DNA of 64,000 nucleotides from a phage, in sequence record PZ386972.1. The stretch is one strand, 5' to 3'. Shown one piece after another: positions 1 to 64,000 of the stretch (position 1 is the first letter of the stretch; every line of letters begins with the position of its first letter). The translations under genes and the position numbers were made by a program. Under the pieces are notes generated by a model. The model saw nothing but the letters and a program-made list of their open reading frames with translations, was not told the origin of the DNA and did no database searches.

Positions 1-1317
1 ATGGAAGTATCAAGACCCTACGTTAACACAGTAGATGTTATTGATTTCGGAATAGACAAACGTTTCTTTCGTCTACCTGTTTCTGGAATACTAGCTCAAG
101 AGGGTATTACACCTAATGGTCCTCAAATAGCAATTATTAATGCTCTAGAAGATCCTAGACATCGTTTTGTAACGGCGTGTGTATCACGCCGTGTAGGTAA
201 ATCCTTTATAGCGTATACACTTGGGTTCCTAAAATTGCTGGAACCTAATGTGAAGGTGCTAGTAGTTGCCCCTAACTACTCACTGGCCAACATCGGATGG
301 TCTCAGATTCGTGGCCTTATTAAGAAGTATGGCCTACAAACCGAACGTGAGAACGCTAAAGATAAAGAAATAGAGTTAGCTAATGGTTCTCTATTTAAAC
401 TAGCTTCTGCTGCTCAGGCTGACTCCGCAGTTGGACGTTCATATGATTTTATCATCTTCGATGAGGCGGCAATTTCCGATGTGGGTGGTGATGCCTTTAG
501 GGTTCAGTTACGTCCTACTCTAGATAAACCTAATTCTAAGGCTCTATTTATTTCCACCCCTCGTGGAGGTAACTGGTTTAAAGAGTTTTACGCCTACGGA
601 TTTGATGATACATTACCTAACTGGGTATCTATTCATGGTACATATCGTGATAACCCACGTGCTGACCTGAATGACATCGAAGAAGCACGTCGTACTGTTA
701 GTAAAAACTACTTCCGTCAAGAATATGAGGCTGACTTCTCTGTATTCGAAGGTCAGATCTTTGATACCTTTAATGCTATCGATCATGTTAAAGATCTCAA
801 AGGTATGCGTCACTTCTTTAAAGATGATGAGGCATTCGAAACGTTGCTTGGCATTGACGTTGGTTATCGTGACCCTACAGCAGTTCTTACTATTAAATAT
901 CACTATGATACAGATACTTACTATGTATTAGAAGAGTACCAGCAGGCGGAGAAAACTACAGCTCAGCACGCTGCGTATATTCAGCACTGTATAGATCGTT
1001 ATAAAGTTGATCGTGTTTTTGTTGACTCTGCCGCAGCTCAGTTCCGCCAGGACTTAGCTTATGAACATGAAATTGCATCGGCTCCTGCTAAAAAATCTGT
1101 CCTAGATGGTCTAGCATGCTTGCAAGCGCTATTCCAGCAGGGCAAGATTATTGTAGATGCTTCATGTTCCTCATTAATCCATGCATTGCAGAACTATAAG
1201 TGGGATTTCCAAGAGGGTGAAGAGAAATTATCACGTGAAAAACCACGTCATGATGCTAACTCTCACCTTTGTGATGCGCTGCGCTATGGAATTTACTCTA
1301 TTTCCCGTGGTAAATAA
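1..1317 (+). CDS. terminase large subunit; ORF starts at window position 1, so the true 5' end may coincide with or precede the window edge
   Basis: 438-aa ORF with Walker A-like VGKSF and Walker B-like IIFDEAA; first gene of packaging/head module followed by portal, protease, capsid. Confidence 0.8.
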   Translation: MEVSRPYVNTVDVIDFGIDKRFFRLPVSGILAQEGITPNGPQIAIINALEDPRHRFVTACVSRRVGKSFIAYTLGFLKLLEPNVKVLVVAPNYSLANIGWSQIRGLIKKYGLQTERENAKDKEIELANGSLFKLASAAQADSAVGRSYDFIIFDEAAISDVGGDAFRVQLRPTLDKPNSKALFISTPRGGNWFKEFYAYGFDDTLPNWVSIHGTYRDNPRADLNDIEEARRTVSKNYFRQEYEADFSVFEGQIFDTFNAIDHVKDLKGMRHFFKDDEAFETLLGIDVGYRDPTAVLTIKYHYDTDTYYVLEEYQQAEKTTAQHAAYIQHCIDRYKVDRVFVDSAAAQFRQDLAYEHEIASAPAKKSVLDGLACLQALFQQGKIIVDASCSSLIHALQNYKWDFQEGEEKLSREKPRHDANSHLCDALRYGIYSISRGK

Positions 1318-1328
1318 ATAAGTATAGG

Positions 1329-1356
1329 ATGGGATACTACTCAGTTGGTATCCCAT
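1329..1356 (+). other. 9-bp stem hairpin (ATGGGATAC / GTATCCCAT) downstream of terminase stop; weak terminator or RNA processing site
   Basis: inverted repeat read directly; T-run downstream is short and displaced. Confidence 0.3.
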
Positions 1357-1376
1357 TCCTGCATTTTAAAATCCCC

Positions 1377-1405
1377 TTTACAAATTCGATACGATTATGT
1401 ATACT
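1377..1405 (+). promoter_or_regulatory. sigma70-like promoter (TTTACA, 17 bp, TATACT) upstream of HNH-like gene
   Basis: hexamers and spacing read directly; followed by GAGGAG RBS and ATG at 1432. Confidence 0.4.
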
Positions 1406-1431
1406 ATATTCATACAGTTGAGGAGAATACT

Positions 1432-1869
1432 ATGGCAAGCAATGTAAAATATAAACGCGATGCTATATCCCTTATGAGAGACGGAATAAAAAGTCAATAT
1501 AAAAAAGACTCTCAATGTGCTATCTGCGGTTGTGCTGAAGAATTAGAGCTTCATCATTTCCATACGGTGTCTCTACTAGTTAAAAAATTTGCTAAAGAAC
1601 TCCAATTGGATTTCACTGACGAAGAAACAGTCCTTTCAAATAGGACGGCATTCTATGATCGATATAGGCATGAGCTAGTAGAAGACACTGTTACCCTTTG
1701 TGTACGCCATCACCAATTATTACATAAGGTTTACACAAAAGAACCTCCTTTATTTTCTGCTAATAAGCAAAAAGTGTGGGTTCAAAAGCAGAAAGACAAA
1801 TTACAGAATCCTCAAGAAAAGACACAAGTCAAGACTGAAACAAAATCAGGATTCGCAAGGTTCTTATAA
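1432..1869 (+). CDS. HNH-like zinc-finger protein between terminase and portal
   Basis: CAICGC...LELHHFH...LCVRHHQLLH resembles a CxxC / HH / CxxH HNH core; GAGGAG RBS 5 nt upstream of ATG; the six-frame ORF 1345-1869 begins with TTG inside the hairpin and is likely too long. Confidence 0.55.
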   Translation: MASNVKYKRDAISLMRDGIKSQYKKDSQCAICGCAEELELHHFHTVSLLVKKFAKELQLDFTDEETVLSNRTAFYDRYRHELVEDTVTLCVRHHQLLHKVYTKEPPLFSANKQKVWVQKQKDKLQNPQEKTQVKTETKSGFARFL

Positions 1870-3086
1870 TGGGTTTTAAAAGCTGGATTACTGAAAAGCT
1901 AAATCCGGGTCAACGTATTATAAGAGACATGGAACCAGTTAGTCATCGCACTAACCGTAAGCCTTTTACCACTGGACAAGCCTACAGTAAAATTGAGATT
2001 CTCAATAGAACTGCTAATATGGTTATAGATAGTGCGGCGGAGTGTTCTTATACTGTCGGAGATAAATATAATATTGTCACGTATGCCAATGGCATCAAGA
2101 CAAAGACTCTAGACACTCTCTTAAATGTACGACCTAATCCATTCATGGATATAAGCACATTCCGTAGACTTGTAGTCACTGACCTACTTTTTGAAGGTTG
2201 TGCATACATCTATTGGGATGGCACAGCACTTTATCATGTCCCTGCTGCACTAATGCAAGTAGAGGCAGATGCCAATAAGTTTATCAAAAAATTTATATTT
2301 AATAATCAGATAGACTATCGCGTAGATGAGATTATCTTTATAAAGGATAACAGTTACGTGTGTGGCACAAACTCTCAAATTTCTGGACAATCTCGTGTTG
2401 CTACTGTTATTGATTCTCTTGAGAAGCGTTCCAAGATGCTTAACTTTAAAGAGAAATTCCTCGATAACGGAACCGTGATTGGTCTTATTCTTGAGACGGA
2501 TGAAATCCTGAACAAGAAATTGCGTGAGCGTAAACAAGAAGAATTACAACTAGATTATAATCCTAGTACTGGTCAGTCCTCTGTCCTGATTCTAGATGGT
2601 GGTATGAAAGCTAAACCGTACTCCCAAATATCCTCTTTTAAAGATCTAGACTTTAAGGAAGACATTGAAGGATTTAATAAATCTATCTGTCTAGCCTTTG
2701 GTGTTCCGCAAGTACTGCTTGATGGTGGTAATAATGCGAACATTCGACCAAACATCGAATTGTTCTACTATATGACTATCATCCCTATGCTGAACAAGCT
2801 GACTAGTTCTCTTACTTTCTTTTTTGGTTATAAGATTACTCCTAATACTAAGGAAGTAGCTGCATTAACACCAGATAAAGAATCTGAGGCTAAACATTTA
2901 ACCTCATTGGTTAATAATGGTATTATAACTGGTAACGAAGCTCGTTTAGAGCTGAACCTTGAACCTTTAGATGATGAGCAGATGAATAAGATTCGTATTC
3001 CTGCTAACGTTGCTGGTTCTGCAACAGGCGTATCTGGTCAAGAAGGTGGTAGACCTCAAGGTTCCACCGAGGGAGATAAAGAATGA
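1869..3086 (+). CDS. portal protein
   Basis: 405-aa ORF directly after terminase; start overlaps previous stop (TAATG); size and position match siphophage portal. Confidence 0.8.
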   Translation: MGFKSWITEKLNPGQRIIRDMEPVSHRTNRKPFTTGQAYSKIEILNRTANMVIDSAAECSYTVGDKYNIVTYANGIKTKTLDTLLNVRPNPFMDISTFRRLVVTDLLFEGCAYIYWDGTALYHVPAALMQVEADANKFIKKFIFNNQIDYRVDEIIFIKDNSYVCGTNSQISGQSRVATVIDSLEKRSKMLNFKEKFLDNGTVIGLILETDEILNKKLRERKQEELQLDYNPSTGQSSVLILDGGMKAKPYSQISSFKDLDFKEDIEGFNKSICLAFGVPQVLLDGGNNANIRPNIELFYYMTIIPMLNKLTSSLTFFFGYKITPNTKEVAALTPDKESEAKHLTSLVNNGIITGNEARLELNLEPLDDEQMNKIRIPANVAGSATGVSGQEGGRPQGSTEGDKE

Positions 3087-3562
3087 TTGATTATAGTGGT
3101 CTAAAGACCATTTTTGGTGAAAAACTGCCAGAATCTCATATCTTCTTTGCTACGGTTGCTGCGCATAAATATGTTCCTAGCTACGCTTTTCTGCGTAGAG
3201 AACTAGGACTTTCATCTGCGCATACTAACCGTAAAGTATGGAAGAAATTTGTAGAGACCTATGGTAAAGCAGTTCCTCCTGCTCCACCATTAACTCTTTC
3301 TAAGGATTTAACTGCTAGCATGTCCGTTGAAGAGGGAGCAGCGTTAACCCTTTCTGTTACTGCAACCGGTGGTACTGGTCCATATACTTATGCATGGACT
3401 AAAGATGGTTCTCCTATTCCAGAGGCTTCAGGAGCTACCTATACTAAGCCTACAGCAGCTACTGGGGATTCTGGAGCTTATAAAGTAACTGTAACAGATA
3501 GTAAGAAAGTTAGTAAACCTTCCACTACATGTACTGTGACAGTAAACCCAAGTGGAGGCTAA
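3083..3562 (+). CDS. head decoration protein with C-terminal Ig-like domain (pb10-like)
   Basis: ATGA start/stop overlap with portal; C-terminal LTLSVTATGGTGPYTYAWTKDGSPI...YKVTVTD is a typical phage-surface Ig-like fold signature. Confidence 0.7.
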   Translation: MIDYSGLKTIFGEKLPESHIFFATVAAHKYVPSYAFLRRELGLSSAHTNRKVWKKFVETYGKAVPPAPPLTLSKDLTASMSVEEGAALTLSVTATGGTGPYTYAWTKDGSPIPEASGATYTKPTAATGDSGAYKVTVTDSKKVSKPSTTCTVTVNPSGG

Positions 3563-3565
3563 TAA

Positions 3566-4198
3566 ATGACACAAGCTGCTATTGACTATAACAAGTTAAA
3601 ATCAGCACCGGTTCATTTAGATGCTTATATTAAATCTATTGATAGCGAATCCAAAGAGGGTGTTGTAAAAATACGTGGATTCGCTAATACAATTAGTAAA
3701 GATCGCGCTGGTGATGTAATCCCTGCTTCGGCATGGAAAACATCTAATGCACTTGCTAACTACATGAAAAACCCGATTATTCTTTTCGGACACGACCATC
3801 GTCGTCCAATCGGCAAGTGTATTGATCTTAACCCTACTGAAATGGGTCTCGAAATCGAATGCGAGATCTATGAAAGTTCTGATCCGGCTATCTTTTCACT
3901 AATTAAAAACGGTGTACTGAAAACTTTTAGTATCGGATTCCGCTGCCTAGATGCAGAGTGGGATGAAGCTACTGATATATTTATTATTAAAGATTTAGAA
4001 CTATACGAAGTTTCGGTAGTTTCTGTACCTTGTAATCAGGACTCGACCTTCAATCTCGCTAAGAGCATGAATGGTCATGATTATACTGAATGGCGTAAAT
4101 CTTTTACTGCAATAAGTTCTAAAGCTGTCCCAGCTCAAGAACGTAATCTTTCTGAACTAGAAAAACTTGCGATAGCTTTAGGCTACGTTAAAGAATAA
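3566..4198 (+). CDS. prohead maturation protease
   Basis: 210-aa ORF between decoration and capsid genes; size and position of an HK97-type prohead protease. Confidence 0.75.
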   Translation: MTQAAIDYNKLKSAPVHLDAYIKSIDSESKEGVVKIRGFANTISKDRAGDVIPASAWKTSNALANYMKNPIILFGHDHRRPIGKCIDLNPTEMGLEIECEIYESSDPAIFSLIKNGVLKTFSIGFRCLDAEWDEATDIFIIKDLELYEVSVVSVPCNQDSTFNLAKSMNGHDYTEWRKSFTAISSKAVPAQERNLSELEKLAIALGYVKE

Positions 4199-4215
4199 CG
4201 GAGAATTATTTAAAA

Positions 4216-5592
4216 ATGACTATTGATATTAATAAGCTGAAAGAAGAACTTGGTCTGGGTGATCTGGCTAAATCTCTGGAAGGTCTGACCGCTGCTCAGA
4301 AAGCTCAGGAAGCTGAACGTATGCGTAAAGAGCAGGAAGAAAAAGAACTGGCTCGTATGAATGATCTGGTTTCTAAAGCAGTTGGCGAAGATCGTCAGAA
4401 GCTAGAAGAAGCTCTGGAACTGGTTAAATCCCTGGATGAAAAATCCAAGAAGAGCGCAGAACTGTTTGCACAGACTGTAGAAAAACAGCAGGAAACTATT
4501 GTTGGTCTTCAGGACGAAATCAAATCTCTGCTGGCAGCTCGTGAAGGGCGTTCCTTCGTCGGTGATAGCGTAGCTAAAGCACTGTACGGTACTCAAGAAA
4601 ACTTTGAAGACGAAGTGGAGAAACTGGTTCTTCTGTCCTACGTGATGGAAAAAGGTGTATTTGATACCGAACATGGCCAGAGACACCTGAAAACTGTAAA
4701 CCAGTCCTCCTCAGTAGAAGTTTCTAGTGAAAGCTATGAAACTATTTTCTCCCAGCGTATTATTCGTGACCTGCAGAAAGAACTAGTAGTTGGTGCTCTG
4801 TTTGAAGAACTGCCAATGTCCAGCAAAATTCTTACTATGCTGGTTGAACCAGATGCTGGTAAAGCTACTTGGGTAGATGCCGCTACTTACGGTACTGATG
4901 CTACTACTGGTAATGAAGTTAAAGGCGCTCTTAAAGAGATCAGTTTCAAAACTTACAAACTGGCTGCTAAATCCTTCATTACTGATGAAACTGAAGAAGA
5001 TGCAATCTTCTCCTTGCTGCCACTGCTTCGTAAGCGTCTGATTGAAGCACATGCTGTTTCTATCGAAGAAGCTTTCATGACTGGTGATGGTTCTGGTAAG
5101 CCGAAAGGTCTGCTGACTCTTGCTAGTGAAGACAGTGCTAAAGTTATTACTGAAGCTAAAGCTGATGGTTCTGTTCTGGTAACTGCTAAAACTATCTCTA
5201 AACTGCGTCGTAAATTGGGCCGTCATGGTCTGAAACTGAGCAAACTGGTACTGATCGTATCTATGGATGCTTATTACGATCTGCTGGAAGATGAAGAATG
5301 GCAGGATGTTGCCCAGGTTGGTAATGATGCTGTTAAACTGCAAGGTCAGGTTGGTCGTATTTACGGTCTGCCGGTTGTAGTTTCTGAGTACTTCCCGGCT
5401 AAAGCTACCTCCGCAGAGTTCGCAGTTATTGTTTACAAAGATAACTTCGTAATGCCACGTCAGCGTGCTGTTACTGTTGAACGTGAGCGCCAAGCTGGTA
5501 AACAGCGTGATGCGTACTACGTTACTCAGCGTGTTAACCTGCAACGTTACTTTAATAATGGCGTTGTATCTGGTGCTTACGCTGCATCTTAA
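4216..5592 (+). CDS. major capsid protein precursor with N-terminal coiled-coil scaffold-like domain (pb8-like)
   Basis: 458-aa ORF; charged coiled-coil N-terminal ~150 aa then capsid-like body; followed by strong terminator. Confidence 0.85.
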   Translation: MTIDINKLKEELGLGDLAKSLEGLTAAQKAQEAERMRKEQEEKELARMNDLVSKAVGEDRQKLEEALELVKSLDEKSKKSAELFAQTVEKQQETIVGLQDEIKSLLAAREGRSFVGDSVAKALYGTQENFEDEVEKLVLLSYVMEKGVFDTEHGQRHLKTVNQSSSVEVSSESYETIFSQRIIRDLQKELVVGALFEELPMSSKILTMLVEPDAGKATWVDAATYGTDATTGNEVKGALKEISFKTYKLAAKSFITDETEEDAIFSLLPLLRKRLIEAHAVSIEEAFMTGDGSGKPKGLLTLASEDSAKVITEAKADGSVLVTAKTISKLRRKLGRHGLKLSKLVLIVSMDAYYDLLEDEEWQDVAQVGNDAVKLQGQVGRIYGLPVVVSEYFPAKATSAEFAVIVYKDNFVMPRQRAVTVERERQAGKQRDAYYVTQRVNLQRYFNNGVVSGAYAAS

Positions 5593-5611
5593 TACAGGCT
5601 TTTCAGCCGAT

Positions 5612-5640
5612 AAGGAGAGCTTCGGCTCTCCTTTTTTATT
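5612..5640 (+). terminator. rho-independent terminator after capsid gene
   Basis: GGAGAGC-ttcg-GCTCTCC hairpin followed by TTTTTTATT. Confidence 0.8.
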
Positions 5641-5651
5641 GGGAAAAATAA
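5636..5651 (+). other. conserved post-terminator motif TTATTGGGAAAAATAA, copy 1, abutting ATG at 5652
   Basis: near-identical copies at 10641-10658 and 14372-14389. Confidence 0.5.
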
Positions 5652-6164
5652 ATGCAAATCATCACAGCCGAAGATTATAGATTATATGGTGGTTTAAAAC
5701 GACCTGAATTAGAATCTGGTGTAGAAATGATGATTACTGCTGCCAATGCGCTGATCACGAGCCTTCTAGGCATGGATGATGCTGATGCGGTAGACCAGTT
5801 AATCAATACAAAACCTACACGTAGGAAATATTTTCTGAGCTCACCATCTGCTACCTCCGTAACTAAAGTGACGATTAACGATAATGAGATTGACCCAGAG
5901 CAGTATAAGCTATACTCTGATGGTATTATCCTTCTCAAATTTAATCCTCCAGAAGGTTATATGGATGTAGCATATACACAAGGTGGATTCAATCCAATAC
6001 CTGAAGATCTCAAACTTGCAGCATGTATGCTAGTAGATCATTGGCACAAACAAGATTATCGCCAAGCTAAAACAATTGGTGGTGAAACAGTAACCTTCAA
6101 TAATACTAAATCTGGTATTCCAGAGCATATTCGTACTATTATTGAAGTATATAGGAGAGTATAA
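5652..6164 (+). CDS. head completion / head-tail adaptor protein (putative)
   Basis: 170-aa ORF immediately downstream of capsid terminator in structural operon; assignment by synteny only. Confidence 0.45.
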   Translation: MQIITAEDYRLYGGLKRPELESGVEMMITAANALITSLLGMDDADAVDQLINTKPTRRKYFLSSPSATSVTKVTINDNEIDPEQYKLYSDGIILLKFNPPEGYMDVAYTQGGFNPIPEDLKLAACMLVDHWHKQDYRQAKTIGGETVTFNNTKSGIPEHIRTIIEVYRRV

Positions 6165-6931
6165 TGTCTCTTTCTGATCTAGCTAGACAAATTATTAAAG
6201 AGCAGCTAGATACTGCAAGTCGATCTGAAAACAATAAGAATACTGTTGTATACTCTGTTGAAACAGGATTAAAAGATCCTACCAGAGATGGTACTGTTGC
6301 TCAAGTATCTTTTAAGTTTTCAAAACCTGTATCACAAGATCTCCTTAATATTAGAACAGCTTCTATATTAAAAGCTGTATCCTCTAGTTTAGATCTTTCT
6401 GGAGATTTAGGTGCTCTAGAGAACTTAATACAAGCAACCGCTGGTAAAAAATCCTCAGTAGGTAAAAAACGTTCTACTGGTAGAGTGCAGGTAAATTTTG
6501 GTGATCCTAGTGATGTTGAAGATGGATATTCTGGTGCAGTAACAGGTGCTTCTGGACGTTTCGTGTCTAACAGCAATATGAAGGTTATACTGGAGATAGT
6601 TGCTAAAGAATACTTAATAAAGGATATGAAAAAAGCGGGAGCACCACTAAAATTTAGGACCGGTCGCTTTGCAAACTCTTTAAAAATTAAAGATGTTATG
6701 CTTCGTGATTCTGAAACTAGTAAAGGCTCCCCTGAATTGAACGTAACATATAATTATATGACTCGTCCATATTCTGTGTTCAATCCGGCAGTATCTACAT
6801 ACAGAAGATTATCTCTACGACCTTATCCTGGCGCTAGAAACCCACAAAAACTTATTGGTGAGGCTATAGCAAAAGCTGCAAGAGACCTGATTCACTCCAG
6901 ATATAAAATTAAGGTTAATCAAGGAACCTAA
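6164..6931 (+). CDS. structural protein of head-tail joining region (hypothetical)
   Basis: 255-aa ORF, start overlaps previous stop; synteny only. Confidence 0.45.
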   Translation: MSLSDLARQIIKEQLDTASRSENNKNTVVYSVETGLKDPTRDGTVAQVSFKFSKPVSQDLLNIRTASILKAVSSSLDLSGDLGALENLIQATAGKKSSVGKKRSTGRVQVNFGDPSDVEDGYSGAVTGASGRFVSNSNMKVILEIVAKEYLIKDMKKAGAPLKFRTGRFANSLKIKDVMLRDSETSKGSPELNVTYNYMTRPYSVFNPAVSTYRRLSLRPYPGARNPQKLIGEAIAKAARDLIHSRYKIKVNQGT

Positions 6932-6934
6932 TAA

Positions 6935-7420
6935 ATGGACCACAGAACAAGTATTGCACAAGCTATGGTTGACCGAATCTCTAAACAAATGGATGGTTCT
7001 CAACCTGACGAATATTTTAATAATCTATACGGAAACGTTTCTCGTCAAACTTATAAATTTGAGGAAATACGAGAGTTTCCTTATGTAGCAGTTCATATCG
7101 GAACTGAAACTGGGCAGTATCTTCCTTCAGGCCAACAGTGGATGTTTTTAGAACTTCCAATCCTGGTGTACGATAAAGAGAAAACAGACATTCAAGAGCA
7201 ACTTGAAAAACTCGTAGCGGATATAAAAACCGTTATTGACACAGGTGGAAATTTAGAATATACTGTTAGTAAACCTAATGGATCGACCTTCCCATGTGAG
7301 GCAACTGATATGATCATTACATCAGTTAGTACAGATGAGGGTCTACTGGCCCCATATGGTTTAGCAGAAATAAATGTAACAGTGAGGTATCAGCCTCCAC
7401 GTAGGTCACTTCGCAGATAA
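6935..7420 (+). CDS. tail completion / terminator protein (putative)
   Basis: 161-aa ORF immediately upstream of tail tube gene; synteny only. Confidence 0.4.
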   Translation: MDHRTSIAQAMVDRISKQMDGSQPDEYFNNLYGNVSRQTYKFEEIREFPYVAVHIGTETGQYLPSGQQWMFLELPILVYDKEKTDIQEQLEKLVADIKTVIDTGGNLEYTVSKPNGSTFPCEATDMIITSVSTDEGLLAPYGLAEINVTVRYQPPRRSLRR

Positions 7421-7446
7421 GTTACAGATTAGGAGAAAATAATTAA

Positions 7447-8841
7447 ATGTCTTTACAACTATTACGTAATACTCGAATCTTCGTGTCTACGGTTAAGACT
7501 GGTCATAATAAGACCAACACGCAAGAGATTCTAGTTCAGGATGATATTTCTTGGGGTCAGGACAGTAACTCAACAGATATTACTGTTAATGAGGCTGGTC
7601 CGCGTCCAACTCGTGGTTCTAAACGTTTTAACGACTCTTTAAACGCAGCTGAGTGGAGTTTCTCTACCTATATCCTGCCATATAAAGACAAAACTACTAA
7701 CAAACAAATTGTTCCTGACTATATGTTATGGCATGCACTTTCTAGTGGTAAAGCTATTAACCTAGAAGGTAATACGGGGGCACACAATAACGAAGCTAAC
7801 TTTATGGTTAACTTCAAAGATAACTCTTATCACGAGTTAGCAATGTTACACATTTATATTCTGACTGATAAAGCATGGAGTTATATCGATTCCTGTCAGA
7901 TTAATCAAGCAGAAGTTAACGTTGATATTGAAGATATTGGCCGTGTAACTTGGTCTGGTAATGGTAATCAGCTTATTCCTCTGGATGAGCAACCATTTGA
8001 CCCAGATGAAATAGGTATTGATGATGAAACTTACATGACTATCCAGGGTTCTTACATCAAGAACAAATTAACGATCCTTAAGATCAAGGACATGGATACC
8101 AATAAGTCTTACGACATACCAATTACCGGTGGTACTTTTACTATTAACAACAACATTACTTATCTAACACCTAATGTAATGTCCCGTGTTACTATTCCAA
8201 TTGGTTCCTTTACTGGTGCTTTTGAATTAACTGGTTCATTAACTGCTTATCTGAATGATAAATCTCTTGGTTCTATGGAACTGTATAAAGATCTTATCAA
8301 AACTCTGAAGGTAGTTAACCGCTTCGAAATAGCTCTAGTACTTGGTGGCGAGTATGAGGATGAACGTCCTGCAGCTATTCTGGTAGCCAAACAAGCGCAC
8401 GTTAATATTCCTACGATTGAGACTGATGATGTACTTGGTACATCAGTAGAGTTTAAGGCTATTCCGTCAGAGCTGGATGCAGGTGATGAGGGTTACTTAG
8501 GCTTCTCTAGTAAGTATACCAAAACAACTATTAATAACTTGATTGTTAATGGTAATGGTGCTACTGATGCTGTAACTGCAATTACTGTTAAATCTGCTGG
8601 TAATGTTACTACAGTAAACACTTCTGCCACTCTTCAGATGAGTGTTGAAGTTACTCCTTCTTCCGCAGAGAATAAGGAAGTTACTTGGGCTATCACTGCT
8701 GGTGATGCAGCTACTATCAGTGCAACAGGATTACTAAAAGCAGATGTTAGTAAAACTGGTGCAGTAACTGTAGAAGCTACTGCTAAAGATGGTTCTGGAG
8801 TTAAAGGCACTAAACAGATTACTGTAACAGCAGGTGGTTAA
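7447..8841 (+). CDS. tail tube protein with C-terminal Ig-like (Big_2-like) domain (pb6-like)
   Basis: 464-aa ORF; C-terminal TAITVKSAGNVTT...VTVEATAKDGSG...ITVTAGG Ig-like segment; RBS AGGAGAAAA upstream. Confidence 0.75.
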   Translation: MSLQLLRNTRIFVSTVKTGHNKTNTQEILVQDDISWGQDSNSTDITVNEAGPRPTRGSKRFNDSLNAAEWSFSTYILPYKDKTTNKQIVPDYMLWHALSSGKAINLEGNTGAHNNEANFMVNFKDNSYHELAMLHIYILTDKAWSYIDSCQINQAEVNVDIEDIGRVTWSGNGNQLIPLDEQPFDPDEIGIDDETYMTIQGSYIKNKLTILKIKDMDTNKSYDIPITGGTFTINNNITYLTPNVMSRVTIPIGSFTGAFELTGSLTAYLNDKSLGSMELYKDLIKTLKVVNRFEIALVLGGEYEDERPAAILVAKQAHVNIPTIETDDVLGTSVEFKAIPSELDAGDEGYLGFSSKYTKTTINNLIVNGNGATDAVTAITVKSAGNVTTVNTSATLQMSVEVTPSSAENKEVTWAITAGDAATISATGLLKADVSKTGAVTVEATAKDGSGVKGTKQITVTAGG

Positions 8842-8845
8842 TTAA

Positions 8846-9742
8846 ATGTTTTATTCTCTCATGCGAGAGTCTAAAATAGTTATTGAGTATGATGGTAGAG
8901 GGTATCATTTCGATGCCCTCTCTAACTATGATGCTAGTACGTCTTTTCAAGAGTTCAAAACTCTTAGACGTACTATTCATAATCGTACCAACTATGCAGA
9001 CTCTATTATTAATGCTCAAGATCCTTCATCTATTTCATTGGCAATAAATTTCAGTACTACGCTTATTGAATCTAATTTCTTTGATTGGATGGGATTCACG
9101 CGTGAGGGAAATTCTTTATTTTTGCCAAGAAATACTCCCAATATTGAACCTATTATGTTCAATATGTATATTATTAATCATAATAATAGCTGTATTTATT
9201 TCGAAAACTGTTATGTATCAACAGTTGATTTTTCTTTAGATAAAAGTATACCGATCCTAAATGTTGGTATTGAGTCTGGAAAATTCTCTGAAGTATCTAC
9301 TTTCCGCGATGGATATACAATTACACAAGGTGAAGTACTTCCATATAGTCCTCCAGCTGTGTATACTAATAGCGCGCCATTGCCCGCATTAATTTCAGCA
9401 TCTATGTCCTTCCAGCAACAATGTTCTTGGAGAGAAGATAGAAGTATATTTGATATAAATAAAGTTTATACTAATAAACGAGCTTATGTCAATGAGATGA
9501 ATGCTTCCGCAACGCTAGCTTTCTATTACGTTAAGAGATTGGTAGGAGATAAGTTCTTGAATCTAGACCCTGAAACAAGAACTCCACTAATTATTAAAAA
9601 TAAATATGTTTCTATAACATTCCCTTTAGCACGTATTTCAAAACGCCTAAACTTCTCAGATTTGTATCAGGTAGAGTATGATGTAATACCAACTGCTGAT
9701 TCAGATCCTGTAGAAATAAACTTCTTTGGAGAAAGAAAATAA
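8846..9742 (+). CDS. tail-associated hypothetical protein
   Basis: 298-aa ORF between tail tube and chaperone genes. Confidence 0.45.
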   Translation: MFYSLMRESKIVIEYDGRGYHFDALSNYDASTSFQEFKTLRRTIHNRTNYADSIINAQDPSSISLAINFSTTLIESNFFDWMGFTREGNSLFLPRNTPNIEPIMFNMYIINHNNSCIYFENCYVSTVDFSLDKSIPILNVGIESGKFSEVSTFRDGYTITQGEVLPYSPPAVYTNSAPLPALISASMSFQQQCSWREDRSIFDINKVYTNKRAYVNEMNASATLAFYYVKRLVGDKFLNLDPETRTPLIIKNKYVSITFPLARISKRLNFSDLYQVEYDVIPTADSDPVEINFFGERK

Positions 9743-10146
9743 TGATTAACTTAAAAGATATTACTCTAGAAACTCGTACGGTCACCCTTTCATACCCAGG
9801 TATGCCTAACTTTAAGCTAGAGCTTAATTATATGTCTCGTGCTACTTCTAAGCGAGTTATCACTTCTGCTAAGCGTGACGAGTGGGTTAACGGTACTTTG
9901 ATTCAGGTACAGGATGATGATAAGTTCATTGAAGCCTTCGTTGATGCTGCGATTAAAGGTTGGACTGGTTTGACTGTAGGTGACGTTGAAAAACTGATGC
10001 TGATTGAAACAGATGCTGATCCTGCTACGGAAGTTCCATTTAGTCGTGATAATGCTGTAATGCTTATGCAGAATTCTGCTGCGTTTGATTCTTGGATCAA
10101 CCAGACAGTGTTCCACTTAGACACTTTTCGTAGCTCAAAAGCGTAA
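9742..10146 (+). CDS. tail assembly chaperone (putative, gpG-like position)
   Basis: 134-aa acidic ORF two genes upstream of tape measure gene. Confidence 0.4.
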   Translation: MINLKDITLETRTVTLSYPGMPNFKLELNYMSRATSKRVITSAKRDEWVNGTLIQVQDDDKFIEAFVDAAIKGWTGLTVGDVEKLMLIETDADPATEVPFSRDNAVMLMQNSAAFDSWINQTVFHLDTFRSSKA

Positions 10147-10207
10147 AGAATTACTAGATGCTGTTGCTGATTTTGCAGATAAATGTATTAAAAGCTCAGC
10201 ATCTAAA

Positions 10208-10576
10208 ATGACTAAACAACAATATTTAATACTTTGTGAATCAATGGGTATAGAGCCTGATCCTAAGGCTATGCCTGTTGAACTTGAAGACTTTCCACCT
10301 ATTGTAGCTATTAGTATGAATATTTATAATAGTCTAATTGACTGTTTCATACCGGGTGACTTTCCTATTTTTATAGGTAAAGACAAAGCTGCTTTAGGTG
10401 TTTTATTTGATATTTATGGGATTACTGATCCTATAGAAAAAGAATTTGTTCTACACATTATCAATATATTTGATGCTAAAGCTGTAGATGCTGCACGTAA
10501 ACGTGCTGAGAAGCATAAACCGCAAAACGGAAGGATTCCTAACGTTAAGCCACATGCTAAATCTCGAGCACGGTAA
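10208..10576 (+). CDS. hypothetical protein in chaperone position upstream of tape measure
   Basis: 122-aa ORF; basic C-terminus; no obvious frameshift link to previous ORF. Confidence 0.4.
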   Translation: MTKQQYLILCESMGIEPDPKAMPVELEDFPPIVAISMNIYNSLIDCFIPGDFPIFIGKDKAALGVLFDIYGITDPIEKEFVLHIINIFDAKAVDAARKRAEKHKPQNGRIPNVKPHAKSRAR

Positions 10577-10611
10577 AAGTTTCCTCCAATGGGCGTTCCA
10601 CGATGAGGCTT

Positions 10612-10642
10612 GGCTCTGGGTGATTTGCCCAGAGCCTTTTTT
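10612..10642 (+). terminator. rho-independent terminator upstream of tape measure gene
   Basis: GGCTCTGGG-tgatttg-CCCAGAGCC hairpin followed by TTTTTT. Confidence 0.75.
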
Positions 10643-10658
10643 ATTGGGAAAAATAAAA
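10641..10658 (+). other. conserved post-terminator motif TTATTGGGAAAAATAAAA, copy 2, abutting ATG at 10660
   Basis: same motif as 5636-5651. Confidence 0.5.
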
Positions 10659-10659
10659 C

Positions 10660-13600
10660 ATGACTGATAAGCTAATACGAGAACTACTAATAGACGTTAA
10701 ACAGAAGGGGGCAACTCGTACTGCAAAGTCTATTGAAAACGTATCTGATGCGTTAGAAAACGCTGCTGCTGCTTCCGAACTGACAAATGAGCAGTTAGGT
10801 AAAATGCCCAAAACCCTTTACTCCATTGAGAGGGCAGCGGATAGAGCAGCGAAAAGTCTTACTAAAATGCAAGCAAGCCGAGGTATGCTTAGTGTTACTA
10901 AATCTATAAATGATATAGGAGCTAAGTTAGATGATCTTGCTATCCAACTTATTGAAGTAACAGATAAGCTAGAAATTGGATTCGATGGAGTTTCTAGATC
11001 TGTTAAAGCAATGGGTAATGATGTTGCAGCTGCAACAGAGAAAGTTCAAGATAGATTGTATGACACCAATAGAGTTTTAGGCGGTACAGCTAGAGGTTTT
11101 AATGATACTGCTGGTGCCGCTGGTAGAGCTTCTAGAGCTATTGGTAATACTTCTGGTTCAGCGCGTGGTGCAACTCGTGATTTTGCAGCAATGGCTAAGA
11201 TCGGTGGTAGTTTACCTATTATGTACGCAGCCCTTGCTTCCAACATCTTCGTTTTGCAATCTGCATTTGAACAACTTAAACTAGGTGATCAGCTAAATCG
11301 TCTAGAAAAATTTGGTGTTATAGTAGGTACTCAGACAGGTACTCCTGTTCAGACCCTTGCTAGATCACTACAAGAAGCTGCTGGATATGCTATTTCTTTT
11401 GAGGAAGCAATGAGACAGGCATCTTCAGCATCTGCTTATGGATTTGATGCCGAACAACTTAATAAATTTGGTTTAGTAGCTCGTCGTGCGGCTGCTGTTC
11501 TTGGCGTTGATATGACTGATGCACTTAACCGTGTAATTAAGGGCGTATCTAAACAAGAAATCGAACTTCTGGATGAACTTGGTGTCACCATTCGTCTTAA
11601 TGACGCATATGCTGATTATGTTAAACAGTTAAACGCTGCAAACACAGGTATAACATATAATATTAATAGCCTTACTACCTTCCAGAAACAGCAAGCATAC
11701 GCTAACGCGGTAATTGCTGAATCTACTAAGCGGTTTGGCTACCTAGATGAAGTACTACGTGCAACTCCATGGGAGCAATTTGCTGCTAATGCAGATGCTG
11801 CACTAAGAAAAATACAACAAGCTGCTGCCAAGTATTTAGGGCCAGTAATTGATGCTATCAACACAGTATTTTATACATCTCAGGCTTCTATATCTGCTGA
11901 GGCAGCTAGAGCTCAAGAAAAAACTAATAGACAGATAGATCCTAATAATGTAGGTGCTGTTGCTTTAAGTTTAGCTGCTTCTGAAGAAGGCTATAATAAA
12001 GCTCTAGATATGTATAAGGAATCTCTTGATAAGCGTAATAAGCTAAAATCTGAGTTCGATAAACGAATGGAACAGGCAGATTTCTATACAAAACTAGCTA
12101 TACGTCAAGTTGGTGAAGGTATTCCTGTTGGTCTTGCAGCAGCAGGTGCTTCGGAGGCCAATAAGCAATTTGTAGCAGAAACTGCAGCTATGGGTCTACA
12201 AGTAACTAGACTTGGTAAGGAAGTAGAGGATTCTACAGAGAATCTCAATGCTTGGAAATCAGCGTATCAAGCTGCTGGGGCTGCTGCTGCAAAGGCTAGT
12301 CCAGAGTTTCAGAAGCAAATTAATCTCCAGAGAGATACTACTGATCCTGATGCTGTATACGATTTTAACTCTACTGTATTAAAAGGACTAACTGAGCAGC
12401 AGAAAGCGTACAATCAGACTAAGAAAACTGCTAGTGACTTAGCTAATGACTTTCAAAATATAGCTAGTAGCACAGATACTGCTGCTAAAACCAGTGCAAC
12501 TTTTGAAGAGGTAATTAAAAACATATCGTCTCTATCCGCAGGAACTGGTAAGAGTGCTGATGATTATGTTAAAAGCCTCAACTTAGGGTTTAACACTCTG
12601 TCTGAAATGAAAACTGCGTCTCAGGCCTTATCTGAGTACGTTAAACTAACTGGTAATGAGACTAAGAACCAGTTAGCAGTTCAACAGAAGATAGCGGATG
12701 TATATAACCAAACTAAGGATAAAGAAAAAGCACAGGAAGCTGGTAGACGTTTAGAGTTGCAACAGTTAGAAGAGCAAGAAACTGCTTTACGCCGTGTTCT
12801 TCAAACAAACCAGGGAAATAAAGCTGTTGAGAAAGAAATTGAAAAAATTCAGCTGGAGAAACTTAAACTTACCAATCAAGGTATGGAAGCTCAGAAGAAG
12901 GTCAAGAATTACACAGATAAAATTCTTGGTGTAGATCGTGAGATAGCTCTCTTAAATAACCGTACTATGACAGATACTCAGTATCGTCTAGCACAGTTAA
13001 ATCTTGAATTGACCATTGAAAAAGAGAAGTATGAATGGTATACAAAACAAGCTGATAAACAGAAAGAGGCAGAACAGTCTAGACGTGCTCAAGCCCAAAT
13101 TGAACGTGAAATCTGGAAATTCCGTCAGGATCAGATTGCTTCAATGGCTGCTGGTAGAGAGGAAGAACAGCAAAGACAATTTACTGCTAAACCATTAATG
13201 GGAAATGCGGAGCGCTTACAGGAACAGCTAAAATTATATGAAGACTTAAAGCAGAAAACATTAGGTAATGCTGCGGCACAAGCGGAGTATAATAAAAAGA
13301 TAGCTGAAACTAGGGCACAACTAGCAGGTTTAAGAGCACAGAGAAATGCGGATATGCAAACTTCTGTTGGGTCTTCTTTAGGTGCTGTGTACACTCCTAC
13401 AACTGGGCTATCTGGAGAGGATAAAGATTTTGCTGATATGCAGAATAGGATGTCTTCATATGACCAAGCAATTTCTAAACTATCTGAGTTAAATTCCGAA
13501 GCTACTGCTGTAGCTCAAAGCATGGGTAATTTAACTAATGCTATGATTCAGTTCTCCATGGGATCTTTAGATACTACTTCCACGATCGCAGCAGGTATGC

Positions 13601-14340
13601 AGACTGTAGCCTCTATGATTCAATATAGTACTAGCCAACAAGTTAGTGCAATTGATCAGGCTATTGCAGCAGAACAGAAACGAGATGGTAAATCTGAAGC
13701 CTCTAAAGCTAAACTGAAAAAGTTAGAAGCTGAAAAGTTAAAAATCCAGCAAGATGCAGCTAAGAAACAAATTATTATCCAGACAGCAGTAGCAGTAATG
13801 CAAGCGGCAACAGCTGTACCATACCCGTTCTCTATTCCTTTGATGGTGGCGGCAGGTTTAGCAGGTGCCTTAGCTCTTGCTCAAGCATCTTCTGCGTCTG
13901 GCATGTCTTCTATTGCAGATTCTGGAGCAGATACTACTCAGTATCTAACTCTAGGTGAGCGACAGAAGAACGTTGATGTATCTATGCAAGCTAGTTCAGG
14001 AGAACTATCCTACTTACGTGGTGATAAGGGTATTGGTAATGCCAATTCATTTGTTCCGCGTGCTGAGGGTGGTATGATGTACCCTGGAGTAAGCTATCAA
14101 ATGGGTGAGCATGGTACCGAAGTAGTAACTCCTATGGTTCCTATGAAAGCCACACCTAATGATCAGCTTTCCGATGGATCAAAGACTACCTCTGGAAGAC
14201 CAATCATTCTGAATATTAGCACAATGGATGCTGCTAGCTTTAGAGATTTTGCATCGAATAATAGCACTGCTTTAAGAGATGCCGTGGAACTGGCTCTTAA
14301 TGAGAATGGATCCACCCTTAAATCTCTTGGTAATATGTAA
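10660..14340 (+). CDS. tail tape measure protein (pb2-like)
   Basis: 1226-aa ORF, largely alpha-helical/coiled-coil with Ala/Gln-rich low complexity and hydrophobic segment near C-terminus. Confidence 0.85.
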   Translation: MTDKLIRELLIDVKQKGATRTAKSIENVSDALENAAAASELTNEQLGKMPKTLYSIERAADRAAKSLTKMQASRGMLSVTKSINDIGAKLDDLAIQLIEVTDKLEIGFDGVSRSVKAMGNDVAAATEKVQDRLYDTNRVLGGTARGFNDTAGAAGRASRAIGNTSGSARGATRDFAAMAKIGGSLPIMYAALASNIFVLQSAFEQLKLGDQLNRLEKFGVIVGTQTGTPVQTLARSLQEAAGYAISFEEAMRQASSASAYGFDAEQLNKFGLVARRAAAVLGVDMTDALNRVIKGVSKQEIELLDELGVTIRLNDAYADYVKQLNAANTGITYNINSLTTFQKQQAYANAVIAESTKRFGYLDEVLRATPWEQFAANADAALRKIQQAAAKYLGPVIDAINTVFYTSQASISAEAARAQEKTNRQIDPNNVGAVALSLAASEEGYNKALDMYKESLDKRNKLKSEFDKRMEQADFYTKLAIRQVGEGIPVGLAAAGASEANKQFVAETAAMGLQVTRLGKEVEDSTENLNAWKSAYQAAGAAAAKASPEFQKQINLQRDTTDPDAVYDFNSTVLKGLTEQQKAYNQTKKTASDLANDFQNIASSTDTAAKTSATFEEVIKNISSLSAGTGKSADDYVKSLNLGFNTLSEMKTASQALSEYVKLTGNETKNQLAVQQKIADVYNQTKDKEKAQEAGRRLELQQLEEQETALRRVLQTNQGNKAVEKEIEKIQLEKLKLTNQGMEAQKKVKNYTDKILGVDREIALLNNRTMTDTQYRLAQLNLELTIEKEKYEWYTKQADKQKEAEQSRRAQAQIEREIWKFRQDQIASMAAGREEEQQRQFTAKPLMGNAERLQEQLKLYEDLKQKTLGNAAAQAEYNKKIAETRAQLAGLRAQRNADMQTSVGSSLGAVYTPTTGLSGEDKDFADMQNRMSSYDQAISKLSELNSEATAVAQSMGNLTNAMIQFSMGSLDTTSTIAAGMQTVASMIQYSTSQQVSAIDQAIAAEQKRDGKSEASKAKLKKLEAEKLKIQQDAAKKQIIIQTAVAVMQAATAVPYPFSIPLMVAAGLAGALALAQASSASGMSSIADSGADTTQYLTLGERQKNVDVSMQASSGELSYLRGDKGIGNANSFVPRAEGGMMYPGVSYQMGEHGTEVVTPMVPMKATPNDQLSDGSKTTSGRPIILNISTMDAASFRDFASNNSTALRDAVELALNENGSTLKSLGNM

Positions 14341-14346
14341 TATTGG

Positions 14347-14374
14347 AGGAGGACTTTATGTCCTCCTTTTCTTT
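14347..14374 (+). terminator. rho-independent terminator after tape measure gene
   Basis: AGGAGGAC-tttat-GTCCTCCT hairpin followed by TTTTCTTT. Confidence 0.75.
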
Positions 14375-14389
14375 ATGGAAAAATAAAAA
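14372..14389 (+). other. conserved post-terminator motif TTTATGGAAAAATAAAAA, copy 3
   Basis: same motif family as 5636 and 10641. Confidence 0.45.
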
Positions 14390-14393
14390 TTTC

Positions 14394-14422
14394 TTGATAA
14401 AATTTTCCAATACTATTATAAT
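14394..14422 (+). promoter_or_regulatory. sigma70-consensus promoter (TTGATA, 17 bp, TATAAT) inside late operon, upstream of distal tail gene
   Basis: hexamers and spacing read directly; followed by AAAGAGGAGAAA RBS and ATG at 14450. Confidence 0.55.
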
Positions 14423-14449
14423 ATTGTTATTAAAGAGGAGAAATTAACT

Positions 14450-15064
14450 ATGAGACTACCAGATCCATACACGAACCCAGAATACCCAGGGTTAGGTTTT
14501 GAAAGCGTCAACGTAGTAGATAATGACCCTATGATTCGTGATGAATTACCTAATGGTAAAGTCAAAGAGGTTAAAATATCTGCTCAATACTGGGGAATTA
14601 ATATCTCATACCCGGAACTTTTCCCAGATGAATATGCGTTCCTAGATTCTAAAATTTTAGAATATAAAAGAACTGGAGATTATCTAGAAGTACTTCTACC
14701 TCAGTATGAAGCATTTAGAGTACGTGGTGATACTAAAAGTGTTAATATACCAGCAGGACAGAAAGGTTCCCAGATTATACTAAATACTAATGGAACCTTA
14801 ATAGGACTACCAAAAGCTGGAGACCTATTTAAGTTATCCAGTCACCCAAAAGTCTATAAAATAACAAACTTTACTAGCTCAGGAAATGTATGGAGCTTAT
14901 CCCTATACCCTGACCTATTTATTACTACTACGGGTAGTGAAAAACCAGTTTTTAATGGTATCCTATTTAGAACTAAGCTAATGAATGCTGATTCTTTTGG
15001 TTCTACATTAAATAACAATGGTACTTACTCTGGTATTTCACTTTCCTTGAGGGAAAGTCTATGA
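14450..15064 (+). CDS. distal tail protein (Dit, pb9-like)
   Basis: 204-aa ORF directly downstream of tape measure, upstream of large baseplate protein. Confidence 0.55.
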   Translation: MRLPDPYTNPEYPGLGFESVNVVDNDPMIRDELPNGKVKEVKISAQYWGINISYPELFPDEYAFLDSKILEYKRTGDYLEVLLPQYEAFRVRGDTKSVNIPAGQKGSQIILNTNGTLIGLPKAGDLFKLSSHPKVYKITNFTSSGNVWSLSLYPDLFITTTGSEKPVFNGILFRTKLMNADSFGSTLNNNGTYSGISLSLRESL

Positions 15065-17910
15065 AGCAGATACTCGATAGTGCTAAAACATATCTTAATA
15101 CTCATGACAAGCTAAAAACAGCTTGTCTTATAGCTTTAGAGCTTCCTAGCTCATCTGGTTCCGCAGCTACTTATATATACCTGACAGACTATTTTAGAGA
15201 TGTTACATATAATGGTATTTTGTACAGATCAGGTAAAGTAAAAAGTATAAGCTCTCATAAACAGAATCGTCAATTATCTATTGGTAGCTTATCTTTTACA
15301 ATAACTGGTACAGCAGAAGATGAAGTATTAAAACTAGTTCAAAATGGGGTATCTTTCTTAGATAGAACTATTACTATACATCAAGCGATAATTGATGAAG
15401 AAGGAAATATTCTTCCAGTAGATCCTAGTACAGACGGCCCTTTATTATTCTTCCGTGGTAGAATTACCGGAGGTGGAATAAAAGATAATGTTACTACTTC
15501 AGGGATAGGAACCTCTGTTATCACATGGAACTGTTCCAACCAGTTCTATGACTTTGATAGGGTGAATGGTCGTTATACCGATGATGCTTCTCATCGAGGA
15601 CTTGAAGTTGTTAATGGACAATTACAGCCTTCTAATGGGGCTAAACGTCCTGAATATCAAGAAGACTATGGATTCTTCCACTCTAATAAAAGTACCACTA
15701 TCTTAGCTAAGTATCAAGTAAAAGAAGAACGCTATAAACTTCAGTCCAAGAAGAAACTTTTTGGGCTATCAAGAAGTTACAGTCTTAAAAAGTATTATGA
15801 GACTGTAACTAAAGAAGTTGATTTAGACTTTAACTTAGCTGCTAAATTTATACCTGTTGTATATGGGGTTCAGAAAATTCCTGGTATACCTATTTTTGCA
15901 GATACTGAGCTAAATAACCCTAATATAGTGTATGTAGTCTATGCTTTTTCGGAAGGAGAAATCGATGGATTCCTAGATTTCTATATTGGGGACAGCCCAA
16001 TGATCTGTTTCGATGAAATGGATTCCAATGCTAGAACCTGCTTCGGTCGTAAGAAACTAGTGGGTGATACAATGCATAGACTAGCTGCTGGTACAAGCAC
16101 GTCTCAACCTTCTGTTCATGGTCAGGAGTATAAGTATAATGATGGTAATGGTGACATAAGAATATGGACTTTTCATGGAAAACCAGACCAGACAGCAGCT
16201 CAAGTATTAGTGGATATTGCTAAAAGAAAAGGTTTCTATTTACAGAATCAAAATGGCAATGGACCAGAATACTGGGATTCTCGTTATAAGCTCTTAGACA
16301 CAGCCTACGCTGTAGTTAGATTTACTATTAATGAGAATAGAACTGAAATTCCAGAAATTAGTGCTGAAGTACAAGGTAAGAAAGTCAAAGTATATAGTTC
16401 TGACGGTACTGTAAAAGCAGATAAAACTAGTCTAAATGGTATCTGGCAACTTATGGATTACCTGACTTCAGATCGTTACGGGGCTAATATAACTCTAGAC
16501 CAGTTCCCTCTACAAAAGATTGTATCAGAAGCAAAAATACTTGATATAATTGATGAGTCCTATCAGGTTAGTTGGCAACCTTACTGGCGTTACGTTGGAT
16601 GGAGTGATTCTATATCTGAACATCGTCAAGTAGTTCAATTAAACACCATACTAGATACTTCTGAATCAGTTTTTAAAAACGTTCAAGGTATATTAGAATC
16701 ATTTGGTGGGGCTATAAATAACCTGTCAGGTGAGTATAGGATAACAGTAGAAAAACATTCTACAACTCCACTAAAAATAGGTTTTCTAGACACTTATGGT
16801 GACTTAGACTTATCTGATACTACTGGTAGAAATAAATTTAACTCAGTACAAGCATCCCTAGTAGACCCTGCGCTAAGTTGGAAAACAAACTCTATTACAT
16901 TCTATAACTCTAAGTTTAAAGAACAAGATAAGGGTCTGGATAAAAAACTTCAGCTATCTTTTGCAAATATTACTAACTACTATACTGCTAGGAGTTACGC
17001 AGATAGAGAACTTAAGAAATCTAGATACTCCCGTACTTTAAGTTTTTCTGTACCATATAAATTTATAGGTATAGAGCCTAACGATCCTATTGCTTTCACA
17101 TATGAACGTTATGGCTGGAAAGATAAATTCTTCCTGGTTGACGAAGTAGAAAATACTCGTGATGGTAAAATTAATCTAGTCCTCCAAGAGTATGGAGAAG
17201 ATGTATTTATTAATTCCGAGCAGGTAGATAATAGTGGTAATGATATTCCTGATATTAGTAATAACGTTCTACCTCCTAGAGACTTTAAGTACACTCCTAC
17301 TCCAGGTGGCGTAGTTGGTGCTATAGGCAAAAATGGGGAACTATCTTGGCTACCTAGTCTTACTAATAACGTAGTATATTATTCTATAGCTCATTCAGGT
17401 CATGTAGATCCTTACATAATTCAGCAATTAGAGAATAATCCTAATGAAAGGATGATTCAGGAGATTATAGGTGAGCCTGCTGGTTTAGCTATTTTTGAAC
17501 TACGTGCTGTTGATATTAATGGTAGACGTAGCTCTCCTGTTACTCTTTCCGTGGATCTTAACTCTGCTAGAAACTTGAGTGTAGTTAGTAACTTCAGAGT
17601 AACTAATACAGCTTCTGGAGATGTAACCGAATTTGTTGGTCCAGATGTGAAACTTGCTTGGGATAAGATACCTGAGGAAGAAATAATTCCAGAAATCTAT
17701 TACACTCTAGAAATACATGATTCTCAGGATAGAATGCTTCGTAGTATTAGGATAGAGGATGCCTATACCTATGACTATCTATTAACATATAATAAGGCGG
17801 ATTTTGCACTATTAAACTCCGGTGCTTTAGGAATTAATCGTAAACTACGATTTAGGATTAGAGCAGAGGGGGAAAATGGTGAGCAATCTGTTGGTTGGGC
17901 TACTATTTAA
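15061..17910 (+). CDS. baseplate hub / tail tip protein (pb3-like)
   Basis: 949-aa ORF, start overlaps Dit stop; size and position. Confidence 0.65.
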   Translation: MKQILDSAKTYLNTHDKLKTACLIALELPSSSGSAATYIYLTDYFRDVTYNGILYRSGKVKSISSHKQNRQLSIGSLSFTITGTAEDEVLKLVQNGVSFLDRTITIHQAIIDEEGNILPVDPSTDGPLLFFRGRITGGGIKDNVTTSGIGTSVITWNCSNQFYDFDRVNGRYTDDASHRGLEVVNGQLQPSNGAKRPEYQEDYGFFHSNKSTTILAKYQVKEERYKLQSKKKLFGLSRSYSLKKYYETVTKEVDLDFNLAAKFIPVVYGVQKIPGIPIFADTELNNPNIVYVVYAFSEGEIDGFLDFYIGDSPMICFDEMDSNARTCFGRKKLVGDTMHRLAAGTSTSQPSVHGQEYKYNDGNGDIRIWTFHGKPDQTAAQVLVDIAKRKGFYLQNQNGNGPEYWDSRYKLLDTAYAVVRFTINENRTEIPEISAEVQGKKVKVYSSDGTVKADKTSLNGIWQLMDYLTSDRYGANITLDQFPLQKIVSEAKILDIIDESYQVSWQPYWRYVGWSDSISEHRQVVQLNTILDTSESVFKNVQGILESFGGAINNLSGEYRITVEKHSTTPLKIGFLDTYGDLDLSDTTGRNKFNSVQASLVDPALSWKTNSITFYNSKFKEQDKGLDKKLQLSFANITNYYTARSYADRELKKSRYSRTLSFSVPYKFIGIEPNDPIAFTYERYGWKDKFFLVDEVENTRDGKINLVLQEYGEDVFINSEQVDNSGNDIPDISNNVLPPRDFKYTPTPGGVVGAIGKNGELSWLPSLTNNVVYYSIAHSGHVDPYIIQQLENNPNERMIQEIIGEPAGLAIFELRAVDINGRRSSPVTLSVDLNSARNLSVVSNFRVTNTASGDVTEFVGPDVKLAWDKIPEEEIIPEIYYTLEIHDSQDRMLRSIRIEDAYTYDYLLTYNKADFALLNSGALGINRKLRFRIRAEGENGEQSVGWATI

Positions 17911-19995
17911 ATGATTTCAAATAATGCACCAGCTAAAATGGTCCTAAATAGCGTCTTAACTGGATATACGTTGGCGTATATCCAGCATTCTATCTACTCT
18001 GATTATGACGTTATAGGCAGGTCTTTTTGGCTTAAAGAAGGTAGCAACGTTACTCGTAGAGATTTTACTGGGGTTGATACCTTCTCTGTAACTATTAATA
18101 ACCTAAAACCTACAACAACTTATGAAGTTCAGGGTGCATTTTATGATTCTATAATAGACTCTGAACTGCTTAATGCTCAGATAGGTATTAATCTATCTGA
18201 TAAACAAACTTTTAAAATGAAATCAGCACCTAGAATTACAGGTGCTAGGTGTGAATCAGAGCCTGTAGACGTAGGTGTTGGAGCGCCAATAGTTTATATA
18301 GATACTACAGGAGAAGCTGATTATTGTACTATAGAATTAAAAAATAATTCTAATGCTAATAATCCGTGGGTTAAATATTACGTTGGTGCACTAATGCCAA
18401 CTATTATGTTCGGTGGCGTGCCAATCGGATTCTATAAAGTAAGAATTTCTGGTCAAATAAGCCTACCAGACGGTGTTACTATTGATTCATCTGGATACTA
18501 TGAGTATCCTACTGTCTTTGAAGTTAATTATAATTTTGTTCCTCCTACCGCACCCACTAATATTGAGTTTAAAGCAGCGCGCATTGCAGACGGTAAAGAA
18601 CGCTATGATTTACGTGTGCAATGGGATTGGAATAGAGGCACAGGTGCTAACGTTCGTGAATTCGTTCTATCTTATATAGCTTCAGCAGAATTTGCTAGAA
18701 CTGGATGGACTAAGGCACAAAAAATCAACGTGGGGGCTGCTCAGTCGGCAACAATTATATCATTCCCATGGAAAGTAGAGCATAAATTTAAAGTGTCATC
18801 TATTGCTTGGGGACCAGGTGCTCAAGATGTTATCGATTCCGCAGTACAGACATTTATGCTAAAGGAGGATACTCCACTAGATAACAGTTTTGTAAATGAA
18901 ACTGGTATTGAAGTAAACTACGCGTACATTAAAGGCAAGATCAAAGATGGTTCTACCTGGAAACAAACCTTCTTAATAGATGCTGCCACCGGTGCTATTA
19001 ATATAGGTCTTCTAGATGCTGAAGGAAAAGCACCAATATCTTTTGACCCTATTAAAAAGATAGTTAACGTTGATGGAAGTGTAATAACTAAAACTATTAA
19101 CGCTGCTAACTTTGTCATGACTAATTTAACCGGTCAAGATAACCCAGCAATTTATACTCAAGGCAAAACTTGGGGTGATACAAGATCTGGTATCTGGATG
19201 GGTATGGATAATGCTACTGCTAAACCAAAACTGGATATTGGCAATGCTACCCAGTACATTCGTTACGACGGTGATACATTAAGAATCTCTAGTGGGGTTG
19301 TAATTGGTACACCTAACGGTGACATCGATATAGCAACAGGTATACAAGGTAAGCAAACAGTGTTTATCTATATTCTAGGAACCTCACTACCTGCTAAGCC
19401 TACAAGCCCTGCATATCCACCTTCAGGTTGGTCAAAAACTCCACCTAATAGAACATCTAATACTCAAAATATTTACTGTTCTACAGGTACCTTAGATCCT
19501 GTTACTAATCAATTAGTATCTGGAACTAGTTGGTCAGATGTGGTTCAATGGAGTGGTACAGAAGGTGTTGATGGTAGGCCAGGAGCTGATGGAAAACCAG
19601 GGACAGACGGACAACGTGGTCCTGGAATGTATTCTCTTGCTATTGCAAATTTAACCGCATGGAATGATTCTCAGGCTAATTCGTTTTTTACGTCTAACTT
19701 TGGTACTGGTCCTGTTAAATATGATGTATTAACCGAGTATAAAAGTGGGGCACCAGGAACAGCGTTTACTAGACAGTGGAATGGTTCAGCATGGGCTAGC
19801 CCTGCAATGGTTTTACATGGTGATATGATAGTTAATGGTACAGTAACTGCTAGTAAAATTGTTGCTAATAACGCTTTCTTATCACAAATTGGTGTAAATA
19901 TTATATATGATCGTGCAGCAGCACTATCCTCTAATCCAGAGGGATCTTACAAAATGAAGATAGACCTGCAAAACGGGTATATCCATATAAGGTAA
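17911..19995 (+). CDS. tail tip protein with collagen-like Gly-X-Y stretch (pb4-like)
   Basis: 694-aa ORF; [21 protein letters not shown] motif; ATG overlaps previous stop. Confidence 0.6.
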
Positions 19996-19999
19996 AATA

Positions 20000-20422
20000 A
20001 TGAGTACAGAAAATAGAGTTATTGATTTAGTAGTAGACGAAAACGTACCTTATGGTTTACTTATGCAATTTATGGATGTAGATGATAGTGTTTATCCTGC
20101 TACATCTAAGCCAGTAGATCTTACTGGCTTCTCTCTTAGAGGAAGTATTAAAAGTAGTTTAGAAGATGGGGCTGAAAATTTAGCATCTTTTACTACATCT
20201 ATTATTGATGCGAATCAAGGAGTAGCATCCATAAGTCTACCTGTTAGTGCCGTAACTACTATTGCATCTAAAGCATCCAAAGAAAGGGACAAGTATAACC
20301 CTAGACAAAGGCTAGCTGGATACTATGATGTTATAATTACTAGAACAGCCGTTGGTAATGCTGCTAGCTCTTTCCGTATTATGGAAGGCAAAGTTTATAT
20401 TAGCGATGGGGTAACTCAATAA
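20000..20422 (+). CDS. collar / fibre attachment protein (putative)
   Basis: 140-aa ORF between tail tip protein and long fibre gene. Confidence 0.45.
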
Positions 20423-23400
20423 TGGCTATAACTAAAATAATCTTACAACAAATGGTCACCATGGACCAAAATAGTATAACTGCAAGTAAATATCCTAAGT
20501 ATACGGTTGTACTTTCTAATTCCATTAGCTCTATTACAGCAGGAGAACTAACTGCCGCTATAGAATCCTCTAAAGCTTCTGCTGCAGCAGCTAAACAATC
20601 TGAGATTAATGCTAAGCAGTCAGAGTTAAATGCCAAAGATTCTGAGAATGAGGCAGAAATTTCTGCAGCATCTTCCCAGCAATCTGCAACTCAGTCTGCT
20701 TCTTCTGCTACTGCTTCTGCTAATAGTGCTAAAGCTGCAAAAACTTCAGAAACCAATGCAAAAGCTAGTGAGACGGCTGCAAAAACTTCAGAAACCAATG
20801 CAAAAGCTAGTGAAACAGCAGCTAAAACTTCTGAGACCAATGCTAATAGTAGCAAAACTGCTGCTGCTGCATATGCTTCCGCAGCAAAAACCTCAGAAAC
20901 TAATGCTGCTGCATCTGCTTCTGCCGCTAAAACTTCTGAAACTAACGCTAATAGTAGTAAAACTGCTGCTGCTAACAGTGCTAATGCTGCTAAAGTATCA
21001 GAAACTAATGCTAAAACTTCGGAAACTAATGCAGCTGCTTCAGCTACTAAAGCTGAAAATGTAGCTTCCGGCATGAGAGATTCTATAGGCCTAGGTAATT
21101 CAGCTCGTGATTGCCCAGATATTTCTGGTAATCCTTCTGCATACATTGGTTTTATGCGTATTCGTGAAGGTGTGCCTGGATGGCCTTCTATTGCTGATGG
21201 GGAGGCGTATTTAACTGGTGTTATTTCTGCTAATGACGGTTCTCCTTCCTACACTGGTATTTTTCAGGGATGGGGTAGTCGCTCATTATACACGTATCGT
21301 TGGGCAAGCAATCTAGGCCCTCAATGGACACGTCACGCTCGTAAAGACGAGGTAAATAGACTTGTACAGATAGCGAATGACCAAACTAGATTATATGCTG
21401 GCAATGGTACTACATACATAGAAGTGGGCAATAATAGGGCTTGGGGAGTATATGACTCTGTACTCAATAAGTGGCAACCGCTGGCTATAGCTCAGGGCGG
21501 TACAGGTGGAATTACAGATATAGAGGCACGTACCAACCTGAGACTGGGGGTAAACGATAGCCCACAATTTGCAAACCTTAATCTTGTAAGATCTTCAGAT
21601 GTAGCAACTACGGCAGGAGGTATTCTACAAAGCATCCTCAGTGATACAACAGGGGTGCAGAGGACACGCTGCCGCTTTTACTCAGAATTACGTGGTGATG
21701 ATAAAGCATGGGGAACTATTCATCTTCAAAAAGGTGACAAAAATCAATATGCTGGATTAAATGAGGACGGAGACTTCTCTCTAAATAGTGGAGATTTTAT
21801 TGGTAGAAGAGTAAAATTAAGTGCCAATTTTAGTTATCCAGTAGAGATAACAAGTGCTCATCCTACTATCAGATTCAACGAAAGTGATCGTCCAGCAAAT
21901 ACACCTTATTACAGCTTTGTTTTTGACGGAGGTAATTGGCGTATCCAAAAAGACGGTTATGACGGTACAAAAAGTAGTAATGCTATTAGCTATAACTATG
22001 CAAGGGATGAAATAGAAATTCCAAATCTCAAGGTTAATGCTATTGCCACCCCCGTAAATCTTACACAGACAAAAACAAATCTGCAAATACCATTTACTGG
22101 TTTAGCTCGTTGGACTGATTATAATGCTCCTGCAGGAGCTGAAGCTAAAAAATATTATCCTGTAATTATAAGCCATCCATTATACTACAATGGTGATTTC
22201 CTTGTTGAAGTTGCTATGAGAACTAAATCTATAACTGGAAGTGAGGAACCTAACTGTAATGCTATTCATTTATGGATTAGAGATGCTGGATGGTCTGACA
22301 TGGGTGCAGCAGTATTTGGTCACTATTTCTGCTATGCTAAAAACGAAAATGCTATCCTATGTGTTCGAGGTACTGATAAGGGTCAGTATCCTCATAATGC
22401 AATTTATGTTCGCGGAGACGCTTTTCCTATTAGGCTTGCTACAACTGTTGGTTGCATTGTAACCATACCTACATCTGACTGGAAGCCTTCAACTGCAGCA
22501 GATAGTCCTACATACAAATGGGGTATCTCAAACTCAGGAGAGGGTATTGATCTTGATACCTACGGCATCAGTAATAATTTGCTTGATTTTACAGCAAGTG
22601 CAACAGGATTTTATTGTACTGATACATACCGCAATAAATATGGTGATTCCTACCAAGTAATATCGGCAAATGGCACCATCCAGCCAGCTAATGGCGTTGC
22701 AACATACTTAAATCAAGATTGGAACACTCAGCATACAGATGGAGTAAATAAGTTTAAACCTATTGCTGGACAAGTAAACTCACCGGAAAATGGAATTGTT
22801 TATGCCGGTTTTCACACCAGTTTTAGTGAAAGTTATGCTACCCAACTTGCAGGACGTAATTCTAGATTCTGGGTAAGAAGTATTGAAGCTGGGGAAAGTA
22901 AAGAATGGTTAAAACTTATTACTGCTACATTAGCTCCTAAAATTCCTACAGATGCACGAGATGGTTTCATCAGTGATAACGCAGGAGACACCTCTTGGGC
23001 TCCTAGCAATGGTGGGGGCTTTCAGGCTAGTTATGCCGAAAACCGCATTATGCAGAGCTGGATTGATAGTGCTGGAAGATTATACAGCAGATTTCTAACA
23101 ACTAATCAGCCTACAACTTCGAAAACGGATGTTCCCTGGAAAAGTGCTGCGATGCTAGAGCTGGATAACCGCTTTACTGGTAATAATACCTTTATTGGGG
23201 ATATTTTATGTAGCGCTTCAAACCCACTTACTCTTAAGTCTGCAAATCCTACGTTATCCTTTGTGGAGTCTGACGTAGATAACTCTACATACATGTTTGT
23301 AGCAGATGGTGGTGGTTTTAGGCTTAATATGGACAATACTGGAGGTGCGGAAATATTTAACTACAGCCGTTCCCAGAATAATCTTAAACTTGGTGTAAGT

Positions 23401-24069
23401 TCTTATTTTACTCTAAATACTAGATTTGATCAGGGATGGACATCTAGAGGTTCTGTAGATGTAACTACTACGGGGTATAGTACCGTTACTATTACTACAA
23501 CATCCTCAACTAATGGTGTTGGTGCACGTAACCAATTTGAGGTTAACCCGAGTACTAATCAGTTCTACTTAGCTAGACGTAATAGGAGCGACCTTACAGG
23601 GCAATGGATCATAAATTTCCCTTCAGCTGGCGGTACTCTAGCACTTAGTGGTACATCAGATATTAACTATAAGACTAATATAGAAGAATACGATGGTATT
23701 CATTCCATAGAAAATATTAAGGCTATGGATCTTGTTACTTTTGTATTTAAGGACGATGAGAAAAAACGTACTCGCAGAGGGGTTATTGCTCAGCAAATCG
23801 AGCAAATAGATCCTACATACGTTAAACATACATATGAACCATGCGGGGAACCTATTGTTGATGATGATGGGATCATTCAAGGGTATACTGATACAAAAGA
23901 AAGGGTTGTTTTAGATAATAACGTACTTTTACTAGATGCACTGTGTGCCATAAAAGTACTAGCACAACGTGATGAGGAGAAAACTGAACGTATTAATAAA
24001 CTTGAGAAAGATGTAGAAGATTTGAAAACTGTAGTAGAGCATTTATTGACTACTATGAAAAATAGTTAA
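20422..24069 (+). CDS. L-shaped tail fibre with C-terminal intramolecular chaperone (S74-like autoprocessing) domain
   Basis: 1215-aa ORF; N-terminal tandem AKTSETNAKASET repeats; C-terminal GTSDINYK...IAQQIEQIDPTYV...coiled coil typical of auto-cleaved chaperone domains. Confidence 0.8.
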   Translation: MAITKIILQQMVTMDQNSITASKYPKYTVVLSNSISSITAGELTAAIESSKASAAAAKQSEINAKQSELNAKDSENEAEISAASSQQSATQSASSATASANSAKAAKTSETNAKASETAAKTSETNAKASETAAKTSETNANSSKTAAAAYASAAKTSETNAAASASAAKTSETNANSSKTAAANSANAAKVSETNAKTSETNAAASATKAENVASGMRDSIGLGNSARDCPDISGNPSAYIGFMRIREGVPGWPSIADGEAYLTGVISANDGSPSYTGIFQGWGSRSLYTYRWASNLGPQWTRHARKDEVNRLVQIANDQTRLYAGNGTTYIEVGNNRAWGVYDSVLNKWQPLAIAQGGTGGITDIEARTNLRLGVNDSPQFANLNLVRSSDVATTAGGILQSILSDTTGVQRTRCRFYSELRGDDKAWGTIHLQKGDKNQYAGLNEDGDFSLNSGDFIGRRVKLSANFSYPVEITSAHPTIRFNESDRPANTPYYSFVFDGGNWRIQKDGYDGTKSSNAISYNYARDEIEIPNLKVNAIATPVNLTQTKTNLQIPFTGLARWTDYNAPAGAEAKKYYPVIISHPLYYNGDFLVEVAMRTKSITGSEEPNCNAIHLWIRDAGWSDMGAAVFGHYFCYAKNENAILCVRGTDKGQYPHNAIYVRGDAFPIRLATTVGCIVTIPTSDWKPSTAADSPTYKWGISNSGEGIDLDTYGISNNLLDFTASATGFYCTDTYRNKYGDSYQVISANGTIQPANGVATYLNQDWNTQHTDGVNKFKPIAGQVNSPENGIVYAGFHTSFSESYATQLAGRNSRFWVRSIEAGESKEWLKLITATLAPKIPTDARDGFISDNAGDTSWAPSNGGGFQASYAENRIMQSWIDSAGRLYSRFLTTNQPTTSKTDVPWKSAAMLELDNRFTGNNTFIGDILCSASNPLTLKSANPTLSFVESDVDNSTYMFVADGGGFRLNMDNTGGAEIFNYSRSQNNLKLGVSSYFTLNTRFDQGWTSRGSVDVTTTGYSTVTITTTSSTNGVGARNQFEVNPSTNQFYLARRNRSDLTGQWIINFPSAGGTLALSGTSDINYKTNIEEYDGIHSIENIKAMDLVTFVFKDDEKKRTRRGVIAQQIEQIDPTYVKHTYEPCGEPIVDDDGIIQGYTDTKERVVLDNNVLLLDALCAIKVLAQRDEEKTERINKLEKDVEDLKTVVEHLLTTMKNS
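20734..21040 (+). repeat. tandem 42-bp (14-aa) repeats within fibre N-terminus
   Basis: two near-identical units at about 20734-20775 and 20776-20817 followed by degenerate copies; produces spurious low-complexity ORFs on other frames. Confidence 0.7.
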
Positions 24070-24075
24070 AATATA

Positions 24076-24113
24076 AAAAGAAACCCCAGCGGACAAAATC
24101 CGCTGGGGTTTTT
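24076..24113. terminator. bidirectional rho-independent terminator between convergent fibre gene and early operon
   Basis: CCCCAGCGGA-caaaa-TCCGCTGGGG hairpin flanked by A-run and T-run. Confidence 0.8.
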
Positions 24114-24116
24114 CTA

Positions 24117-24380
24117 CTATTCGCTTTTACAACCTTCTATAATACCAAGATTATAAATAGTTAATAGTATTTTTAACTGCTCATTATCCGTATTAGTACA
24201 AAGCTCTACAAAACCTTCAGGATCCCAGAAAATAACATTACCTTCTTTATCTGTTTTTAGTACAACCGTTTCTGGTTCAGTAGTTTTAATCTGATAAGTT
24301 GACGTATTAGTATTAATACCTACCATATTAGGATCGGTAAAATTATTTGCTTCCTGAACTTCCAAATCCGCCTTCCCCAC
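24117..24380 (-). CDS. hypothetical small protein, last gene of leftward early operon
   Basis: 87-aa ORF with GTG start preceded by GGGGAGA; overlaps dUTPase 3' end by about 38 nt; start uncertain. Confidence 0.35.
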   Translation of the reverse strand: MGKADLEVQEANNFTDPNMVGINTNTSTYQIKTTEPETVVLKTDKEGNVIFWDPEGFVELCTNTDNEQLKILLTIYNLGIIEGCKSE

Positions 24381-24789
24381 GATTAGTCTCCCCTAGTTCG
24401 TCAACGATTTCAAAATTATGAGTTGAGTAGTGTGGTACTACTACTAGCTGACAAAGTCTTTCAAAATTTTCCAGAGTTTGAATTTCAGAACCATAGTTAT
24501 AAAGGTTCATCTTAATAGTTCCACGATAGTCTGAGTCGATCACTCCTGCGGTATTTGCAATCATCAGATGGCGTTTACCTAAAGAGCTGCGAGGAACTAC
24601 CAAACCGAACCAACCTCGCGGAATTTCTACCGCGACACCGGTGTCAATCATAAGAGATTTGCCTGGTGCAATAGCACGTAAATCTGCAGCAGGGTTAGTA
24701 CCAAAGAACGCTCGCAGATCCATACCTGCGGCATCTTCGGAGCCAATCTTAGGCATACAATCTGGATGGGTTAATTTAATTTTAATCAT
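24343..24789 (-). CDS. dut: dUTP pyrophosphatase
   Basis: 148-aa ORF; C-terminal RGEGGFGSSG matches dUTPase motif 5. Confidence 0.85.
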   Translation of the reverse strand: MIKIKLTHPDCMPKIGSEDAAGMDLRAFFGTNPAADLRAIAPGKSLMIDTGVAVEIPRGWFGLVVPRSSLGKRHLMIANTAGVIDSDYRGTIKMNLYNYGSEIQTLENFERLCQLVVVPHYSTHNFEIVDELGETNRGEGGFGSSGSK

Positions 24790-25661
24790 TGTCCTGCAAT
24801 CTCCAAAATATCTTTTGTAAACTTATCTAATACGTCTTGACCCACTGCAGCAATAGCATCCACACAGTAGGTAGGTAAATCAACCAGAATTAGGTTTCGG
24901 TAAAGCAACTCTTCCGAAGCATTTAAATTCTGTATATATTTTTGTTTTCCAGGCAGTGGAAGCTGATCAATAATATCCAGAACGTTACCGAATTCACGAA
25001 TAATGTTATATCCGCGCTTTGCCCCAATACCTTCAACACCCCGGATATTATCCCCTAAATCCCCCATAATTGCTTTCAGAGAGATAAACTGCTCTACATC
25101 GTCAACATTATGATGCTCATACATATCACGAAGATGATATTCACGACGTGTTGTGAAAGAGAAGCGAGATACTTTATCAGTTAATAAAGTATCCCAGTCA
25201 CCGTCAGTAGAAATCAGCCAAACGTGATCATATAGATGCCCGATCAGCTTAACAATATAAGCTGCCATATCATCTGCTTCTACACCACGAATAGTGAAAG
25301 TTGGGAATGTAGTTTCACATAATTCGAAAGCATCTTTCAAATACTCAAAGAACTGCTCATCTAATGCTTTCTCCTCTTCCGTACGCTGCGAGTATTTCTC
25401 ATCTCGGTTCCCTTTATACTCTGGTAGATGTTCTAGACGAAATACAGACTTCCCCTTATCACCTAGAACAATCGTAGTTCTAGCAGAATAAGATTTTGCA
25501 AGAGATTGAATAGTGGAAACATAACTTGAGGCAAATGGTTTTTTACTATTATTATGTTTGAAGCGAAAGCCTAAGTTAGTTCCATCGACAATCATTAGGT
25601 TACGACGGGAAGCCATTTCAGCTTCCTCTTCTTCAATAAATTTTCCCCAGGATTTACTCAT
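24786..25661 (-). CDS. D15: 5'-3' flap endonuclease / exonuclease (T5 D15-type)
   Basis: 291 aa; N-terminus MSKSWGKFIEEEEAEMASRRNLMIVDGTNLGFRF recognised as T5 exonuclease; FEN acidic motifs. Confidence 0.9.
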   Translation of the reverse strand: MSKSWGKFIEEEEAEMASRRNLMIVDGTNLGFRFKHNNSKKPFASSYVSTIQSLAKSYSARTTIVLGDKGKSVFRLEHLPEYKGNRDEKYSQRTEEEKALDEQFFEYLKDAFELCETTFPTFTIRGVEADDMAAYIVKLIGHLYDHVWLISTDGDWDTLLTDKVSRFSFTTRREYHLRDMYEHHNVDDVEQFISLKAIMGDLGDNIRGVEGIGAKRGYNIIREFGNVLDIIDQLPLPGKQKYIQNLNASEELLYRNLILVDLPTYCVDAIAAVGQDVLDKFTKDILEIAGQ

Positions 25662-26143
25662 TATTTAATTAAGTCCTCAACAGATGCATGATGTAGCCAC
25701 GGCTCAAATAAACCAATTACGATTTCCATGTCTTTCTTATTTAACACCATATGGGTACGACTTATTAAGTTGTCAACCATCGGGTCTGAGCTATCCAAAG
25801 CTATTAACCACTGTCCTCTGTCTTTCTTGAATATTAATGCAGGTTTGGAGTTCATCTGCTCACCTTCACGTGAGCACTGCTGCCACCACTTCTCTAGAGT
25901 GGACTCACCAACATTAAATAAATTACTTGATAATGCGTCATCTTTATACCACTTAACTTCGAAGCAGTATTTACTAATGTGTCCGCTTTGTGGTGGAAGG
26001 TAGATGTCACCCTTCAGTCCGTGGCTCTGGCCAAAAGCACCAGAGCCAGGAACACGTTCCCACTCAAGACCTGTACGCTCACGTAGAATATCTCTTACCT
26101 GATATTCACCACGTTTACCTTTCTCTCTACTATCTACAGCCAT
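25661..26143 (-). CDS. putative PD-(D/E)XK-type nuclease
   Basis: 160 aa; GEYQV ... GDIY ... FEVKW spacing resembles E / D / ExK nuclease core; inference only. Confidence 0.4.
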   Translation of the reverse strand: MAVDSREKGKRGEYQVRDILRERTGLEWERVPGSGAFGQSHGLKGDIYLPPQSGHISKYCFEVKWYKDDALSSNLFNVGESTLEKWWQQCSREGEQMNSKPALIFKKDRGQWLIALDSSDPMVDNLISRTHMVLNKKDMEIVIGLFEPWLHHASVEDLIK

Positions 26144-26146
26144 ATT

Positions 26147-27985
26147 TTATTCTAAGTAGGAAAATCCTTCTGCATCTTTTTTGACAGTAATCTTATGAGC
26201 TAATGGATGCGTATGCCCATGAGAAACAATGATAGAATTTAGACTTTCTTCCTCATTTAATAGTTCAACGAGAGTATCAAGTCCTTTCGTATCAATAAAG
26301 CTAATTACTTCATCAAGGAATAGAAGATTAATATTAACTTTACTAATAGATGTTAACAGCATACGAATAGCTAACAGGGTTGCTAGATTAATTCGACTTT
26401 GCTGACCAGTAGAGCAGTTCTCCATACTGGTACGGTTTCCATCATTGAAGATTACTACTTGTAACTTCGTTTCATCAAGTTCAAATCCAAGTGCGAATTT
26501 ACCGCCAGTCATAATGGAAAGGTATTTATTAATTAGTTCTTCAAATACTTTCACACTATGCTCTAGTTTATACCCCACCAGATTTTTCAAAGCAGCAATC
26601 AGAATATCGAGATCAGCAACAGCTTCTGATACTTCATTTAATTTGGAAGTAATCTCGGACATTTCTGCTTCAGCTTTCTCAATCTGTTCTAGTTTCGCTT
26701 TATATTTTGCATTGGCTAATTCGACATTTGCATTATGCTCTTTGGCAGTTGCAACCTTAGAGCGACCATCAGCGATTTCCTGTTCTAATTGTCGGATTTG
26801 CACCTGTAGGATTTGCACATTGAGTTCTTCAAAAGAAGCATCACTCATTGAATTTTTGAACTCGTCTCTAGCTACCACTGCCTTATCCAAAGCATCCTTT
26901 GCTCTAGTATACGCAATGTACTCAAGTTGTTCTTTCTTCAACTGTTCTAGCTTAGCTTCAAGAGATTGCTTCTCTTTGAACAGAGGATCATATTCTGTTC
27001 TAGCCATATCCATTGCTTTTTGAGCAGCAGTTGTATCTAGATGAGTACCACAAGTAGGACATTCAGTATTTGAAGCCTCTTGCTTGAACTTCTGATAACG
27101 TTTCTTAACTTCGCCAGCACGTGAGGTCACAATAGTTAGGTCACGCGTAACACTTGAGATCTCTTCGTTTTGGTCAGTGGGCGCAGGCAGATTTTTGAAA
27201 GGCTCAAAAGATTGTTCGGCAACTTGTACAGCTTTGTCCAAATTACGCAACTTAGTAATATTAGCCTCTTGAGACTTGGCTAATGCCGCCTTAATTTTCG
27301 ATTCAGTAAGTTCTTGTGCTAATGGCTCTTCATCAAACTCCGGTACTTCTACAGGTTCCTGCAAAGTTCCTAGATTATTTTTTCCATTAAGGATTTTCGT
27401 AATTACAGCCATTTGGCCCTGCAAATTATTTAAGGTATTTGCTATTTCTTTACGGTCCGCCTTAATAGTTTCCGACATTTCTTTGTATTGCTCTTGATTG
27501 AACAAGTTAACAAGAAAAGCCTTACGTGTTGCATCTGTTGCTTTTAGAAAGTCTAGATTGGAACCCACTGATTGATAAATTAGTTTGGTGAATGTTTGAA
27601 AATCACCGCCCATAATCTCTTCAATCATCTTGTATGTTTGGGTTGCCGTATGTCCACTAATATCTTCTCCATTCTTAATTAGTGTAACCTTAGCAGTTGA
27701 TTTAACTACTTTATGCAATTCATACTCATCATCATCCTTTGAAAAGTAAGCGTGCATATCGTATTCTTTCTTAGGGGTATTCCAAGAGAACAATGCATCC
27801 TTCTTGATACCTCGAGAGTTCTTATTATAAAACAATTCCTCGATAACCGTAGCGATGGTGGATTTCCCTAGCCCGTTGCCACCAATTAGTTGAGTAACTG
27901 GATTCTTATCGAAATGAATTACGATGTCCTTACCATAAGACATAACGTTACTAAATTTTAGTGTCTTAATTGTAATCTTTGACAT
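26147..27985 (-). CDS. SbcC/Rad50-like recombination ATPase
   Basis: Walker A GGNGLGKST, long coiled-coil middle, C-terminal LLFLDEV Walker B; start placed at MSKITIKTLKFSNV, the six-frame ORF extends to 28066. Confidence 0.8.
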   Translation of the reverse strand: MSKITIKTLKFSNVMSYGKDIVIHFDKNPVTQLIGGNGLGKSTIATVIEELFYNKNSRGIKKDALFSWNTPKKEYDMHAYFSKDDDEYELHKVVKSTAKVTLIKNGEDISGHTATQTYKMIEEIMGGDFQTFTKLIYQSVGSNLDFLKATDATRKAFLVNLFNQEQYKEMSETIKADRKEIANTLNNLQGQMAVITKILNGKNNLGTLQEPVEVPEFDEEPLAQELTESKIKAALAKSQEANITKLRNLDKAVQVAEQSFEPFKNLPAPTDQNEEISSVTRDLTIVTSRAGEVKKRYQKFKQEASNTECPTCGTHLDTTAAQKAMDMARTEYDPLFKEKQSLEAKLEQLKKEQLEYIAYTRAKDALDKAVVARDEFKNSMSDASFEELNVQILQVQIRQLEQEIADGRSKVATAKEHNANVELANAKYKAKLEQIEKAEAEMSEITSKLNEVSEAVADLDILIAALKNLVGYKLEHSVKVFEELINKYLSIMTGGKFALGFELDETKLQVVIFNDGNRTSMENCSTGQQSRINLATLLAIRMLLTSISKVNINLLFLDEVISFIDTKGLDTLVELLNEEESLNSIIVSHGHTHPLAHKITVKKDAEGFSYLE

Positions 27986-28943
27986 ATTTCGCAGCTCTAG
28001 CCAAGATTCTATCAATGTCGCCTTGAGATAGCTTCTCGACTTCACGGAAGTAAAGTTCAAGTTCACCTAACATATCAAGATCAACAAGATTTAACTTAGC
28101 GTCTTTAGTAACTCGATGGTTAATCTTCTTATCTAATAAATCAGAGTCTTTGATAGACTTTAATTGAACAACGTCACCAGTAACTTCGTAGACTACACGA
28201 TCATAATCACTAGGTTCCATCTCTTCACCAGCTCCGATTGTTTTACGAATCAGTTGTGGTAAATCACCTAGTTCAATCCATTCTACTTTTAATGTGTCGG
28301 TATCAACGATAAAGCAACCATTTGTACCTTTTGTGCGTTCTCTATGGAACGATGTAGTTAATGGAGACCCTGGGTAGAGGAGTCTAGTAGACCCGATAGT
28401 CTGGCTATTAGTATAAGAATGTAAATCACCAGCAATTACAGTATCATAACAGTTGTACTTAGTTAGATCAATTTCTGGTTTTACATGTGGAGGGATTTCA
28501 CCGCGAACATGCGTGAAACATAGTTTTGATTCAGATGGTTTCCACTTAGATTTATGGATTTCGTCATATGGAACAATATCAAATTCAGGGGAACGATATG
28601 GTTTGGTAATTACTTCCCACTTACCACTCGTTACTTTATTAATAACTCCTGCATAATGATATAGACATGAAATCGTTTTAGTTAACATTTCATGATTTCC
28701 AGTAAAGATTTTACCTGGGTGGTCAAGTCTTGACATGAACTGTTCAAGCAGTTCTATTTCTTCTGACGACGGGTCGGAATGGTCAAATAAATCACCACCA
28801 ATAATATGAAGATCACAGTTATGATTATGGAATACATCATTTAAACGGCCTCCCAACATTAAGAATCTCTTCTTTTGCCATTCTTTGGGAATTTTGTCCT
28901 GCCCAAGTTTTATATGATGATCTGCGCTAAAGAGTATTTTCAT
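27966..28943 (-). CDS. SbcD/Mre11-like nuclease
   Basis: 325 aa; N-terminal ILFSADHH and GDLFD metallophosphatase motifs; directly upstream of SbcC-like gene. Confidence 0.8.
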   Translation of the reverse strand: MKILFSADHHIKLGQDKIPKEWQKKRFLMLGGRLNDVFHNHNCDLHIIGGDLFDHSDPSSEEIELLEQFMSRLDHPGKIFTGNHEMLTKTISCLYHYAGVINKVTSGKWEVITKPYRSPEFDIVPYDEIHKSKWKPSESKLCFTHVRGEIPPHVKPEIDLTKYNCYDTVIAGDLHSYTNSQTIGSTRLLYPGSPLTTSFHRERTKGTNGCFIVDTDTLKVEWIELGDLPQLIRKTIGAGEEMEPSDYDRVVYEVTGDVVQLKSIKDSDLLDKKINHRVTKDAKLNLVDLDMLGELELYFREVEKLSQGDIDRILARAAKYVKDYN

Positions 28944-29455
28944 CTTTGTGCATACTTTCGCTTTATCTCTTGAATATCTATTCCTTGTTTCAGTTCATTC
29001 AAAACTTGGTCTAAGATGCCCTCGAGATCTTTTCGTTCTTTACTAGCCATTATATGGTAGTGTTTTTTATTATAGTACAAACGTAGAGTATATGTACTTG
29101 ATTTGGCATTGTAGCTTATATTCCCAGAATAATTTTCTATATTCTGCATGTTAGATCGGTGATCACCATTTTTGAGATTGTCCCACCTATTATCGTGTCG
29201 TATGCGATTATCATGGTCAATTTCTTCTGGCATCTCCCCGGTTTGCATTAACCAAATAAGTCTGTGCAACCTATATTTAGTTCCAAATACCCTAGCGTCT
29301 AAATATCCAGACTGCTTAGAGGGAGTTCCCACAGGTTTTCCTACACAATCTTTAGGAAGCCCATTTGACCATACTTTATAGGTTACAATACCTGTATCTG
29401 GGTCATATGAGAATCTACGATGACATTCATCGTACAACTTAACTAAATCATCCAT
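28940..29455 (-). CDS. HNH-type homing endonuclease (HNH_3-like)
   Basis: 171 aa; YDPDTG ... IDHDNRIRHDNRWDNL HNH core; starts immediately after a terminator with no RBS. Confidence 0.7.
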   Translation of the reverse strand: MDDLVKLYDECHRRFSYDPDTGIVTYKVWSNGLPKDCVGKPVGTPSKQSGYLDARVFGTKYRLHRLIWLMQTGEMPEEIDHDNRIRHDNRWDNLKNGDHRSNMQNIENYSGNISYNAKSSTYTLRLYYNKKHYHIMASKERKDLEGILDQVLNELKQGIDIQEIKRKYAQR

Positions 29456-29456
29456 A

Positions 29457-29483
29457 AGTTAAAAAGAAAGGGGCCGAAGCCCC
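29457..29483 (-). terminator. rho-independent terminator
   Basis: AGGGGC-cgaa-GCCCCT hairpin with T-rich tract on minus strand. Confidence 0.7.
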
Positions 29484-29491
29484 TCTATTTA

Positions 29492-30265
29492 TTAGTCGTC
29501 CAGATCGCTTGCAGCTTCTGTGTCAATACCTTTCTGGGAGCCTGCATTGCTATTACCAGATTTGGCATCGTCATCTTTATTCTCACGACCCTCCATGAAG
29601 GCTAGAATTGCTTCTTTCTGCTCTTCATAGGTAGGAACCGGATAGGTTTGTTCCAGAGAAGGAACTTTCTCGAACTTAATGATGTCACCATCTTCGTCAC
29701 ACATAGCTTCACCGATCAGGTCTACATCTGCAGCATATTGCTTAGATTCTGCACTGTTAGGATCTTGCAGCTTAATTTGGAACTGCATAGCAGCAATTTG
29801 CTGTACATCATACTCAGTATCGAAACCTTTGCCTTTTTTCTCAATAGAAATATCAATATCAAACGGAGTTGCCAGATTCAACTGCTTCATGATAGACTGG
29901 ATGCCTTTCAGAATAGTAGCTTTGACTTCCATTACTTTCAGTTTGTTATCAGAACGGTCGATAACAAAAGCGATATAGTTTTTCTTCGGTTTCAGCGGAA
30001 CGCGATTACCATCTTTATCCAGCTCTTTCTCAAAGAAGCCCATCTCATGAACCGGATCAGCTTTACCACGAACAAAGCTCTCTTTGTCGCGGTTAAAACG
30101 GAGACATTCGAAAGGAGCTACGCTACCTTCTTTATTAGTCAGCCAATAGACATAACGTGGAAGAACACCAGAAACGATACGAACACGAGTGATACCGTTG
30201 TTGAACTTCAGGAATTCGATTTTATCGTTAGAACCGCCAGTAGTTTCGCCCCAAGACTTAGCCAT
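29492..30265 (-). CDS. hypothetical DNA-metabolism protein with acidic C-terminal tail (possible ssDNA-binding protein)
   Basis: 257 aa; C-terminus GIDTEAASDLDD; RBS AAAGAGGAAA before ATG. Confidence 0.4.
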   Translation of the reverse strand: MAKSWGETTGGSNDKIEFLKFNNGITRVRIVSGVLPRYVYWLTNKEGSVAPFECLRFNRDKESFVRGKADPVHEMGFFEKELDKDGNRVPLKPKKNYIAFVIDRSDNKLKVMEVKATILKGIQSIMKQLNLATPFDIDISIEKKGKGFDTEYDVQQIAAMQFQIKLQDPNSAESKQYAADVDLIGEAMCDEDGDIIKFEKVPSLEQTYPVPTYEEQKEAILAFMEGRENKDDDAKSGNSNAGSQKGIDTEAASDLDD

Positions 30266-30542
30266 ATTTTATTTCCTCTTTAAAGATTAATTTCGATTTG
30301 TTAATTGCGATTAGTGGGTTAGTGTCGATTACTAAACGTGGTATCCATACTGGAACATATTGTATGTCCAAGCTAGGATCGTTTGTAAACTTGTATTCGG
30401 CATAATTTCGTAGACTTAAAATTCCTAGATATTCTGCCAGTTGTCTATTAGACAATTTATTTGGATTATCAACTATTGTTGATTCATTCAAAATGAATGA
30501 GGGACCGACCAATAATTGGTGAGCATCAGGCTCTGTAAGCAT
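30258..30542 (-). CDS. hypothetical protein
   Basis: 94-aa ORF downstream of tandem early promoters. Confidence 0.35.
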   Translation of the reverse strand: MLTEPDAHQLLVGPSFILNESTIVDNPNKLSNRQLAEYLGILSLRNYAEYKFTNDPSLDIQYVPVWIPRLVIDTNPLIAINKSKLIFKEEIKYG

Positions 30543-30649
30543 TCTTTTGAATAGCTTAATAATTAGGTCGGAATTTCCTTTAGCTAGTAAGTATAGCTTT
30601 TCATAATCGAAGAATTTAATTTTTGTTTTCTCCTCGAATTTATGTATAT

Positions 30650-30679
30650 ATTATACTAGATTTCGAGAGAATTTAGCAA
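30650..30679 (-). promoter_or_regulatory. early promoter (TTGCTA, 18 bp, TATAAT)
   Basis: hexamers read on minus strand; duplicated 20-bp core AATTTATGTATATATTATAC also at 30737-30756. Confidence 0.5.
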
Positions 30680-30762
30680 CTAAAATTTTTATTTTTCTGC
30701 TTAGGACTTTCTTATCAATCCGAAACTTTCTCTCTCAAATTTATGTATATATTATACATCAT

Positions 30763-32115
30763 TTATGAGCTGTTGCCAAATGCAATTTTAGCTAATTGAA
30801 CTGCTTTCTCAGGAGTCATGGTAATAGTTTTCCACCCGTTGTTACGATATACTGCCATACGTCCAGAAGCCTGTCTTAGTCCAGTGCCGCCTTTCATAAT
30901 TAGATCTACAACAATAGGGTCGAGTTTACCATCGACAATACGTTGAACACGACCTGCAAGCTGTTCAATGAGAGACTCATTATTAATAAGACTTCCCATT
31001 ATTAAACAAGACAACTCATTAAGAGAAATACCCTCAGAGAAGATACTTTGAGCTGCTGCAAGTACACAAGGGCCGCCTTTTGCTATATCTTCCTGAATTT
31101 TTAATCGGTCATCCAAGTGGGTTGCCCCTATAATTTCATGTGTTGTAACACCACGCTGTGCGAGAGCTTCTAGTACTGTTTGGATTAACTCTGTTCTGTC
31201 ACTTACAATGAGTACTTTATGCCCCATATTCACGTATAAATGTGCTAAGTTTATAATGGTTTCTCGATACTCAGGATGATTATATACATCATTAGCACGT
31301 AATGCCCACGGTACGTTTTGGTTTCCTGATAACTCAACAGGCACGGAGTACCTATGGATTGTAGGTGCAACAGTATTATTAACTGGTGGGCTAAATATCT
31401 TATATCCGAAGAAATCTTTGAACATAACCTGTAAACCATCTTTTCGTTTTAGTGTACCGGATAGTCCAATTTTATAGCGAGCACATGATATTTCTAGGAA
31501 ATTAGTGAAAGTTGTAGCCACACAATGGTGAACCTCATCAACTATAACAGTACCGAATACTTTAGAAAGATTATTCGCATGTTTATTCACTGTTTGAATA
31601 TTACTGACTACAATTGGTGGATCAATATTGTATTTCCCAGAACCTATAATGCCCGGTTCAAACCCAAACCATTTACGAACTTCTGCCGCCCACATTTCAC
31701 GAATGGATGTATTCGTACAGATTACCAAAGTTTTCTGGCCAAATTTATACGCAAGTGCAAGGGCTAGGATAGTTTTACCAAACCCAGGCTTACCATTAAT
31801 AATACAGGTATCATCGCACTCTTCATATATTGGGAGCTGGTCTTCTTCACGCAGCTTGAACTTAGGTTTTGGTATATCTACCGGAGCTAATGTACGTTTA
31901 TCTACTAATTCGTATTTTACTCCTTTAGCATCTAATAAATCCAGACGCGTGATAGGAATCCACTTAATCTCTTTAGCAACAACACCACTATTCTTATACA
32001 TAATAGGGTATTTACTAGTCATTGTCTCTATGTGATAAGTGGTTTGCTTACTACAATAATCCCAAAGTTCATCATCGGGCTTGAAATAGGCTTTATTAGA
32101 TATAACAACCTTCAT
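30763..32115 (-). CDS. SF2 DNA helicase (DEAH-type; D10-like branch-migration helicase)
   Basis: 450 aa; Walker A GKPGFGKT and IVDEVHH DExH box. Confidence 0.8.
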   Translation of the reverse strand: MKVVISNKAYFKPDDELWDYCSKQTTYHIETMTSKYPIMYKNSGVVAKEIKWIPITRLDLLDAKGVKYELVDKRTLAPVDIPKPKFKLREEDQLPIYEECDDTCIINGKPGFGKTILALALAYKFGQKTLVICTNTSIREMWAAEVRKWFGFEPGIIGSGKYNIDPPIVVSNIQTVNKHANNLSKVFGTVIVDEVHHCVATTFTNFLEISCARYKIGLSGTLKRKDGLQVMFKDFFGYKIFSPPVNNTVAPTIHRYSVPVELSGNQNVPWALRANDVYNHPEYRETIINLAHLYVNMGHKVLIVSDRTELIQTVLEALAQRGVTTHEIIGATHLDDRLKIQEDIAKGGPCVLAAAQSIFSEGISLNELSCLIMGSLINNESLIEQLAGRVQRIVDGKLDPIVVDLIMKGGTGLRQASGRMAVYRNNGWKTITMTPEKAVQLAKIAFGNSS

Positions 32116-32609
32116 AATTTTATTCTAAGTCTAGGAATTTCAGGCTCCTCTTGATGGACTTGATAAATAACAGGGCTATTATTTACCAGAATATAGCTTA
32201 TATAAGCTGGAACATAGGATAATACAAACGGATATGGAACTTTAGCTACATAGCATTGGTATTTTCCGTTATAAATTCTAGCTGAATGCAAAACTTTAGA
32301 GGTAACAACATCATAGAACGTAGTTTTCTTCCAATTAATAAGATTTCCATCAGAATCTATAAATTGGCTACGCTTTGACCCAACTAATTGGGACAACATT
32401 GATATTCTACCTCTAATAGGATAGAGCTTGTATGGTAATTCTTTCCGTTTCTCAAATAGAATAAGCCTACGTTGAGAAAAAGTGCCAGGCAACTTCCTAT
32501 TATCTAGCACATATTTATTATATCTTGTTGTAATTACGGAATAATCACCTTCTTGCTCAATTGATACAAACGCCCGTAAAGCATATACGGGCAATTTGAA
32601 ATCAAGCAC
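32112..32609 (-). CDS. hypothetical protein between polymerase and helicase genes
   Basis: 165-aa ORF, overlaps neighbours by 4-8 nt. Confidence 0.4.
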   Translation of the reverse strand: MLDFKLPVYALRAFVSIEQEGDYSVITTRYNKYVLDNRKLPGTFSQRRLILFEKRKELPYKLYPIRGRISMLSQLVGSKRSQFIDSDGNLINWKKTTFYDVVTSKVLHSARIYNGKYQCYVAKVPYPFVLSYVPAYISYILVNNSPVIYQVHQEEPEIPRLRIKL

Positions 32610-35169
32610 CGAGAATCCTTCTCACGTTATCCAAATCTTTACATACAGCAATAAACTTATCATCCTTGTATTTGCTATGATCTGGATGCTCTTTATCCAT
32701 TGCAGCTAGTTTCTTATACTCGAACTCTGCATCAAGTAATACACCCTTGACATAACGAGTATATTCATCATCATCAATACAAGCGATTGATGGGTGCTGT
32801 TTCTTCATCTTACCACAAGAGTAGTCACGAGAACCTCCAGCTTCAGAATCAGAATCAATACCAATCGGACAACCAGGAATACTGATACCACGGTCTTTCT
32901 GAATATTACGAATCAGGATTTCATTGTATTGGTCGATCAAGTCTTCACGAACAATAGCAACTACGGAGTCATGAACCAGCATAACAATCTTCATCTCTTG
33001 TTCTAGGCCAAGAGAAATGATCTCATTATCTGCATCTACAGCACCTAAAAGGAGACTATCAGAAGAAGCAGACTGAATGATTGCGTTAAATCCAGAACGA
33101 ATTTCTTCACCCTGAACGCCACGGTCTTCGGAGTGGATATTATGCAGACGACGTTTACGACCAAAGTGACTATAGATAAATCCATGATTCTTGATCTGGT
33201 CGTGACACTTATCAATCCAACGCTTAAGCTGTGGGAACTGACCGAAGTAAGTTTCAATATAGTCCTTCGCATCCGCAACAGTACACTCTACAAACGGTTC
33301 ACCTGTCTTAGCAGCCTGTTCCAGAAGAGCTTCGTTAACAGAATGAGCTACTTTAGCTGGGCCAGAACCATACAGAATACCGAAGGTGATTGCTTTAGCT
33401 GCTTGACGCAGAGCTGGGAACAGCTTTTTAACATCACGTGGTTCGCATTGGAGTTTAAATACCATGTGTGCGATGTTAGAGTGGAAGTCCGGGTATTTAT
33501 CAGGTTCATTTCTCATGTTGATAAATACCTGTTGCATATTTCTATCACCAGATAGAACAGCAGCATAATAAACTTCCGCAGTTGTTAAGTCCCACGCGAT
33601 TACACGATACCCCGGAAGGGCTACTACACAACCCTTGATAATAGATTCATCACGAGGTAACTGCTGCAGGTTCAGTTTACCAGAAGAACTCAGACGACCA
33701 GAAGTAGTCATGTGTTCGTGGAAACCAGTACGAATGCAACCATCAGCATCAATGCTCAGAAGAATCTTCTCAACGTAAGTAGAGATCAGCTTAGTCAGCT
33801 TACGAATCTCTAGTAGAGTCTTAGCAATTGGATGCTGCGTAGACAATTCGTTCAGAGCTTCTGCATCTGTAGAGTCTGCTCCAGTATCCGTCAATTTACC
33901 TGTTGGAGTTAAGCCAACATAGTCAAACAGAAGAACACGGAGTTGTTTAACAGAGTTTGGGTTAAACGCTTCATTCTGATCTTTCTCTAGCTGAACGACT
34001 TCTGGATAAGTATACAGCTTTTCACGGGCTTTATTCAGATTATGGGTTAACTGGTACTGAGCTTCTTTTAAACGATCAATAGAAATAGGTACACCACGAT
34101 CCTCAACACGCTGGAGAAATACACAACCAGGCATTAGGACATCATAATACAGGCTGCAAAGTTTTTCATTCTTCTCAATTTTTGGTAAGAAGAAGTTGTG
34201 CAAACGTATGGTAGCATCTGTATCTTTCGCAGCGTAAGGCCACATAATATCAAACGGAATTAAATCATAGGTGAAATCTTCTTTCTTGATTTTATGTGCT
34301 TTGCAGTAGTCCTCTTTGAACTTATCTAGTTCGAAGTCATAGTCACCCATATCGGTGTACTTCATCGCTAGAGATTTCAAGCCATGAGTACCACGACGTT
34401 CATCTAGAACATAGTGCTGCAACATGGTATCATGGAGCCTGCGTTCTTTATGCGCTTTATCAAAAGTAAGTCCCAGATGGTACTTATAAAAGTGCATATC
34501 AAACTTCAAGTTGTGAAAAACAATAGTGTGGTTTTCACTATCCAGAATTTTCTGGAGATAATATACTGCAACCTCTGTGAGACAATCAGAATCGATATAT
34601 ACACCCTGATATTCTTGGTGAGACATAGAAACACCAAGCAGATAACCATCTCGACAGTATAGTGCTGAGGTTTCGGAGTCGAATGCGACAGGTCCGATAA
34701 CCATATTATACACCATCTTGATATATTCTTCTGCCTCATCAGGGTCAGTAATAGGACGGTAATCACCAGCTTTTGCAATCTTCTCACGACCATTGATAAT
34801 ATCGTGGATATTCTCTACTGTTGCATCAAAAACTGGTTTCATTTCAGGTTTAAAGTGTAACTGGGCTGGGCTGATACTCGCAATCCAGTTAGCATATCCA
34901 TTATATTCTACACGTTTACCGGTATAATCACCAATACCTTTCTTACCTGCAAAGTACAGGAAAGGTTCGGCACCTACCAGTATAACAAAATCATAATCAT
35001 TCGGATCAAATGGGTTTTCTGGTGTTCCAATAGTAATGTGCTTTTTAAGCAAACGACCAGATAACTTCTCGTTACACATATGAAATACATCAACTTCCTC
35101 GCCGTATAGCTGGAAATGTTTATCGTAACGAGTGTTATTTAGAGCTTTATCAACTACTGCGATTTTCAA
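32602..35169 (-). CDS. DNA polymerase, family A with 3'-5' exonuclease domain
   Basis: 855 aa; exo motif DSETSALY, polymerase motifs RRLHDTMLQHYV-region and KAITFGILYG; RBS AGAGGAG. Confidence 0.9.
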   Translation of the reverse strand: MKIAVVDKALNNTRYDKHFQLYGEEVDVFHMCNEKLSGRLLKKHITIGTPENPFDPNDYDFVILVGAEPFLYFAGKKGIGDYTGKRVEYNGYANWIASISPAQLHFKPEMKPVFDATVENIHDIINGREKIAKAGDYRPITDPDEAEEYIKMVYNMVIGPVAFDSETSALYCRDGYLLGVSMSHQEYQGVYIDSDCLTEVAVYYLQKILDSENHTIVFHNLKFDMHFYKYHLGLTFDKAHKERRLHDTMLQHYVLDERRGTHGLKSLAMKYTDMGDYDFELDKFKEDYCKAHKIKKEDFTYDLIPFDIMWPYAAKDTDATIRLHNFFLPKIEKNEKLCSLYYDVLMPGCVFLQRVEDRGVPISIDRLKEAQYQLTHNLNKAREKLYTYPEVVQLEKDQNEAFNPNSVKQLRVLLFDYVGLTPTGKLTDTGADSTDAEALNELSTQHPIAKTLLEIRKLTKLISTYVEKILLSIDADGCIRTGFHEHMTTSGRLSSSGKLNLQQLPRDESIIKGCVVALPGYRVIAWDLTTAEVYYAAVLSGDRNMQQVFINMRNEPDKYPDFHSNIAHMVFKLQCEPRDVKKLFPALRQAAKAITFGILYGSGPAKVAHSVNEALLEQAAKTGEPFVECTVADAKDYIETYFGQFPQLKRWIDKCHDQIKNHGFIYSHFGRKRRLHNIHSEDRGVQGEEIRSGFNAIIQSASSDSLLLGAVDADNEIISLGLEQEMKIVMLVHDSVVAIVREDLIDQYNEILIRNIQKDRGISIPGCPIGIDSDSEAGGSRDYSCGKMKKQHPSIACIDDDEYTRYVKGVLLDAEFEYKKLAAMDKEHPDHSKYKDDKFIAVCKDLDNVRRILGA

Positions 35170-35230
35170 ATTTAATCTCCTCTTGGTAAGTAAGTATAAC
35201 TTCAGTGTTTCTTCTCTAACTTACCAATAT

Positions 35231-35259
35231 ATTATATCAAAATATTGGGATAATAGCAA
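35231..35259 (-). promoter_or_regulatory. early promoter (TTGCTA, 17 bp, TATAAT) for DNA polymerase
   Basis: read on minus strand; about 60 nt upstream of polymerase start. Confidence 0.6.
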
Positions 35260-35262
35260 ATA

Positions 35263-35592
35263 CTATTTATAGGTGTGAAGTAATTTACGCATTTCATTGC
35301 GCTGCTTTTCTAGTACCCGAAATTCTTCATCTATACGCAGAAAAGCATCTAGCGCTTTCATAGATTGCTCAGTATTTTCTACAACAGCCCAATCATATGT
35401 TAGGTATACCTCTTGACCTGTATCTTTTACTTTAAAGTAAATATAAGATGCAGGTAATTTAGGATCACCAAATAAATGGAAATTCTTTCGTTTATTAAGG
35501 GACTCCAGTGTTGTAAACCGCTCTAGTTTAACCTCTTTGTGTGTTATACTATCATACACTGGAACATCCGCATAAATATATACATATTCCAT
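35263..35592 (-). CDS. hypothetical protein
   Basis: 109-aa ORF. Confidence 0.4.
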   Translation of the reverse strand: MEYVYIYADVPVYDSITHKEVKLERFTTLESLNKRKNFHLFGDPKLPASYIYFKVKDTGQEVYLTYDWAVVENTEQSMKALDAFLRIDEEFRVLEKQRNEMRKLLHTYK

Positions 35593-35618
35593 AGTAGCTC
35601 CTCAGTTATTTAGGACTA

Positions 35619-36509
35619 TTATACCAAATCTTTAAGCGATTCAGCAACTAAAATTTCAATACGTTTTGCTAACATATCAATTTCTTCTTTACTTAAGTCA
35701 CCTGGGTCTTTACCTTCAGGCAGAAGAAAGTTAGCAACTACAGGTGTTAAACGCGTTTTTGTACGAATTAACTTAGCCAGTGCTTGTGCAGCTTTATTAC
35801 CAGAAGCATCATTATCTAGTAAGATAACAACAACTTTAACACCAGCAATAATATACGGACTGAACTTATCTGCAATGTTGTCTGAAGTAAACTGATGTGT
35901 ACCAAAGCAACAAGAAGCATAGTCTATACCATTATCCTCTAGATTCAGCATATCAAAGATACCTTCAACTAGAATAAGAACTGGAGTATTATATCGTACA
36001 GGAAAAATTGGCGGTGAAACTTGTTTTGGTTTTACTAGGTATTTAGGAGGGGCAGAACTGTTTATAGAACGACCCAAAAATAGGATATTGCGTCCAACAG
36101 CATCTGTGATTGGGAATACAATTCTGCCTTCCCAGTCTGCTTGGTGTTGGAAAGCAAAATATTTCTTCAAGGTCTTAGAACTTATACCTCGGAAATCACC
36201 TTCGAAAAGGTAAGCAGATTCAGGAATTGCAAGATTCGTAGATCCATTCCTAATCTCTGAAATCTTTTTACGTACCTGTGATAGTCTTGGGGACTGTCGG
36301 TACTGAGTCTCATTAAAATAATGGTAAATGCTCGGTATACCTTTACCGAAGCCACAACTCAAGCAGTGCATAATACCTGTTTCAGGATCAATACGCAAAC
36401 TTGGGTGTTTATCGTCATGATCTGGATTGAGACAACAGATGAGGATGTCCCCACCTGTGTCTTTATATTCAATGCCTTTCAGATCAAGTAGTTCTGTTAT
36501 TCTACTCAT
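35619..36509 (-). CDS. DnaG-type DNA primase (zinc-binding + TOPRIM)
   Basis: 296 aa; CLNPDHDDKHPS...HCLSCG zinc-binding motif; EGIFDMLNLED TOPRIM glutamate. Confidence 0.7.
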   Translation of the reverse strand: MSRITELLDLKGIEYKDTGGDILICCLNPDHDDKHPSLRIDPETGIMHCLSCGFGKGIPSIYHYFNETQYRQSPRLSQVRKKISEIRNGSTNLAIPESAYLFEGDFRGISSKTLKKYFAFQHQADWEGRIVFPITDAVGRNILFLGRSINSSAPPKYLVKPKQVSPPIFPVRYNTPVLILVEGIFDMLNLEDNGIDYASCCFGTHQFTSDNIADKFSPYIIAGVKVVVILLDNDASGNKAAQALAKLIRTKTRLTPVVANFLLPEGKDPGDLSKEEIDMLAKRIEILVAESLKDLV

Positions 36510-37978
36510 ATATCGCTGGCCTGTTCACCTGTTGAATTTTCAGCTTTGTCTTTCTTAGCACGTTTAGGTTGAGCCGGCTTATCCTTCTCAATAGGGATAA
36601 CGAACTCAGCTTCCATTTGAGATATATCTTCCATTGCTAGGTTGGTAGTGTTATCCATCCGCAGGGTTTCCCAGTTCATTTTAGGCATAAACTTCACGCT
36701 ATCAGAAGAACGAGTCTTAACGAAGTCAAACATAATAGCACCTTGACCATTATCAGCTTTTGCAGCATTAAGATTAGCAGCCATGTCTGCAGAATCAAGA
36801 ATCCCCTTTGACATACGTGTTCTACCATCTTGATCGATCTGGTAAGGAGCTACGCCAGCCACGTTATGTTTCTGGCAGATAGATTTGAAAGACGAGCTAA
36901 CAACCATCTGTTCTTTCCAGTCATACATATCAATGGTTTTAGAGTCTGGAAGTCGGGTTTGGTTAATATAGTCCAGTAAAGCTACTGTAACTTTATCTCC
37001 GTATCTAGCAACTAATTTATTTAATTCTACGTCAACTGTTGTAATGGACAGTTCAGGATCATAAACAATAATCATGGGAGTATGTAGTTCATATCCCTCT
37101 ATTAGCTTACTCTCCATATCGTAGAAATCACTCATCTTAGCCATTGTGTACTGTTTAACGAAGTTATCAAAAAGCTCTTCACCTCCATTAAACATTCTAG
37201 CTCTAGTTCTGGCCAATCTCAACAGAGCTGCACCTTCTAGAGTATTATTACGCATTGCTAGTGCTGATACACCAGCTAACATGGCTAGATTACGTCTAAA
37301 TACTTCATGTTCTTTCATCTCAATTGAGAAGTATGGAGCAATATCCCCATTCAAATATTGCTGAACCTGTATGTTTGAACAGATAATGGATTTACCAGTA
37401 CCACGCCAACCACCAAGCAGTAACGTTTCTGTGCGAGCTAAACCAATTTGAGCGTCGAACTCATTACAAATACCAAGAGCGATTAAGTTCAGTTTGGTAT
37501 CTTCTTCTCTCTGGAAAATACGCATGTTATCTGCGTTGAATACTTTTCCAGTATTCGTTACTTTCTCTTCTAATTTTAAGTGAAGGGAGGCAACTCGGTT
37601 GAGAATTTCTCCCTGATCCAGCATTGTTAAATCTTGAAGCACGTCTGTTTCTAGAAGCTTCAGGAATAAATCCTGTGTATATTCGGCCTCTAGGACTTCA
37701 AGTGCCTGTTCCATGCTCACTTCTGGAATTTGAGTGTTAGCTAAGACGACTAGAGCTTGAGAAAGGCGGGCGTTCCTATTAGCCTCAAGCATCAGTGCAT
37801 CAATGGACGGCATTGTGTTATATTTTTTATAATAATTCTGGACGGCTTGGTAAATTGAGGAGAAAGCGTCATTAAAATGATCTTTATGCAGTTTTGAGAA
37901 TGTTTCCAATGCTATTTGCTTCTGTTCAGAAGCTAGAAGCATCTTCAACACTACAGCTTGCACGTTAAACAAGGTCAT
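36506..37978 (-). CDS. DnaB-like replicative helicase
   Basis: Walker A GGWRGTGKS; six-frame ORF extends to 38029 but upstream start lies inside a terminator hairpin; start uncertain. Confidence 0.65.
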   Translation of the reverse strand: MTLFNVQAVVLKMLLASEQKQIALETFSKLHKDHFNDAFSSIYQAVQNYYKKYNTMPSIDALMLEANRNARLSQALVVLANTQIPEVSMEQALEVLEAEYTQDLFLKLLETDVLQDLTMLDQGEILNRVASLHLKLEEKVTNTGKVFNADNMRIFQREEDTKLNLIALGICNEFDAQIGLARTETLLLGGWRGTGKSIICSNIQVQQYLNGDIAPYFSIEMKEHEVFRRNLAMLAGVSALAMRNNTLEGAALLRLARTRARMFNGGEELFDNFVKQYTMAKMSDFYDMESKLIEGYELHTPMIIVYDPELSITTVDVELNKLVARYGDKVTVALLDYINQTRLPDSKTIDMYDWKEQMVVSSSFKSICQKHNVAGVAPYQIDQDGRTRMSKGILDSADMAANLNAAKADNGQGAIMFDFVKTRSSDSVKFMPKMNWETLRMDNTTNLAMEDISQMEAEFVIPIEKDKPAQPKRAKKDKAENSTGEQASDI

Positions 37979-38003
37979 TCTCCTTTGCACGCTTTCGTGC
38001 CTT

Positions 38004-38041
38004 CTAAATGCAAAAAGGGGAAGGAGCATAGCCCCCTCCCC
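38004..38041 (-). terminator. hairpin terminator after D5-like gene, overlapping alternative helicase start
   Basis: imperfect G/C-rich stem followed by TTTTTGCATTT on minus strand. Confidence 0.5.
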
Positions 38042-38060
38042 TTAGGTTTAATTTACCAGA

Positions 38061-38828
38061 TTATTCAGCAGCCGCAGCTTTTGCATCCAGTTTAGCACGC
38101 TTAGCGGCACCATCATAGTCCTTAGCAACCAGACCACGACGAGACAGCATAGATTTAACACCGCGCTCAGATTTACCAGTTTTCTCAGCGATCTCAGCAA
38201 CAGTCATGTTAGCCAGATCCAGACCTTCTAACAGATCTTCACGAGTTTTAGCACTTGAGGTTTCCTGTACCGGCATAGCAGCGATACGACCTTCACGAAG
38301 CAGGCTCAGAGCTTTACCACGGATCTGCTTGATATTACGACCGAAGTGAGCAGCGATAGCTTCAATAGTAGCACCAGCAACAACCTGATTAACAAAATCA
38401 GTTTCTTCATCCGGAGTAAAGGAACGAACAGCAGCAGCTTTTTCAGTTGGTTTAACAGAAGCAGTCATTTCCAGACTCAGGATCTTACCCTGTACCTGTT
38501 TAGCACCGAACTGACCACCAGCTACAGCAGCAGCGATTTCAGCATAGGTATACTGACCAGCATGAGCGTTCAGGAAATCAACCAGTTCAGCTTCCTGCTC
38601 AGGAGTCCACGGGGATTTCTGTACTTCGTTAGCTTTCTGTACTTCAAAACCTTCTTTACGCAGTTTAGAGCCAACAGAGCGAGCAGTAACATCTTTGCCA
38701 GTTTCAGCAGCCAGTTCAGTAGCGATAGCAGCTACTTGTTCTTGAGAGATTACAGAAACACCCAGAGCAGTGGCTTTTGCTTTCAGAGACTCGGTTACAC
38801 CTTCTACGTTCCAGTTCAGTTTAGACAT
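38061..38828 (-). CDS. D5-like DNA-binding protein with repeated helix-turn-helix-like modules
   Basis: 255 aa; three internal repeats of a WT/FTPE...EIA...G module; Ala/Lys-rich C-terminus. Confidence 0.55.
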   Translation of the reverse strand: MSKLNWNVEGVTESLKAKATALGVSVISQEQVAAIATELAAETGKDVTARSVGSKLRKEGFEVQKANEVQKSPWTPEQEAELVDFLNAHAGQYTYAEIAAAVAGGQFGAKQVQGKILSLEMTASVKPTEKAAAVRSFTPDEETDFVNQVVAGATIEAIAAHFGRNIKQIRGKALSLLREGRIAAMPVQETSSAKTREDLLEGLDLANMTVAEIAEKTGKSERGVKSMLSRRGLVAKDYDGAAKRAKLDAKAAAAE

Positions 38829-39603
38829 TATTATTTTTCTCCAATAGTTCTTTAATCGACAGGATTTCTATCCCATTCGTTTCGGCTTTCTTATAAGATG
38901 AGGAAGAACGCTTCGATTCATCCTCACAGATTAGGTATTTGACGTCTTTGGTAACGGATTTCTTAACCGTATACCCTAGACTTTCTAAATAGTTTGTTGC
39001 ATCCGTTCGATTTGCAAAATCTTGCAAAGATCCGGTAATACATACCGCGATTCCATTTGGCTGGGCAACTAATTCATCTGTAATGATGACGTCAGCTTTA
39101 GTGCCCTTAATACCAGTTGAAAATTTCCACGGTAATTCGATAACATCCTTGCCTTGTGGGGAATTTAGCCAGGCTTTATAATTTTCTCCAGCCTTGCCGT
39201 CAGCCTTCACATCATGGAAGCTAGTGCAATTTTGGGATAATTTCTTTGCTGCAACCTCTCCAATTAGAGGGATTCCTAAAGAACCGAGAACTGAACCAAA
39301 GTCAATGTCTCCGCGAACTTTAGTATTTAATTCGCTAATTAACTTAGCGGCAACCTTGCTACCCACGGCTCTAACCAAATCTTCTTCGGTTAGGTAAAAT
39401 AGTTCTGAGATCTTCGTCAGCTCCAGCTTCTCAATAGTTTTTGGACCAAAGCCCTTTAACTTCATTTTTGTACAGAAGTTCTCAATTAACTTACTTGATT
39501 GCGCTGGACAGTTGGACTTATTCCGACAAAATAATTGTCCGTTGACAAGATCTAGCTTAGAACCACAAGAGGGACATTGTGTTGGAATTTCGATTTTCAT
39601 CAA
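38821..39603 (-). CDS. NAD-dependent DNA ligase, C-terminal part (Zn finger, HhH, BRCT)
   Basis: 260 aa; CPSCGSKL...CRNKSNCPAQ zinc finger at N-terminus, GFGPKTIEKL HhH. Confidence 0.8.
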   Translation of the reverse strand: MMKIEIPTQCPSCGSKLDLVNGQLFCRNKSNCPAQSSKLIENFCTKMKLKGFGPKTIEKLELTKISELFYLTEEDLVRAVGSKVAAKLISELNTKVRGDIDFGSVLGSLGIPLIGEVAAKKLSQNCTSFHDVKADGKAGENYKAWLNSPQGKDVIELPWKFSTGIKGTKADVIITDELVAQPNGIAVCITGSLQDFANRTDATNYLESLGYTVKKSVTKDVKYLICEDESKRSSSSYKKAETNGIEILSIKELLEKNNNV

Positions 39604-39630
39604 ATTTCTTCCTTATCAATTTATATAAAT

Positions 39631-39659
39631 ATTATAGCAAGTATTTAAGCATTTAGCAA
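39631..39659 (-). promoter_or_regulatory. early promoter (TTGCTA, 17 bp, TATAAT) for ligase C-terminal gene
   Basis: read on minus strand in the ligase spacer. Confidence 0.6.
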
Positions 39660-39723
39660 CTACAATTTTAACTAACTTTGCTTACCCTCGCCATAACTTT
39701 CTATCCCTCAACTGAATGATAAT

Positions 39724-39752
39724 AGTATATACCTAAGCGGCGAAAATGTCAA
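39724..39752 (-). promoter_or_regulatory. second promoter in ligase spacer (TTGACA, 17 bp, TATACT)
   Basis: consensus -35 hexamer with 17-bp spacer read on minus strand. Confidence 0.5.
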
Positions 39753-39802
39753 TAACCACTTTATAATTCCGATATGGTAGATGGGTAGCAAAGGGTTATG
39801 TA

Positions 39803-40774
39803 TTAATCGTATACTCGTTCTACTATGCACGGGATTACACCACCAGCACGAATCACTCGAATCTGGCAACCGATCTCTAGATCGAGAGAGTTAATATAAT
39901 CAACGTTATTAAGAGTCGCTTTAACAATTGTAGCATCATCAATAATTACCGGTTCGAAATAACCAACTGGAGTTACTTTACCAGAAGCCCCTACCTGCCA
40001 TTCAACTTTAGTAAGAGTTGTAACCTCGCCTTCTTCATCCTCTTTAATAGCGAATGCTCCACGAGGGAATTTATTAGTCCAGCCTTCACGGAAGAATTTG
40101 TTGTTGTCATTAATACGAACAACTTTACCATCCGTCGGAATCCATTTAAAGAAGGAACGCACATTAACAACTGTTAAGAAGTTCTCATTCTCCAGCCAAA
40201 GCATATCTTTTAAATATGCTTCTGTAATACCTACAGATTCAGCAGAACACTGGATACCATATGCAACGAAGATTAAACCACCTTCTCCGATACGTTGTAC
40301 AAAATCATCACTATCTTTGAGGTTAATAGCACCAGAGGCAAAGTTACGTTTATTTTCTACTTCTTTTGTAATTAGAACTTCACCAGTGATTTGAGTAGGT
40401 ATTTTTTGGGAAATCTTTTTAGGGATATTCAGCAATCTTACGTTGCTTGTGACATCATTTCCCAGAATACCATTGCCACGAGTTAGTGCTTGAACAAATT
40501 CTCCATTAATATATAACAGAGAAATCGCACAACCATCTAACTTATCAGTTTCTACCTGACCTAATGGGTTGAATGGGGGTTTATCTCCACGATTATAATA
40601 AACTTTCTGTAAAGAATACATACGATATAGATGTGGAATATCACCCTTAGGTCCGATCTCTTCTTCTAACGGGAAGCGTTTTACCAGGCAATCATACTCC
40701 TCATCTGAGATTAAAGACATACCTTGATAATATGCTTCTTGGCAACGTTTAATAAAGTCTTTTACATTGGTCAT
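39803..40774 (-). CDS. NAD-dependent DNA ligase, N-terminal part (adenylation + OB domains)
   Basis: 323 aa; KLDGCAIS adenylation motif (KxDG); OB-domain-like C-terminus ending at a domain boundary. Confidence 0.8.
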   Translation of the reverse strand: MTNVKDFIKRCQEAYYQGMSLISDEEYDCLVKRFPLEEEIGPKGDIPHLYRMYSLQKVYYNRGDKPPFNPLGQVETDKLDGCAISLLYINGEFVQALTRGNGILGNDVTSNVRLLNIPKKISQKIPTQITGEVLITKEVENKRNFASGAINLKDSDDFVQRIGEGGLIFVAYGIQCSAESVGITEAYLKDMLWLENENFLTVVNVRSFFKWIPTDGKVVRINDNNKFFREGWTNKFPRGAFAIKEDEEGEVTTLTKVEWQVGASGKVTPVGYFEPVIIDDATIVKATLNNVDYINSLDLEIGCQIRVIRAGGVIPCIVERVYD

Positions 40775-41047
40775 TTATTCTGCCTCATAGTATGTGGGTT
40801 GTCTAGTGGATCCGTGCCATGTATAATTTTTGCAAAGATGCAAATATGTAGTTTTTACTAGCCTATCTGACAACGGAGAGTATATTTCAGCTACTAATAC
40901 TTCTTTTTCGTAATGAAGTGAAATCAGCTTATACCCACTTCTAGTTTTAGTATACTTTTCTCCATTAATCTTCTCCTCCCACATAAGTATAAGAGGCTGT
41001 CCGATGTACGGGAAAGGTTTAAGTGTACTTATACTTATCTTTTTCAC
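40775..41047 (-). CDS. hypothetical protein
   Basis: 90-aa ORF with GTG start downstream of promoter 41078-41106. Confidence 0.35.
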   Translation of the reverse strand: MKKISISTLKPFPYIGQPLILMWEEKINGEKYTKTRSGYKLISLHYEKEVLVAEIYSPLSDRLVKTTYLHLCKNYTWHGSTRQPTYYEAE

Positions 41048-41077
41048 TTTGCAACCCTCTCATTAATTTATATAAAT

Positions 41078-41106
41078 ATTATATAACAAAACTGAGTTGA
41101 AAGCAA
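41078..41106 (-). promoter_or_regulatory. early promoter (TTGCTT, 17 bp, TATAAT)
   Basis: read on minus strand. Confidence 0.55.
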
Positions 41107-41110
41107 GTAC

Positions 41111-41150
41111 ATTTATAAAGAAAAAGCCAAGAACTAGGCATTCTTGGCTT
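41111..41150 (-). terminator. rho-independent terminator after PC4-like gene
   Basis: AAGCCAAGAA / TTCTTGGCTT stem followed by TTTTCTTTAT on minus strand. Confidence 0.7.
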
Positions 41151-41442
41151 TGAGTTCTTCAGCTCGTTTCTGTACTTCATGTAAAACCTCAGATTCGCTA
41201 AGAATCTGTGTAAACGCATAGAAAAGCTGTGATGTTGTTTCTAGGGTGTAAGGAAAAGAGAAGCCAGATTTCGTTGGAAACCATTCATCATTAATATCAA
41301 GAAGCCAGTAACGAATACCCATGTATAGATTCCCACGAAATTCAGATACTGTTAATCTTACTTGTTCCCCCTCCTTCTCCCAAAGTATGATGGACTGGTC
41401 ATCAACGTGTCCTTCATAGTTTTGATTTACCTGTTCGCTCAT
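41134..41442 (-). CDS. PC4-like ssDNA-binding protein
   Basis: 102 aa; VRLTVSEFRGNLYMGIRYW resembles PC4 fold core; a T5 PC4 homolog is described in the literature. Confidence 0.55.
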   Translation of the reverse strand: MSEQVNQNYEGHVDDQSIILWEKEGEQVRLTVSEFRGNLYMGIRYWLLDINDEWFPTKSGFSFPYTLETTSQLFYAFTQILSESEVLHEVQKRAEELKAKNA

Positions 41443-41452
41443 TTACATATCC

Positions 41453-41482
41453 CAAATACACAAAAAGCCCCATATAGGGGCT
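41453..41482 (-). terminator. hairpin terminator
   Basis: AGCCCC-atata-GGGGCT hairpin followed by TTTTTGTGTATTT on minus strand. Confidence 0.6.
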
Positions 41483-41492
41483 AATTGGTTTC

Positions 41493-41789
41493 TTATCGGC
41501 CTACTGGAGAAGCACGATCTAACTCTGATTGGAGGCTAGTCACACGACGGACTTTCTCGACAGGAATAAAACGGAAGCTATCATTAGTACGAGAGAAGAC
41601 AAGGATTTCATCATCTTTCGCTTTACGAATACGTTCACGTTTAATACGCTCAGCCAGATATTTATCTTGGGCTGGATCAAATTCCATCGTACCCTGAAGG
41701 TACGTGGTTCCTTTCTGACGAAGTTTCTCGTAATGAAGATAAAACTCACCAAATTTTTCACATTGTGCGATAATTTCAGCTTTGGTCAT
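41493..41789 (-). CDS. hypothetical protein
   Basis: 98-aa ORF. Confidence 0.4.
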   Translation of the reverse strand: MTKAEIIAQCEKFGEFYLHYEKLRQKGTTYLQGTMEFDPAQDKYLAERIKRERIRKAKDDEILVFSRTNDSFRFIPVEKVRRVTSLQSELDRASPVGR

Positions 41790-41825
41790 AACTGTGTTCC
41801 TTTTGTTGGTGGATTTATCTAAAAA

Positions 41826-42236
41826 TTACTTAGTGATAGCTCGGATTGCTTCTGCCAGATGAGCAGCCGCTTTACCGGTCAGTTTGTCGATAATCGCATC
41901 ATCCAGAAAATCTGGTGCTAGGCCAGCATCAGAGAATGCTGAACGAAGATCGGCGTGAGCTTGGGCTTTGGAGGTACGAGAACCACCGGAAGCTTTTTCT
42001 CCAGTAGATGCGCTAGATTTAGAAGCAGAGCCAGCAGCTTTCTTGATATATACACCTGCTTTGGTCAGCTTCATACGAAAACCGTTCGGAGTTACACCAT
42101 TTTCCTGAGCAATTTCGCTAACAATTTCCATGCTAACACCCGGACGTTCATCCTCTGGGAATTGCTCCATACGAGCAATGTATTCGGAAGACATTTTTTC
42201 GAACAGTTCATCAGTCCACTGAGTTGGAGTAGTCAT
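41826..42236 (-). CDS. D5-like paralog (single HTH-like module, Ser/Ala/Lys-rich linker)
   Basis: 136 aa; QWTDELFEKM...EIVSEIAQENG module resembles repeats in 38061-38828. Confidence 0.45.
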   Translation of the reverse strand: MTTPTQWTDELFEKMSSEYIARMEQFPEDERPGVSMEIVSEIAQENGVTPNGFRMKLTKAGVYIKKAAGSASKSSASTGEKASGGSRTSKAQAHADLRSAFSDAGLAPDFLDDAIIDKLTGKAAAHLAEAIRAITK

Positions 42237-42293
42237 ATTTTATATTTCCTTAATTAAGAATTAAACAGAATAGTTCTTTCAAACTATGAGAAT

Positions 42294-42322
42294 ATTATAT
42301 CAAGAATTATAGGATTAAGCAA
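42294..42322 (-). promoter_or_regulatory. early promoter (TTGCTT, 17 bp, TATAAT)
   Basis: read on minus strand; followed by AAGGAAAT RBS. Confidence 0.6.
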
Positions 42323-42342
42323 CTGAAATTTTTCGGTAACTG

Positions 42343-42630
42343 CTACACATCTAGTTCAACGATCTCCCAATCATCCGCCAATGCTTCCTCTAAGGTTAGA
42401 GATGTGGTTTTCCATGTTGCGTCTTTTATATCGAACTTGGTATATCCATCTTCATTGGGCCACCAGGTAAACTCGACAATATCATTATTATCAACATCTA
42501 CTTTTATAATAGTAGAGTAACAGGTACGAACATCCCAGTTACCCCAGCTATCCCGTTGGAGATATTTTACATCTCCATCTTTAAGCAAATCTGTTAGCTT
42601 ACTCACGGCGTTTTCCTTTCTCTTTATCAA
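42343..42630 (-). CDS. hypothetical protein
   Basis: 95-aa ORF. Confidence 0.4.
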   Translation of the reverse strand: MIKRKENAVSKLTDLLKDGDVKYLQRDSWGNWDVRTCYSTIIKVDVDNNDIVEFTWWPNEDGYTKFDIKDATWKTTSLTLEEALADDWEIVELDV

Positions 42631-43303
42631 GTTTCAAGGCGGCCTTAACAGCTTCGTTAATCAACGTAATAATTTCTTCACGAGTCCACTTATATCCTAG
42701 AGATTTTACGTCTACCCCTAACTTTTCCAGATGTTTAACAGAAGCCAGCTCGTAATTCATATAATGAACGTTCTGTTGTTTGCCTTCTGATAGAAGCCAT
42801 ACACGGTAGCAACCAACAGGATTATCCATTGCTTTTTTGATTTCACCGATACACTGGTATCCAGGAACCCAAACAAGCTCACCAACTGCAAATTCTTCTG
42901 CTACAGCATCATCAGGAATAATCGGAGGATTCAATGGATCTACAATATCATTCAAACGAAGTAGAGCACCATAGCGTTCCAGAACAGATTTAACCATTGC
43001 TACAGAACGATAATTACGATCGGCAATCTCTTCAAAAGAATCACCAGATAAATACTGCTCAATAACGTTGGCTAACTCGATGCCTTCAATGAGTGTGCCA
43101 CGTTTCTTTTTCTTCATTTCGGCAACTTGAATCTGGCGGTCTTGCCATTCTTCAATCATCCTTTCCATAGTTGGATTGGATGATACGCCGAGCATTTCAC
43201 ATGCTGCTTTCTTAGTACCACCGTTCTCCAGATGCTCTATAACCTTTTTAAAGACTTCATCCGGGATTTCATGGATATGTTTCTTTCTGCGAGAACCAGC
43301 CAT
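42599..43303 (-). CDS. putative DNA-binding regulator with two helix-turn-helix-like segments
   Basis: 234 aa; KKAACEMLGVSSNPT and SFEEIADRNYRSVAMVKSVLER HTH-like; directly downstream of PN25-type promoter. Confidence 0.5.
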   Translation of the reverse strand: MAGSRRKKHIHEIPDEVFKKVIEHLENGGTKKAACEMLGVSSNPTMERMIEEWQDRQIQVAEMKKKKRGTLIEGIELANVIEQYLSGDSFEEIADRNYRSVAMVKSVLERYGALLRLNDIVDPLNPPIIPDDAVAEEFAVGELVWVPGYQCIGEIKKAMDNPVGCYRVWLLSEGKQQNVHYMNYELASVKHLEKLGVDVKSLGYKWTREEIITLINEAVKAALKLDKEKGKRRE

Positions 43304-43334
43304 ATTTAAACTCCTCTCTCAAATTTATGAATCT

Positions 43335-43363
43335 ATTATACAGAAAAATTTTCCTGAAAGCAA
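43335..43363 (-). promoter_or_regulatory. strong early promoter matching the T5 PN25 sequence (TTGCTT, 17 bp, TATAAT, then CATAAATTTGAGAGAGGAG)
   Basis: minus-strand sequence TTTATTTGCTTTCAGGAAAATTTTTCTGTATAATAGATTCATAAATTTGAGAGAGGAG recognised from memory as PN25. Confidence 0.8.
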
Positions 43364-43371
43364 ATAAATTT

Positions 43372-43614
43372 TTACGATTCCTTGAGCAAAGAAGCAAGTT
43401 CAGCATAGACTTTATCTAACTCAAAGCCGATGCGAAGAGATACGTTAGTTTTCCGTTGTTTAAGTAACCACTCGGATATGTTAGGGATGCCAGCTAATCT
43501 ATGTGGTACCACCCTACATAGCTTTTCCGAAGTGTCGTAAACAGGAACTTTACGTTCTTTTACTGGGAACTTCCTTGTTTCCCATTTTTTATTCTTCACT
43601 GTCATTTCTAGCAC
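43372..43614 (-). CDS. hypothetical protein
   Basis: 80-aa ORF. Confidence 0.35.
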   Translation of the reverse strand: MLEMTVKNKKWETRKFPVKERKVPVYDTSEKLCRVVPHRLAGIPNISEWLLKQRKTNVSLRIGFELDKVYAELASLLKES

Positions 43615-46378
43615 CTAGCTCTGCCATTGCTTCATCATGCATATGTTTCTCCTCATCAGTCATAAACTTATATGGAATTGGCATACACTCGATTTTACAA
43701 TAAGTTCTGTACCAGTCTACAATATTCTCCGTGTTCATATCCTTACCAATACCCATCATACCAAGATACATTCTTGCATATTTTGGGTTAGCACTCTGAC
43801 CTGTTTTAAGGAAGAAATCTTTCTTTTTACCTTTCAAAGCTTCTATGAATGGTTTGATAGTGACATTTGAACACTTCTTAATATCCTCCCAGAACATCTC
43901 GTGCATCTTATGAAAGAATGCAGCTCTATCATTCGGTTTATCTTTGATATATTGTTCAACATGCTCAACCGTTACATCTTTAATAGACTCAAGATGATAA
44001 TAGCGAACAAGAAGTAGTTTAGCTTCATACGCATCTGCATGGCGGGGGGCACAATAATCAGGAGTTGAGTACAAAATGGCTTTGATTCGCTCTTCTGTAT
44101 ACTCTTTACCTGCACCTTCGATAGTTCCCCAGCTTTCACTGAAAATATCAATAGTTGCACCCTGATCAAGCAAGTAATAACGTAAAGTACTAGTATAGTT
44201 CCTAGACTCCAGCTCCCTGCGACGTGCGTATAATTGCTGTGCTAACTCCAGCCAACCCTCATCAATGTTATATTGTTCAGAACCTGCGGAAAATCCACTC
44301 GTAGATTTATCAATAAAATAATAAATGTTCTGAGCGCCACGGTCGCGCCTGATTGCTTGAAAACGCATGTTTGGCGCTTGGTTACTAGTTCTAGTAATAA
44401 CGAATACGTTATCAAAATAGTTGAAGTCAACACCACTCGTTACGGATGGACTACATAATAAGCAATCAATTTGTTGGTCAATTAGCTCATTAGTTGTGTA
44501 ATCCAGAATACGTCGAATATCCACATCAGACGTAGAGTTTGAGTGGATTTCCTTAACTAACGCACCCGTATTACGACGCAATGCCATGCCCTTCTCATTC
44601 AGTTCATCCGGACCACAGTCAGATACTAGGATAGATTTCTCACCCATCTCTAGGGAAGTCTGAAGTGCAACCCAAATACTGGATTCATCAGGGAACTCAT
44701 AAGCATGAGCTTTTGACAGCATTTTACGATGATGATTATAAAATGCAACCGGTTTATCAAACTCAATCAAAGAACCATATGCTTCAATTGTTTCTGCACT
44801 AATATCCCCATCAGATAATATAATGATTTTTGCAGTTGCAAGAATATCCCGAAGAACCTGAATGCACTCGCGACGTTGTTTAACAACCGGGGCGAATAAT
44901 AGGTCATTCATTACTGCATCACATTCATCAATAAAGATTGCATCAATTTGACCAATAAAACTCTTGAACTTATGCAAAGAGTGAATAGTTGTGGACATAC
45001 GGTCAATAGCACCACGCTTAAAATTAAGCATATCTACAGACTTATCATATTGTCCTGCGCTAAATTTCTTAGCGTTTGAAGATACCAGCGCTCTAGTATT
45101 TGTAACTGCTAAGAAATTACCTTTAATAACTCCTGAATCTAACCAACGCACAACCGCCGTGGTTTTACCTGTACCTAGACTTGCTTTTACAAAAGTCATA
45201 TAACCTTCTGGCGGTACAGTATTTAATTTCAAAAAGTTATCAGTTTCTAGGGAATTAGTTTCTAGCTTTTTAAGTGGAATACCTTTTAAAACATCAGGTA
45301 TATCACGTTTAGAATTATTAACAAACGCTTTCAGAGCCTGTTTACGACCGTTATTAAAGTAATCTTGAATATTACGACTATTATCTTTAGTTGCAATATA
45401 TTCTGATAAGGCTGGACGGATTTCTTTTTCTAGCCATGCAAAATCAACACCATCCTCTAAAGCTCTGTGATAGAGTTTAGGTATGATACGTAGATACACT
45501 CCATCCTCAGCTTCTTCTAGTTCGCTGATAGTTTCCTCTACTTTATCAGAGGCAGCTTTTTTACCTTTAATTTGATCGAGTAAAGAGTAAAACTCCTCCT
45601 TAAACTCACCTCTAGTTGTTTCATAGTCAACCAGATTATTAGGTAAATTTACTTTAGAACCCTTAACAAATACCAGACGTGAAGCACCCTCCGCCTTAAA
45701 CGGATCTACTATACCATCAGTAAATAACGGATCTGCAAAATAATGGAGCTGTACGGAAGAGTAATAAGCTAAGTCGGCAATATCAAAGCCATACTTTTGT
45801 CTACTACTTTCGTTGATAGATGTAAATAAGAATTTGATTTGACCCTGAGTTACTTTAACATTAGATTCTAGTATTAGGTGCATTCGGATACCTGGTTTTA
45901 GCCCAGCCGAAGACGATGCATGAGCGATAAACCCTGCATCGAGAGGAAACATGTCCTCACTAATACTATTTAACATTCTAATAATATGTCGAGCCATGCC
46001 AACAAGATCAAACTTGTTACAACCACCTGTATCTACAATACCATCCACGTCCATTGCAATTATATGACTTGGATTAGATACATTAAAGTTGCCCTTCTTA
46101 CGCCGCACATTATTTTTAGGTGCAAGACATCGACCTCGTACCGCAACGATATGAGGATCAGACGTTAAACGTCTCATAAGAGGGAGCATTTCTACTAGGG
46201 TTTGAGGATCAACTTCATCAATTACATCAAACTTGAAGGGCATTGAAGCTGGTTTACCTTCAGAATGCTTTGAGGAAAATCTTTTAGCAAAAAGATAGTC
46301 TTCTGCTTTAACTTCTCGCCAAATGCCTGTGGCTAAATCGCGATGAAATCCTGCATGACCTTGTAGGATTGAGAACAC
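43589..46378 (-). CDS. primase-polymerase (AEP-like) domain fused to P-loop ATPase/helicase; candidate replication initiator
   Basis: N-terminal IIAMDVDG, GFIAHASSSAG and YFADPL resemble AEP motifs I-III; central Walker A LGTGKTT and Walker B IFIDECD; start placed at GTG after AGGAG, the six-frame ORF extends to 46456 with TTG. Confidence 0.55.
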   Translation of the reverse strand: MFSILQGHAGFHRDLATGIWREVKAEDYLFAKRFSSKHSEGKPASMPFKFDVIDEVDPQTLVEMLPLMRRLTSDPHIVAVRGRCLAPKNNVRRKKGNFNVSNPSHIIAMDVDGIVDTGGCNKFDLVGMARHIIRMLNSISEDMFPLDAGFIAHASSSAGLKPGIRMHLILESNVKVTQGQIKFLFTSINESSRQKYGFDIADLAYYSSVQLHYFADPLFTDGIVDPFKAEGASRLVFVKGSKVNLPNNLVDYETTRGEFKEEFYSLLDQIKGKKAASDKVEETISELEEAEDGVYLRIIPKLYHRALEDGVDFAWLEKEIRPALSEYIATKDNSRNIQDYFNNGRKQALKAFVNNSKRDIPDVLKGIPLKKLETNSLETDNFLKLNTVPPEGYMTFVKASLGTGKTTAVVRWLDSGVIKGNFLAVTNTRALVSSNAKKFSAGQYDKSVDMLNFKRGAIDRMSTTIHSLHKFKSFIGQIDAIFIDECDAVMNDLLFAPVVKQRRECIQVLRDILATAKIIILSDGDISAETIEAYGSLIEFDKPVAFYNHHRKMLSKAHAYEFPDESSIWVALQTSLEMGEKSILVSDCGPDELNEKGMALRRNTGALVKEIHSNSTSDVDIRRILDYTTNELIDQQIDCLLCSPSVTSGVDFNYFDNVFVITRTSNQAPNMRFQAIRRDRGAQNIYYFIDKSTSGFSAGSEQYNIDEGWLELAQQLYARRRELESRNYTSTLRYYLLDQGATIDIFSESWGTIEGAGKEYTEERIKAILYSTPDYCAPRHADAYEAKLLLVRYYHLESIKDVTVEHVEQYIKDKPNDRAAFFHKMHEMFWEDIKKCSNVTIKPFIEALKGKKKDFFLKTGQSANPKYARMYLGMMGIGKDMNTENIVDWYRTYCKIECMPIPYKFMTDEEKHMHDEAMAELGARNDSEE

Positions 46379-46877
46379 AACAATACTCCTGTGTTGGAAA
46401 TGAAATAAGTTTTCTTTAGGACTATTCAGAAAGAATAGAACAACTGTTACTGTCAATTTCTCAACAAATTAATTGCAAATACTGAAGTGGGGTGGCAACT
46501 TCCACTTTCACGCTGCGCTGCTGCTTTGCTATATCGCACAAATCCTTGAGGATGGCCGCTAAGCCAGATTTGCTCACCTAATGCTTCATATACTAGCTCA
46601 TACTAGATGCAATATAACTTACAGAATCACGTCTCGGAGTTTTTCACTCCTCCCGTCTCACTTCACAACCACCTCTATCTAGGTTGCTTCGAGGCCTTAC
46701 CAGGGTTCCTACGGGACGCAGATCGCTAAGTATTCTATTAACTATTTGTTTAAAAACTAACACGTAACAGTTAAAACAACCCTTAATGTGGCAGCCTAAC
46801 TGTTCCGTATCGCGGATTGTAAACAAGAAAAATTAGCAAAATCAATTTTTACTAATGTCTCTCAATTCAATATAAAT

Positions 46878-46906
46878 ATTATACCAAGATTTTGGGCATC
46901 ATGCAA
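46878..46906 (-). promoter_or_regulatory. early promoter (TTGCAT, 17 bp, TATAAT) driving the long leader
   Basis: read on minus strand. Confidence 0.55.
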
Positions 46907-46945
46907 GTAAAATTTTCCGGATGGTGCTATCATTGGTCTTAAGTA

Positions 46946-46974
46946 CGGATAAAACCGAGCCAAAATGACTCGGT
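46946..46974 (-). terminator. rho-independent terminator ending the nrdD-Sir2 operon
   Basis: ACCGAG / CTCGGT stem followed by TTTTATCC on minus strand. Confidence 0.6.
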
Positions 46975-46997
46975 AATCAGAGTTCAGCTAATAAAAA

Positions 46998-47390
46998 TCA
47001 TTCATCATTTAATCCTGGAACATAGATCCCAACACGATTTAATTGTTCTTTAGCTTCTGCGAGAATATCTGGAGTGTACTCCCAAATATCGTCTTCCACC
47101 TGTAAAAGATGGGAAGAACAACCATCATGCGGCACACGACATATGGCCAAACCACGTGGATGGAACAAAGAGAAATTTAGGGCAACAATTAAACCCATAG
47201 CAGACAACTCATTCCAATCCAACTCCCATTCCCCCGCGTAGCCGGATAGGAAAACACCAACACAGGGATCATCTATTTGCTGCTCCGGAAAAGTGAAGGA
47301 GGCTTGTCTTACCCCCAACCAACGTTGTAGCAGCTTCTCCGCACGTTTCACCAAACTAGGATCAATCTGACGCCAATATACTTGTTCCAT
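46998..47390 (-). CDS. hypothetical protein, tandem paralog A
   Basis: 130 aa; shares PCVG ... GEWELDWNELS.MGL..ALN..LF.P ... VPGL pattern with 47400-47828. Confidence 0.45.
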   Translation of the reverse strand: MEQVYWRQIDPSLVKRAEKLLQRWLGVRQASFTFPEQQIDDPCVGVFLSGYAGEWELDWNELSAMGLIVALNFSLFHPRGLAICRVPHDGCSSHLLQVEDDIWEYTPDILAEAKEQLNRVGIYVPGLNDE

Positions 47391-47399
47391 TCTGCCTCC

Positions 47400-47828
47400 T
47401 TAAGCAGTTAAACCTGGGATCATATACCCGAAACGTCGAAGTTTCTGAATCCCATCATTTACTTCTTCCGGTGAGTAAGACCAACCGTAACGTTCATTAA
47501 CCTGAAAACCAGGAGATTCACTAGTTTTATAGTTAACAACAAGGCGATGCTTAGCAGGCATAAACAGCTTATAGTTTAACGCAAAAACTAAGCCCATTTC
47601 ATCTAACTCTTTCCAGCCGACAATTTCTTCAAGACCCTCCTCTACCTGAACAATTAAACCAATACAGGGAGCCTCATCAATATCATCTTTAAAAGCAAAG
47701 GAGATTTCGTTATTCTCACACCATATTTTCAAAGAGTTAATAGCCTCATTATATAGGCTAGCTGGGAGAGTACGCCAAAAGTTAACCAAAATTGGGTTAG
47801 CTTCTTTAGAGAATACATTATTGAACAT
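47400..47828 (-). CDS. hypothetical protein, tandem paralog B
   Basis: 142 aa; paralogous to 46998-47390. Confidence 0.45.
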   Translation of the reverse strand: MFNNVFSKEANPILVNFWRTLPASLYNEAINSLKIWCENNEISFAFKDDIDEAPCIGLIVQVEEGLEEIVGWKELDEMGLVFALNYKLFMPAKHRLVVNYKTSESPGFQVNERYGWSYSPEEVNDGIQKLRRFGYMIPGLTA

Positions 47829-47830
47829 AT

Positions 47831-48337
47831 TTACACCTTAAATTGCTGTAAGGATTTACACATTTCAAGATCCGGACTAAATTCTAGCATATAGCTAACA
47901 GCTTTTAAATCTTGAAGATTTATCCCAGTCCTACCGTTGACTATAACCGTTGGATACTGATACATCATAGCACCCGCATCATCAAGCACACACCAATGTT
48001 TGAGCTTATGCTTTTCAACGAAGCGAAGAACAGAATTACCCCTAGATAATCCACCTCCAGTAAAATCCGTTGTACCAAGAAAGCGATCGATAAGACCTAA
48101 TCCGGTCATAATCTGAACGTTCTCCATCTCATTTCTAACAGAGAACCAAGATGATACCCCAACAATCATTATTGGGGAAGGACGAATAAAGTCCTGAAAA
48201 GCCTTGAGAAGTGGTTTGAAAACCCAGTCACTTCCAAAGAAAATCTTTTCATCATCAGGTGCATGATGGTGGGAGATGCTCGAATTGAGCACCCCATCAA
48301 TATCTAGAAAAATAATTGGAGTATTACTTATTTCCAT
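47831..48337 (-). CDS. HAD-superfamily phosphatase (putative nucleotidase)
   Basis: 168 aa; N-terminal IIFLDIDGVLN matches HAD motif I. Confidence 0.55.
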   Translation of the reverse strand: MEISNTPIIFLDIDGVLNSSISHHHAPDDEKIFFGSDWVFKPLLKAFQDFIRPSPIMIVGVSSWFSVRNEMENVQIMTGLGLIDRFLGTTDFTGGGLSRGNSVLRFVEKHKLKHWCVLDDAGAMMYQYPTVIVNGRTGINLQDLKAVSYMLEFSPDLEMCKSLQQFKV

Positions 48338-48506
48338 TTTTGTTCCTTTCTAAGAACGTATCATACTCAACCGTATCAACATATATAACACCATAGTCAT
48401 CGGATTTATAGTCCATTTCCCACAGCTCACAGCGATAGCACCAACTACCATCAGCCCATACAAATATATCATCGGGATGTGTATAAACAGATTTAACTAT
48501 GGACAT
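48324..48506 (-). CDS. small hypothetical protein (WCYR-motif paralog 1)
   Basis: 60 aa; DIFVWADGSWCYR shared with next ORF. Confidence 0.35.
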   Translation of the reverse strand: MSIVKSVYTHPDDIFVWADGSWCYRCELWEMDYKSDDYGVIYVDTVEYDTFLERNKNGNK

Positions 48507-48682
48507 ACCTGTTTCTCCTCATCTCCAGAGGAGAACCACATATTATCCGTAGTATAGATAATTTTATATGTGTATCCCAACCGTTTTCTTACACTAGGAA
48601 ACCTGTAGGCAAACCTATAACACCAAGTGCCAGACTCAGTTATAAAAATATCCCATTCATTATTTCTTGCTTCTCGACACAT
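48497..48682 (-). CDS. small hypothetical protein (WCYR-motif paralog 2)
   Basis: 61 aa; DIFITESGTWCYR. Confidence 0.35.
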   Translation of the reverse strand: MCREARNNEWDIFITESGTWCYRFAYRFPSVRKRLGYTYKIIYTTDNMWFSSGDEEKQVCP

Positions 48683-49478
48683 AAGGTCTACCCTCTAAAT
48701 GAGCTTCTACACGAGCAATAAAATCAGGATCACTGAAAGCATCTACCGCACCCTTACTCCAATAAGGGATACTACGTTCTTCCAGCTGGTACATCTCACT
48801 ACGAGTCATACCCTGATAGCCTGGCTCCGCTGCTAGGGCACTATCATAGTAGTTAACTACCATAAATTTCGCAGCAGTCCTATTAAGAACAGGAAATAAT
48901 TCCCAGTAGAAGTTAATTACTTGGTTAGAGCAACCAACCACAACGATCATATCTTGGCTGGTAATACCATCAAAAACATTGTACATTTCTGCATATGCTG
49001 GAGCATGCTCTCCAAAGAAGATTACATTAGGTTTAACCCATTTATAATCATCTGGATCAATAGAAGTATATCCTACATCAATAACCAGTTTATTGCTACT
49101 ATTGTAGCTATCAGCTACAACAACCTCTTTTAAATATCCGTGAATGTGCAGAATGTCACTATGTGGAACGCCAGCACGCTCAATAAGGTCATCGACGTTG
49201 GTAGTCAAGTTTACTACTTGACCTGGATATTGTTTATACCATTCACCAATACGCAAATGCGCAAGATTGGGTTCAACAGTTTTTAGCTCTTCACGACGCT
49301 TGTTGTAAAACATATGGGTTTTATGATAAAAATTACCACGAAAGGCATGAATATTACATACTTCTTCTAGATCATAATCATCCCACAATGCTTTACCACT
49401 AGCAGTATCAGTACGAAAAGCTCGTACACCACTTTCAACACTCAAACCTGCACCGCTAATAATAATTAATCTACGCAT
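48660..49478 (-). CDS. Sir2-like (sirtuin family) NAD-dependent deacylase / ADP-ribosyltransferase, zinc-ribbon cysteines absent
   Basis: 272 aa; SGAGLSVESGVRAFR, TTNVDDL, HIHG catalytic His, VVVGCS align to sirtuin motifs; no CxxC pairs in the zinc-module region. Confidence 0.7.
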   Translation of the reverse strand: MRRLIIISGAGLSVESGVRAFRTDTASGKALWDDYDLEEVCNIHAFRGNFYHKTHMFYNKRREELKTVEPNLAHLRIGEWYKQYPGQVVNLTTNVDDLIERAGVPHSDILHIHGYLKEVVVADSYNSSNKLVIDVGYTSIDPDDYKWVKPNVIFFGEHAPAYAEMYNVFDGITSQDMIVVVGCSNQVINFYWELFPVLNRTAAKFMVVNYYDSALAAEPGYQGMTRSEMYQLEERSIPYWSKGAVDAFSDPDFIARVEAHLEGRPYVSRSKK

Positions 49479-49692
49479 TTTTCACCTGTTCTCTGAAGTT
49501 TTGCCCAATACTGTCTAATAGCTCAGCTAATTCTTTATTGCCTTTCTCCGTTAAGGTATTAGCAATAACTTCTAGCATAGTAGCGCAGGATTCAACACCG
49601 TCCTTATAGCCAGCTTCCCATTGCTGCATTAATGCGTTTTCCAAAGCAGCGTTTAAACCCTTATCTGGTAGCATCGGCTTCGAGAATGCCAT
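49471..49692 (-). CDS. hypothetical protein
   Basis: 73-aa ORF. Confidence 0.35.
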   Translation of the reverse strand: MAFSKPMLPDKGLNAALENALMQQWEAGYKDGVESCATMLEVIANTLTEKGNKELAELLDSIGQNFREQVKNA

Positions 49693-49879
49693 AAAGTTTC
49701 TCCTCTAGTTCCATAACACGATTTTCATAAGAGGCACGCAACTTTTCAATTGCCAGCGCACGCACTGTAACCTCATTAGAGTTAATAGCTAATTGGGCCA
49801 GATCTTCTGTTTCCATACGTCCGTTGTAAATTAAGCGATATTTAAGATGTTTTACATTCTTCATAGTTTCTCCTCTCAA
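49661..49879 (-). CDS. hypothetical protein
   Basis: 72-aa ORF downstream of promoter 49892-49920 with GAGAGGAGAAA RBS. Confidence 0.4.
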   Translation of the reverse strand: MRGETMKNVKHLKYRLIYNGRMETEDLAQLAINSNEVTVRALAIEKLRASYENRVMELEEKLYGILEADATR

Positions 49880-49891
49880 ATTTATAAATCA

Positions 49892-49920
49892 ATTATACAT
49901 AAGTTTTAGCTCGAAAGCAA
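49892..49920 (-). promoter_or_regulatory. early promoter (TTGCTT, 17 bp, TATAAT)
   Basis: read on minus strand. Confidence 0.6.
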
Positions 49921-49955
49921 ATAAAATAAAAGCCAGGTCGACTAGCAACCCGGCT
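49921..49955 (-). terminator. hairpin terminator after nrdD
   Basis: AGCCAGGT / ACCCGGCT imperfect stem followed by TTTTATTTTAT on minus strand. Confidence 0.5.
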
Positions 49956-49962
49956 GATTAGC

Positions 49963-51837
49963 TTATTTAGCTCGAATATCCTGATGTTTCACCCTACCCA
50001 TAACTTCATGTTGTTTGCCGGGGTTAAATGGACGAGCACCCGGATTTCCAAGATACCCACAAACTCGACGAGTTACTTCAAGAGTTTCTGGGTCATGATT
50101 ACCACAGATAGGGCACTTAAATCCATCTTCGGATGCTATTGTTTCACCTAAGAATCCACATTTACCACAAGAATCTACTGGAGTATTAATACCGAAGTAA
50201 TGAACCTTACTAGCAGCATAATTAATAACCCATTCGAGTGCATCTGGGAATCGTTTCATATCCGGTAGTTCTACATAGGAAATACACCCACCAGAAGCAA
50301 TCGGAGTAAAGTTAGATTCATAATCAAATTTCACGTTAGGAGCAACTTTACGTTCTACATCAAGGTGATGCGAGTTAGTATAGTATCCTTTGGACAGAAT
50401 ATCTTCATGCTCCGGGAAATATTCACGATCTAGACGACAAAAACGGTCACATAGGGACTCTGATGGTGTAGCATACAGGCTATAACCTAACTTAGTTTCT
50501 TCCTTCTTCTGATCTACCCTATCCCGCATGTACTGCAGTACACGCTGAACAAACTTGATGCAGGTCTCGGACATTGTGTCTATATCTTTGCCAAACATGA
50601 ACTGTAGCATTTCATGGCAACCAATATACCCTAGAGATACAGAAGCACGGTTATAGAAATGATCGAATACGTATTCATCAGGCTCCAAGCGCAGTCCAAA
50701 GGCTCCTGACATATAGAGGATGGGTGCAGCTTTAGCTTGAATGTATTTTAAGCGATCAACTCTCCACTCCAATGCTTTTAACGCTGTATCCACACGTAGC
50801 TCAAGCAAATCAAAGAATAGGTCAATATTTCCTTCAGCTTCGATAGCAATTCTAGGCAAGTTTACAGAAACAACACCTAAGTTATTACGACCGGCAGTTT
50901 CACCATCTTCTGTAGCAGCTAGGAATGAACGGCAGCCCATAGAAACTTTGTAGTCTCCAGTAACTTCTACAACTTTGTCATAGCTGATATAATCTGGATA
51001 CATACGTTCAGCAGTACATTTCATAGCTAACTTCTTGATGTCATAATTAACATCTCCTGGTTTCATATTTACGCCATCACGAAGCACAAATACCAGTTTC
51101 GGGAAGATAGCTGTACGTTTATTGATACCTAAACCATCCATGCGTACTTTCAGTATTGCTTTCTGTACTAGACGTGCTTCCCAAGAAGTTCCTAGACCAA
51201 AACCAAAGGTAATAAATGGACTCTGACCATTAGAGTTGAACATCGTATTGATTTCATACTCTAGACCCTGACAAGCATCATAGACTTCTTTTTCAGTCAT
51301 CTCCGTAGCCATTACTGATGCTTTGGCTTCATCCTTAGTCCAACGTTTTGCAAAGGCATGATTTTTGTCATAGGATTTACGAACATAAGGAGCTAATACC
51401 TCATCTAATCGGTCTACAGAAGTACCACCATACTGATGGGAGCTAACCTGTGTGATAATCTGAGCTGTAATAGCCGCCGCAGTAGTAATAGAGTTTGGAG
51501 TACTAATTTCAGCATTACCAACCTTCATACCATTCTTCAACATATCTTCCAGAGCTACCAGACAACAATTAGTCATGCCTAATGCAGCATAATCAGCATC
51601 ATGGAAATGAATATCCCCAATCATATGAGCATTTCGAATCTGAATTGGCATTTCTTCTAGAATCAGATACTTACTCAATTCACCTGCAAGCATATCCCTC
51701 TGTGTAGGGAAACGTTCTGAGGGTTTATTGGCATTATTAAACAGCAGCTCTTCATCTGCTGACCCTTCGATAATCTCTTTGCAGTTTCTAATTAACGCCT
51801 GCATTTCTTTATACTTTAGTTCTTCATTGCGATTCAT
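49963..51837 (-). CDS. nrdD: anaerobic ribonucleoside-triphosphate reductase (class III, glycyl radical)
   Basis: 624 aa; C-terminal RVCGYLG glycyl-radical motif and CxxC zinc ribbon (CGKCG ... CPICG). Confidence 0.9.
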   Translation of the reverse strand: MNRNEELKYKEMQALIRNCKEIIEGSADEELLFNNANKPSERFPTQRDMLAGELSKYLILEEMPIQIRNAHMIGDIHFHDADYAALGMTNCCLVALEDMLKNGMKVGNAEISTPNSITTAAAITAQIITQVSSHQYGGTSVDRLDEVLAPYVRKSYDKNHAFAKRWTKDEAKASVMATEMTEKEVYDACQGLEYEINTMFNSNGQSPFITFGFGLGTSWEARLVQKAILKVRMDGLGINKRTAIFPKLVFVLRDGVNMKPGDVNYDIKKLAMKCTAERMYPDYISYDKVVEVTGDYKVSMGCRSFLAATEDGETAGRNNLGVVSVNLPRIAIEAEGNIDLFFDLLELRVDTALKALEWRVDRLKYIQAKAAPILYMSGAFGLRLEPDEYVFDHFYNRASVSLGYIGCHEMLQFMFGKDIDTMSETCIKFVQRVLQYMRDRVDQKKEETKLGYSLYATPSESLCDRFCRLDREYFPEHEDILSKGYYTNSHHLDVERKVAPNVKFDYESNFTPIASGGCISYVELPDMKRFPDALEWVINYAASKVHYFGINTPVDSCGKCGFLGETIASEDGFKCPICGNHDPETLEVTRRVCGYLGNPGARPFNPGKQHEVMGRVKHQDIRAK

Positions 51838-51866
51838 TATACTCTCCTTCTCTAACTAAGACTACT

Positions 51867-51895
51867 ATTATAACTCATTCGAGGGCGGATGTCAA
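51867..51895 (-). promoter_or_regulatory. consensus sigma70 promoter for nrdD (TTGACA, 17 bp, TATAAT)
   Basis: perfect hexamers with 17-bp spacer read on minus strand; RBS GAAGGAGAG. Confidence 0.7.
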
Positions 51896-51922
51896 CAATA
51901 TTTTACTATAAAGTTCTGTAAC

Positions 51923-51936
51923 ATGATCTGAGTCAA
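51923..51936 (-). promoter_or_regulatory. FNR-like inverted repeat (TTGAC-N4-ATCAT) upstream of nrdD promoter
   Basis: 12 of 14 matches to TTGAT-N4-ATCAA; centred roughly 70 bp upstream of the inferred start site. Confidence 0.3.
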
Positions 51937-51946
51937 AAAATTTTAT

Positions 51947-51975
51947 TTGCCAATTTCTATTAAAAATTGTATAAT
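51947..51975 (+). promoter_or_regulatory. early promoter (TTGCCA, 17 bp, TATAAT), first of two upstream of phoH
   Basis: read directly; divergent from nrdD promoter. Confidence 0.5.
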
Positions 51976-52087
51976 CACGCACTCGTGCACGCGATATAAA
52001 ATGATTATCTAGTATCACACATCTCACGTTAAAAGCAAGCAAATTTTTTATTTAAATGCAATATCATAGGCTTATTTAAAATTGTAG

Positions 52088-52116
52088 TTGCTTTTTACTG
52101 TATATATTGGTATAAT
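52088..52116 (+). promoter_or_regulatory. early promoter (TTGCTT, 17 bp, TATAAT), second upstream of phoH
   Basis: read directly. Confidence 0.6.
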
Positions 52117-52189
52117 ATATTTGTAAGTTGATAAACAAGATCTTTTTGTTGATCCTCTGTTAGCGAAGTACACTATAGGAGTGTTATTT

Positions 52190-52942
52190 ATGGGAAAAGC
52201 ACGTCAAAAAAGAGAGAACCGCAATGGTTCAAGAAAGCGTGGCAACAAATATGAGAATAACGTAATTCAGGCTGATTTTTCTAATGATTACGCTAACCCA
52301 GTTGCTAAATCCCTAGTAGGTAAAAACCGCGAGCAAAAATCATATATCAATATGATCAAGAACAACACAGTGACTGTGGGTATCGGTGAGCCAGGTACTG
52401 GTAAAACCTTTATTCCGTCCGTTCTTGCAGCTCAGGAACTCGTAGACATTCACTCAGATATTGAGCAAGTGATCCTCGTACGTCCTAATGAACCTCTAGG
52501 TAAGTCTCTTGGTATGCTTCCTGGTGATCTAGCAGAAAAGCTAGAGCCTTGGTTGGAGCCAATAGCTGATGGTATGAAATGGGCCATCGGCGAACATGCC
52601 TATAAGGGATATGTCGAACGTCAGAAAATTAAATTTTTGGCTATCGAACATGCTCGTGGCAGAACTTTCAACAACTCCTATGTAATTGTCGATGAAGCTC
52701 AGAATATTTCCGTTGAGGCAATGATTTGTCTCCTAACTCGTGTAGGACAAGACTGCCGTTTAATTATCTGCGGAGATATAGCTCAGAAAGACATTAAAGG
52801 TGACTCAGGTCTAGCACTCCTTATGGAAGTCTATGAGAAATACGAAAATGCCCCATTCTCAATGATCGAATTGATTGATAACGTTCGTTCTGTTGAGTCT
52901 AAAGCATTCTATGACATCTTTAAAGACATGGGGAAGGTGTAA
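52190..52942 (+). CDS. phoH: PhoH-like ATPase
   Basis: Walker A GEPGTGKT, Walker B VIVDEAQN; ATG at 52190 after GGAG RBS, the six-frame ORF starts at GTG 52181. Confidence 0.85.
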   Translation: MGKARQKRENRNGSRKRGNKYENNVIQADFSNDYANPVAKSLVGKNREQKSYINMIKNNTVTVGIGEPGTGKTFIPSVLAAQELVDIHSDIEQVILVRPNEPLGKSLGMLPGDLAEKLEPWLEPIADGMKWAIGEHAYKGYVERQKIKFLAIEHARGRTFNNSYVIVDEAQNISVEAMICLLTRVGQDCRLIICGDIAQKDIKGDSGLALLMEVYEKYENAPFSMIELIDNVRSVESKAFYDIFKDMGKV

Positions 52943-52943
52943 T

Positions 52944-53165
52944 ATGGGAAACGTCGTTCATCTGAGCCGTAAAACTAAAATACATCGTACTTCACTGAGT
53001 GCTGCTAATATGATTACACGTAAGGAAGGGGAAGAAAGTCCTAAGACAACCCTAGCGTGGAAAATTGTAACCTCAAATCCAAATAAACCATTCAATTATA
53101 ACGAGCTGAGCACCTCCATAGATATTCTATTAAAAGAAGTAGCTAGAGCTAAAGTAATTGAATAA
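52944..53165 (+). CDS. hypothetical small protein
   Basis: 74 aa from ATG at 52944 with AAGGTG RBS; the six-frame ORF 52875 start overlaps phoH. Confidence 0.4.
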   Translation: MGNVVHLSRKTKIHRTSLSAANMITRKEGEESPKTTLAWKIVTSNPNKPFNYNELSTSIDILLKEVARAKVIE

Positions 53166-53240
53166 GCTAAAAAGCTAGACTGGTAATATACAGGGCCTGG
53201 GTATGAAAATACTCGGGCCTTTTCTATCAGAAAATTTTAT

Positions 53241-53269
53241 TTGCCTAATGACCGATAATAAAGTAGAAT
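53241..53269 (+). promoter_or_regulatory. promoter (TTGCCT, 17 bp, TAGAAT) upstream of nrdA
   Basis: read directly. Confidence 0.45.
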
Positions 53270-53307
53270 ATTCCTTAAATCCTGATAACTATAAAAAGGA
53301 AAGCCAA

Positions 53308-55638
53308 ATGAGCCATCGCATTGAAAAAGTAATTAAACGTGACGGTACTGTAGAAGACTTTGCTCCTGAAAAACTCAATGGTTGGGCAGAGTATGGTTGC
53401 AAAACAGTTGATGTAAGTTGGTCCGCCATTACTATGGCTGCTCAAAAAACGCTACCTAAAGGGGTTGTAGATTCCGACACTCTGATGGACGCATTAATTA
53501 AAGCTGCTGAAAGTCTTATCAAAGATAACCCAGCATACGATGTGCCAGCAAAGGAATTACGTCTTGCGCAAATGCGTAAACGCCTTTATGACTCTTTCGA
53601 ACCGCCTTCTCTACGCTTCTTCCATGACCACATGGTTAGCGTAGGTGCATGGGAAGACATGAGTGCATGGATTACCGATGAGCAATTTGAAGCTCTGAAT
53701 CAGGTTATCGACCATGATCGTGACCGTCTTTTTACTAGTGGTGGGCTGAAGCAGTTCTTTGATAAGTATTCCCGTCGTAACATAGCCACTGGTGAAATTT
53801 ACGAAACTCCGCAGTTTGCCTACATGGGTATGGCAATGGCGATGCTATCTCAACCTAACTGGACAATTCTAGATGCAATCGACCTCTACAACGCAATGTC
53901 ACTCCACAAAATCAACGTTCCTACGCCGCCACTGGTTGGTCTGCGCTCTAGTGACCGTGGATTTGCTAGTTGCTGCCTCGTGGATTCCACTGACACGTTG
54001 GATTCAATCGACACCGCCGAGCACATCGTCTTCAAAATGGTCGCAGCCAGAGCGGGAATCGGGTATCATCTTGAAAGCCGATCAATTGCTGATCCGGTGC
54101 GAAATGGGGCATTCCCGCATTCCGGAAAACTGCCATATTATCGACACATTGACCGCTCAGTAAAGGCCAATACTCAGCAAACTCGTGGTGGTTCTGCTAC
54201 AGTATCTTATCCATACTTCGACCCTGAAATCATTCAATTGATGCAGGTTAAGCAACAACGTGCTACAGATGAGAATAAAATCGATAAGATGGATTATTCT
54301 CTGAGCTTTAACAACCTTTTGTTAAAACGTTATCTTAAAAACGAAGATATTACGCTAATGTCATACTTCTATGCTCCAGAAGTTCATGAAGCGTTTTATA
54401 GTGATGACGAGGCTAAATTTGAAGAAATCTACGTGGCAGCGGAGAAACGTGTGGCATCTCTTACAAAGATCGACCACGAAGGAAAAACAGTTCCTGCAGC
54501 TCCTAAAGTCTCTGCAAAAGAAATCCTAGATACTTGGCTACGTATCCGAATGGAAACAGGACGTATGTATGCTCACCACATTGGAGAATCTAATCGTCAC
54601 GGTAACTTCCTTGATCCGATCCGTATGACAAACCTTTGTGTTGAAATTACTCAGCCTACACGCCCGTTCCATCACATTACAGAGCTGTACAAGACAAAAG
54701 AGCAGCTTGATCAAATGAAGCCGGAGGATATTGGTGAAGTATCTCTGTGTAACTTAGGTGGTGTTGTACTTGGACGCATGGAATCTCTGGCTGAGTGGGA
54801 AAAAACTTGCTACATCCTTCTGAAATTTGTTGACACAATTATTGAAATTCAGGATTATCCGTTCCCAACTATGGAATATACGGCTAAGAAACGTCGTAAT
54901 GTTGGTATTGGCCTGATGAACGCAGCGGGTGCAATGGCAGCAGAAGGTCTGGCTTACGAAGGTATTGAAGCCCGTAACTGGATTCACCGTGAGGCTGAAA
55001 AACTGTCTTACTTCCTGCATAAAGCCTCTGTACGCCTGGCTAAAGAACAGGGTGCATGTGAGTGGTTTGATCGTACTAAACCATCTAAAGGAATTCTAGT
55101 AATCGACACGTATAAGAAAACTGTTGATGAACTGGTATCCGTAGGTCTAGAAATGGATTGGGAGTCTCTACGTGCAGATATTCTGAAATATGGTATGCGT
55201 AACTCTGTTCTGACTGCTCAGATGCCGGGAGAAAGTTCTTCTGTTCTGCTAGGAGTTACTAACTCTATTGAACCGCCTCGTAAGATTGTATCTATCAAGG
55301 GTAGTGCAGTGAATAAAGTAATTGCAATTGCTCCGGGTGCAACCGATTGGGAAACGTTAATGAGCTATAAACTGGCTTATGATGTAGATCGTATCGAGTG
55401 GATCAAATGGGTAGCAACTATGCAAAAATTCTTCAGTCAGTCTATCAGTACGAATATGTACTATGACTACACCAAGTTTGAGAATGAAATCATTCCTGGC
55501 CCAGTAGTAGTTCGTGATTTCATGACTGCTGTTAAGTATGGGTGGAAAACTTTCTACTATGCAAACTTCAATACCGCAAATGGTGGAGGTGCTGGAGAAG
55601 AAGCAGCCGGTTGTGCATCCGGTGGTTGTACTATTTAA
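53308..55638 (+). CDS. nrdA: ribonucleoside-diphosphate reductase alpha subunit (class Ia)
   Basis: ATP-cone VIKRDGTVEDF at N-terminus; C-terminal CASGGC; start at MSHRIEK after AAAAAGGAAAG, the six-frame ORF starts upstream at 53203. Confidence 0.9.
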   Translation: MSHRIEKVIKRDGTVEDFAPEKLNGWAEYGCKTVDVSWSAITMAAQKTLPKGVVDSDTLMDALIKAAESLIKDNPAYDVPAKELRLAQMRKRLYDSFEPPSLRFFHDHMVSVGAWEDMSAWITDEQFEALNQVIDHDRDRLFTSGGLKQFFDKYSRRNIATGEIYETPQFAYMGMAMAMLSQPNWTILDAIDLYNAMSLHKINVPTPPLVGLRSSDRGFASCCLVDSTDTLDSIDTAEHIVFKMVAARAGIGYHLESRSIADPVRNGAFPHSGKLPYYRHIDRSVKANTQQTRGGSATVSYPYFDPEIIQLMQVKQQRATDENKIDKMDYSLSFNNLLLKRYLKNEDITLMSYFYAPEVHEAFYSDDEAKFEEIYVAAEKRVASLTKIDHEGKTVPAAPKVSAKEILDTWLRIRMETGRMYAHHIGESNRHGNFLDPIRMTNLCVEITQPTRPFHHITELYKTKEQLDQMKPEDIGEVSLCNLGGVVLGRMESLAEWEKTCYILLKFVDTIIEIQDYPFPTMEYTAKKRRNVGIGLMNAAGAMAAEGLAYEGIEARNWIHREAEKLSYFLHKASVRLAKEQGACEWFDRTKPSKGILVIDTYKKTVDELVSVGLEMDWESLRADILKYGMRNSVLTAQMPGESSSVLLGVTNSIEPPRKIVSIKGSAVNKVIAIAPGATDWETLMSYKLAYDVDRIEWIKWVATMQKFFSQSISTNMYYDYTKFENEIIPGPVVVRDFMTAVKYGWKTFYYANFNTANGGGAGEEAAGCASGGCTI

Positions 55639-55647
55639 TAAAAACAA

Positions 55648-55675
55648 GGAGATCTTCGGGTCTCCTTTTTCTTTG
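55648..55675 (+). terminator. hairpin terminator after nrdA
   Basis: GGAGATC...GGTCTCC stem followed by TTTTTCTTT. Confidence 0.6.
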
Positions 55676-55684
55676 AAATTTTAC

Positions 55685-55713
55685 TTGCTAATCGCTACCA
55701 GATTTGCTATAAT
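55685..55713 (+). promoter_or_regulatory. early promoter (TTGCTA, 17 bp, TATAAT) directly abutting homing endonuclease ATG
   Basis: -10 hexamer ends 6 nt before ATG at 55720; implies leaderless or read-through expression. Confidence 0.55.
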
Positions 55714-55719
55714 ATTTAT

Positions 55720-56217
55720 ATGAAATTAACACAGAGTAGATTAAAAGAGCTAATCTCCTATGATCCTGAAACTGGTGAATTTACCTGGCTTCCAAGAAAA
55801 AATTTAGCAAAGCATTTATGGAACGCTAAAGCAGGAACCTACGATAAGCTAGGGTATCTTCGTATAAAAGTGGAAGGAGTTCAATACTTAGCTCATCGCC
55901 TAGCCTTCTTGTATATGACTGGAGAAATACCAGAAGGAAAAATTGACCATAAAGATACTAATCCGTCCAATTGTGCCTGGAATAATCTACGTGAAGCCAC
56001 GAGTTCCCAAAATTCTATGAACTCATGCGCAAGAGTGGATAACCAGCTTGGAATGAAAAATATTCGTGTAAAAGGCAATTCATTTCAGGTTAGGATAGGC
56101 AAAGACGGTAAATCTTATACAAAAACTTTAAAAACCATAGAAGAAGCTATAGAGTGGAGAGATACCAAACTACTAGAACTTCATGGGGACTTTGCAAACA
56201 ACGGAGAAGCTAAATGA
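55720..56217 (+). CDS. HNH-type homing endonuclease inserted between nrdA and nrdB
   Basis: 165 aa; YDPETGEFTWL and GKIDHKDTNPSNCAWNNL HNH_3-like core; paralog-like to 28940-29455. Confidence 0.7.
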   Translation: MKLTQSRLKELISYDPETGEFTWLPRKNLAKHLWNAKAGTYDKLGYLRIKVEGVQYLAHRLAFLYMTGEIPEGKIDHKDTNPSNCAWNNLREATSSQNSMNSCARVDNQLGMKNIRVKGNSFQVRIGKDGKSYTKTLKTIEEAIEWRDTKLLELHGDFANNGEAK

Positions 56218-57359
56218 CTACTTTACTTAACTTAGAATGGGATCATACTAACGCTGATCTTTTCCTCGGTGATTCTTTGGGTATCGCAGATTATGTGCGT
56301 GTGGCACATCCCGAACTGGAGCGATTAGCTCTGTTGCAGCGTTCCCAATTCTGGACTGAAACTGAAATTAGTCTTGAAGCTGATAAAAAGCAGTGGGGTA
56401 ATCTCCCGCGTGAAATTCAGGAAATTACACTCCTGAACTTAGCATGGCAAACTCAAACTGATTCCTTTATCAGTCGTGCCCCTGAAGCAGCTATTATGCC
56501 GCTTGTAAGTCGTCCAGAATTGGAAGGTATGCTCAAGCAGTGGAGCTACTTCGAAGATCTGCATAGCCGTGCATATAGTAATATTATTCGTAATGTGCTG
56601 ACTGATCCAGCAGAATTTATTGATTCTGTAACCAAAAACCAGGAAGCATTCGCACGCATCGCTGATTCTGTTGAACTATTCGATGAACTGTATCAGTTAG
56701 GTCAGTATTTCATCGCAGTACGCGATCATCGTGGTGACAATACATATCCAGAAACTGAGTTCCCTGAAGTTAAACGTGAAACTCAGGCTAAACTATTAGA
56801 CGCTTACTTTGCGATCTATGGTCTGGAAGCAATGCAGTTTTACGCATCCTTTGCATGTACCTTTGCATTAGCAGAGAACGATATTCTGCAAGGTATTGCT
56901 AAAAATCTGCAATTAATCGCTAAAGATGAAGCTCTGCACACTCAGATGTCCAAAGCAATCATCCAGATTATGTTCCAGCAGTTTGACAAAGATCTGGTGA
57001 ATGAAGCAGTGGCTAAAGCACCAGCACAGCTCCTGAAAACTCTGAAAACTGAAATTGAATGGGGTCATTTCATTTTCAAAGGTCGTAGTCTGATTGGCTT
57101 GAATGCAGAACTTCTAGAAGAATATCTGTACTTTGTGGGGCGTAATGCATTTATGCACATCGGTGTAGAATGGCCTAGTCATTTACCAGTAATCACCAAG
57201 AACCCCATTCCGTGGATCATGAACTGGCTGGATACCACTTCTTTACAGCCTGCTCCACAAGAAATCCAGATTGGTGCAGCATATCGTGTAGGTCAGGTAA
57301 CTGAGACCTCTACTGATACTCTGAAAGATCTGGGTAATGAATTTGGAGATTTCTTATGA
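56214..57359 (+). CDS. nrdB: ribonucleoside-diphosphate reductase beta subunit
   Basis: 381 aa; di-iron and tyrosyl radical region (EAMQFYASF...AKDEALH). Confidence 0.9.
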   Translation: MTTLLNLEWDHTNADLFLGDSLGIADYVRVAHPELERLALLQRSQFWTETEISLEADKKQWGNLPREIQEITLLNLAWQTQTDSFISRAPEAAIMPLVSRPELEGMLKQWSYFEDLHSRAYSNIIRNVLTDPAEFIDSVTKNQEAFARIADSVELFDELYQLGQYFIAVRDHRGDNTYPETEFPEVKRETQAKLLDAYFAIYGLEAMQFYASFACTFALAENDILQGIAKNLQLIAKDEALHTQMSKAIIQIMFQQFDKDLVNEAVAKAPAQLLKTLKTEIEWGHFIFKGRSLIGLNAELLEEYLYFVGRNAFMHIGVEWPSHLPVITKNPIPWIMNWLDTTSLQPAPQEIQIGAAYRVGQVTETSTDTLKDLGNEFGDFL

Positions 57360-57889
57360 TTACAGCAATGTATGCAGTTGGGCCGAATGGAGAGTTCGGC
57401 CTCCGCGGTAAACTTCCCTGGGGTTCCTTCAAAGAAGAACTAGATGCCTTCTATTCTCAACTGGACGTGTTGAATCCAGATAACATCATCATTGGTGCTG
57501 GTACTTATTTAGCTCTTCCATACGCCGTTAGGGAACGTATGATTGGAGCTTCTGATCTATTTATTCGTGCTGATCGTCCACTGCCAGACGATATTACGCA
57601 TGATATTTACACCCCAATTTCAAAGATTGGGGATACATTACCTACTTTTCTAAAAGATCAGCAAACAGTAGTTCTAGGTGGAGCTAATCTTCTTCTAGAA
57701 ATGTACCAACATGGGCATATAGAAAGTGCTTTTGTATCTACAATCTTTAGCGAACAGAAGCTAGAGGCAGATATACACCTAGATAGTATGATACTGGATT
57801 ATAACTATGAATCCACCCGATTAGTCTATGCAGTTGGCGCAAACAGTGATAACAGCCTGCGATTTGTACAGGAATTGGTTACTTATTAA
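57356..57889 (+). CDS. dihydrofolate reductase
   Basis: 177 aa; GKLPW motif; immediately upstream of thymidylate synthase. Confidence 0.75.
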   Translation: MITAMYAVGPNGEFGLRGKLPWGSFKEELDAFYSQLDVLNPDNIIIGAGTYLALPYAVRERMIGASDLFIRADRPLPDDITHDIYTPISKIGDTLPTFLKDQQTVVLGGANLLLEMYQHGHIESAFVSTIFSEQKLEADIHLDSMILDYNYESTRLVYAVGANSDNSLRFVQELVTY

Positions 57890-58728
57890 TGCAACAATAT
57901 TTAAAAATTTTGACAGATGTAATTTTACTAGGTGAACCCCGTAATGACCGTACAGGAACAGGCACAGTTTCAATTTTTGATTCCTATGCTAAGTTCGACC
58001 TACGTGAAGGGTTCCCGGCTGTAACTACCAAACGCCTGGCCTGGAAATCAGTAGTAGGAGAACTTTTATGGTTCTTGTCTGGTTCCACAAATCTTCATGA
58101 TCTACGTGTATTCACATTCGGTCGTGACGAAGGACAGTGGACCATCTGGACTCCAAATTATGAAGACCAAGCCATAAGTATGGGGTATGATAAGGGTAAT
58201 CTAGGACCAGTATATGGTAAACAGTGGCGTAACTTTGGTGGGCGAGATCAGATTCTAGAACTTATTGAAGGACTCAAGAATAATCCTCATGGCCGCAGAC
58301 ATCTAGTTTCTGCATGGAACGTAGCTGAACTTGATAAAATGGCATTACCACCCTGTCACTACGGCTTCCAGTGCTATGTAAGTAACGAGGGATACCTAGA
58401 CCTTAAATGGACACAACGTTCTGTAGATTGTTTCCTCGGTTTACCTTTCAATATTGCTAGTTATGCTTTATTAACGCATATATTAGCAAAACTGACAGGG
58501 TTAAAACCTCGTTATCTTATCTTTAGTGGCGGTGATACTCATATCTATAATGACCACATGGAACAGGTAGAAGAACAGGTAAAACGTAAACCTCGTGCTT
58601 TACCTACTCTAGTAATGCCAGAGTTTGTAGATCTTTACGATTTATTAGAAAATAATACAGCAGCTTGGTCCTTCCAGCTTGAAGGATATGATCCGCATCC
58701 GGCTCTTAAAGCTAAAATGTCCTCTTAA
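57889..58728 (+). CDS. thyA: thymidylate synthase
   Basis: 279 aa; PPCHYGFQCYV active-site region; FNIASYALLTH. Confidence 0.9.
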   Translation: MQQYLKILTDVILLGEPRNDRTGTGTVSIFDSYAKFDLREGFPAVTTKRLAWKSVVGELLWFLSGSTNLHDLRVFTFGRDEGQWTIWTPNYEDQAISMGYDKGNLGPVYGKQWRNFGGRDQILELIEGLKNNPHGRRHLVSAWNVAELDKMALPPCHYGFQCYVSNEGYLDLKWTQRSVDCFLGLPFNIASYALLTHILAKLTGLKPRYLIFSGGDTHIYNDHMEQVEEQVKRKPRALPTLVMPEFVDLYDLLENNTAAWSFQLEGYDPHPALKAKMSS

Positions 58729-58734
58729 CTTAAA

Positions 58735-58750
58735 TAGCCCTTCGGGGCTA
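58735..58750 (+). terminator. hairpin (TAGCCC-ttcg-GGGCTA) after thyA
   Basis: stem-loop read directly; downstream tract is AT-rich rather than pure T. Confidence 0.45.
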
Positions 58751-58767
58751 TTATATTTAAATTTCAT

Positions 58768-58796
58768 TTGCTTATTTAGTGAAATCTAAATATAAT
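58768..58796 (+). promoter_or_regulatory. early promoter (TTGCTT, 17 bp, TATAAT)
   Basis: read directly; GGAGG RBS and ATG 58822 downstream. Confidence 0.6.
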
Positions 58797-58821
58797 ATAT
58801 TTTATAAATTGGAGGTATACA

Positions 58822-59103
58822 ATGATTTCAGCCAAAGAAGCTCAAGAACTTGCAGGATTAACAGAAGTACCCGCATTTCTAAAGTTTATAGAAGAAAAGA
58901 TTGTAGAAGCTGCTAAGTCTGGAAATACAGAAGTAATTATTCGAGATAATCCTTACGCTAGGTGGCTATATAATCCTAGAGAAATGCCAGGAGCAGCTAA
59001 ATCGGTACTAAAAACCTTATCGGATAAGGGGTATCATCTCTCACAATACTACCGAGAAGCCGCCTTTGTAGACATGGGTCTTAAAATTAGTTGGGAGGTA
59101 TAA
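58822..59103 (+). CDS. hypothetical protein
   Basis: 93-aa ORF. Confidence 0.45.
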   Translation: MISAKEAQELAGLTEVPAFLKFIEEKIVEAAKSGNTEVIIRDNPYARWLYNPREMPGAAKSVLKTLSDKGYHLSQYYREAAFVDMGLKISWEV

Positions 59104-59579
59104 TGTCGGTTTTCCACATTTATACAGATGGTGCTTGTAAGTCTAATCCAGGTCCAGGTGCTTGGGGTTTTATTGTCTATGATGATAACGACGATCGTTT
59201 AGGTTCTAAATCTGGATATAGTCCTAAAACTACAAATAATGAGATGGAACTCACGGCTATTGTAGAAGCTCTACGTTGGTCTGTTAAAAAAGATAATAGA
59301 CCAATTGCTATCTATACTGACTCTGCTTATTGCAAAAATGGCATGGAAAGTTGGATGTTTTCTTGGCAAAGGAAAGGCTGGAAGAAAGCAGATGGTGAAG
59401 TCCCTCTTAATCTAGAACTTTGGCAGGAAGCATTTAAATTAACACAGCAGTATATCAACTTTCACAATACTAATCCTACCTTTATTAAGGTTAAAGGACA
59501 TTCTGGTATTAGTGGTAATGAAGCTGTAGATGCATTGTGTAACACAGTTATTACTGAGGCTGAAATGGCCGAGATGTGA
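59103..59579 (+). CDS. ribonuclease H (RNase HI-like)
   Basis: IYTDGACKSNPGPGAWGF and TNNEMELTAI motifs; ATG at 59103 after GGGAGG, the six-frame ORF starts at 59091. Confidence 0.8.
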   Translation: MSVFHIYTDGACKSNPGPGAWGFIVYDDNDDRLGSKSGYSPKTTNNEMELTAIVEALRWSVKKDNRPIAIYTDSAYCKNGMESWMFSWQRKGWKKADGEVPLNLELWQEAFKLTQQYINFHNTNPTFIKVKGHSGISGNEAVDALCNTVITEAEMAEM

Positions 59580-59599
59580 TAAATAAATTAAAAATTTTC

Positions 59600-59628
59600 T
59601 TGCTTAAAGCCACCTAATTTAGTATAAT
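59600..59628 (+). promoter_or_regulatory. early promoter (TTGCTT, 17 bp, TATAAT)
   Basis: read directly; GAGGAGG RBS downstream. Confidence 0.6.
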
Positions 59629-59655
59629 ATTCGTATTGAAAGTGAGGAGGGCTTT

Positions 59656-59940
59656 ATGCGAATTTATAACTCAAATTCATTAGGATTTAAACCATTGAGA
59701 AAACGTGCACAATCACCTCGTCAAATAAGAAAGGCTAATATTGGTGAGCCAGAAACACGTCTTCCACCTCCTCCAGAACAACGTTTAGTTTATCTGGACG
59801 AAGAATTAGCTGAACGCGAAAGAAAAGCTCAAGAAGAGATTGAGCGTAAGAAAATGTGTACTGCCCCAGCCTACTCCAAAGGGGCTTATCAGTATATCTA
59901 TACAGCCGAAGAGGCCAAAGATGCGGGGCGTAAAAAATGA
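59656..59940 (+). CDS. hypothetical protein
   Basis: 94-aa ORF co-transcribed with NADAR gene. Confidence 0.4.
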   Translation: MRIYNSNSLGFKPLRKRAQSPRQIRKANIGEPETRLPPPPEQRLVYLDEELAERERKAQEEIERKKMCTAPAYSKGAYQYIYTAEEAKDAGRKK

Positions 59941-60386
59941 AGATTACTGAATTTAAAGGTGCTTATAGTTTCTTATCTAACTTTTATTTATCACCAATTA
60001 CTTTCGAATATCTGAATGAAATATGGCATGCTGATACTGTAGAACATGCTTTTCAGGCTATGAAATCCGACCAAAAAGATGATGTAGCTCATGTACTACG
60101 CTCCCTAAATGCAGGAGTTGCTAAACGTAGAGGACGTAAATTAATTCTACGCTCTGACTGGGATAAGGTAAAAGATGATGTAATGTTAGAGCTTTTACGG
60201 TTAAAGTTTGCAATCCCTGATTTGAGAGACAAACTGTTAGCAACAGAAAATGCAACTTTGATTGAAGGAAATACCTGGGGGGATACATATTGGGGTGTTT
60301 GCCGAGGCATCGGGGATAATACTTTAGGAGTTCTTTTGATGCAGGTAAGGTCTGAAATTAAAAGAAGCTTACAGTTAATAAATTAA
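59937..60386 (+). CDS. NADAR-family (YbiA-like) protein; putative ADP-ribose N-glycosidase
   Basis: 149 aa; YSFLSNFY, EHAFQAMK, LLATENATLIEGNTWGDTYWG align along the length of E. coli YbiA. Confidence 0.7.
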   Translation: MKITEFKGAYSFLSNFYLSPITFEYLNEIWHADTVEHAFQAMKSDQKDDVAHVLRSLNAGVAKRRGRKLILRSDWDKVKDDVMLELLRLKFAIPDLRDKLLATENATLIEGNTWGDTYWGVCRGIGDNTLGVLLMQVRSEIKRSLQLIN

Positions 60387-60394
60387 AAATTCAT

Positions 60395-60423
60395 TTGCTA
60401 AACGCTTCAAATTCTCGTATAAT
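60395..60423 (+). promoter_or_regulatory. early promoter (TTGCTA, 17 bp, TATAAT)
   Basis: read directly. Confidence 0.6.
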
Positions 60424-60461
60424 ATACTTCATAAATTGATAAACAAAAAGGAAAATAAATA

Positions 60462-60977
60462 ATGGCTAAGCAGAAAAACGCAAAAACTCAAGCAGCTCCG
60501 GCAGTTAAAACTTTCCCCCAGACTGAGGCTAACCGCAAAGCTCGTCTGGAACGCCACCTGCGTAAGCATCCTACCGATGCTCAGGCTGCGCAAGCACTGA
60601 ATAATCCGGCTCCGATTCGTCAAAAGCCGAAGGCTAAGAACGCTACTCGTTCTGTAGCCCGCCTTGTGACCTATGTACAGGGTTACGGTCACAAATCTGT
60701 TCCCGTAGCACTGAGTTTCAATGCTGGAGCAGAATTGTTCCCTCGTAATGGCATGGCCATGAAAGATTATGAGAAAGCAGTTAACCAGAAACGCAAACCA
60801 ACGGCAGATGTATTGCGTGATACTCGTGGACAGTTTGGTTCTGTTAAGCCAAATATCTTTGGCGTAGAGTATAGTAAAGATAATGTTCGTGCTCTGTGTT
60901 ACGGTGTAGGCATTAAGTTCACGGGTGATTCTGCTCGTAAATCTGCTAAACCAGCTCGTAAACGTAAAGAGAAGTAA
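60462..60977 (+). CDS. hypothetical basic protein
   Basis: 171 aa, Lys/Arg-rich termini. Confidence 0.45.
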   Translation: MAKQKNAKTQAAPAVKTFPQTEANRKARLERHLRKHPTDAQAAQALNNPAPIRQKPKAKNATRSVARLVTYVQGYGHKSVPVALSFNAGAELFPRNGMAMKDYEKAVNQKRKPTADVLRDTRGQFGSVKPNIFGVEYSKDNVRALCYGVGIKFTGDSARKSAKPARKRKEK

Positions 60978-61040
60978 TAGATAAATAGGGGCTTCTGCCC
61001 CTAGAATCTACTAATTCTCTAACTAATCAAGGATATTTTT

Positions 61041-61256
61041 ATGTTCTCTAAGAAACCACGTTCTGTTACTGAAATCGTTGCTTCCTTTACCACTATCACT
61101 GATGAGCTTCAAGCTCGTATTGAGGCTGATCAAAAAATTGCTGCGGATATTCAGAAACAGCAGGAAGAACTCGCTTTAAAGTTGGCTGAAACCAACAAGA
61201 GTGAAAAATCTGCCCAAACTATTATGGAAAATATCCTTAAACTGCTGGGCAAGTGA
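61041..61256 (+). CDS. hypothetical small coiled-coil protein
   Basis: 71-aa ORF preceded by AAGGA RBS. Confidence 0.4.
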   Translation: MFSKKPRSVTEIVASFTTITDELQARIEADQKIAADIQKQQEELALKLAETNKSEKSAQTIMENILKLLGK

Positions 61257-61297
61257 TTTAAATCAGGGGGCGAAAGCCCCTCTTATTTGGAGAAACT

Positions 61298-61534
61298 ATG
61301 CGTAATTTTGTAGCAAAGAATGATTTTAACCGTGCTAGCACCCATAAGTCAGCTAGGGATTATACACGACTTTCTAGTCATGAGGTAATGGATGCCTGTT
61401 ATGAAGAGCTGGAAGGTAGCTGGAATGAATGGCCCGACTTCTCTATGGAAGAGAACTGGGATGTCAGTGAGGATATGCTTCCTGGTTTTAAAGACCCCAA
61501 GAAGTGGGAGTCTATTAAAGAGACAGCTCTTTAA
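61298..61534 (+). CDS. hypothetical protein
   Basis: 78-aa ORF preceded by hairpin and GGAG RBS. Confidence 0.4.
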   Translation: MRNFVAKNDFNRASTHKSARDYTRLSSHEVMDACYEELEGSWNEWPDFSMEENWDVSEDMLPGFKDPKKWESIKETAL

Positions 61535-61562
61535 TAGTTTTCTACACAATAAAGGATAGATT

Positions 61563-62264
61563 ATGAAAGTAAAACCATTTGGTATGCTAGATATTGAATC
61601 TCTAGGAACTCCAGGAGATTGTGGTACTACTCATATCGCAATGCCTTCTTTCGCTTTTGTGGCTATGCATGGGATTGATAAAGACCCTGACTTAGTATTT
61701 GTTACTTTGGATGTGCAGGATCAGCTTAATTCTGGTGCCAAAGTTACAGCATCTACTCTAGCATTCTGGATGGATCAAGCTAAAAATAGCCCCTCTGCTA
61801 TTCACATAATGGAAGCTATGAAGGAACGTAATCCAAAACTGATTGCCTTCCAAAATGGTAAACATCATTGCACTAATAAATTAGGCTCAAACTATGCTGC
61901 CTTCTCTATGGCGCAAAATATTATGGAGTTGGCTCTAGGCGAAAATGCTTTGTATTATGGCAATGGCCCAGAGTTTGATATGACTATCTACTCTGCAAAC
62001 ACGTTCCATGCTGGAACCAATGAAGAGGTAGTTCCGTGGAAATTCTGGAATTTAGGCAATGTTCGATCTCTTCGTAATCTCTGGATGCAAGCTGGTTATA
62101 GTTACAAAGATCTAGAGGCTGAAGGTATTAGCTGGGCAAAAGCTAAAATGGAAAAGATGGACACCATTCGTTATGGGATCTATCCGGTTAAGCACGACCC
62201 AGCATTCGATGCCCTAGTTGAGGGCTATTGTGTTGCAGCTATGATCGAAAAAATGAAAATTTGA
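61563..62264 (+). CDS. putative DEDD-type 3'-5' exonuclease
   Basis: 233 aa; MLDIESLG (Exo I-like D-x-E) and KHDPAFDAL (H-x4-D) motifs; inference. Confidence 0.45.
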   Translation: MKVKPFGMLDIESLGTPGDCGTTHIAMPSFAFVAMHGIDKDPDLVFVTLDVQDQLNSGAKVTASTLAFWMDQAKNSPSAIHIMEAMKERNPKLIAFQNGKHHCTNKLGSNYAAFSMAQNIMELALGENALYYGNGPEFDMTIYSANTFHAGTNEEVVPWKFWNLGNVRSLRNLWMQAGYSYKDLEAEGISWAKAKMEKMDTIRYGIYPVKHDPAFDALVEGYCVAAMIEKMKI

Positions 62265-62265
62265 T

Positions 62266-62294
62266 TTGCTTCCGGCTCCAAAATTCTGTATAAT
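62266..62294 (+). promoter_or_regulatory. early promoter (TTGCTT, 17 bp, TATAAT)
   Basis: read directly; followed by CATAAATTTGAGA initial transcribed motif. Confidence 0.6.
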
Positions 62295-62334
62295 ATATTC
62301 ATAAATTTGAGAAAACAATAAAAGGAAAACAAAT

Positions 62335-62517
62335 ATGCCAGTATCTAAAAATGTTCGTAAAAATGGTAAGAAAGCTACTCGTAATCTTGGTATCCGTCGT
62401 ATGGCTGAACGTCAATCAGGTATCCAGAAAATCTTTGATCTGCTAAATCGTGCTAATCCTAAAATTGATAACAGTAACGATACTGTTCTGCGCACTCTGC
62501 TGGCAATTGGTCTGTAA
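62335..62517 (+). CDS. hypothetical small basic protein
   Basis: 60-aa ORF. Confidence 0.4.
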   Translation: MPVSKNVRKNGKKATRNLGIRRMAERQSGIQKIFDLLNRANPKIDNSNDTVLRTLLAIGL

Positions 62518-62570
62518 TAGACCAAGTTTAAACAAATTCAAATCTCAAACTTCATATAAGGAAGCAAATA

Positions 62571-63209
62571 ATGACTACTCGTATTTCTAAAACTCGTGCT
62601 CTGGCAACCATCAAATCTCTGGAAGCTAAAATCCGTAAAGCTACTGAACAACAGCTCCTGATCGCTGTTGGTGAAGGTAAGGATAAAAATAAGGTTGTAG
62701 TTGGCGCTGCAATCGAAGTAGACGATCTATCTGCTCGTATTAAGGCAGATTTCCAATCTCTCCTAGATATGATGTCCCAGCGTGATCGTATAAAAGCTGC
62801 TCTGATTAAGAGCAATGCGGAAACAGTAGTTGAGATTGGTTCTCGTAAGATGACTGTTGCGGAAGCAATTGAAGCTAAGCGTTCTATGGAACTTAAAGCT
62901 CAACTGCTGGCTAACATGCGTAAACAGTTCCATGCCGCTACGGTTAAGTTTAATACGCAGAAAGCACAGTTTGATGCTAAATATGAGCGTCTGCAGGATA
63001 GCATGGCTACCCGCGATAAGAAAACTTCCGAAGATGAAGTTAAAATGCAGCTCAACCTGCTGGAACTCAAGAATACTCCATTCTTGATTGATCCGCTGGA
63101 ACTGGAAAAGCTGATTAAGCAGCATGACGAGGAATATCAGGACTTTGCAACAAATGTTGACTTTGTTCTGTCCGAGTCTAACGCCTCTACCTTCATTGAA
63201 GTAGAGTAA
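62571..63209 (+). CDS. hypothetical coiled-coil protein
   Basis: 212-aa ORF. Confidence 0.45.
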   Translation: MTTRISKTRALATIKSLEAKIRKATEQQLLIAVGEGKDKNKVVVGAAIEVDDLSARIKADFQSLLDMMSQRDRIKAALIKSNAETVVEIGSRKMTVAEAIEAKRSMELKAQLLANMRKQFHAATVKFNTQKAQFDAKYERLQDSMATRDKKTSEDEVKMQLNLLELKNTPFLIDPLELEKLIKQHDEEYQDFATNVDFVLSESNASTFIEVE

Positions 63210-63592
63210 TAATTTAAAAGCTAGTAAATCGGTAGACGAAAGCCCAAGCATCTTACCTCGCAGCAGCGGTTGAAATACGAGGTTAAATAAGACCGCTGAC
63301 CATACTATAAAGTATAATCTATTGGAGATTATGTTTATTACACCAGCCTTTTAAGCTGACACGTAAGAACAAAGCGTCGTTGATATTACCGACACAACTT
63401 CAAAGATCAACATTTAAGTATGAAAGCTGAAAAGTTTAAAGAACTCAAACTTCTAAACTTCTAAAGCTAAAAGATGCAAAGTATTCGTTGATGATTCAAA
63501 CCCTAGATCAAAGGTACATGGCTTATAAGATATGGCCTGTGGCGCCTCTAGGCTGTTTATCGGTTTACTAGTTTCACAATTTAAAAATGTAT

Positions 63593-63621
63593 TTGCTAAT
63601 TTACTAAGTTATTTGTATAAT
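63593..63621 (+). promoter_or_regulatory. early promoter (TTGCTA, 17 bp, TATAAT)
   Basis: read directly. Confidence 0.6.
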
Positions 63622-63651
63622 ATATTTTTAAATTGATGAAACGAGGCTATT

Positions 63652-63969
63652 ATGACTTTTCATATTTTGATTGATGATGTGCGTAATCTTCACGGAATGG
63701 ACATTATCATTCGAACCCCAGAAGCCGCTGTAGAGTTTCTGAATAAAACTGATACCACAGGCCACTTCGTTTATATGGATAATGACTTGGCTGTAGATGG
63801 TATGGAAGGTTATCAAATTCTTCGTTTACTATTAGAATTTGGGCAGAGACCAAAGAAAGTGGTACTAGTAACCTCGAACCCAGTAGCTAAGCAAAATATG
63901 CGTAATGATTTGCTTGACTTAGGGTATAAAGAAAATCCCAATCGTGTTGAATATGATTGGCAGGAGTAA
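63652..63969 (+). CDS. hypothetical protein
   Basis: 105-aa ORF. Confidence 0.45.
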   Translation: MTFHILIDDVRNLHGMDIIIRTPEAAVEFLNKTDTTGHFVYMDNDLAVDGMEGYQILRLLLEFGQRPKKVVLVTSNPVAKQNMRNDLLDLGYKENPNRVEYDWQE

Positions 63970-63974
63970 AAAGA

Positions 63975-64000
63975 ATGAAGGCAGCTTTGCTTTTAGTAGC
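63975..64000 (+). CDS. 5' end of an ORF truncated by window edge
   Basis: ATG at 63975 after GGAG; MKAALLLVA... hydrophobic start. Confidence 0.3.

Follow-up and report, generated by a model that had tools for sequence, protein, structure and literature searches.

The D5 protein of bacteriophage T5 is recorded as a DNA-binding protein that both DNA replication and late transcription require and that takes part in shutoff (RefSeq T5 note; title of McCorquodale 1979, cited in PMC12630848). The mechanism of the T5 early-to-late switch is still unexplained (PMC7472727). D5 behaves as a monomer in mass photometry, and in preparations of phiR2-01 particles a D5 homolog ranked among the most abundant proteins. 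According to a retron preprint, retron-Kva2 is triggered by D5, which binds a DNA stem-loop, and escape mutations were found in D5 (G53D, W74*, V149I, G232D), D2 (E76Q) and D3 (E30Q, G85D). [quoted passage not shown] In Caulobacter, GcrA combines one DNA-binding domain (PDB 5yiu/5yiv) with a C-terminal sigma-70-interacting domain and prefers methylated (N6-methyladenine) GANTC sites. Also on record are the label of D3 as a DNA-binding protein and the position of the promoter PN25 upstream of D2.

The DNA studied here, called the window, is a stretch of 64,000 nucleotides (sequence record PZ386972.1) from a Tequintavirus with 96-98% identity to T5 relatives. Three ORFs on its minus strand, which a preliminary description had correctly placed (the 136-aa ORF at 41826-42236 and the 234-aa ORF at 42599-43303 among them), correspond to T5 D5 (T5.118, 98.8% identity), D3 (T5.113, 97.1%) and D2 (T5.111, 99.1%). 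Genes, gene order and promoters (PN25, PN26, PK28a/b) are those of T5 and there is no material difference at these loci; the HNH homing endonuclease genes hegI and hegJ, present nearby in T5, are absent in this phage. The three genes belong to a conserved replication-gene cluster (UL9-like helicase, D2, D3, PC4-like, ligA, ligB, D5, DnaB, primase, PolA), whose order recurs in a Vibrio phage and a metagenomic contig. As in the T5 D5 family, D5 lies between ligB, which precedes it, and the DnaB-like helicase gene, which follows. Directly upstream of D2, the sequence aligns almost base for base with P-N25 of RefSeq T5, in agreement with the PN25-type promoter earlier proposed to drive the 234-aa ORF, and P-K 28b and 28a are annotated in RefSeq T5 at the position equivalent to the ligA-ligB gap (Table 1). 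D5, D3 and D2 are thus long-known early DNA-binding genes, to which this analysis adds domain detail and no new system. Gene identities, the repeated modules, their paralogy at the domain level, folds, promoters and synteny were established here; DNA binding by D5, its replication, late-transcription and shutoff phenotypes and the dimeric, dsDNA-binding state of A2 are taken from records.

Table 1. Genes, protein modules and transcription signals in the window (positions of the whole stretch).
Feature	Position	Strand	Details
D5 gene, 255 aa	38061..38828	-	four tandem HTH modules and conserved C-terminal helix; annotated D5
D5 module R0, residues about 6-66, A2/D3-type HTH	38631..38813	-	helices 11-22, 29-43, 49-58
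D5 module R1, residues about 74-120, WTPE...GK.LSL	38469..38609	-	helices 76-88, 95-101, 109-118
D5 module R2, residues about 137-180, FTPD...GKALSL	38289..38420	-	helices 139-150, 155-162, 166-178
D5 module R3, residues about 196-233, degenerate first helix	38130..38243	-	helices 210-217, 221-231
D5 conserved C-terminal tail/helix (DYDGAAKRAKLDAK...)	38064..38123	-	helix 240-254
Intrinsic terminator-like hairpin, directly 3' of D5 stop codon	38015..38043	-	13-pair stem, 8 GC pairs, then T run
Promoters PK28a and PK28b, ligA-ligB gap, drive ligB-D5	39608..39775	-	consensus matches 39752-39724, 39659-39631
D3 gene, 136 aa	41826..42236	-	one A2-type HTH module, G/S-rich linker, conserved C-terminal helix; annotated D3
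D3 N-terminal HTH module, residues about 6-66	42039..42221	-	hhalign to D5 R0 91%, 60 columns, z=11.3
D3 C-terminal region, invariant DKLTGKAA motif	41829..41981	-	invariant D112, I115, K118, T120, G121, K122, A123, A124
Early promoter PN26, drives D3	42268..42342	-	-35 TTGCTT 42322-42317; -10 TATAAT 42299-42294; aligned to 'promoter P-N 26', NC_005859
D2 gene, 234 aa	42599..43303	-	HTH1, HTH2, Tudor/SH3-like beta barrel, long C-terminal helix; annotated D2
D2 HTH1, residues about 13-67	43103..43267	-	helices 15-26, 31-38, 43-67
D2 HTH2, residues about 72-112, homologous to D5 R2/R3	42968..43090	-	helices 74-85, 90-97, 101-110
D2 C-terminal beta barrel and helices, residues about 140-233	42605..42886	-	
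Early promoter PN25, drives D2	43308..43382	-	-35 TTGCTT 43363-43358; -10 TATAAT 43340-43335; aligned to 'promoter P-N 25', NC_005859

Tandem helix-turn-helix modules in D5

Over residues 1-253, D5 matches phrog_323 ('transcriptional regulator, D5-like'; E 3e-71) and is a full-length member of this family. Its AF2 model (pLDDT 92.8, pTM 0.51) shows four three-helix units; three begin at residues 11, 76 and 139, and a weaker fourth, R3, at about 205, with a helix 1 that is a mere short turn (205-207). A pTM of only 0.51 is expected for confident modules whose mutual orientation is uncertain. From the starts of the units a repeat period of ~64 aa follows, made up of a core of ~45 aa and a linker. 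Three copies of a module of about 45 aa had been proposed for D5; the repeats are real and the core has this length, but the copies number four.

R1 (71-122) and R2 (135-187) resemble each other with z=8.6 (Smith-Waterman vs shuffles), and when slices of a family alignment of 62 sequences were compared by hhalign, the same pair reached a probability of 96% and z=18 against 60 column permutations, a null that removes helical periodicity and so overstates significance. The other pairs scored lower (R2-R3 58%, z=5.8; R0-R1 45%, z=6.9; R0-R2 34%, z=7.4; R0-R3 29%, z=6.0; R1-R3 6%, z=5.4), and for all six pairs none of the 60 permutations matched the observed score. Conservation in the family concentrates in the third helices: together the four span 17% of D5 and hold 24 of the 50 columns that are invariant or nearly so (p=7e-9). 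In R0, the residues R50, K55 and R57 are invariant. R1 has weak Myb/SANT-like matches among PDB sequences, R2 matches Pfam HTH_23 (E 1e-4), and R3 matches Pfam Sigma70_r4_2 above the cutoff (E 6.9e-7). In the C-terminal tail, G240 is invariant and D237 and K246 are nearly so; this helix may serve protein-protein contact. D5 relatives with five or six modules exist, for instance P0227 with the order R0-R12-R12-R12-R3, and the difference in module count is due to additional R1/R2-type copies.

The closest structural match for the D5 and D2 models is the DNA-binding domain of GcrA, whose N-terminal three-helix fold is common to the modules, although whole-chain Foldseek searches against the PDB gave nothing below E 0.05. 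The GcrA sequence aligned with the R2, D3 N-terminal and R0 profiles at 52-73% over 44-46 columns (R2 73%, 46 columns; D3 69%). D5, D3 and D2 had no match to the GcrA family PF07750 at E<=1, and the best score in any homolog was 17 bits against a cutoff of 26.9, covering model positions 2-66 of 155, which is the DNA-binding part only. Unlike GcrA, D5 has four modules and no sigma-70-interacting domain, its C-terminal part being the fourth HTH and one helix. The module pattern, [W/F]-T-x-E ... EIA ... G ... [R/K]-x-[V/I]-x-G-K-[L/I], also resembles Myb/SANT repeats. Compared with the tandem repeats of c-Myb (R1R2R3), SNAPC4 and the Timeless DNA-binding domain, the D5 linkers are longer (about 20 aa), and of the three tryptophans that Myb repeats space regularly, D5 conserves just the first position, as W/F; Pfam Myb_DNA-binding (PF00249) scored 17.5 bits against a cutoff of 24.4, and some homologs carry precomputed PF00249 or PF13921 matches. 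The bipartite or tandem HTH domains of transposases (Tc3, Mos1; Pfam HTH_23, HTH_28, HTH_38) come in twos and accompany a catalytic domain, whereas the D5 modules number four and no catalytic domain is attached to them.

Related modules in D3, A2 and D2

D3 (residues 1-136) matches positions 1-127 of 129 of the profile phrog_1725 'DNA binding protein' (E 6e-50), and T5 A2 belongs to the same family (E 4e-52), both over their full length. D3 is, judged by these profiles, a full-length paralog of A2, which is its closest paralog. That the 136-aa ORF carries one module copy, as had been noted, is borne out by the match of its N-terminal domain to R0 (Table 1), to R3 (90%) and to A2 (91-95%). The C-terminal region of D3 lacks similarity to every module (hhalign <1%); since A2 is dimeric, it might have a role in dimerisation or partner binding. 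D3 differs from A2 in being early, in lying within the replication cluster and in its conserved C-terminal motif DKLTGKAA. A2 also aligns with the D5 family (95%, E 3e-8; 96.5% for the R0 slice), and the Pfam family PF26822 'Phage_T5_A2' has precomputed matches on homologs of both D3 and D5. R0 is homologous to the N-domain of A2 at the domain level; D5 is not a full-length member of the A2 family.

D2 has been labelled a helicase in RefSeq and by phrog_3611. It contains no Walker A motif ([AG]xxxxGK[ST]; the 928-aa T5.108 helicase has ASLGTGKT) and no NTPase Pfam match, and its AF2 model (pLDDT 87.4, pTM 0.70) consists of two three-helix HTHs followed by a Tudor/SH3-like beta barrel, so that this label was rejected. 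The two HTH-like segments previously seen in the 234-aa ORF are therefore present as folds. HTH2 aligns with R2 (94%, z=16.8) and with R3 (86%, z=9.1; 44% identity over 41 columns; Smith-Waterman z=8.5). HTH1 has weak Pfam HTH_23 and HTH_8 matches, is weakly similar to R2 (z=5.7) and shows no significant similarity to HTH2 (z=0.9, 60 column permutations). Only HTH2 has demonstrable homology to the D5 modules on these alignments, and for HTH1 descent from the module cannot be demonstrated.

The family could instead be a set of independent generic HTHs brought together by a common fold and by helices rich in Ala, Glu and Lys. Identity between most module pairs is low (16-31%), generic HTH Pfam families score about as high as the module comparisons, and D2 HTH1 and HTH2 are not significantly linked. 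The modest hhalign probabilities of several module pairs (R0-R1, R0-R3, R1-R3) and the comparable Pfam scores mean that part of the similarity could reflect a general HTH pattern. Furthermore, the N-terminal domain of A1 is reported to be GcrA-like in structure yet has no sequence similarity to any module, and fold similarity alone is thus cheap. Nevertheless, we regard this explanation as very unlikely. Every module pair except D2 HTH1 vs HTH2 beat 60 of 60 column-permuted controls, and the non-module C-terminal regions of D3 and D2 stayed below 3%. R1 and R2 have extended motifs in common in addition to their high score, R0, A2 and the D3 module align pairwise at 91-96% over 50-66 columns, and R3 and D2 HTH2 share the identity given above. 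When all 513 ORF segments of the window were scanned with HMMs, cross-matches were confined to D5, D3 and D2, the other segments reaching nothing better than E about 0.1; D5 and D3 matched each other reciprocally (E 0.001-0.02) and the HTH2 model matched D5 (E 0.002), with the reverse direction from D5 to D2 being weak (E 0.3 and 1.1). The varying number of R1/R2-type copies among D5 relatives also speaks against independent domains. We conclude that D5, D3 and D2 share one ancestral small three-helix HTH module.

Possible roles on phage DNA

All three proteins are plausibly DNA-binding, and they had been proposed as paralogous regulators of the early-to-late switch. The shared homologous module and the recorded part of D5 in late transcription and shutoff fit this proposal; the evidence on late transcription comes from classical genetics of D5, and we found none for D2 or D3. 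Taken as a whole, the data are probably best explained by three early T5-like proteins sharing one module, of which D5 coats phage DNA architecturally, with D2 and D3 as companions. D5 would be a beads-on-a-string array of R0-R3 with a conserved C-terminal helix. The third helix of each module, in which conservation is concentrated, would lie in the major groove, and with one third helix per groove a D5 monomer would touch a number of consecutive grooves along the duplex. Strong early promoters would supply D5 abundantly, and it could cover the DNA as an architectural rather than site-specific protein; this coat may support replication, shut down early promoters and permit late transcription. 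The monomeric behaviour of D5 in mass photometry counts against this picture. D3 and D2 would be companion DNA-binding proteins from the same conserved cluster. D5 is said to bind double-stranded DNA cooperatively and non-specifically.

HTH modules commonly belong to site-specific regulators, the closest structure is the GcrA domain, PHROGs labels D5 a transcriptional regulator, and the RefSeq note names D5 as a requirement for late transcription and shutoff in a switch that still lacks an explanation. In line with the earlier proposal, D2, D3 and D5 could form a sequence-specific set of transcription factors that recognises defined sites at T5 early or late promoters and executes the switch directly, for example by recruiting sigma-70 RNA polymerase as GcrA does. 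This is unlikely, as the sigma-interacting domain of GcrA and its Pfam match are missing, transcription evidence for D2 and D3 is altogether lacking, and D5 is needed for replication too. Binding of D5 to an unrelated retron DNA hairpin likewise argues against strict sequence specificity. In all relatives examined, the genes sit among those for helicase, ligase, DnaB and primase, and the place of all three in the replication cluster speaks for action on replicating DNA no less than for promoter-specific regulation.

The same location, the co-transcription of D5 with ligase subunit B from PK28a/b and the requirement of D5 for DNA replication would also suit accessory factors of replication or recombination, working primarily at origins, nicks or forks, with the late-transcription defect of D5 an indirect result of failed replication. 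Also in keeping with this reading, the D15 flap endonuclease is needed for late T5 transcription, and in vitro the T5 polymerase is affected by D5 at nicks. We consider it possible, if doubtful: D5 is also recorded as acting in the shutoff of earlier genes, which replication does not obviously explain, and Pfam and PHROGs profiles revealed no typical replisome loader, clamp or SSB domain. An architectural coat of D5 on phage DNA remains our preferred explanation.

It is conceivable, though quite unlikely, that the shared GcrA-like module is what abortive-infection systems, msDNA-based and others, detect in T5. Retron-Kva2 is triggered by the four-copy protein D5, and escapers arose in exactly the module-bearing trio; abortive infection by ColIb has the paralog A2 as its sole trigger; and escapers of retron Ec67 map to the A1 N-terminal domain, the GcrA-like structure mentioned above. 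In the strongest form of this idea, D2, D3 and D5 would form one nucleoprotein assembly on phage DNA that executes the early-to-late switch.

Overall, this is an ordinary locus with a modest new architectural insight. At the annotation level, the analysis describes D5 as a four-module tandem array of GcrA/Myb-like HTHs, links A2, D3, D5 and the second HTH of D2 at the domain level, corrects the wrong 'helicase' label of the 234-aa D2, and places every listed retron-Kva2 escape mutation in a module-bearing protein, that of D2 within HTH2. For T5, whose switch mechanism awaits explanation, the module map offers concrete constructs and point mutants with which to address DNA binding by D5 and what retrons sense.

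A repeated helix-turn-helix module in D5, D3 and D2

The early proteins D5, D3 and D2 had been proposed to form a paralogous set built from a repeated helix-turn-helix (HTH)-like module, and at the level of the domain this relationship is borne out by hhalign comparison and by an HMM scan of the window. In this study, we compared the four candidate HTH segments of D5 (R0 to R3), both ends of D3 (N-terminal D3_N and C-terminal D3_C), and the two HTHs and C-terminal part of D2 (D2_HTH1, D2_HTH2 and D2_C). Pairwise Smith-Waterman scores, judged against 500 shuffles, stood at z=8.6 between R1 and R2, z=8.5 between R3 and D2_HTH2, z=5.8 between R3 and D3_N and z=5.3 between R0 and D3_N. Homologues were then collected (904, 57 and 49 matches for the D5, D3 and D2 families), the family alignments were sliced into segments and the slice profiles compared with hhalign. 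The resulting probabilities were 96% for R1-R2, 94% for R2-D2_HTH2, 91% for R0-D3_N (60 columns), 90% for R3-D3_N, 86% for R3-D2_HTH2 (44% identity, 41 columns), 77% for R2-D3_N, 58% for R2-R3 and 45% for R0-R1. D3_C and D2_C, which served as negative controls, remained below 3% in every pair and were rejected as module copies; the single copy that had been ascribed to D3 lies in D3_N, which matches R0 and R3. All pairs among R0-R3, D3_N and D2_HTH2 exceeded 60 of 60 column permutations of one partner (z 4.4-18), under a null that is lenient because it removes helical periodicity. D2_HTH1 reached z=5.7 against R2 in column permutations. D2 as an internal duplication was not supported, as HTH1 vs HTH2 gave z=0.9 and did not exceed all permutations. 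When module HMMs were scanned against all 513 ORF segments in the window, D5 and D3 matched each other reciprocally (E 0.001-0.02); D5 was also found by the model of D2 HTH2 (E 0.002), whereas the D5 models matched D2 weakly (E 0.3 and 1.1); the best unrelated ORFs begin at E ~0.1, and no further paralogs were found among these segments.

Structure prediction for D5 and D2 likewise yielded three-helix HTH units. The AF2 model of D5 (pLDDT 92.8, pTM 0.51) contains three-helix units that indicate four copies with a period of ~64 aa; the repeats of the preliminary description are therefore confirmed in D5, but not their number and length (three copies of ~45 aa). The high pLDDT together with the low pTM of this model fits rigid modules that may be joined by flexible linkers. 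The four third helices comprise 17% of D5 residues and hold 24 of 50 family columns that are invariant or nearly so (p=7e-9), a concentration expected for DNA-recognition helices. In the D2 model (pLDDT 87.4, pTM 0.70) both postulated HTHs are present, and HTH2 is almost identical to D5 R1 and R2 in helix lengths and spacing; the kinship of HTH2 with the D5 modules was upheld, that between HTH1 and HTH2 was not. Altogether, the preliminary description was largely correct.

Genes and predicted structural elements (window positions for genes, residue numbers for helices and domains)
Feature	Position	Strand	Description
D5	38061-38828	-	255 aa; 98.8% identity to T5.118 of RefSeq T5
D3	41826-42236	-	136 aa; 97.1% identity to T5.113 of RefSeq T5
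D2	42599-43303	-	234 aa; 99.1% identity to T5.111 of RefSeq T5
ligA + ligB	38821-40774	-	NAD-dependent DNA ligase in two genes
PC4-domain gene	41134-41442	-	102 aa; transcriptional coactivator p15, ssDNA-binding; Pfam E 8e-8
T5.112	42343-42630	-	annotated 83 aa, longest window ORF 95 aa
T5.108	43589-46456	-	928-aa UL9-like helicase, AAU05245
D5 unit 1	11-22 / 29-43 / 49-58		helices, AF2
D5 unit 2	76-88 / 95-101 / 109-118		helices, AF2
D5 unit 3	139-150 / 155-162 / 166-178		helices, AF2
D5 unit 4	205-207 / 210-217 / 221-231		helices, AF2; helix 1 degenerate
D5 C-terminal helix	240-254		AF2
D2 HTH1	15-26 / 31-38 / 43-67		helices, model
D2 HTH2	74-85 / 90-97 / 101-110		helices, model
D2 four-stranded beta domain	143-182		model; followed by C-terminal helices

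Gene neighbourhood and the name D2

As genes of a model phage, D5, D3 and D2 were already on record; this analysis adds no more than their domain architecture, links between families and one corrected annotation. The 5.4-kb D5-D2 stretch is matched by 519 phage records, almost all from Tequintavirus and other Demerecviridae, with a coverage of at least 80% in 420. In NCBIfam, no family was found for D5, D3, D2 or A2, a T5 pre-early protein.

The early promoters PN25 and PN26, each aligned here with its annotated counterpart of RefSeq T5, are located upstream of D2 and D3, respectively, and PN25 drives D2, as had been assumed. PK28b and PK28a precede ligB-D5, and a strong terminator-like hairpin follows 3' of D5. 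The two promoters lie in the ligA-ligB gap of ~200 bp, and ligB runs 8 bases into the start of D5. Comparison with Vibrio phage D259 and one JGI metagenome contig, whose versions of D2 and D3 share 36-38% identity with those of the window, showed that the order UL9-like helicase, D2, D3, PC4-like, ligA, ligB, D5, DnaB-like, primase, PolA is kept. The PC4-domain gene is flanked by terminator-like hairpins on both sides and has the same position in phage D259. The small ORF T5.112 overlaps the D2 end and is probably co-transcribed with D2 from PN25. Pfam gave no match for its product, PHROGs one to phrog_643 'transcriptional regulator' (E 6e-16). T5 carries the HNH homing endonuclease genes hegJ, between DnaB-like helicase and primase, and hegI, between UL9-like helicase and T5.110, whereas the window phage has neither (~36506 and ~43600); at both sites its gene pairs directly abut or overlap.

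One name, D2, is applied to two different genes. The "D2" of Wong et al. (2013) is the bipolar helicase T5.108, while RefSeq places the gene name D2 and the label "helicase" on the 234-aa T5.111, as does phrog_3611. For the latter protein, which has neither a Walker A motif nor an NTPase fold, "helicase" was rejected.

Relatives of the module

Foldseek gave no significant match for the whole D5 chain. Below GcrA, the fold searches returned Tc3, c-Myb/WER, Bdp1 SANT, Reb1 and Timeless Myb-like domains. GcrA 1-48, a query checked to be identical to the PDB sequence, aligned over 44-46 columns with R2 (73%), D3_N (69%) and R0 (52%); these are observed scores, with controls below 0.2%. The R1+R2 profile gave weak Myb-type matches to PDB sequences (SNAPC4 1e-4, Timeless 2.5e-3, c-Myb 6e-3). 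Pfam matches were to generic HTH families, and only Sigma70_r4_2 on R3 passed its cutoff (29.3 vs 25.7 bits). Pfam GcrA was rejected as a family assignment because its threshold was not reached, and the Pfam Myb threshold was not reached either.

A further relative was found outside the window, among the T5 pre-early proteins. Precomputed matches to PF26822 (Phage_T5_A2) occur in homologs of D3 and in some of D5. With the T5 A2 sequence from NC_005859 (3727-4134; L005), hhalign gave 91% over 66 columns against the D3 family and 95-96% against D5 R0, and phrog_1725 is matched full-length by both A2 and D3. Thus, the profile match and the common phrog indicate that D3 is an early paralog of A2. 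A2 is described as a dimer that binds dsDNA and A1, and ColIb abortive infection reportedly has it as its sole trigger (bioRxiv 10.1101/866236). The N-terminal domain of A1 is reported to be structurally GcrA-like (bioRxiv 10.1101/2022.08.27.505566); paralogy with the module in sequence was rejected for it, all probabilities being below 1.3%.

When 1.84 billion cluster representatives were searched by profile, 532 proved D5-like. Some D5-like proteins have five or six modules (e.g., P0227 = R0-R12-R12-R12-R3), and unrelated long proteins contain at least four to seven HTH units of a similar kind in array. Given this variable number and these arrays, the unit behaves as a true duplicating repeat. 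Extra modules or arrays were seen in P0227, P0290, P0298, P0350, P0357 and P0360. By eye, P0350 (569 aa) resembles a sigma-70 region-4-like N-terminus followed by ~five modules, but the HMM count confirmed only two.

Escape mutations and the possible role of D5

D5 binds dsDNA cooperatively. RefSeq records D5 as a DNA-binding protein that DNA replication and late transcription require and that takes part in shutoff, a description that goes back to McCorquodale et al. (1979, J Virol 29:322). How T5 switches between transcription classes is still unknown (Klimuk et al., 2020; PMC7472727). Control of the early-to-late switch, suggested for the whole set, has support from old genetics for D5 only.

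According to a July 2026 preprint (10.64898/2026.07.11.737809), type IX retron-Kva2 is triggered by D5, a 26-kDa monomer, via HTH binding of the msDNA stem-loop, and escapers carry D5 G53D, W74*, V149I or G232D, D2 E76Q, or D3 E30Q or G85D. Every escape mutation thereby maps to one of the three module-bearing proteins. In D5, G53D lies in the R0 third helix, W74* at the first residue of R1, V149I in R2 helix 1 and G232D directly past the R3 third helix. In D2, the residue affected by E76Q belongs to HTH2 helix 1 and is nearly invariant. Since position 76 of the 928-aa helicase is H, the "helicase D2" of the preprint is the 234-aa HTH protein. D5 thus triggers retron-Kva2, and its relative A2 is the reported trigger of ColIb abortive infection.

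In particle preparations of the Yersinia phage phiR2-01, mass spectrometry placed the D5 homolog Gp110 among the most abundant or major virion-associated proteins (PMC8624392), which fits an abundant DNA-associated protein; in T5, D5 itself is not known to be part of the virion.

The best-supported view is that of D5 as an array and architectural coat, with D3 and D2 as companions; how D5 would sit on DNA, its coating of the duplex and whatever D2 or D3 may do are what we infer. The four small HTH modules in array might touch several major grooves of duplex DNA, and strong early promoters would provide abundant D5. A2-like D3 and D2, with its two HTHs and barrel, may act as DNA-binding companions within the replication cluster. 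Potentially, D5 would serve as an architectural DNA-coating protein on which replication, the shutoff of early expression and late transcription depend.

Follow-up and report, generated by a model that had tools for sequence, protein, structure and literature searches.

What does the 929-aa open reading frame (ORF) of a T5-like phage encode in addition to a helicase, and what is the long region in front of it? The window, which denotes the whole 64,000-nt stretch of DNA analysed (PZ386972.1), comes from such a phage (Tequintavirus). The initial annotation had described a protein combining archaeo-eukaryotic primase (AEP)-like motifs with Walker A and B motifs, encoded in addition to a DnaG-type primase and a DnaB-like helicase and behind an ORF-free region, and had proposed this leader as a candidate replication origin or regulatory RNA. 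T5 is a classical model phage in which the start of replication and the origin sites are unsettled.

Gene boundaries and genomic context

The mechanical ORF on the minus strand (43589..46456) covers 955 aa from a TTG start. Translation in fact begins at a GTG (46378) that AGGAG (46386-46390) precedes by 7 nt, and the protein has the 929 aa given previously; the ribosome-binding site and start codon, read from the sequence, together occupy 46376..46390 (minus strand). The expression primer for T5 D2 encodes MVFSILQG, the same start (PMC3632103). With its stop codon, the gene spans 43589..46378 (minus strand), matches phrog_3712 over its full length, and is orthologous to gene D2 of T5. The two proteins are approximately 93% identical and share the start, the PF02399 region (aa 392-532), and the position of Walker A. 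DNA-level matches to the gene occurred in 454 phage records. In several GenBank records, the name "D2 protein" is placed on a neighbouring 234-aa ORF instead.

The intergenic gap upstream of D2 (46379..46997) comprises 619 bp; the 540 bp reported earlier resulted from measuring to the mechanical TTG start. Nucleotide-metabolism genes adjoin the D2 region, and a DnaB-like helicase and a DNA primase (PHROG family 47) are annotated a few kb downstream in a 97%-identical phage, in agreement with the separate replication genes noted before. In T5, the D2 gene is located near the middle of the genome (~59.5 kb of 121.75 kb).

Domain organization of D2

In T5, D2 has been characterised as a bipolar, ATP-dependent helicase (Wong, Sayers and Sanders, NAR 2013; PMC3632103). 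Its amber mutants make no DNA, and it was proposed as the initiator (PMC3632103). Our analysis revealed a three-part replication protein in which an AEP-like N-terminal domain of predicted activity precedes an SF2 helicase of the UL9 type and a helical domain at the C terminus.

Residues 1-250 (45629..46378, minus strand) adopt the AEP catalytic-core fold, with fold matches including 8xig, 8hwa, and 3m1m, and contain all of the AEP motifs: I (DxD/E), II (S/G..H), and III (D). D110, D112, S155, S157, H167, and D202 were invariant in 55 homologs, down to 32% identity, with D110 and D112 located on the beta strand 104-114 and H167 on the beta strand 164-176 in the secondary structure. Indirect sequence support came from phmmer matches (E 1e-6 to 1e-4) to proteins with PriCT_2, D5_N, VapE, or DUF5906. 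The Pfam AEP, Prim-Pol, and PriCT families showed zero matches in the D2 query and 10 diverse homologs, and a profile search against PDB sequences returned UL9 and no AEP protein. The AEP-like motifs of the initial annotation are real, as the six invariant residues show. The N-terminal part of D2 is an AEP domain with apparently intact catalytic-type residues, for which primase/polymerase activity is predicted. This domain is an addition to Pfam and to the T5 D2 paper, the main text of which mentions neither a primase/AEP domain nor an upstream leader (PMC3632103). It is followed by a helical domain in the predicted secondary structure (aa 260-356; 45311..45601, minus strand) at the place of PriCT-type domains in primase-helicases. 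Remote homologs likewise have PriCT_2 after their matched AEP region, and by position the helical domain of D2 is a candidate PriCT domain.

The helicase core (aa ~385-700; 44279..45226, minus strand) contains Walker A GTGKT (aa 402-406) and Walker B FIDECD (aa 482-487; DExD 484-487), both invariant in the 55 homologs, which bears out the Walker motifs assigned earlier. Residues ~385-929 resemble UL9 of HSV-1: Pfam PF02399 (Herpes_ori_bp) scored 29.7 bits against a cut-off of 20 over aa 394-533, a sequence match to HSV-1 UL9 covered aa 388-532 (E 1e-5), and the top solved structures in Foldseek were UL9 (9hgi and 9hgj; E ~1e-14, 556-595 columns), ahead of the next SF2 helicases (~1e-9) by five orders of magnitude. 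The comparison with UL9-like initiators that had been suggested was therefore positive in both sequence and structure. Because these alignments exceed the helicase core alone, the likeness to UL9 probably reaches the C-terminal helical domain delimited in the structure model (aa ~701-929; 43592..44278, minus strand).

HSV-1 UL9 (9hgi, 9hgj) is the best solved-structure match, yet it shares only ~15% identity with D2, and no UL9-type origin boxes were identified in this phage. Mammalian herpesvirus UL9 also lacks the AEP domain (PMC11253617). The combination of AEP and a UL9-like SF2 helicase is known from mimivirus R8, ASFV F1055L, and malacoherpesvirus OsHV-1 (PMC11253617), and these giant-virus and malacoherpesvirus primase-helicases have the same domain order as D2 in one polypeptide. 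Full-length Foldseek matches (~860-1290 columns, E 1e-24 to 1e-12) were obtained to proteins of Marseillevirus, Catovirus, Bodo saltans virus, Harvfovirus, Hyperionvirus, Clandestinovirus, and abalone herpesvirus, some of which are named helicase-primase, PrimPol, or PriCT-2. D2 is a tailed-phage member of this group with 12-15% identity to the giant-virus proteins, for which shared ancestry and independent fusion are both possible. The AEP + SF3 primase-helicases (poxvirus D5/E5, pRN1 ORF904, and phage or plasmid PriCT-2/D5_N/VapE proteins) are alike in the AEP part by fold and weak sequence similarity, but their motor is SF3 whereas that of D2 is SF2.

Promoter and extent of the leader

A terminator-like hairpin with a U-run, read from the sequence (CCGAGTCATTTTGGCTCGGTTTT; 46951..46973, minus strand), ends the transcript of the upstream gene, and its stem covaries in the alignment of lineages (CCGAG/CTCGG, CCAGG/CCTGG-type, and CCAAG/CTTGG). 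Sequence and conservation identified promoter P1, TTGCAT-17-TATAAT with an AT-rich upstream tract (46878..46906, minus strand), and a TTGAGAG motif downstream of it at 46859-46865. TTGCA-N17-19-TATAAT was present at the same place in 34 of 39 T5-like loci, and the promoter region was 98% identical to T5 compared with ~93% in the flanks. We take promoter P1 to resemble T5 early promoters such as PN25. Given its position, transcription would start near 46871, ~493 nt before the D2 start codon, and the D2 mRNA is predicted to carry an untranslated leader of this length from a conserved T5-type promoter. The leader thus has a promoter of its own, as had been proposed, and the earlier estimate of roughly 490 nt agrees with the predicted start. 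A second promoter-like sequence, TTGATT-18-TACAAT (46816-46845), overlaps hairpin P0, described below, and is conserved in close relatives only.

A conserved RNA fold upstream of D2

The core of the leader is a structured element of ~435 nt and ~18 helices (46376..46812, minus strand), delimited by RNAalifold and pair counts. Its RNAalifold consensus contained 102 pairs, 56-58 of them with compensatory changes, and 92.6% of pair cells were paired compared with 38-45% in slid controls, which places the hairpins noticed previously beyond chance. None of 500 shuffles reached any of the pairing measures. Among variants at least 90% identical, 16 of 20 changed pair states still paired, six of which were double changes, and held-out lineages also conformed to the fold. 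Single-sequence folding gave a z-score of only -2.07, whereas the comparative evidence was strong. G.U pairs outnumbered A.C pairs 87 to 9, indicating that the transcribed (sense) strand is the folding strand. A model of the three-way junction found this domain in nine phage lineages including T5. We conclude that compensatory evolution has maintained the fold in nine or more T5-like lineages, a description that is near certain.

The leader begins with a long 5'-proximal hairpin, P0 (46824..46864, minus strand; RNAfold), with a GAGAGAC...UUUUUCU base and a covarying inner stem; RNAfold gave the same fold for the first 66-94 nt in 10 lineages that differ in inner-stem sequence. Hairpin P1 (46785..46811, minus strand; helix 1; nine pairs, four compensatory, 98% paired) holds the most conserved island, ATACGGAACAGTTAGGCTGCC. 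This motif occurs once in the 64-kb window, and all 30 of its exact matches in viral contigs were on contigs of ~96-122 kb, most of them known IMG/VR T5-like D2 loci. The long-range, AU-rich rod P2, supported by single-sequence folds and pair counts, joins 46730..46771 with 46449..46482 (5' and 3' strands, respectively; minus strand) and closes a domain of ~310 nt. Of its 20 pairs (helices 2-5), 13 showed compensatory change, and the rod was present in 10 of 11 single-sequence MFE folds (all but lineage L127), in one of them (L057) as a short version only.

Within this domain, the 5' strand of P3 (GCG-AU-CUGCGU; 46716..46726, minus strand) pairs with 46510-46518 (GCGCAG-CGU); all nine pairs were kept in all 11 representative lineages, with eight different sequences, five of these lineages lying outside the structure derivation. 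The P4-P6 sub-domain (46636..46715, minus strand; helices 7-12) consists of P4 (CCCGU/ACGGG), P5 (CAACC/GGUUG), and P6 (GGAG/CUCC), and P5 varies by lineage as CAACC/GGUUG, CUCUC/GAGAG, CAAUC/GAUUG, and CGGCA/UGCCG. Covariance models R1 to R3 describe the three-way-junction sub-domain P8-P9-P10 (46524..46621, minus strand), which contains the invariant P10 loop GCUUAGCGGC (46555-46564, minus strand); across 11 distinct sequences, 92.2% of its cells were paired compared with 35-45% in slid controls, and 26 of 29 pairs were compensatory. Hairpin P7 (46486..46506, minus strand; helix 17) presents the conserved loop AAGUUGCCACC on stems that differ by lineage (GUGG/CCAC, GAGG/CCUC, AAGGG/CCCUU, UGGGG/CCCCA, and GUGGG/CCCGC). 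Hairpin P11 (CUAUUC-UUUCU-GAAUAG; 46422..46438, minus strand; helix 18) is followed by an unstructured A/U-rich spacer, and the RNAalifold consensus left the final 47 columns of the alignment, with the ribosome-binding site and the start codon among them, unpaired. P11 was considered as a terminator and ruled out because no U-run follows it.

Searches confined this RNA family to T5-like phages. No E. coli homolog of the leader was found, and Rfam 15 at the gathering threshold gave no match in the whole window or in 15 related loci; at E up to 10, the region 46250-47100 returned only sub-threshold snoRNA-like noise. A tRNA/tmRNA scan was negative, and no description of this leader RNA was found in the searchable literature. 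The leader is an unrecognised structured RNA family absent from Rfam, and this is the new part of our analysis.

That the gap instead holds small-protein genes, or is a spacer without function or a scar of recombination from homing-endonuclease traffic, is highly improbable. ORFs of 33-60 aa are present, so the region is not free of ORFs in the strict sense claimed earlier, and PP407513 lists them as hypothetical proteins; phage SP76 also has an HNH endonuclease gene inserted nearby. However, none of these ORFs kept its position, strand, or frame across 11 lineages, by which the leader proved non-coding as initially described; the annotated ORFs have no PHROG family, and gene callers left the gap empty in eight independent lineages. 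Compensatory changes, a constant length (413-437 nt), and invariant islands show that the fold is under selection.

Possible roles of the leader RNA

Our tentative reading is that the RNA acts together with D2 and not independently, most likely as a putative protein-binding regulatory 5'UTR, the mechanism being a best guess. D2 itself, or another early phage or host factor, would recognise the invariant loops (GCUUAGCGGC, AAGUUGCCACC, and the ACGGAACAGUU-GGCUGCC hairpin), and binding would set the amount of initiator or keep fresh D2 close to the gene that encodes it; the message may in addition be protected or processed through the 5' hairpin and the long closing rod. Coupling to D2 is supported by the position of the element, which was always directly upstream of D2 and co-oriented with it, and never apart from it in the loci examined, with no terminator-like site found between the two on the transcribed strand. 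Natural insertions (the HNH endonuclease gene in SP76 and inserts of ~90-100 nt in four other loci) all fell on the upstream side of the element, with none interrupting it or separating it from D2. Furthermore, identity to T5 is lowered over a stretch that extends from the central domain of the RNA into the AEP-coding part, although this linkage could be mere physical adjacency. Against a regulatory 5'UTR, the unpaired ribosome-binding site and start codon leave no visible expression platform, a candidate pairing of the element's 5' end with the spacer that separates the ribosome-binding site from the start codon was not conserved in sequences read by eye, and the three-way-junction model did not recognise the long leaders of distant relatives (Vibrio phages). 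The ~18 helices also go far beyond the needs of known autoregulatory operators. The T4 gene 43 and gene 32 operators and ribosomal-protein leaders are conserved structured 5' mRNA regions of tens to ~100 nt that overlap the ribosome-binding site, whereas the D2 leader, at ~435 nt, leaves this site unpaired.

A possible but doubtful alternative is an origin-linked transcript or priming site, in which the transcript from promoter P1, or the displaced sense strand in an R-loop, would be recognised and extended by the AEP domain while the helicase unwinds; if D2 used either strand for priming, the leader would mark the T5 replication origin. Initiator genes often adjoin their origins, and a primary origin was reportedly seen by early electron microscopy near the middle of the T5 genome, where D2 also lies. 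D2 is needed for DNA synthesis and has been proposed as the initiator, its AEP domain is apparently intact despite the separate DNA primase and DnaB-like helicase, and transcription enters the element from a strong, conserved promoter. The leader allele goes with lowered identity in the AEP-coding part, and a structure on one strand fits RNA or displaced single-stranded DNA. ColE1 RNA II, in which the fold matters for function, T4 oriF/oriG, and the T7 primary origin likewise have a strong promoter reading through a long folded leader near replication genes, but they share no sequence or structural similarity with the D2 leader. The hairpin sites ssiA and ssiB of the RSF1010 RepB' primase follow a similar logic, but known single-strand initiation sites do not resemble a multi-helix fold of 435 nt. 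The leader contains no iterons or repeated binding sites: its repeats were two-copy only (9-18 nt, of a kind that often arises as chance matches), and the three occurrences of GCTTAGCGGC in 64 kb were within expectation. No AT-rich unwinding element was identified beyond the AU-rich rod, and the G.U to A.C ratio shows selection on the fold of one strand. No mapped origin in T5-like phages was found in the searchable literature. A more specific and quite unlikely version holds that the leader is a new large RNA class defining the T5 origin, its folded transcript or displaced strand serving as an AEP-recognised primer or landing pad for leading-strand initiation, with the swappable central domain and the AEP as a matched specificity pair that would separate co-infecting T5-like replicons.

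An independent trans-acting RNA also appears unlikely. Here, the ~45-bp rod would be a processing site (e.g., for RNase III) that frees a stable RNA of ~310-390 nt, which could serve elsewhere as a scaffold or a ribozyme or divert a host factor or defence system as a decoy, and lying in front of D2 would merely give it the use of a strong early promoter. GOLLD, ROOL, OLE, and raiA are RNAs of ~400 nt or more with many helices and invariant loops, GOLLD and ROOL being phage-associated, and the leader is in the same size class, with invariant loops on variable stems, a rod enclosing the whole inner domain, and no expression platform. Its central domain is swapped for a different allele between phages ~93% identical nearby, as an arms race would predict. 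Unlike those RNAs, however, the leader is the 5'UTR of one specific gene in T5-like phages only, and it matched no Rfam family, these four included, at gathering or relaxed thresholds; in the loci examined it never occurs apart from D2, it has no terminator of its own, and its processing is pure inference. The conserved junctions and loops with variable stems are equally an aptamer-like pattern, and the neighbouring nucleotide-metabolism genes would suit a metabolite riboswitch controlling D2, e.g., by sensing nucleotide pools. We consider this improbable: downstream of the element there is neither a terminator nor a helix that would sequester the ribosome-binding site, the element is several times larger than known aptamers and matched no Rfam riboswitch even at E up to 10, and a swap of the central domain between close relatives is unusual for a ligand pocket.

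Implications for T5-like phages

The essential D2 "helicase" also has an apparently intact primase-polymerase domain, as judged from its residues and modelled fold, and with AEP and helicase in one protein it would be a phage counterpart of the giant-virus primase-helicases. This raises the puzzle of why T5 keeps the AEP of D2 alongside a separate primase. Large, well-folded RNAs are rare and often have sophisticated functions, and the 435-nt RNA of ~18 helices before D2 has unusually strong covariation support in a gap that routine annotation fills with spurious small ORFs. The phage is amenable to genetics and the RNA lies immediately in front of the initiator gene, so that the role of the RNA is directly testable.

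Gene neighbourhood of D2

Region 43000-47500 of the window matched 454 phage records, nearly all of them T5-like phages of Salmonella, Escherichia, and their relatives, and the best matches reached 97% identity (Tequintavirus, Demerecviridae). The 929-aa ORF within it reads leftward, on the minus strand, and is annotated in these records as 'replication origin binding protein', '5'-3' and 3'-5' helicase', or 'DNA primase C'. According to the annotation of a 97%-identical phage, it is placed after nucleotide-metabolism genes and before the genes for ligase, DnaB-like helicase, DNA primase, and DNA polymerase; as far as this annotation shows, the initial annotation was correct that the phage has a separate primase and DnaB-like helicase.

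Labels in the neighbourhood are inconsistent. Several GenBank records give the name 'D2 protein' (or 'helicase') to the adjoining 234-aa ORF (42599-43303), although the T5 D2 helicase of the literature corresponds to the 929-aa protein (43589-46378); in some records, genes near D2 are labelled 'tail tube protein' or 'Phage exonuclease'. Two tandem paralogous genes (46998-47390, 130 aa; 47400-47828, 142 aa; minus strand) lie directly upstream of the D2 leader and belong to PHROG 2502, with Pfam DUF7415 in relatives; Sir2-like genes were found at 47831-48337 and 48660-49478. The retron anti-defence factor Rad of T5-like phages was considered and found to be unrelated, being a protein encoded in the tRNA region. 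Cumulative GC skew turned at ~24 kb and ~52 kb of the window and showed no feature at the leader. Since the long ORFs in the stretch examined (~40.8-51.8 kb) are on the minus strand, the turns are probably points at which transcription switches direction.

The D2 protein and its N-terminal domain

The mechanical ORF spans 43589-46456, and a GTG at 46378 preceded by AGGAG yields 929 aa, the length given initially. The published expression construct of T5 D2 begins with MVFSILQG, the same residues as at the D2 start in the window, and the window protein matches exactly the published positions of PF02399 (aa 392-532) and Walker A (399-406) (PMC3632103). Identity to T5 D2 was ~93%. Because start residues, PF02399 span, and Walker A position agree, the 929-aa protein is, judged by its sequence, the T5 D2 ortholog. 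T5 D2 has been characterised experimentally as a bipolar helicase; its amber mutants make no DNA, and it has been proposed as a replication initiator (PMC3632103).

Comparison with UL9-like initiators, which the initial annotation had suggested, gave consistent results. Pfam Herpes_ori_bp scored above cut-off, and the sole significant PDB sequence match was HSV-1 UL9, the origin-binding protein. The full-length AlphaFold model (pLDDT 86.6) matched HSV-1 UL9-DNA complexes best among solved structures (E ~1e-14, 556-595 columns), ahead of generic SF2 helicases by five orders of magnitude.

For the N-terminal part, no Pfam family was found over aa 1-385 (query and 10 homologs), and no archaeo-eukaryotic primase (AEP) family was returned by the profile search against PDB sequences with D2. 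Across 55 aligned homologs, with identities as low as 32%, D110, D112, S155, S157, H167, and D202 are invariant, corresponding to the DxD, S..H, and D pattern of AEP motifs I-III. An exhaustive phmmer search over 1.8 billion representatives detected remote matches beyond the orthologs (E 1e-6 to 1e-4), and those scanned carry PriCT_2, D5_N, Pox_D5, DUF5906, or VapE domains, which are hallmark partner domains of AEP primases. Full-length and exhaustive searches were needed here, as the N-terminal domain alone returned two fragments only in a word-indexed protein search. Among predicted viral structures, proteins of giant viruses and of abalone herpesvirus aligned with the full-length model over ~860-1290 columns, and some of them are named helicase-primase, PrimPol/helicase, or PriCT-2. 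Motifs, partner domains, and predicted structure thus support a putative AEP domain at the D2 N-terminus, in line with the AEP-like motifs fused to a P-loop ATPase that had been noted initially.

The combination of AEP and UL9-like SF2 domains is already known, as it has been described in mimivirus R8, ASFV F1055L, and OsHV-1, and the AEP part has been lost from mammalian UL9 (PMC11253617). The main text of the T5 D2 paper does not mention an AEP domain (PMC3632103), and our literature searches found one in T5 D2 in no other paper. What is new on the protein side is therefore an unremarked domain, of known architecture, in a known and characterised gene.

Layout and non-coding status of the leader

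Between the stop of the upstream gene (46998) and D2 lies a gap of 619 bp, which contains a terminator-like hairpin (46951-46973), the promoter TTGCAT-17-TATAAT (46878-46906), and then ~493 nt of untranslated leader, whose core structured element lies at 46376-46812. ORFs of 25-73 aa occur in the gap on both strands, and their place, strand, and frame differ among 11 lineages; in 8/8 independent genomes or contigs, gene callers predicted nothing in the 390-820-nt gap. These results agree with the original description of the leader as non-coding, and the small ORFs were rejected as genes because they are not conserved. Record PP407513 annotates three small 'hypothetical proteins' in the gap, none with a PHROG family, and spurious ORFs of 33-60 aa are annotated inside the leader in some records. 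A second promoter-like site (46816-46845) was also rejected, as it overlaps a conserved 5' hairpin and only close relatives retain it. Repeats in the leader were at chance level, and no iterons were found.

A conserved RNA fold

Alignment of diverged T5-like leaders revealed short invariant islands (ATACGGAACAGTT-GGCTGCC, GCTTAGCGGC, and GTTGCCACCCC) within otherwise unalignable sequence of constant length. In nine lineages, the element measured 413-437 nt at an identity of only 34-58%, except for two closer pairs (75% and 91%), and the D2 proteins of the same lineages were 73-94% identical. GCTTAGCGGC also occurs on the plus strand at 38099-38108 and 39342-39351 (0 and 1 mismatch); both copies lie inside coding sequence, on the strand opposite the leader, and are at chance level (three or more in 18/100 shuffles).

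Single-sequence MFE folds predicted a long AU-rich rod (helix P2) closing an inner domain of ~310 nt in 10/11 representatives, and RNAalifold on a MAFFT alignment of six collinear sequences, later followed by covariance-model iteration, gave 18 helices with 102 pairs, 56 of which showed compensatory change. In this alignment, 92.6% of cells were paired, against 38-45% when partners were slid by 1-3 columns, and pairs changed on both sides numbered 58, against 10-17 (slid) and 24.6 ± 3.3 (shuffled), with no shuffle out of 500 reaching any pair-count measure; these counts are somewhat inflated, as the structure was derived from the alignment in which they were made. Three tests were less exposed to this bias. 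Helix P3 (NNN-AU-CUNNNN / NNNNAG-NNN) formed 9/9 pairs in 11/11 representatives with 8 different sequences, including five lineages outside the structure derivation; among variants at least 90% identical to the window, pairing was kept in 16/20 changed pair states, with six double changes; and the 5'-proximal hairpin recurred in 10 lineages, its inner stem covarying. The leader had been described initially as hairpin-bearing with its own promoter, and the compensatory changes extend that description to an 18-helix fold.

Among paired cells, 87 were G.U or U.G and 9 were A.C or C.A. This bias indicates selection on the sense strand, since folding of the complementary strand or a cruciform would reverse or equalise it, and the molecule that folds would be the transcript; a displaced sense DNA strand is the less plausible candidate. 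In the consensus fold, no base pairs cover the ribosome-binding site. A helix pairing the 5' end of the element with the spacer before the start codon was present in the MFE fold of the window; it was not conserved and was dropped. These data show the leader to be a non-coding sense-strand fold under strong purifying selection.

Distribution of the RNA

The covariance model covers only the 98-nt three-way-junction sub-domain (P8-P9-P10; 46524-46621), with its loop GCUUAGCGGC, and was iterated from a seed of four close sequences. Two rounds recovered Klebsiella (Sugarland), Pectobacterium, and Erwinia phages and several metagenomic lineages (E 1e-16 to 3e-4), as well as T5 and its relatives (E 0.005-0.016), all at the homologous place, and a third round added the Providencia-type lineage (E 7e-4 to 4e-3). 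Across 11 distinct junction sequences, 26 of the 29 pairs showed compensatory change, and 92.2% of cells were paired, against 35-45% when slid. A weak second match to the model (E 0.18) came from the element's 5' half (46687-46785, minus strand), where ACUUAGCGAUC, immediately 5' of P3, closely resembles the invariant loop GCUUAGCGGC. Chance or an old internal duplication may account for this.

No match to the junction model was found in Proteus-type, Vibrio, or marine relatives, several of which nonetheless carry long gene-free leaders. Vibrio T5-like phages (D2 ~45% identical) have ORF-poor leaders of 588-1056 nt, as seen in the compared loci L075 (1619-2371), L076, L082, L077 (1804-2389), and L089 (1363-2416). 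The Vibrio leaders sit behind a conserved TTGACATTG...TATA promoter and are 24-41% identical between lineages, and GUGACUAACCAA is common to L075, L089, and the marine locus L090. They were recognised by neither the junction model nor Rfam and may represent a separate or very diverged RNA.

The RNA had no match in 5,426 E. coli genomes, which were searched for a host homolog. Its most conserved motif (18 bases) had 30 exact matches in viral contigs, all on contigs of ~96-122 kb, most of which are T5-like D2 loci already in the comparison; 13 matches in 596 Gb of bacterial genomes were rejected, as an estimated ~17 were expected by chance and the junction domain was present in none. No Rfam family was found at gathering or relaxed thresholds in the window and 15 related loci, tRNA and tmRNA searches gave no such identity for the leader, and literature searches on structured RNA in the T5 family found nothing relevant. 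The leader seems to represent an RNA family that has not been described before, and the comparative evidence for it is stronger than for many families already accepted.

Mosaicism and insertions

Compared with T5, the window was ~93% identical in the flanks and 98% in the promoter. Identity dropped to 40-51% over the inner RNA domain (46479-46778; T5 counterpart 2100-2400 of locus L053), was 77-79% across the 3' leader and the first codons, and lay at 84-91% across most of the AEP-coding part; a value of 66% at 45129-45278 was followed by a return to 93%. The inner domain of the window was closest, at 79-80% identity, to the one in a phage whose D2 reached only 82%. Among phages that share ~93% identity in the flanks, the inner ~300 nt of the leader comes in no fewer than two or three 'alleles' that cannot be aligned with one another. 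Different alleles therefore circulate among otherwise close phages, and P2, P3, and the junction domain are kept in all of them. An N-terminal domain at least 90% identical to that of the window was present in 163 phage records and a full-length window-type leader in 164, which fits co-inheritance of the two; this is weak evidence of functional pairing, because the two segments are adjacent.

All natural insertions lie upstream of the element. Salmonella phage SP76 (L135, 443-895) carries a gene for a 150-aa HNH-type homing endonuclease between the upstream terminator and the leader promoter, and the insertion brings a replacement promoter; inserts of ~90-100 nt occur in the same zone in four further loci (L037, L056, L066, and L136). 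Homing traffic is a possible driver of the mosaicism seen here.

Discussion

The leader always stands directly before D2, behind a conserved strong promoter, and the RNA is inferred to act with D2. We rank first, although tentatively and with the secure descriptive core counted in, a protein-binding regulatory 5'UTR, in which the leader, as part of the D2 message, would bind a protein and regulate. This ranking reflects that the element belongs to the D2 message, that no terminator lies on the transcribed strand between it and D2, and that the insertions respect the linkage; however, the unpaired ribosome-binding site and a fold far larger than known operators speak against it. An origin-linked primer or landing-pad RNA, which we place second and consider doubtful, would explain both why the initiator carries its own primase-polymerase and why divergence of the leader allele and the AEP part go together, but the leader lacks iterons; our literature searches found no map of the T5 origin.

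Slightly less probable again is a processed trans-acting RNA, with which the rod enclosing the inner domain and the turnover of alleles would be compatible. A riboswitch is improbable, and least credible of all is a gap of coding or junk sequence, since its ORFs are not conserved among the 11 lineages and those annotated in PP407513 belong to no PHROG family. The comparisons point to two outcomes for T5-like phages: the known D2 gene would carry a previously unremarked domain, and it is preceded by what appears to be an undescribed RNA family.

Follow-up and report, generated by a model that had tools for sequence, protein, structure and literature searches.

Five genes corresponding to T5.103-T5.107 at the distal end of the nrdD-Sir2 unit of a T5-like phage

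Layout of the block and correspondence with phage T5

The window analysed here is the whole stretch of 64,000 nucleotides of phage DNA (PZ386972.1). Positions 46998 to 48682 hold five ORFs, all on the minus strand, with exactly the outer coordinates given in an earlier sequence-only reading of this DNA and with the motifs that it had quoted. In the direction of transcription, they are a 61-aa ORF taken from the ORF list (48497..48682), a 60-aa ORF (48324..48506), a 168-aa phosphatase of the HAD superfamily (47831..48337), and two proteins of the DUF7415 family, with lengths of 142 aa (47400..47828) and 130 aa (46998..47390). The arrangement of two tandem pairs flanking a phosphatase gene was thus correctly recognised from the sequence. 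Immediately upstream, and also on the minus strand, is a Sir2-family gene (48660..49478; PF02146, E 2e-24), identified by annotation and alignment as the orthologue of T5.102, the 3' end of which is overlapped by the 61-aa ORF. The genes of the block lie close together; overlaps between neighbours measure 23, 10 and 14 nt, and gaps 2 and 9 nt.

Reading of the sequence downstream of the 130-aa gene revealed a hairpin followed by a T-run (ACCGAGTCATTTTGGCTCGGTTTT; 46951..46974, minus strand), which coincides with the rho-independent terminator that the NC_005859 annotation places after T5.107 and which a simple terminator scan did not list because the T-run is too short for its rule. The five genes form the distal end of the nrdD-Sir2 unit, as had been supposed, and the unit ends at this terminator. 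A promoter-like element read on the same strand, TTGCAT-17 nt-TATAAT (46878..46906), belongs to the next unit (T5.108) and corresponds to a promoter annotated in T5; it is a boundary marker lying outside the cassette. No Rfam matches were found across positions 46300 to 50000. The truly mosaic slot of the nrdD-Sir2 operon lies upstream, between nrdD and Sir2.

By sequence comparison, the five ORFs are the orthologues of phage T5 genes T5.103 to T5.107. The T5 counterpart (NC_005859, 57243-58927) has the same gene order, gene lengths and overlaps, a terminator and a following promoter at matching positions, and no substantive difference, with protein identities of 90% for T5.103, 98% for T5.104, 99% for T5.105, 93% for T5.106 and 94% for T5.107. 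The gene order is shared by Tequintavirus and Epseptimavirus, and the block occurs in about 440 phage records and is near-universal in Markadamsvirinae, which indicates that it is core and not, as a whole, the accessory cassette that it had been taken for; that description fits T5.103, found in only 33 phage records, and in part T5.104. These are ordinary hypothetical genes that have already been catalogued. The families, which the sequence-only reading could not recognise, are DUF7415, HAD_SAK_2 and PHROGs 2502, 5116 and 1818, although they are indeed without known function; an NCBIfam search of the cassette proteins gave nothing informative, and full-text searches returned no literature on DUF7415 or on T5.102 to T5.107.

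Constraint, expression and the small WCYR proteins

Compared with T5, all five genes showed purifying selection (dN/dS 0.02-0.16), and so did the HAD gene and the two DUF7415 genes compared with Epseptimavirus bastian (0.06-0.17), for which the two small genes were not scorable. The HAD gene, with values of 0.02-0.06, is under a constraint equal to that of nrdD, and its protein is 98.8% identical to that of T5 and 91% identical to that of Epseptimavirus; the DUF7415 genes gave values of 0.07-0.17, with 0.13-0.17 for the 130-aa gene. Four of the five genes have orthologues that are transcribed in Tequintavirus Bas33 20 min after infection (TPM 155-1790), with TPM of 576-631 for the HAD gene and 1386-1790 for the 130-aa DUF7415 gene, compared with 648-744 for nrdD (PMC13250531 Dataset S1); a T5.103 orthologue is absent from Bas33. 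The dN/dS values of 0.02-0.17, together with the nrdD-like transcription in Bas33, indicate that the HAD gene and the DUF7415 pair are conserved, and the notion of a fast-evolving locus does not hold for these three genes. Variation in presence or copy number, which had also been anticipated, was found for the two small genes only.

The 60-aa protein, orthologous to T5.104, is a canonical member of an unnamed family of small beta-hairpin proteins of phages and mobile elements, the core of which reads DDIhVWPDGSWCYRxELxEhxWKSDDYxVh. Of these features, the 61-aa protein has only the hairpin at the N-terminus, DIFxxxxGxWCYR, and it lacks the KSDDY motif. The proposed paralogy of the two was borne out in part: both match phrog_5116 (E 2e-22 for the 61-aa and 6e-30 for the 60-aa protein), a family that may itself include T5.103-type sequences, but their pairwise alignment is weak, consisting of a single 13-aa HSP with an E value of 2e-5.

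We found that a 157-bp insertion, absent from Bas33 and bastian, gave rise to T5.103 at the 3' end of the Sir2 gene; the ORF begins within the end of Sir2 in a different frame and terminates at what was ancestrally the stop codon of Sir2. It is a young and sporadic ORF, a partial copy derived from a recent insertion. In addition, phage FGS017 has T5.103 and T5.104 in a fused and broken state, T5.103 has been destroyed by deletion in some other phages, and in Epseptimavirus the second small-gene slot holds an unrelated hydrophobic ORF that we read as membrane-spanning. T5.103, and to some extent T5.104, are the only accessory-like genes of the block.

The shortness of the 61/60-aa similarity, the origin of T5.103 by a frame-shifting insertion and the breakage of both small genes in FGS017 might be taken to mean that the small ORFs are not genes and that the paralogies arose by chance. 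Such an explanation is hardly credible given dN/dS values far below 1 in all five ORFs, hundreds of conserved orthologues, structure models of high or moderate confidence, the transcription of four orthologues in Bas33 and the strength of the 142/130-aa similarity (E 9e-20), and it is already refuted for every ORF except T5.103.

The HAD phosphatase

The assignment of the 168-aa protein to the HAD phosphatases was upheld by a match to PF18143 (HAD_SAK_2) that spans positions 1 to 138 of the 139 in the profile and scores 73 bits (E 4e-20), where the cut-off is 27.5. In an alignment that took in homologues from T5-like, Aeromonas and Proteus phages, the motifs LDIDGVLN, SSW and LDD were invariant even in the distant members, the invariant residues being D12, D14, S62, S63, T93-G94-G95-G96, R99, D119 and D120. 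Motifs I (D12-I-D14-G-V, with the nucleophile and acid/base Asp), II (S62/S63) and IV (the acidic pair D119-D120) of the superfamily are thus all present, as is an invariant TGGGxSR loop; R99 and R105, both invariant, are candidates for the phosphate-stabilising Lys/Arg of motif III. Members of the HAD superfamily act as phosphomonoesterases through an aspartyl-phosphate intermediate, and T5.105 carries the catalytic motifs of a predicted Mg-dependent enzyme of this kind, belonging to the HAD_SAK_2 family. Its length suggests little or no cap domain. No solved relatives were found by sequence or profile search. The RefSeq label of T5.105 in NC_005859, "Sir2", is an error, since the protein is a HAD protein.

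Like the HAD_SAK_2 phosphatases and the HAD domain of T4 polynucleotide kinase, T5.105 is a small HAD protein with DxDGV, SSW and DD motifs; unlike them, it stands alone, without a fused kinase, ligase or HD domain, and it has no RNA-repair neighbours in T5-like phages. T5 has another phosphatase, Dmp, which acts on nucleotides and reshapes their pools (preprint 10.64898/2026.04.02.716235), a functional analogy only; in contrast to T5.105, it is a pre-early enzyme encoded on the first-step-transfer DNA and has a known substrate, 5'-dNMP.

In T4-like phages, the HAD homologues lie in early regions of DNA and nucleotide metabolism, adjoining td, near the dCTP pyrophosphatase gene, or by dexA/dda. 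Among 60 non-T5 phage loci with HAD homologues no dominant neighbour partner emerged, and DUF7415 was not among the 25 commonest neighbour families. A conserved linkage of HAD and DUF7415 genes outside the T5-like phages could not be established, the two genes in Aeh1 being four genes apart. A functional linkage of HAD and Sir2 was set aside, since Sugarlandvirus and Hongcheonvirus carry Sir2 without HAD.

The Pfam name of the family, which defines it as the HAD domain of "Swiss Army Knife" RNA repair proteins, is a counterpoint to a role in nucleotide pools. It raises the possibility that T5.105 removes the 3'-phosphate or 2',3'-cyclic phosphate ends left on RNA (tRNA) by host anticodon nucleases, thereby protecting tRNA-dependent translation of the phage, with the neighbouring proteins as helpers. 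Consistent with this, "RNA repair protein" is the name under which some depositors entered orthologues of T5.105, two of the HAD neighbours in IMG/VR have a cyclic-phosphate-processing cREC domain, and in Aeromonas phages a DUF7415 gene directly follows that of RNA ligase 1, with a tRNA nucleotidyltransferase gene nearby. We consider RNA end-healing unlikely, however. RNA-repair partners are rare, with cREC_REC found in only two of 105 neighbours of the 60 non-T5 homologues and no ligase or kinase among the 25 commonest neighbour families; neither an RNA ligase nor a polynucleotide kinase was found in about 43.6-52 kb of the window or in the matching T5 segment; and the T4-like homologues adjoin td, dCTPase or dexA rather than pnk/rnl.

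The DUF7415 pair and a possible role in nucleotide supply

The paralogy proposed for the 142- and 130-aa proteins was sustained by pairwise statistics (BLASTP, 32% identity over 125 aa, E 9e-20), and they are true paralogues. Both match PF24187 (DUF7415), with E values of 5e-36 and 6e-31 and scores of 123 and 107 bits, respectively, against a cut-off of 27, and both match phrog_2502; their C-terminal halves alone scored 53.7 and 50.9 bits. The 130-aa protein, orthologous to T5.107, is the canonical paralogue, with the full C-domain motif (DWNELS..GL...N...HP.GLA, here DWNELSxMGL...FHPRGLA). The 142-aa protein, orthologous to T5.106, is the divergent one, in which the motif is only partial, reading GWKELDEMGL...FMPAKHR, with a degenerate FHPxGLA segment. 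The divergence within the pair is asymmetric (68.6 versus 28.5 bits to the canonical profile). Because both paralogue lineages are found in Sugarlandvirus (IME260) as well as in Markadamsvirinae, the duplication is ancient, predating the split of the genera, and not a recent expansion.

DUF7415 is an alpha/beta protein family confined to phages and mobile elements. The Pfam model matched both halves of the proteins, which prompted consideration of an internal tandem repeat; this was ruled out, as BLAST of the halves found nothing, hhalign of the N- and C-terminal sub-alignments gave a probability of 2.4%, and a profile of standalone C-domains scored the N-halves at about 0 bits. The fold, predicted with confidence, has no relative among solved structures, and the model has no structural neighbour pointing to binding or catalysis. 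Identification of these proteins as tail tube proteins or exonucleases was rejected. For families accessory to ribonucleotide reductase, such as the activase NrdG, there was no Pfam or NCBIfam match among the DUF7415 and small proteins, and a tblastn search of the window with the NrdG of KP179 found no match.

Most DUF7415 relatives consist of a C-domain by itself (60-90 aa) or are fusions, whereas the Demerecviridae proteins have an extra N-terminal domain of about 55 aa and form a tandem pair in which one motif is degenerate. The C-terminal motif of the T4-like and P2-like members, IDWNELSxxGLIxxINxEILHPxGLA...G.S.G...DDxxWEY, is common to the Demerecviridae proteins. P2 Orf91, which occupies the corresponding position behind gene A, was rejected as a member, being a DUF3850 protein.

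The positions of the relatives are recurrent across independent lineages. In three Demerecviridae groups the DUF7415 genes close the nrdD operon and immediately precede the gene for the origin-binding helicase; in Jiaodavirus, a DUF7415 gene lies between nrdD and nrdG, and in two metagenomic phage contigs it lies between nrdA and nrdB. In Pseudotevenvirus it is found two genes downstream of NudE, and in eight IMG/VR loci the first upstream ORF of 80 aa or more encodes a Nudix protein. Furthermore, 28 of 80 IMG/VR DUF7415 loci adjoin the P2-type replication initiator GPA, and in a P4-like element the gene is two short genes downstream of a Toprim primase gene. Fusions were found with thymidylate kinase, with DUF3850/ASCH, and, in P0075, with an N-terminal domain that is probably MazG-like, although this domain has no Pfam match. 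Such context is guilt by association, in early regions already rich in genes of nucleotide metabolism and replication.

A different explanation is that the block serves counter-defence or host takeover, with the WCYR and DUF7415 proteins inhibiting host or immune proteins and the HAD phosphatase degrading a phosphorylated immune signal or substrate. All of the genes are early genes of small size, with a distribution limited to phages and mobile elements, T5.103 and T5.104 are polymorphic in presence and decay, and the DUF7415 slot in P2-like phages adjoins the tin/old position. In addition, a homologue of the 60-aa protein in Mesorhizobium lies in a region with a DUF2958 protein, a giant AAA_34/Helicase_C_4 protein and a Toprim_3 protein, which we read as ICE-like. 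We nevertheless regard this explanation as rather doubtful, since none of the five proteins matches PADLOC models at an E value of 0.1 or better, the HAD and DUF7415 genes combine high conservation with low dN/dS, in which they differ from typical arms-race genes, and the DUF7415 pair has been stably kept since before the genera split.

In Markadamsvirinae the block makes up the distal half of the early nrdD-Sir2 unit, is conserved, and is transcribed with nrdD following second-step DNA transfer. The occurrence of DUF7415 relatives between ribonucleotide reductase genes, by replication initiators and in fusions leads us to a working model, held tentatively and at somewhat less than even confidence, in which the block acts in nucleotide supply or DNA replication and not in host-range warfare. 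The T5.105 phosphatase would act by trimming either a nucleotide or the phosphate on a nucleic-acid end; the DUF7415 proteins would have no enzymatic activity and would bind or regulate a protein of nucleotide metabolism or replication, with T5.106 and T5.107 probably working as a heteromer of a degenerate and a canonical subunit; and the small WCYR proteins may be dispensable modulators. A bolder form of the nucleotide-supply model, to which we give little credence at present, is that DUF7415 represents an unrecognised class of phage accessory factors for deoxynucleotide supply, for example a small protein that would bind ribonucleotide reductase as an adaptor or regulator, or would link the enzymes of dNTP synthesis to the replication initiator; the T5 pair would then be its canonical/degenerate heteromer. 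This would explain the insertions between nrdD and nrdG and between nrdA and nrdB, the place in the nrdD operon of Demerecviridae, the fusions with thymidylate kinase and with a probable MazG-like domain, and the adjacency to initiators.

T5 is a classical model phage, and yet this near-universal block of five genes is still without an assigned function. To what was known, the present analysis adds that T5.105 is a HAD and not a Sir2 protein, that the DUF7415 pair is ancient and asymmetrically diverged, that T5.103 is traceable to a 157-bp insertion, and that DUF7415 genes recur beside genes for ribonucleotide reductase and replication. Modulation of dNTP supply by the DUF7415 pair, if real, would bear on how nucleotide metabolism is organised in large lytic phages and on the defence systems that sense phage nucleotide enzymes.

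Layout, constraint and expression of the gene block

The five ORFs at 46998-48682 lie on the minus strand, as shown by GC skew and the ORF map, and comparison with the T5 reference (NC_005859) revealed one-to-one orthology with T5.103 (61 aa, 48497-48682), T5.104 (60 aa, 48324-48506), T5.105 (168 aa, 47831-48337), T5.106 (142 aa, 47400-47828) and T5.107 (130 aa, 46998-47390); the coordinates and motifs initially assigned to them matched exactly on re-examination. The closest DNA was that of Salmonella phage LmqsSP1 (genus Tequintavirus), with 98% identity across the region, which was matched in 451 phage records, nearly all from T5-like phages. On the same strand, the T5 comparison placed nrdD (T5.099) at 49963-51837, two small ORFs in the nrdD-Sir2 interval (49471-49879) and Sir2 (T5.102) at 48660-49478, nrdD being preceded by a consensus promoter and followed by a terminator-like hairpin. 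A hairpin terminator (46951-46974, minus strand) lies 3' of T5.107, and beyond it are a promoter, TTGCAT-17-TATAAT (46878-46906, minus strand), and an untranslated leader of about 420 nt (46457-46877, minus strand) extending to the start of T5.108, the origin-binding helicase gene. This layout of genes, promoters and terminator indicates that the five genes make up the distal half of a unit that is transcribed early, and their placement at the distal end of the nrdD-Sir2 operon in the sequence-only reading was thus borne out.

The leader varied in length among relatives, with an additional ORF of about 195 nt in LmqsSP1 and a gap of about 885 bp in Tequintavirus Bas33. It had no Rfam match, and its folding was only slightly more stable than that of shuffled sequences (z -1.94). 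The mosaic slot of the operon was the nrdD-Sir2 interval, whose two to four small ORFs form a different set in each of T5, SCF, Bas33 and Epseptimavirus bastian; its 73-aa ORF has no T5 orthologue, the best match being 39% over 31 aa. A tblastn search with KP179 NrdG detected no nrdG (activase) gene in the whole 64-kb window, although nrdD is present, so presumably the phage relies on the host activase or nrdG lies outside the window. In addition, nrdD is annotated as 574 aa in T5 (locus L003, 1962-3686) versus 624 aa in the window, LmqsSP1 and bastian, so either the annotated start sites or the N-termini themselves differ.

Relative to T5, dN/dS was 0.02 for the HAD gene (T5.105), 0.03, 0.07, 0.13 and 0.16 for the 60-, 142-, 130- and 61-aa genes, respectively. 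Relative to bastian, identity was 91% for HAD and 73% for the two distal genes, which encode DUF7415 proteins, with dN/dS of 0.06-0.17; the values for nrdD and Sir2 were 0.02 and 0.18. Expression was supported by RNA-seq of Bas33 at 20 min post infection, in which the orthologues bas33_0051 to bas33_0054 had TPM values of 1386/1790, 755/868, 576/631 and 173/155, levels comparable to those of nrdD (744/648) and Sir2 (881/984), all falling to about 1 or less when infection was blocked after first-step transfer (PMC13250531 Dataset S1). The ORFs are genuine early genes that are expressed and constrained, and it is extremely improbable that they are non-genes. As a conserved T5 early gene set, the block has been catalogued before, its identity and conservation being near-certain.

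Origin and variation of the small WCYR genes

The 61- and 60-aa proteins had been considered paralogues; pairwise alignment gave only a 13-residue HSP, but both match phrog_5116. A simple tandem duplication was rejected as the origin of the 61-aa ORF. Alignment with Bas33 and bastian showed that 157 bp have been inserted at the extreme 3' end of Sir2 (48500-48700, minus strand); the insertion shifts the frame, so that Sir2 ends prematurely in VSRSKK*. The T5.103 ORF begins inside the 3' end of Sir2 in another reading frame, encodes a divergent version of the hairpin motif and stops at the ancestral Sir2 stop codon, its C-terminus KQVCP* matching KQICP* of Bas33 Sir2. T5.103 thus looks like a gene born by insertion.

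The 61-aa ORF was present in only 33 phage records. In Salmonella phage FGS017 (locus L022, 700-830), deletion between 10-bp direct repeats, TGGTGTTATA, which occur in both small genes, has fused T5.103 and T5.104; the fused ORF is also interrupted by an in-frame stop, and the annotation leaves the stretch from Sir2 to HAD without a gene. A metagenomic protein (P0090) is a hybrid of the same kind, and in Epseptimavirus an unrelated hydrophobic ORF of 61 aa, which we read as membrane-spanning, occupies the second small-gene slot. These data indicate that copy-number variation is real and confined to the small genes, which are dispensable at least in some natural phages. The suggestion of a fast-evolving host-interaction locus is supported in part, and for the small genes only, the rest of the block being conserved. 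A counter-defence role for the block appears unlikely.

The family of the 60-aa protein, unnamed and comprising about 60 clusters, conserves the hairpin VWPDGSWCYR and a KSDDY motif, and is found in Markadamsvirinae, Sugarlandvirus and Erwinia Kolesnikvirus phages and a few alphaproteobacterial elements. Its model, of moderate confidence, had no structural neighbour. In Klebsiella phage IME260 (Sugarlandvirus), a homologue is an unannotated ORF immediately 3' of Sir2 (locus L006, 3437-3601). A bacterial homologue on a Mesorhizobium contig (L182, 5001-5186) lies near DUF2958, a 1448-aa AAA_34/Helicase_C_4 protein and a DUF7146/Toprim_3 protein, in our reading typical conjugative-element genes, so the family also travels with such elements.

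The DUF7415 pair

Paralogy of the 142- and 130-aa proteins was confirmed by pairwise statistics (32% identity over 125 aa, E 9e-20), and both belong to Pfam DUF7415 (PF24187) and phrog_2502. When 1.84 billion representative proteins were searched exhaustively with a profile, just 60 clusters were recovered, about 25 being full-length two-domain proteins of about 130 aa and the remainder matching only the C-terminal domain, with the motif IDWNELSxxGLIxxINxEILHPxGLA...G.S.G...DDxVWEY. The AlphaFold2 model of the 142-aa protein was confident (pLDDT 92.9, pTM 0.85), with the topology beta-alpha-beta-beta-beta / alpha-alpha-beta-beta-alpha. The 53-residue Pfam model matched both halves of each protein (N-half, 60-72 bits; C-half, 51-54 bits). 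An internal repeat was rejected, because three independent tests showed no homology between the halves; the PF24187 seed may mix two different domains.

A neighbour-joining tree placed proteins with an intact FHPxGLA motif (130 type) and those in which the motif has degenerated (142 type) in separate clades. IME260 carries both types, one gene each, and Pectobacterium phage DU_PP_V a lone gene of the 130 type. A profile built solely from standalone C-domains scored 68.6 bits against the 130-aa protein versus 28.5 bits against the 142-aa protein. The duplication is thus old, with both copies kept and asymmetric divergence, a pattern that would fit a canonical subunit working with a degenerate one. 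The IME260 142-type gene, gp118 (L006, 3587-3989), is annotated too short at 95 aa, upstream extension giving a 133-aa DUF7415 protein. Separately, a 718-aa metagenomic protein (P0030), in which a unit of about 53 aa matching the C-terminal part of the DUF7415 profile is repeated exactly and in tandem many times (13 matched stretches), is almost certainly an assembly artefact. Several public records mislabel DUF7415 genes as 'tail tube protein' or 'exonuclease'.

Genomic context and possible role

In Demerecviridae, DUF7415 genes are always the last of the nrdD-Sir2 block, directly before the origin-binding helicase gene. Among T4-like phages, a 72-aa C-domain-only gene overlaps nrdD and nrdG in Jiaodavirus, and others lie two genes downstream of the Nudix gene nudE in Pseudotevenvirus and directly 3' of rnlA in Aeromonas phages. 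For 80 IMG/VR loci, the closest ORFs on either side that exceeded a length cut-off were most often the GPA replication initiator (13), Nudix (8) and RNA ligase 1 (3) upstream, with NrdD and the class I RNR large subunit twice each, and GPA (15), D12 methylase (9) and GmrSD_N (8) downstream, followed by DUF3850 (3), NrdG (2) and NrdB (2). The order nrdA-DUF7415-nrdB occurred in two metagenomic contigs, one relative in a P4-like element lies two short genes 3' of a Toprim primase gene, and fusions to thymidylate kinase and to DUF3850/ASCH were found; a third fusion carries an N-terminal domain that we read as MazG-like, with no Pfam match. The apparent recurring theme, in several independent lineages, is deoxynucleotide synthesis and replication initiation, early regions being rich in such genes anyway.

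The HAD assignment of the 168-aa protein was upheld by a match to HAD_SAK_2 (73 bits), and the motifs DxDGV, SSW and DD were invariant even in homologues of 29-34% identity from T4-like Aeromonas and Proteus phages; no solved relative was found by sequence search. The label 'Sir2 NAD-dependent deacetylase', widely but wrongly attached to the gene, comes from phrog_18062 and the RefSeq record of T5, and this error and those for DUF7415 are propagating. The family name implies RNA-end repair, but no ligase or kinase partner was found in the T5 context or the HAD neighbourhoods, and RNA end-healing seems quite improbable. Beyond T5-like phages, HAD homologues are mainly from T4-like Aeromonas, Proteus and Providencia phages, in which they adjoin thymidylate synthase, lie two genes upstream of the dCTP pyrophosphatase gene or lie two genes downstream of dexA. 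Among the 105 neighbours of 60 diverse IMG/VR homologues, no partner predominated (thymidylate synthase, 3; cREC_REC, 2; dUTPase, 1; Nudix, 1). On this context we lean towards a nucleotide substrate. Taken as a whole, a nucleotide-supply or replication accessory role for the block can be proposed only tentatively, in which HAD would act as a phosphomonoesterase alongside a non-enzymatic heteromer of the two DUF7415 proteins.
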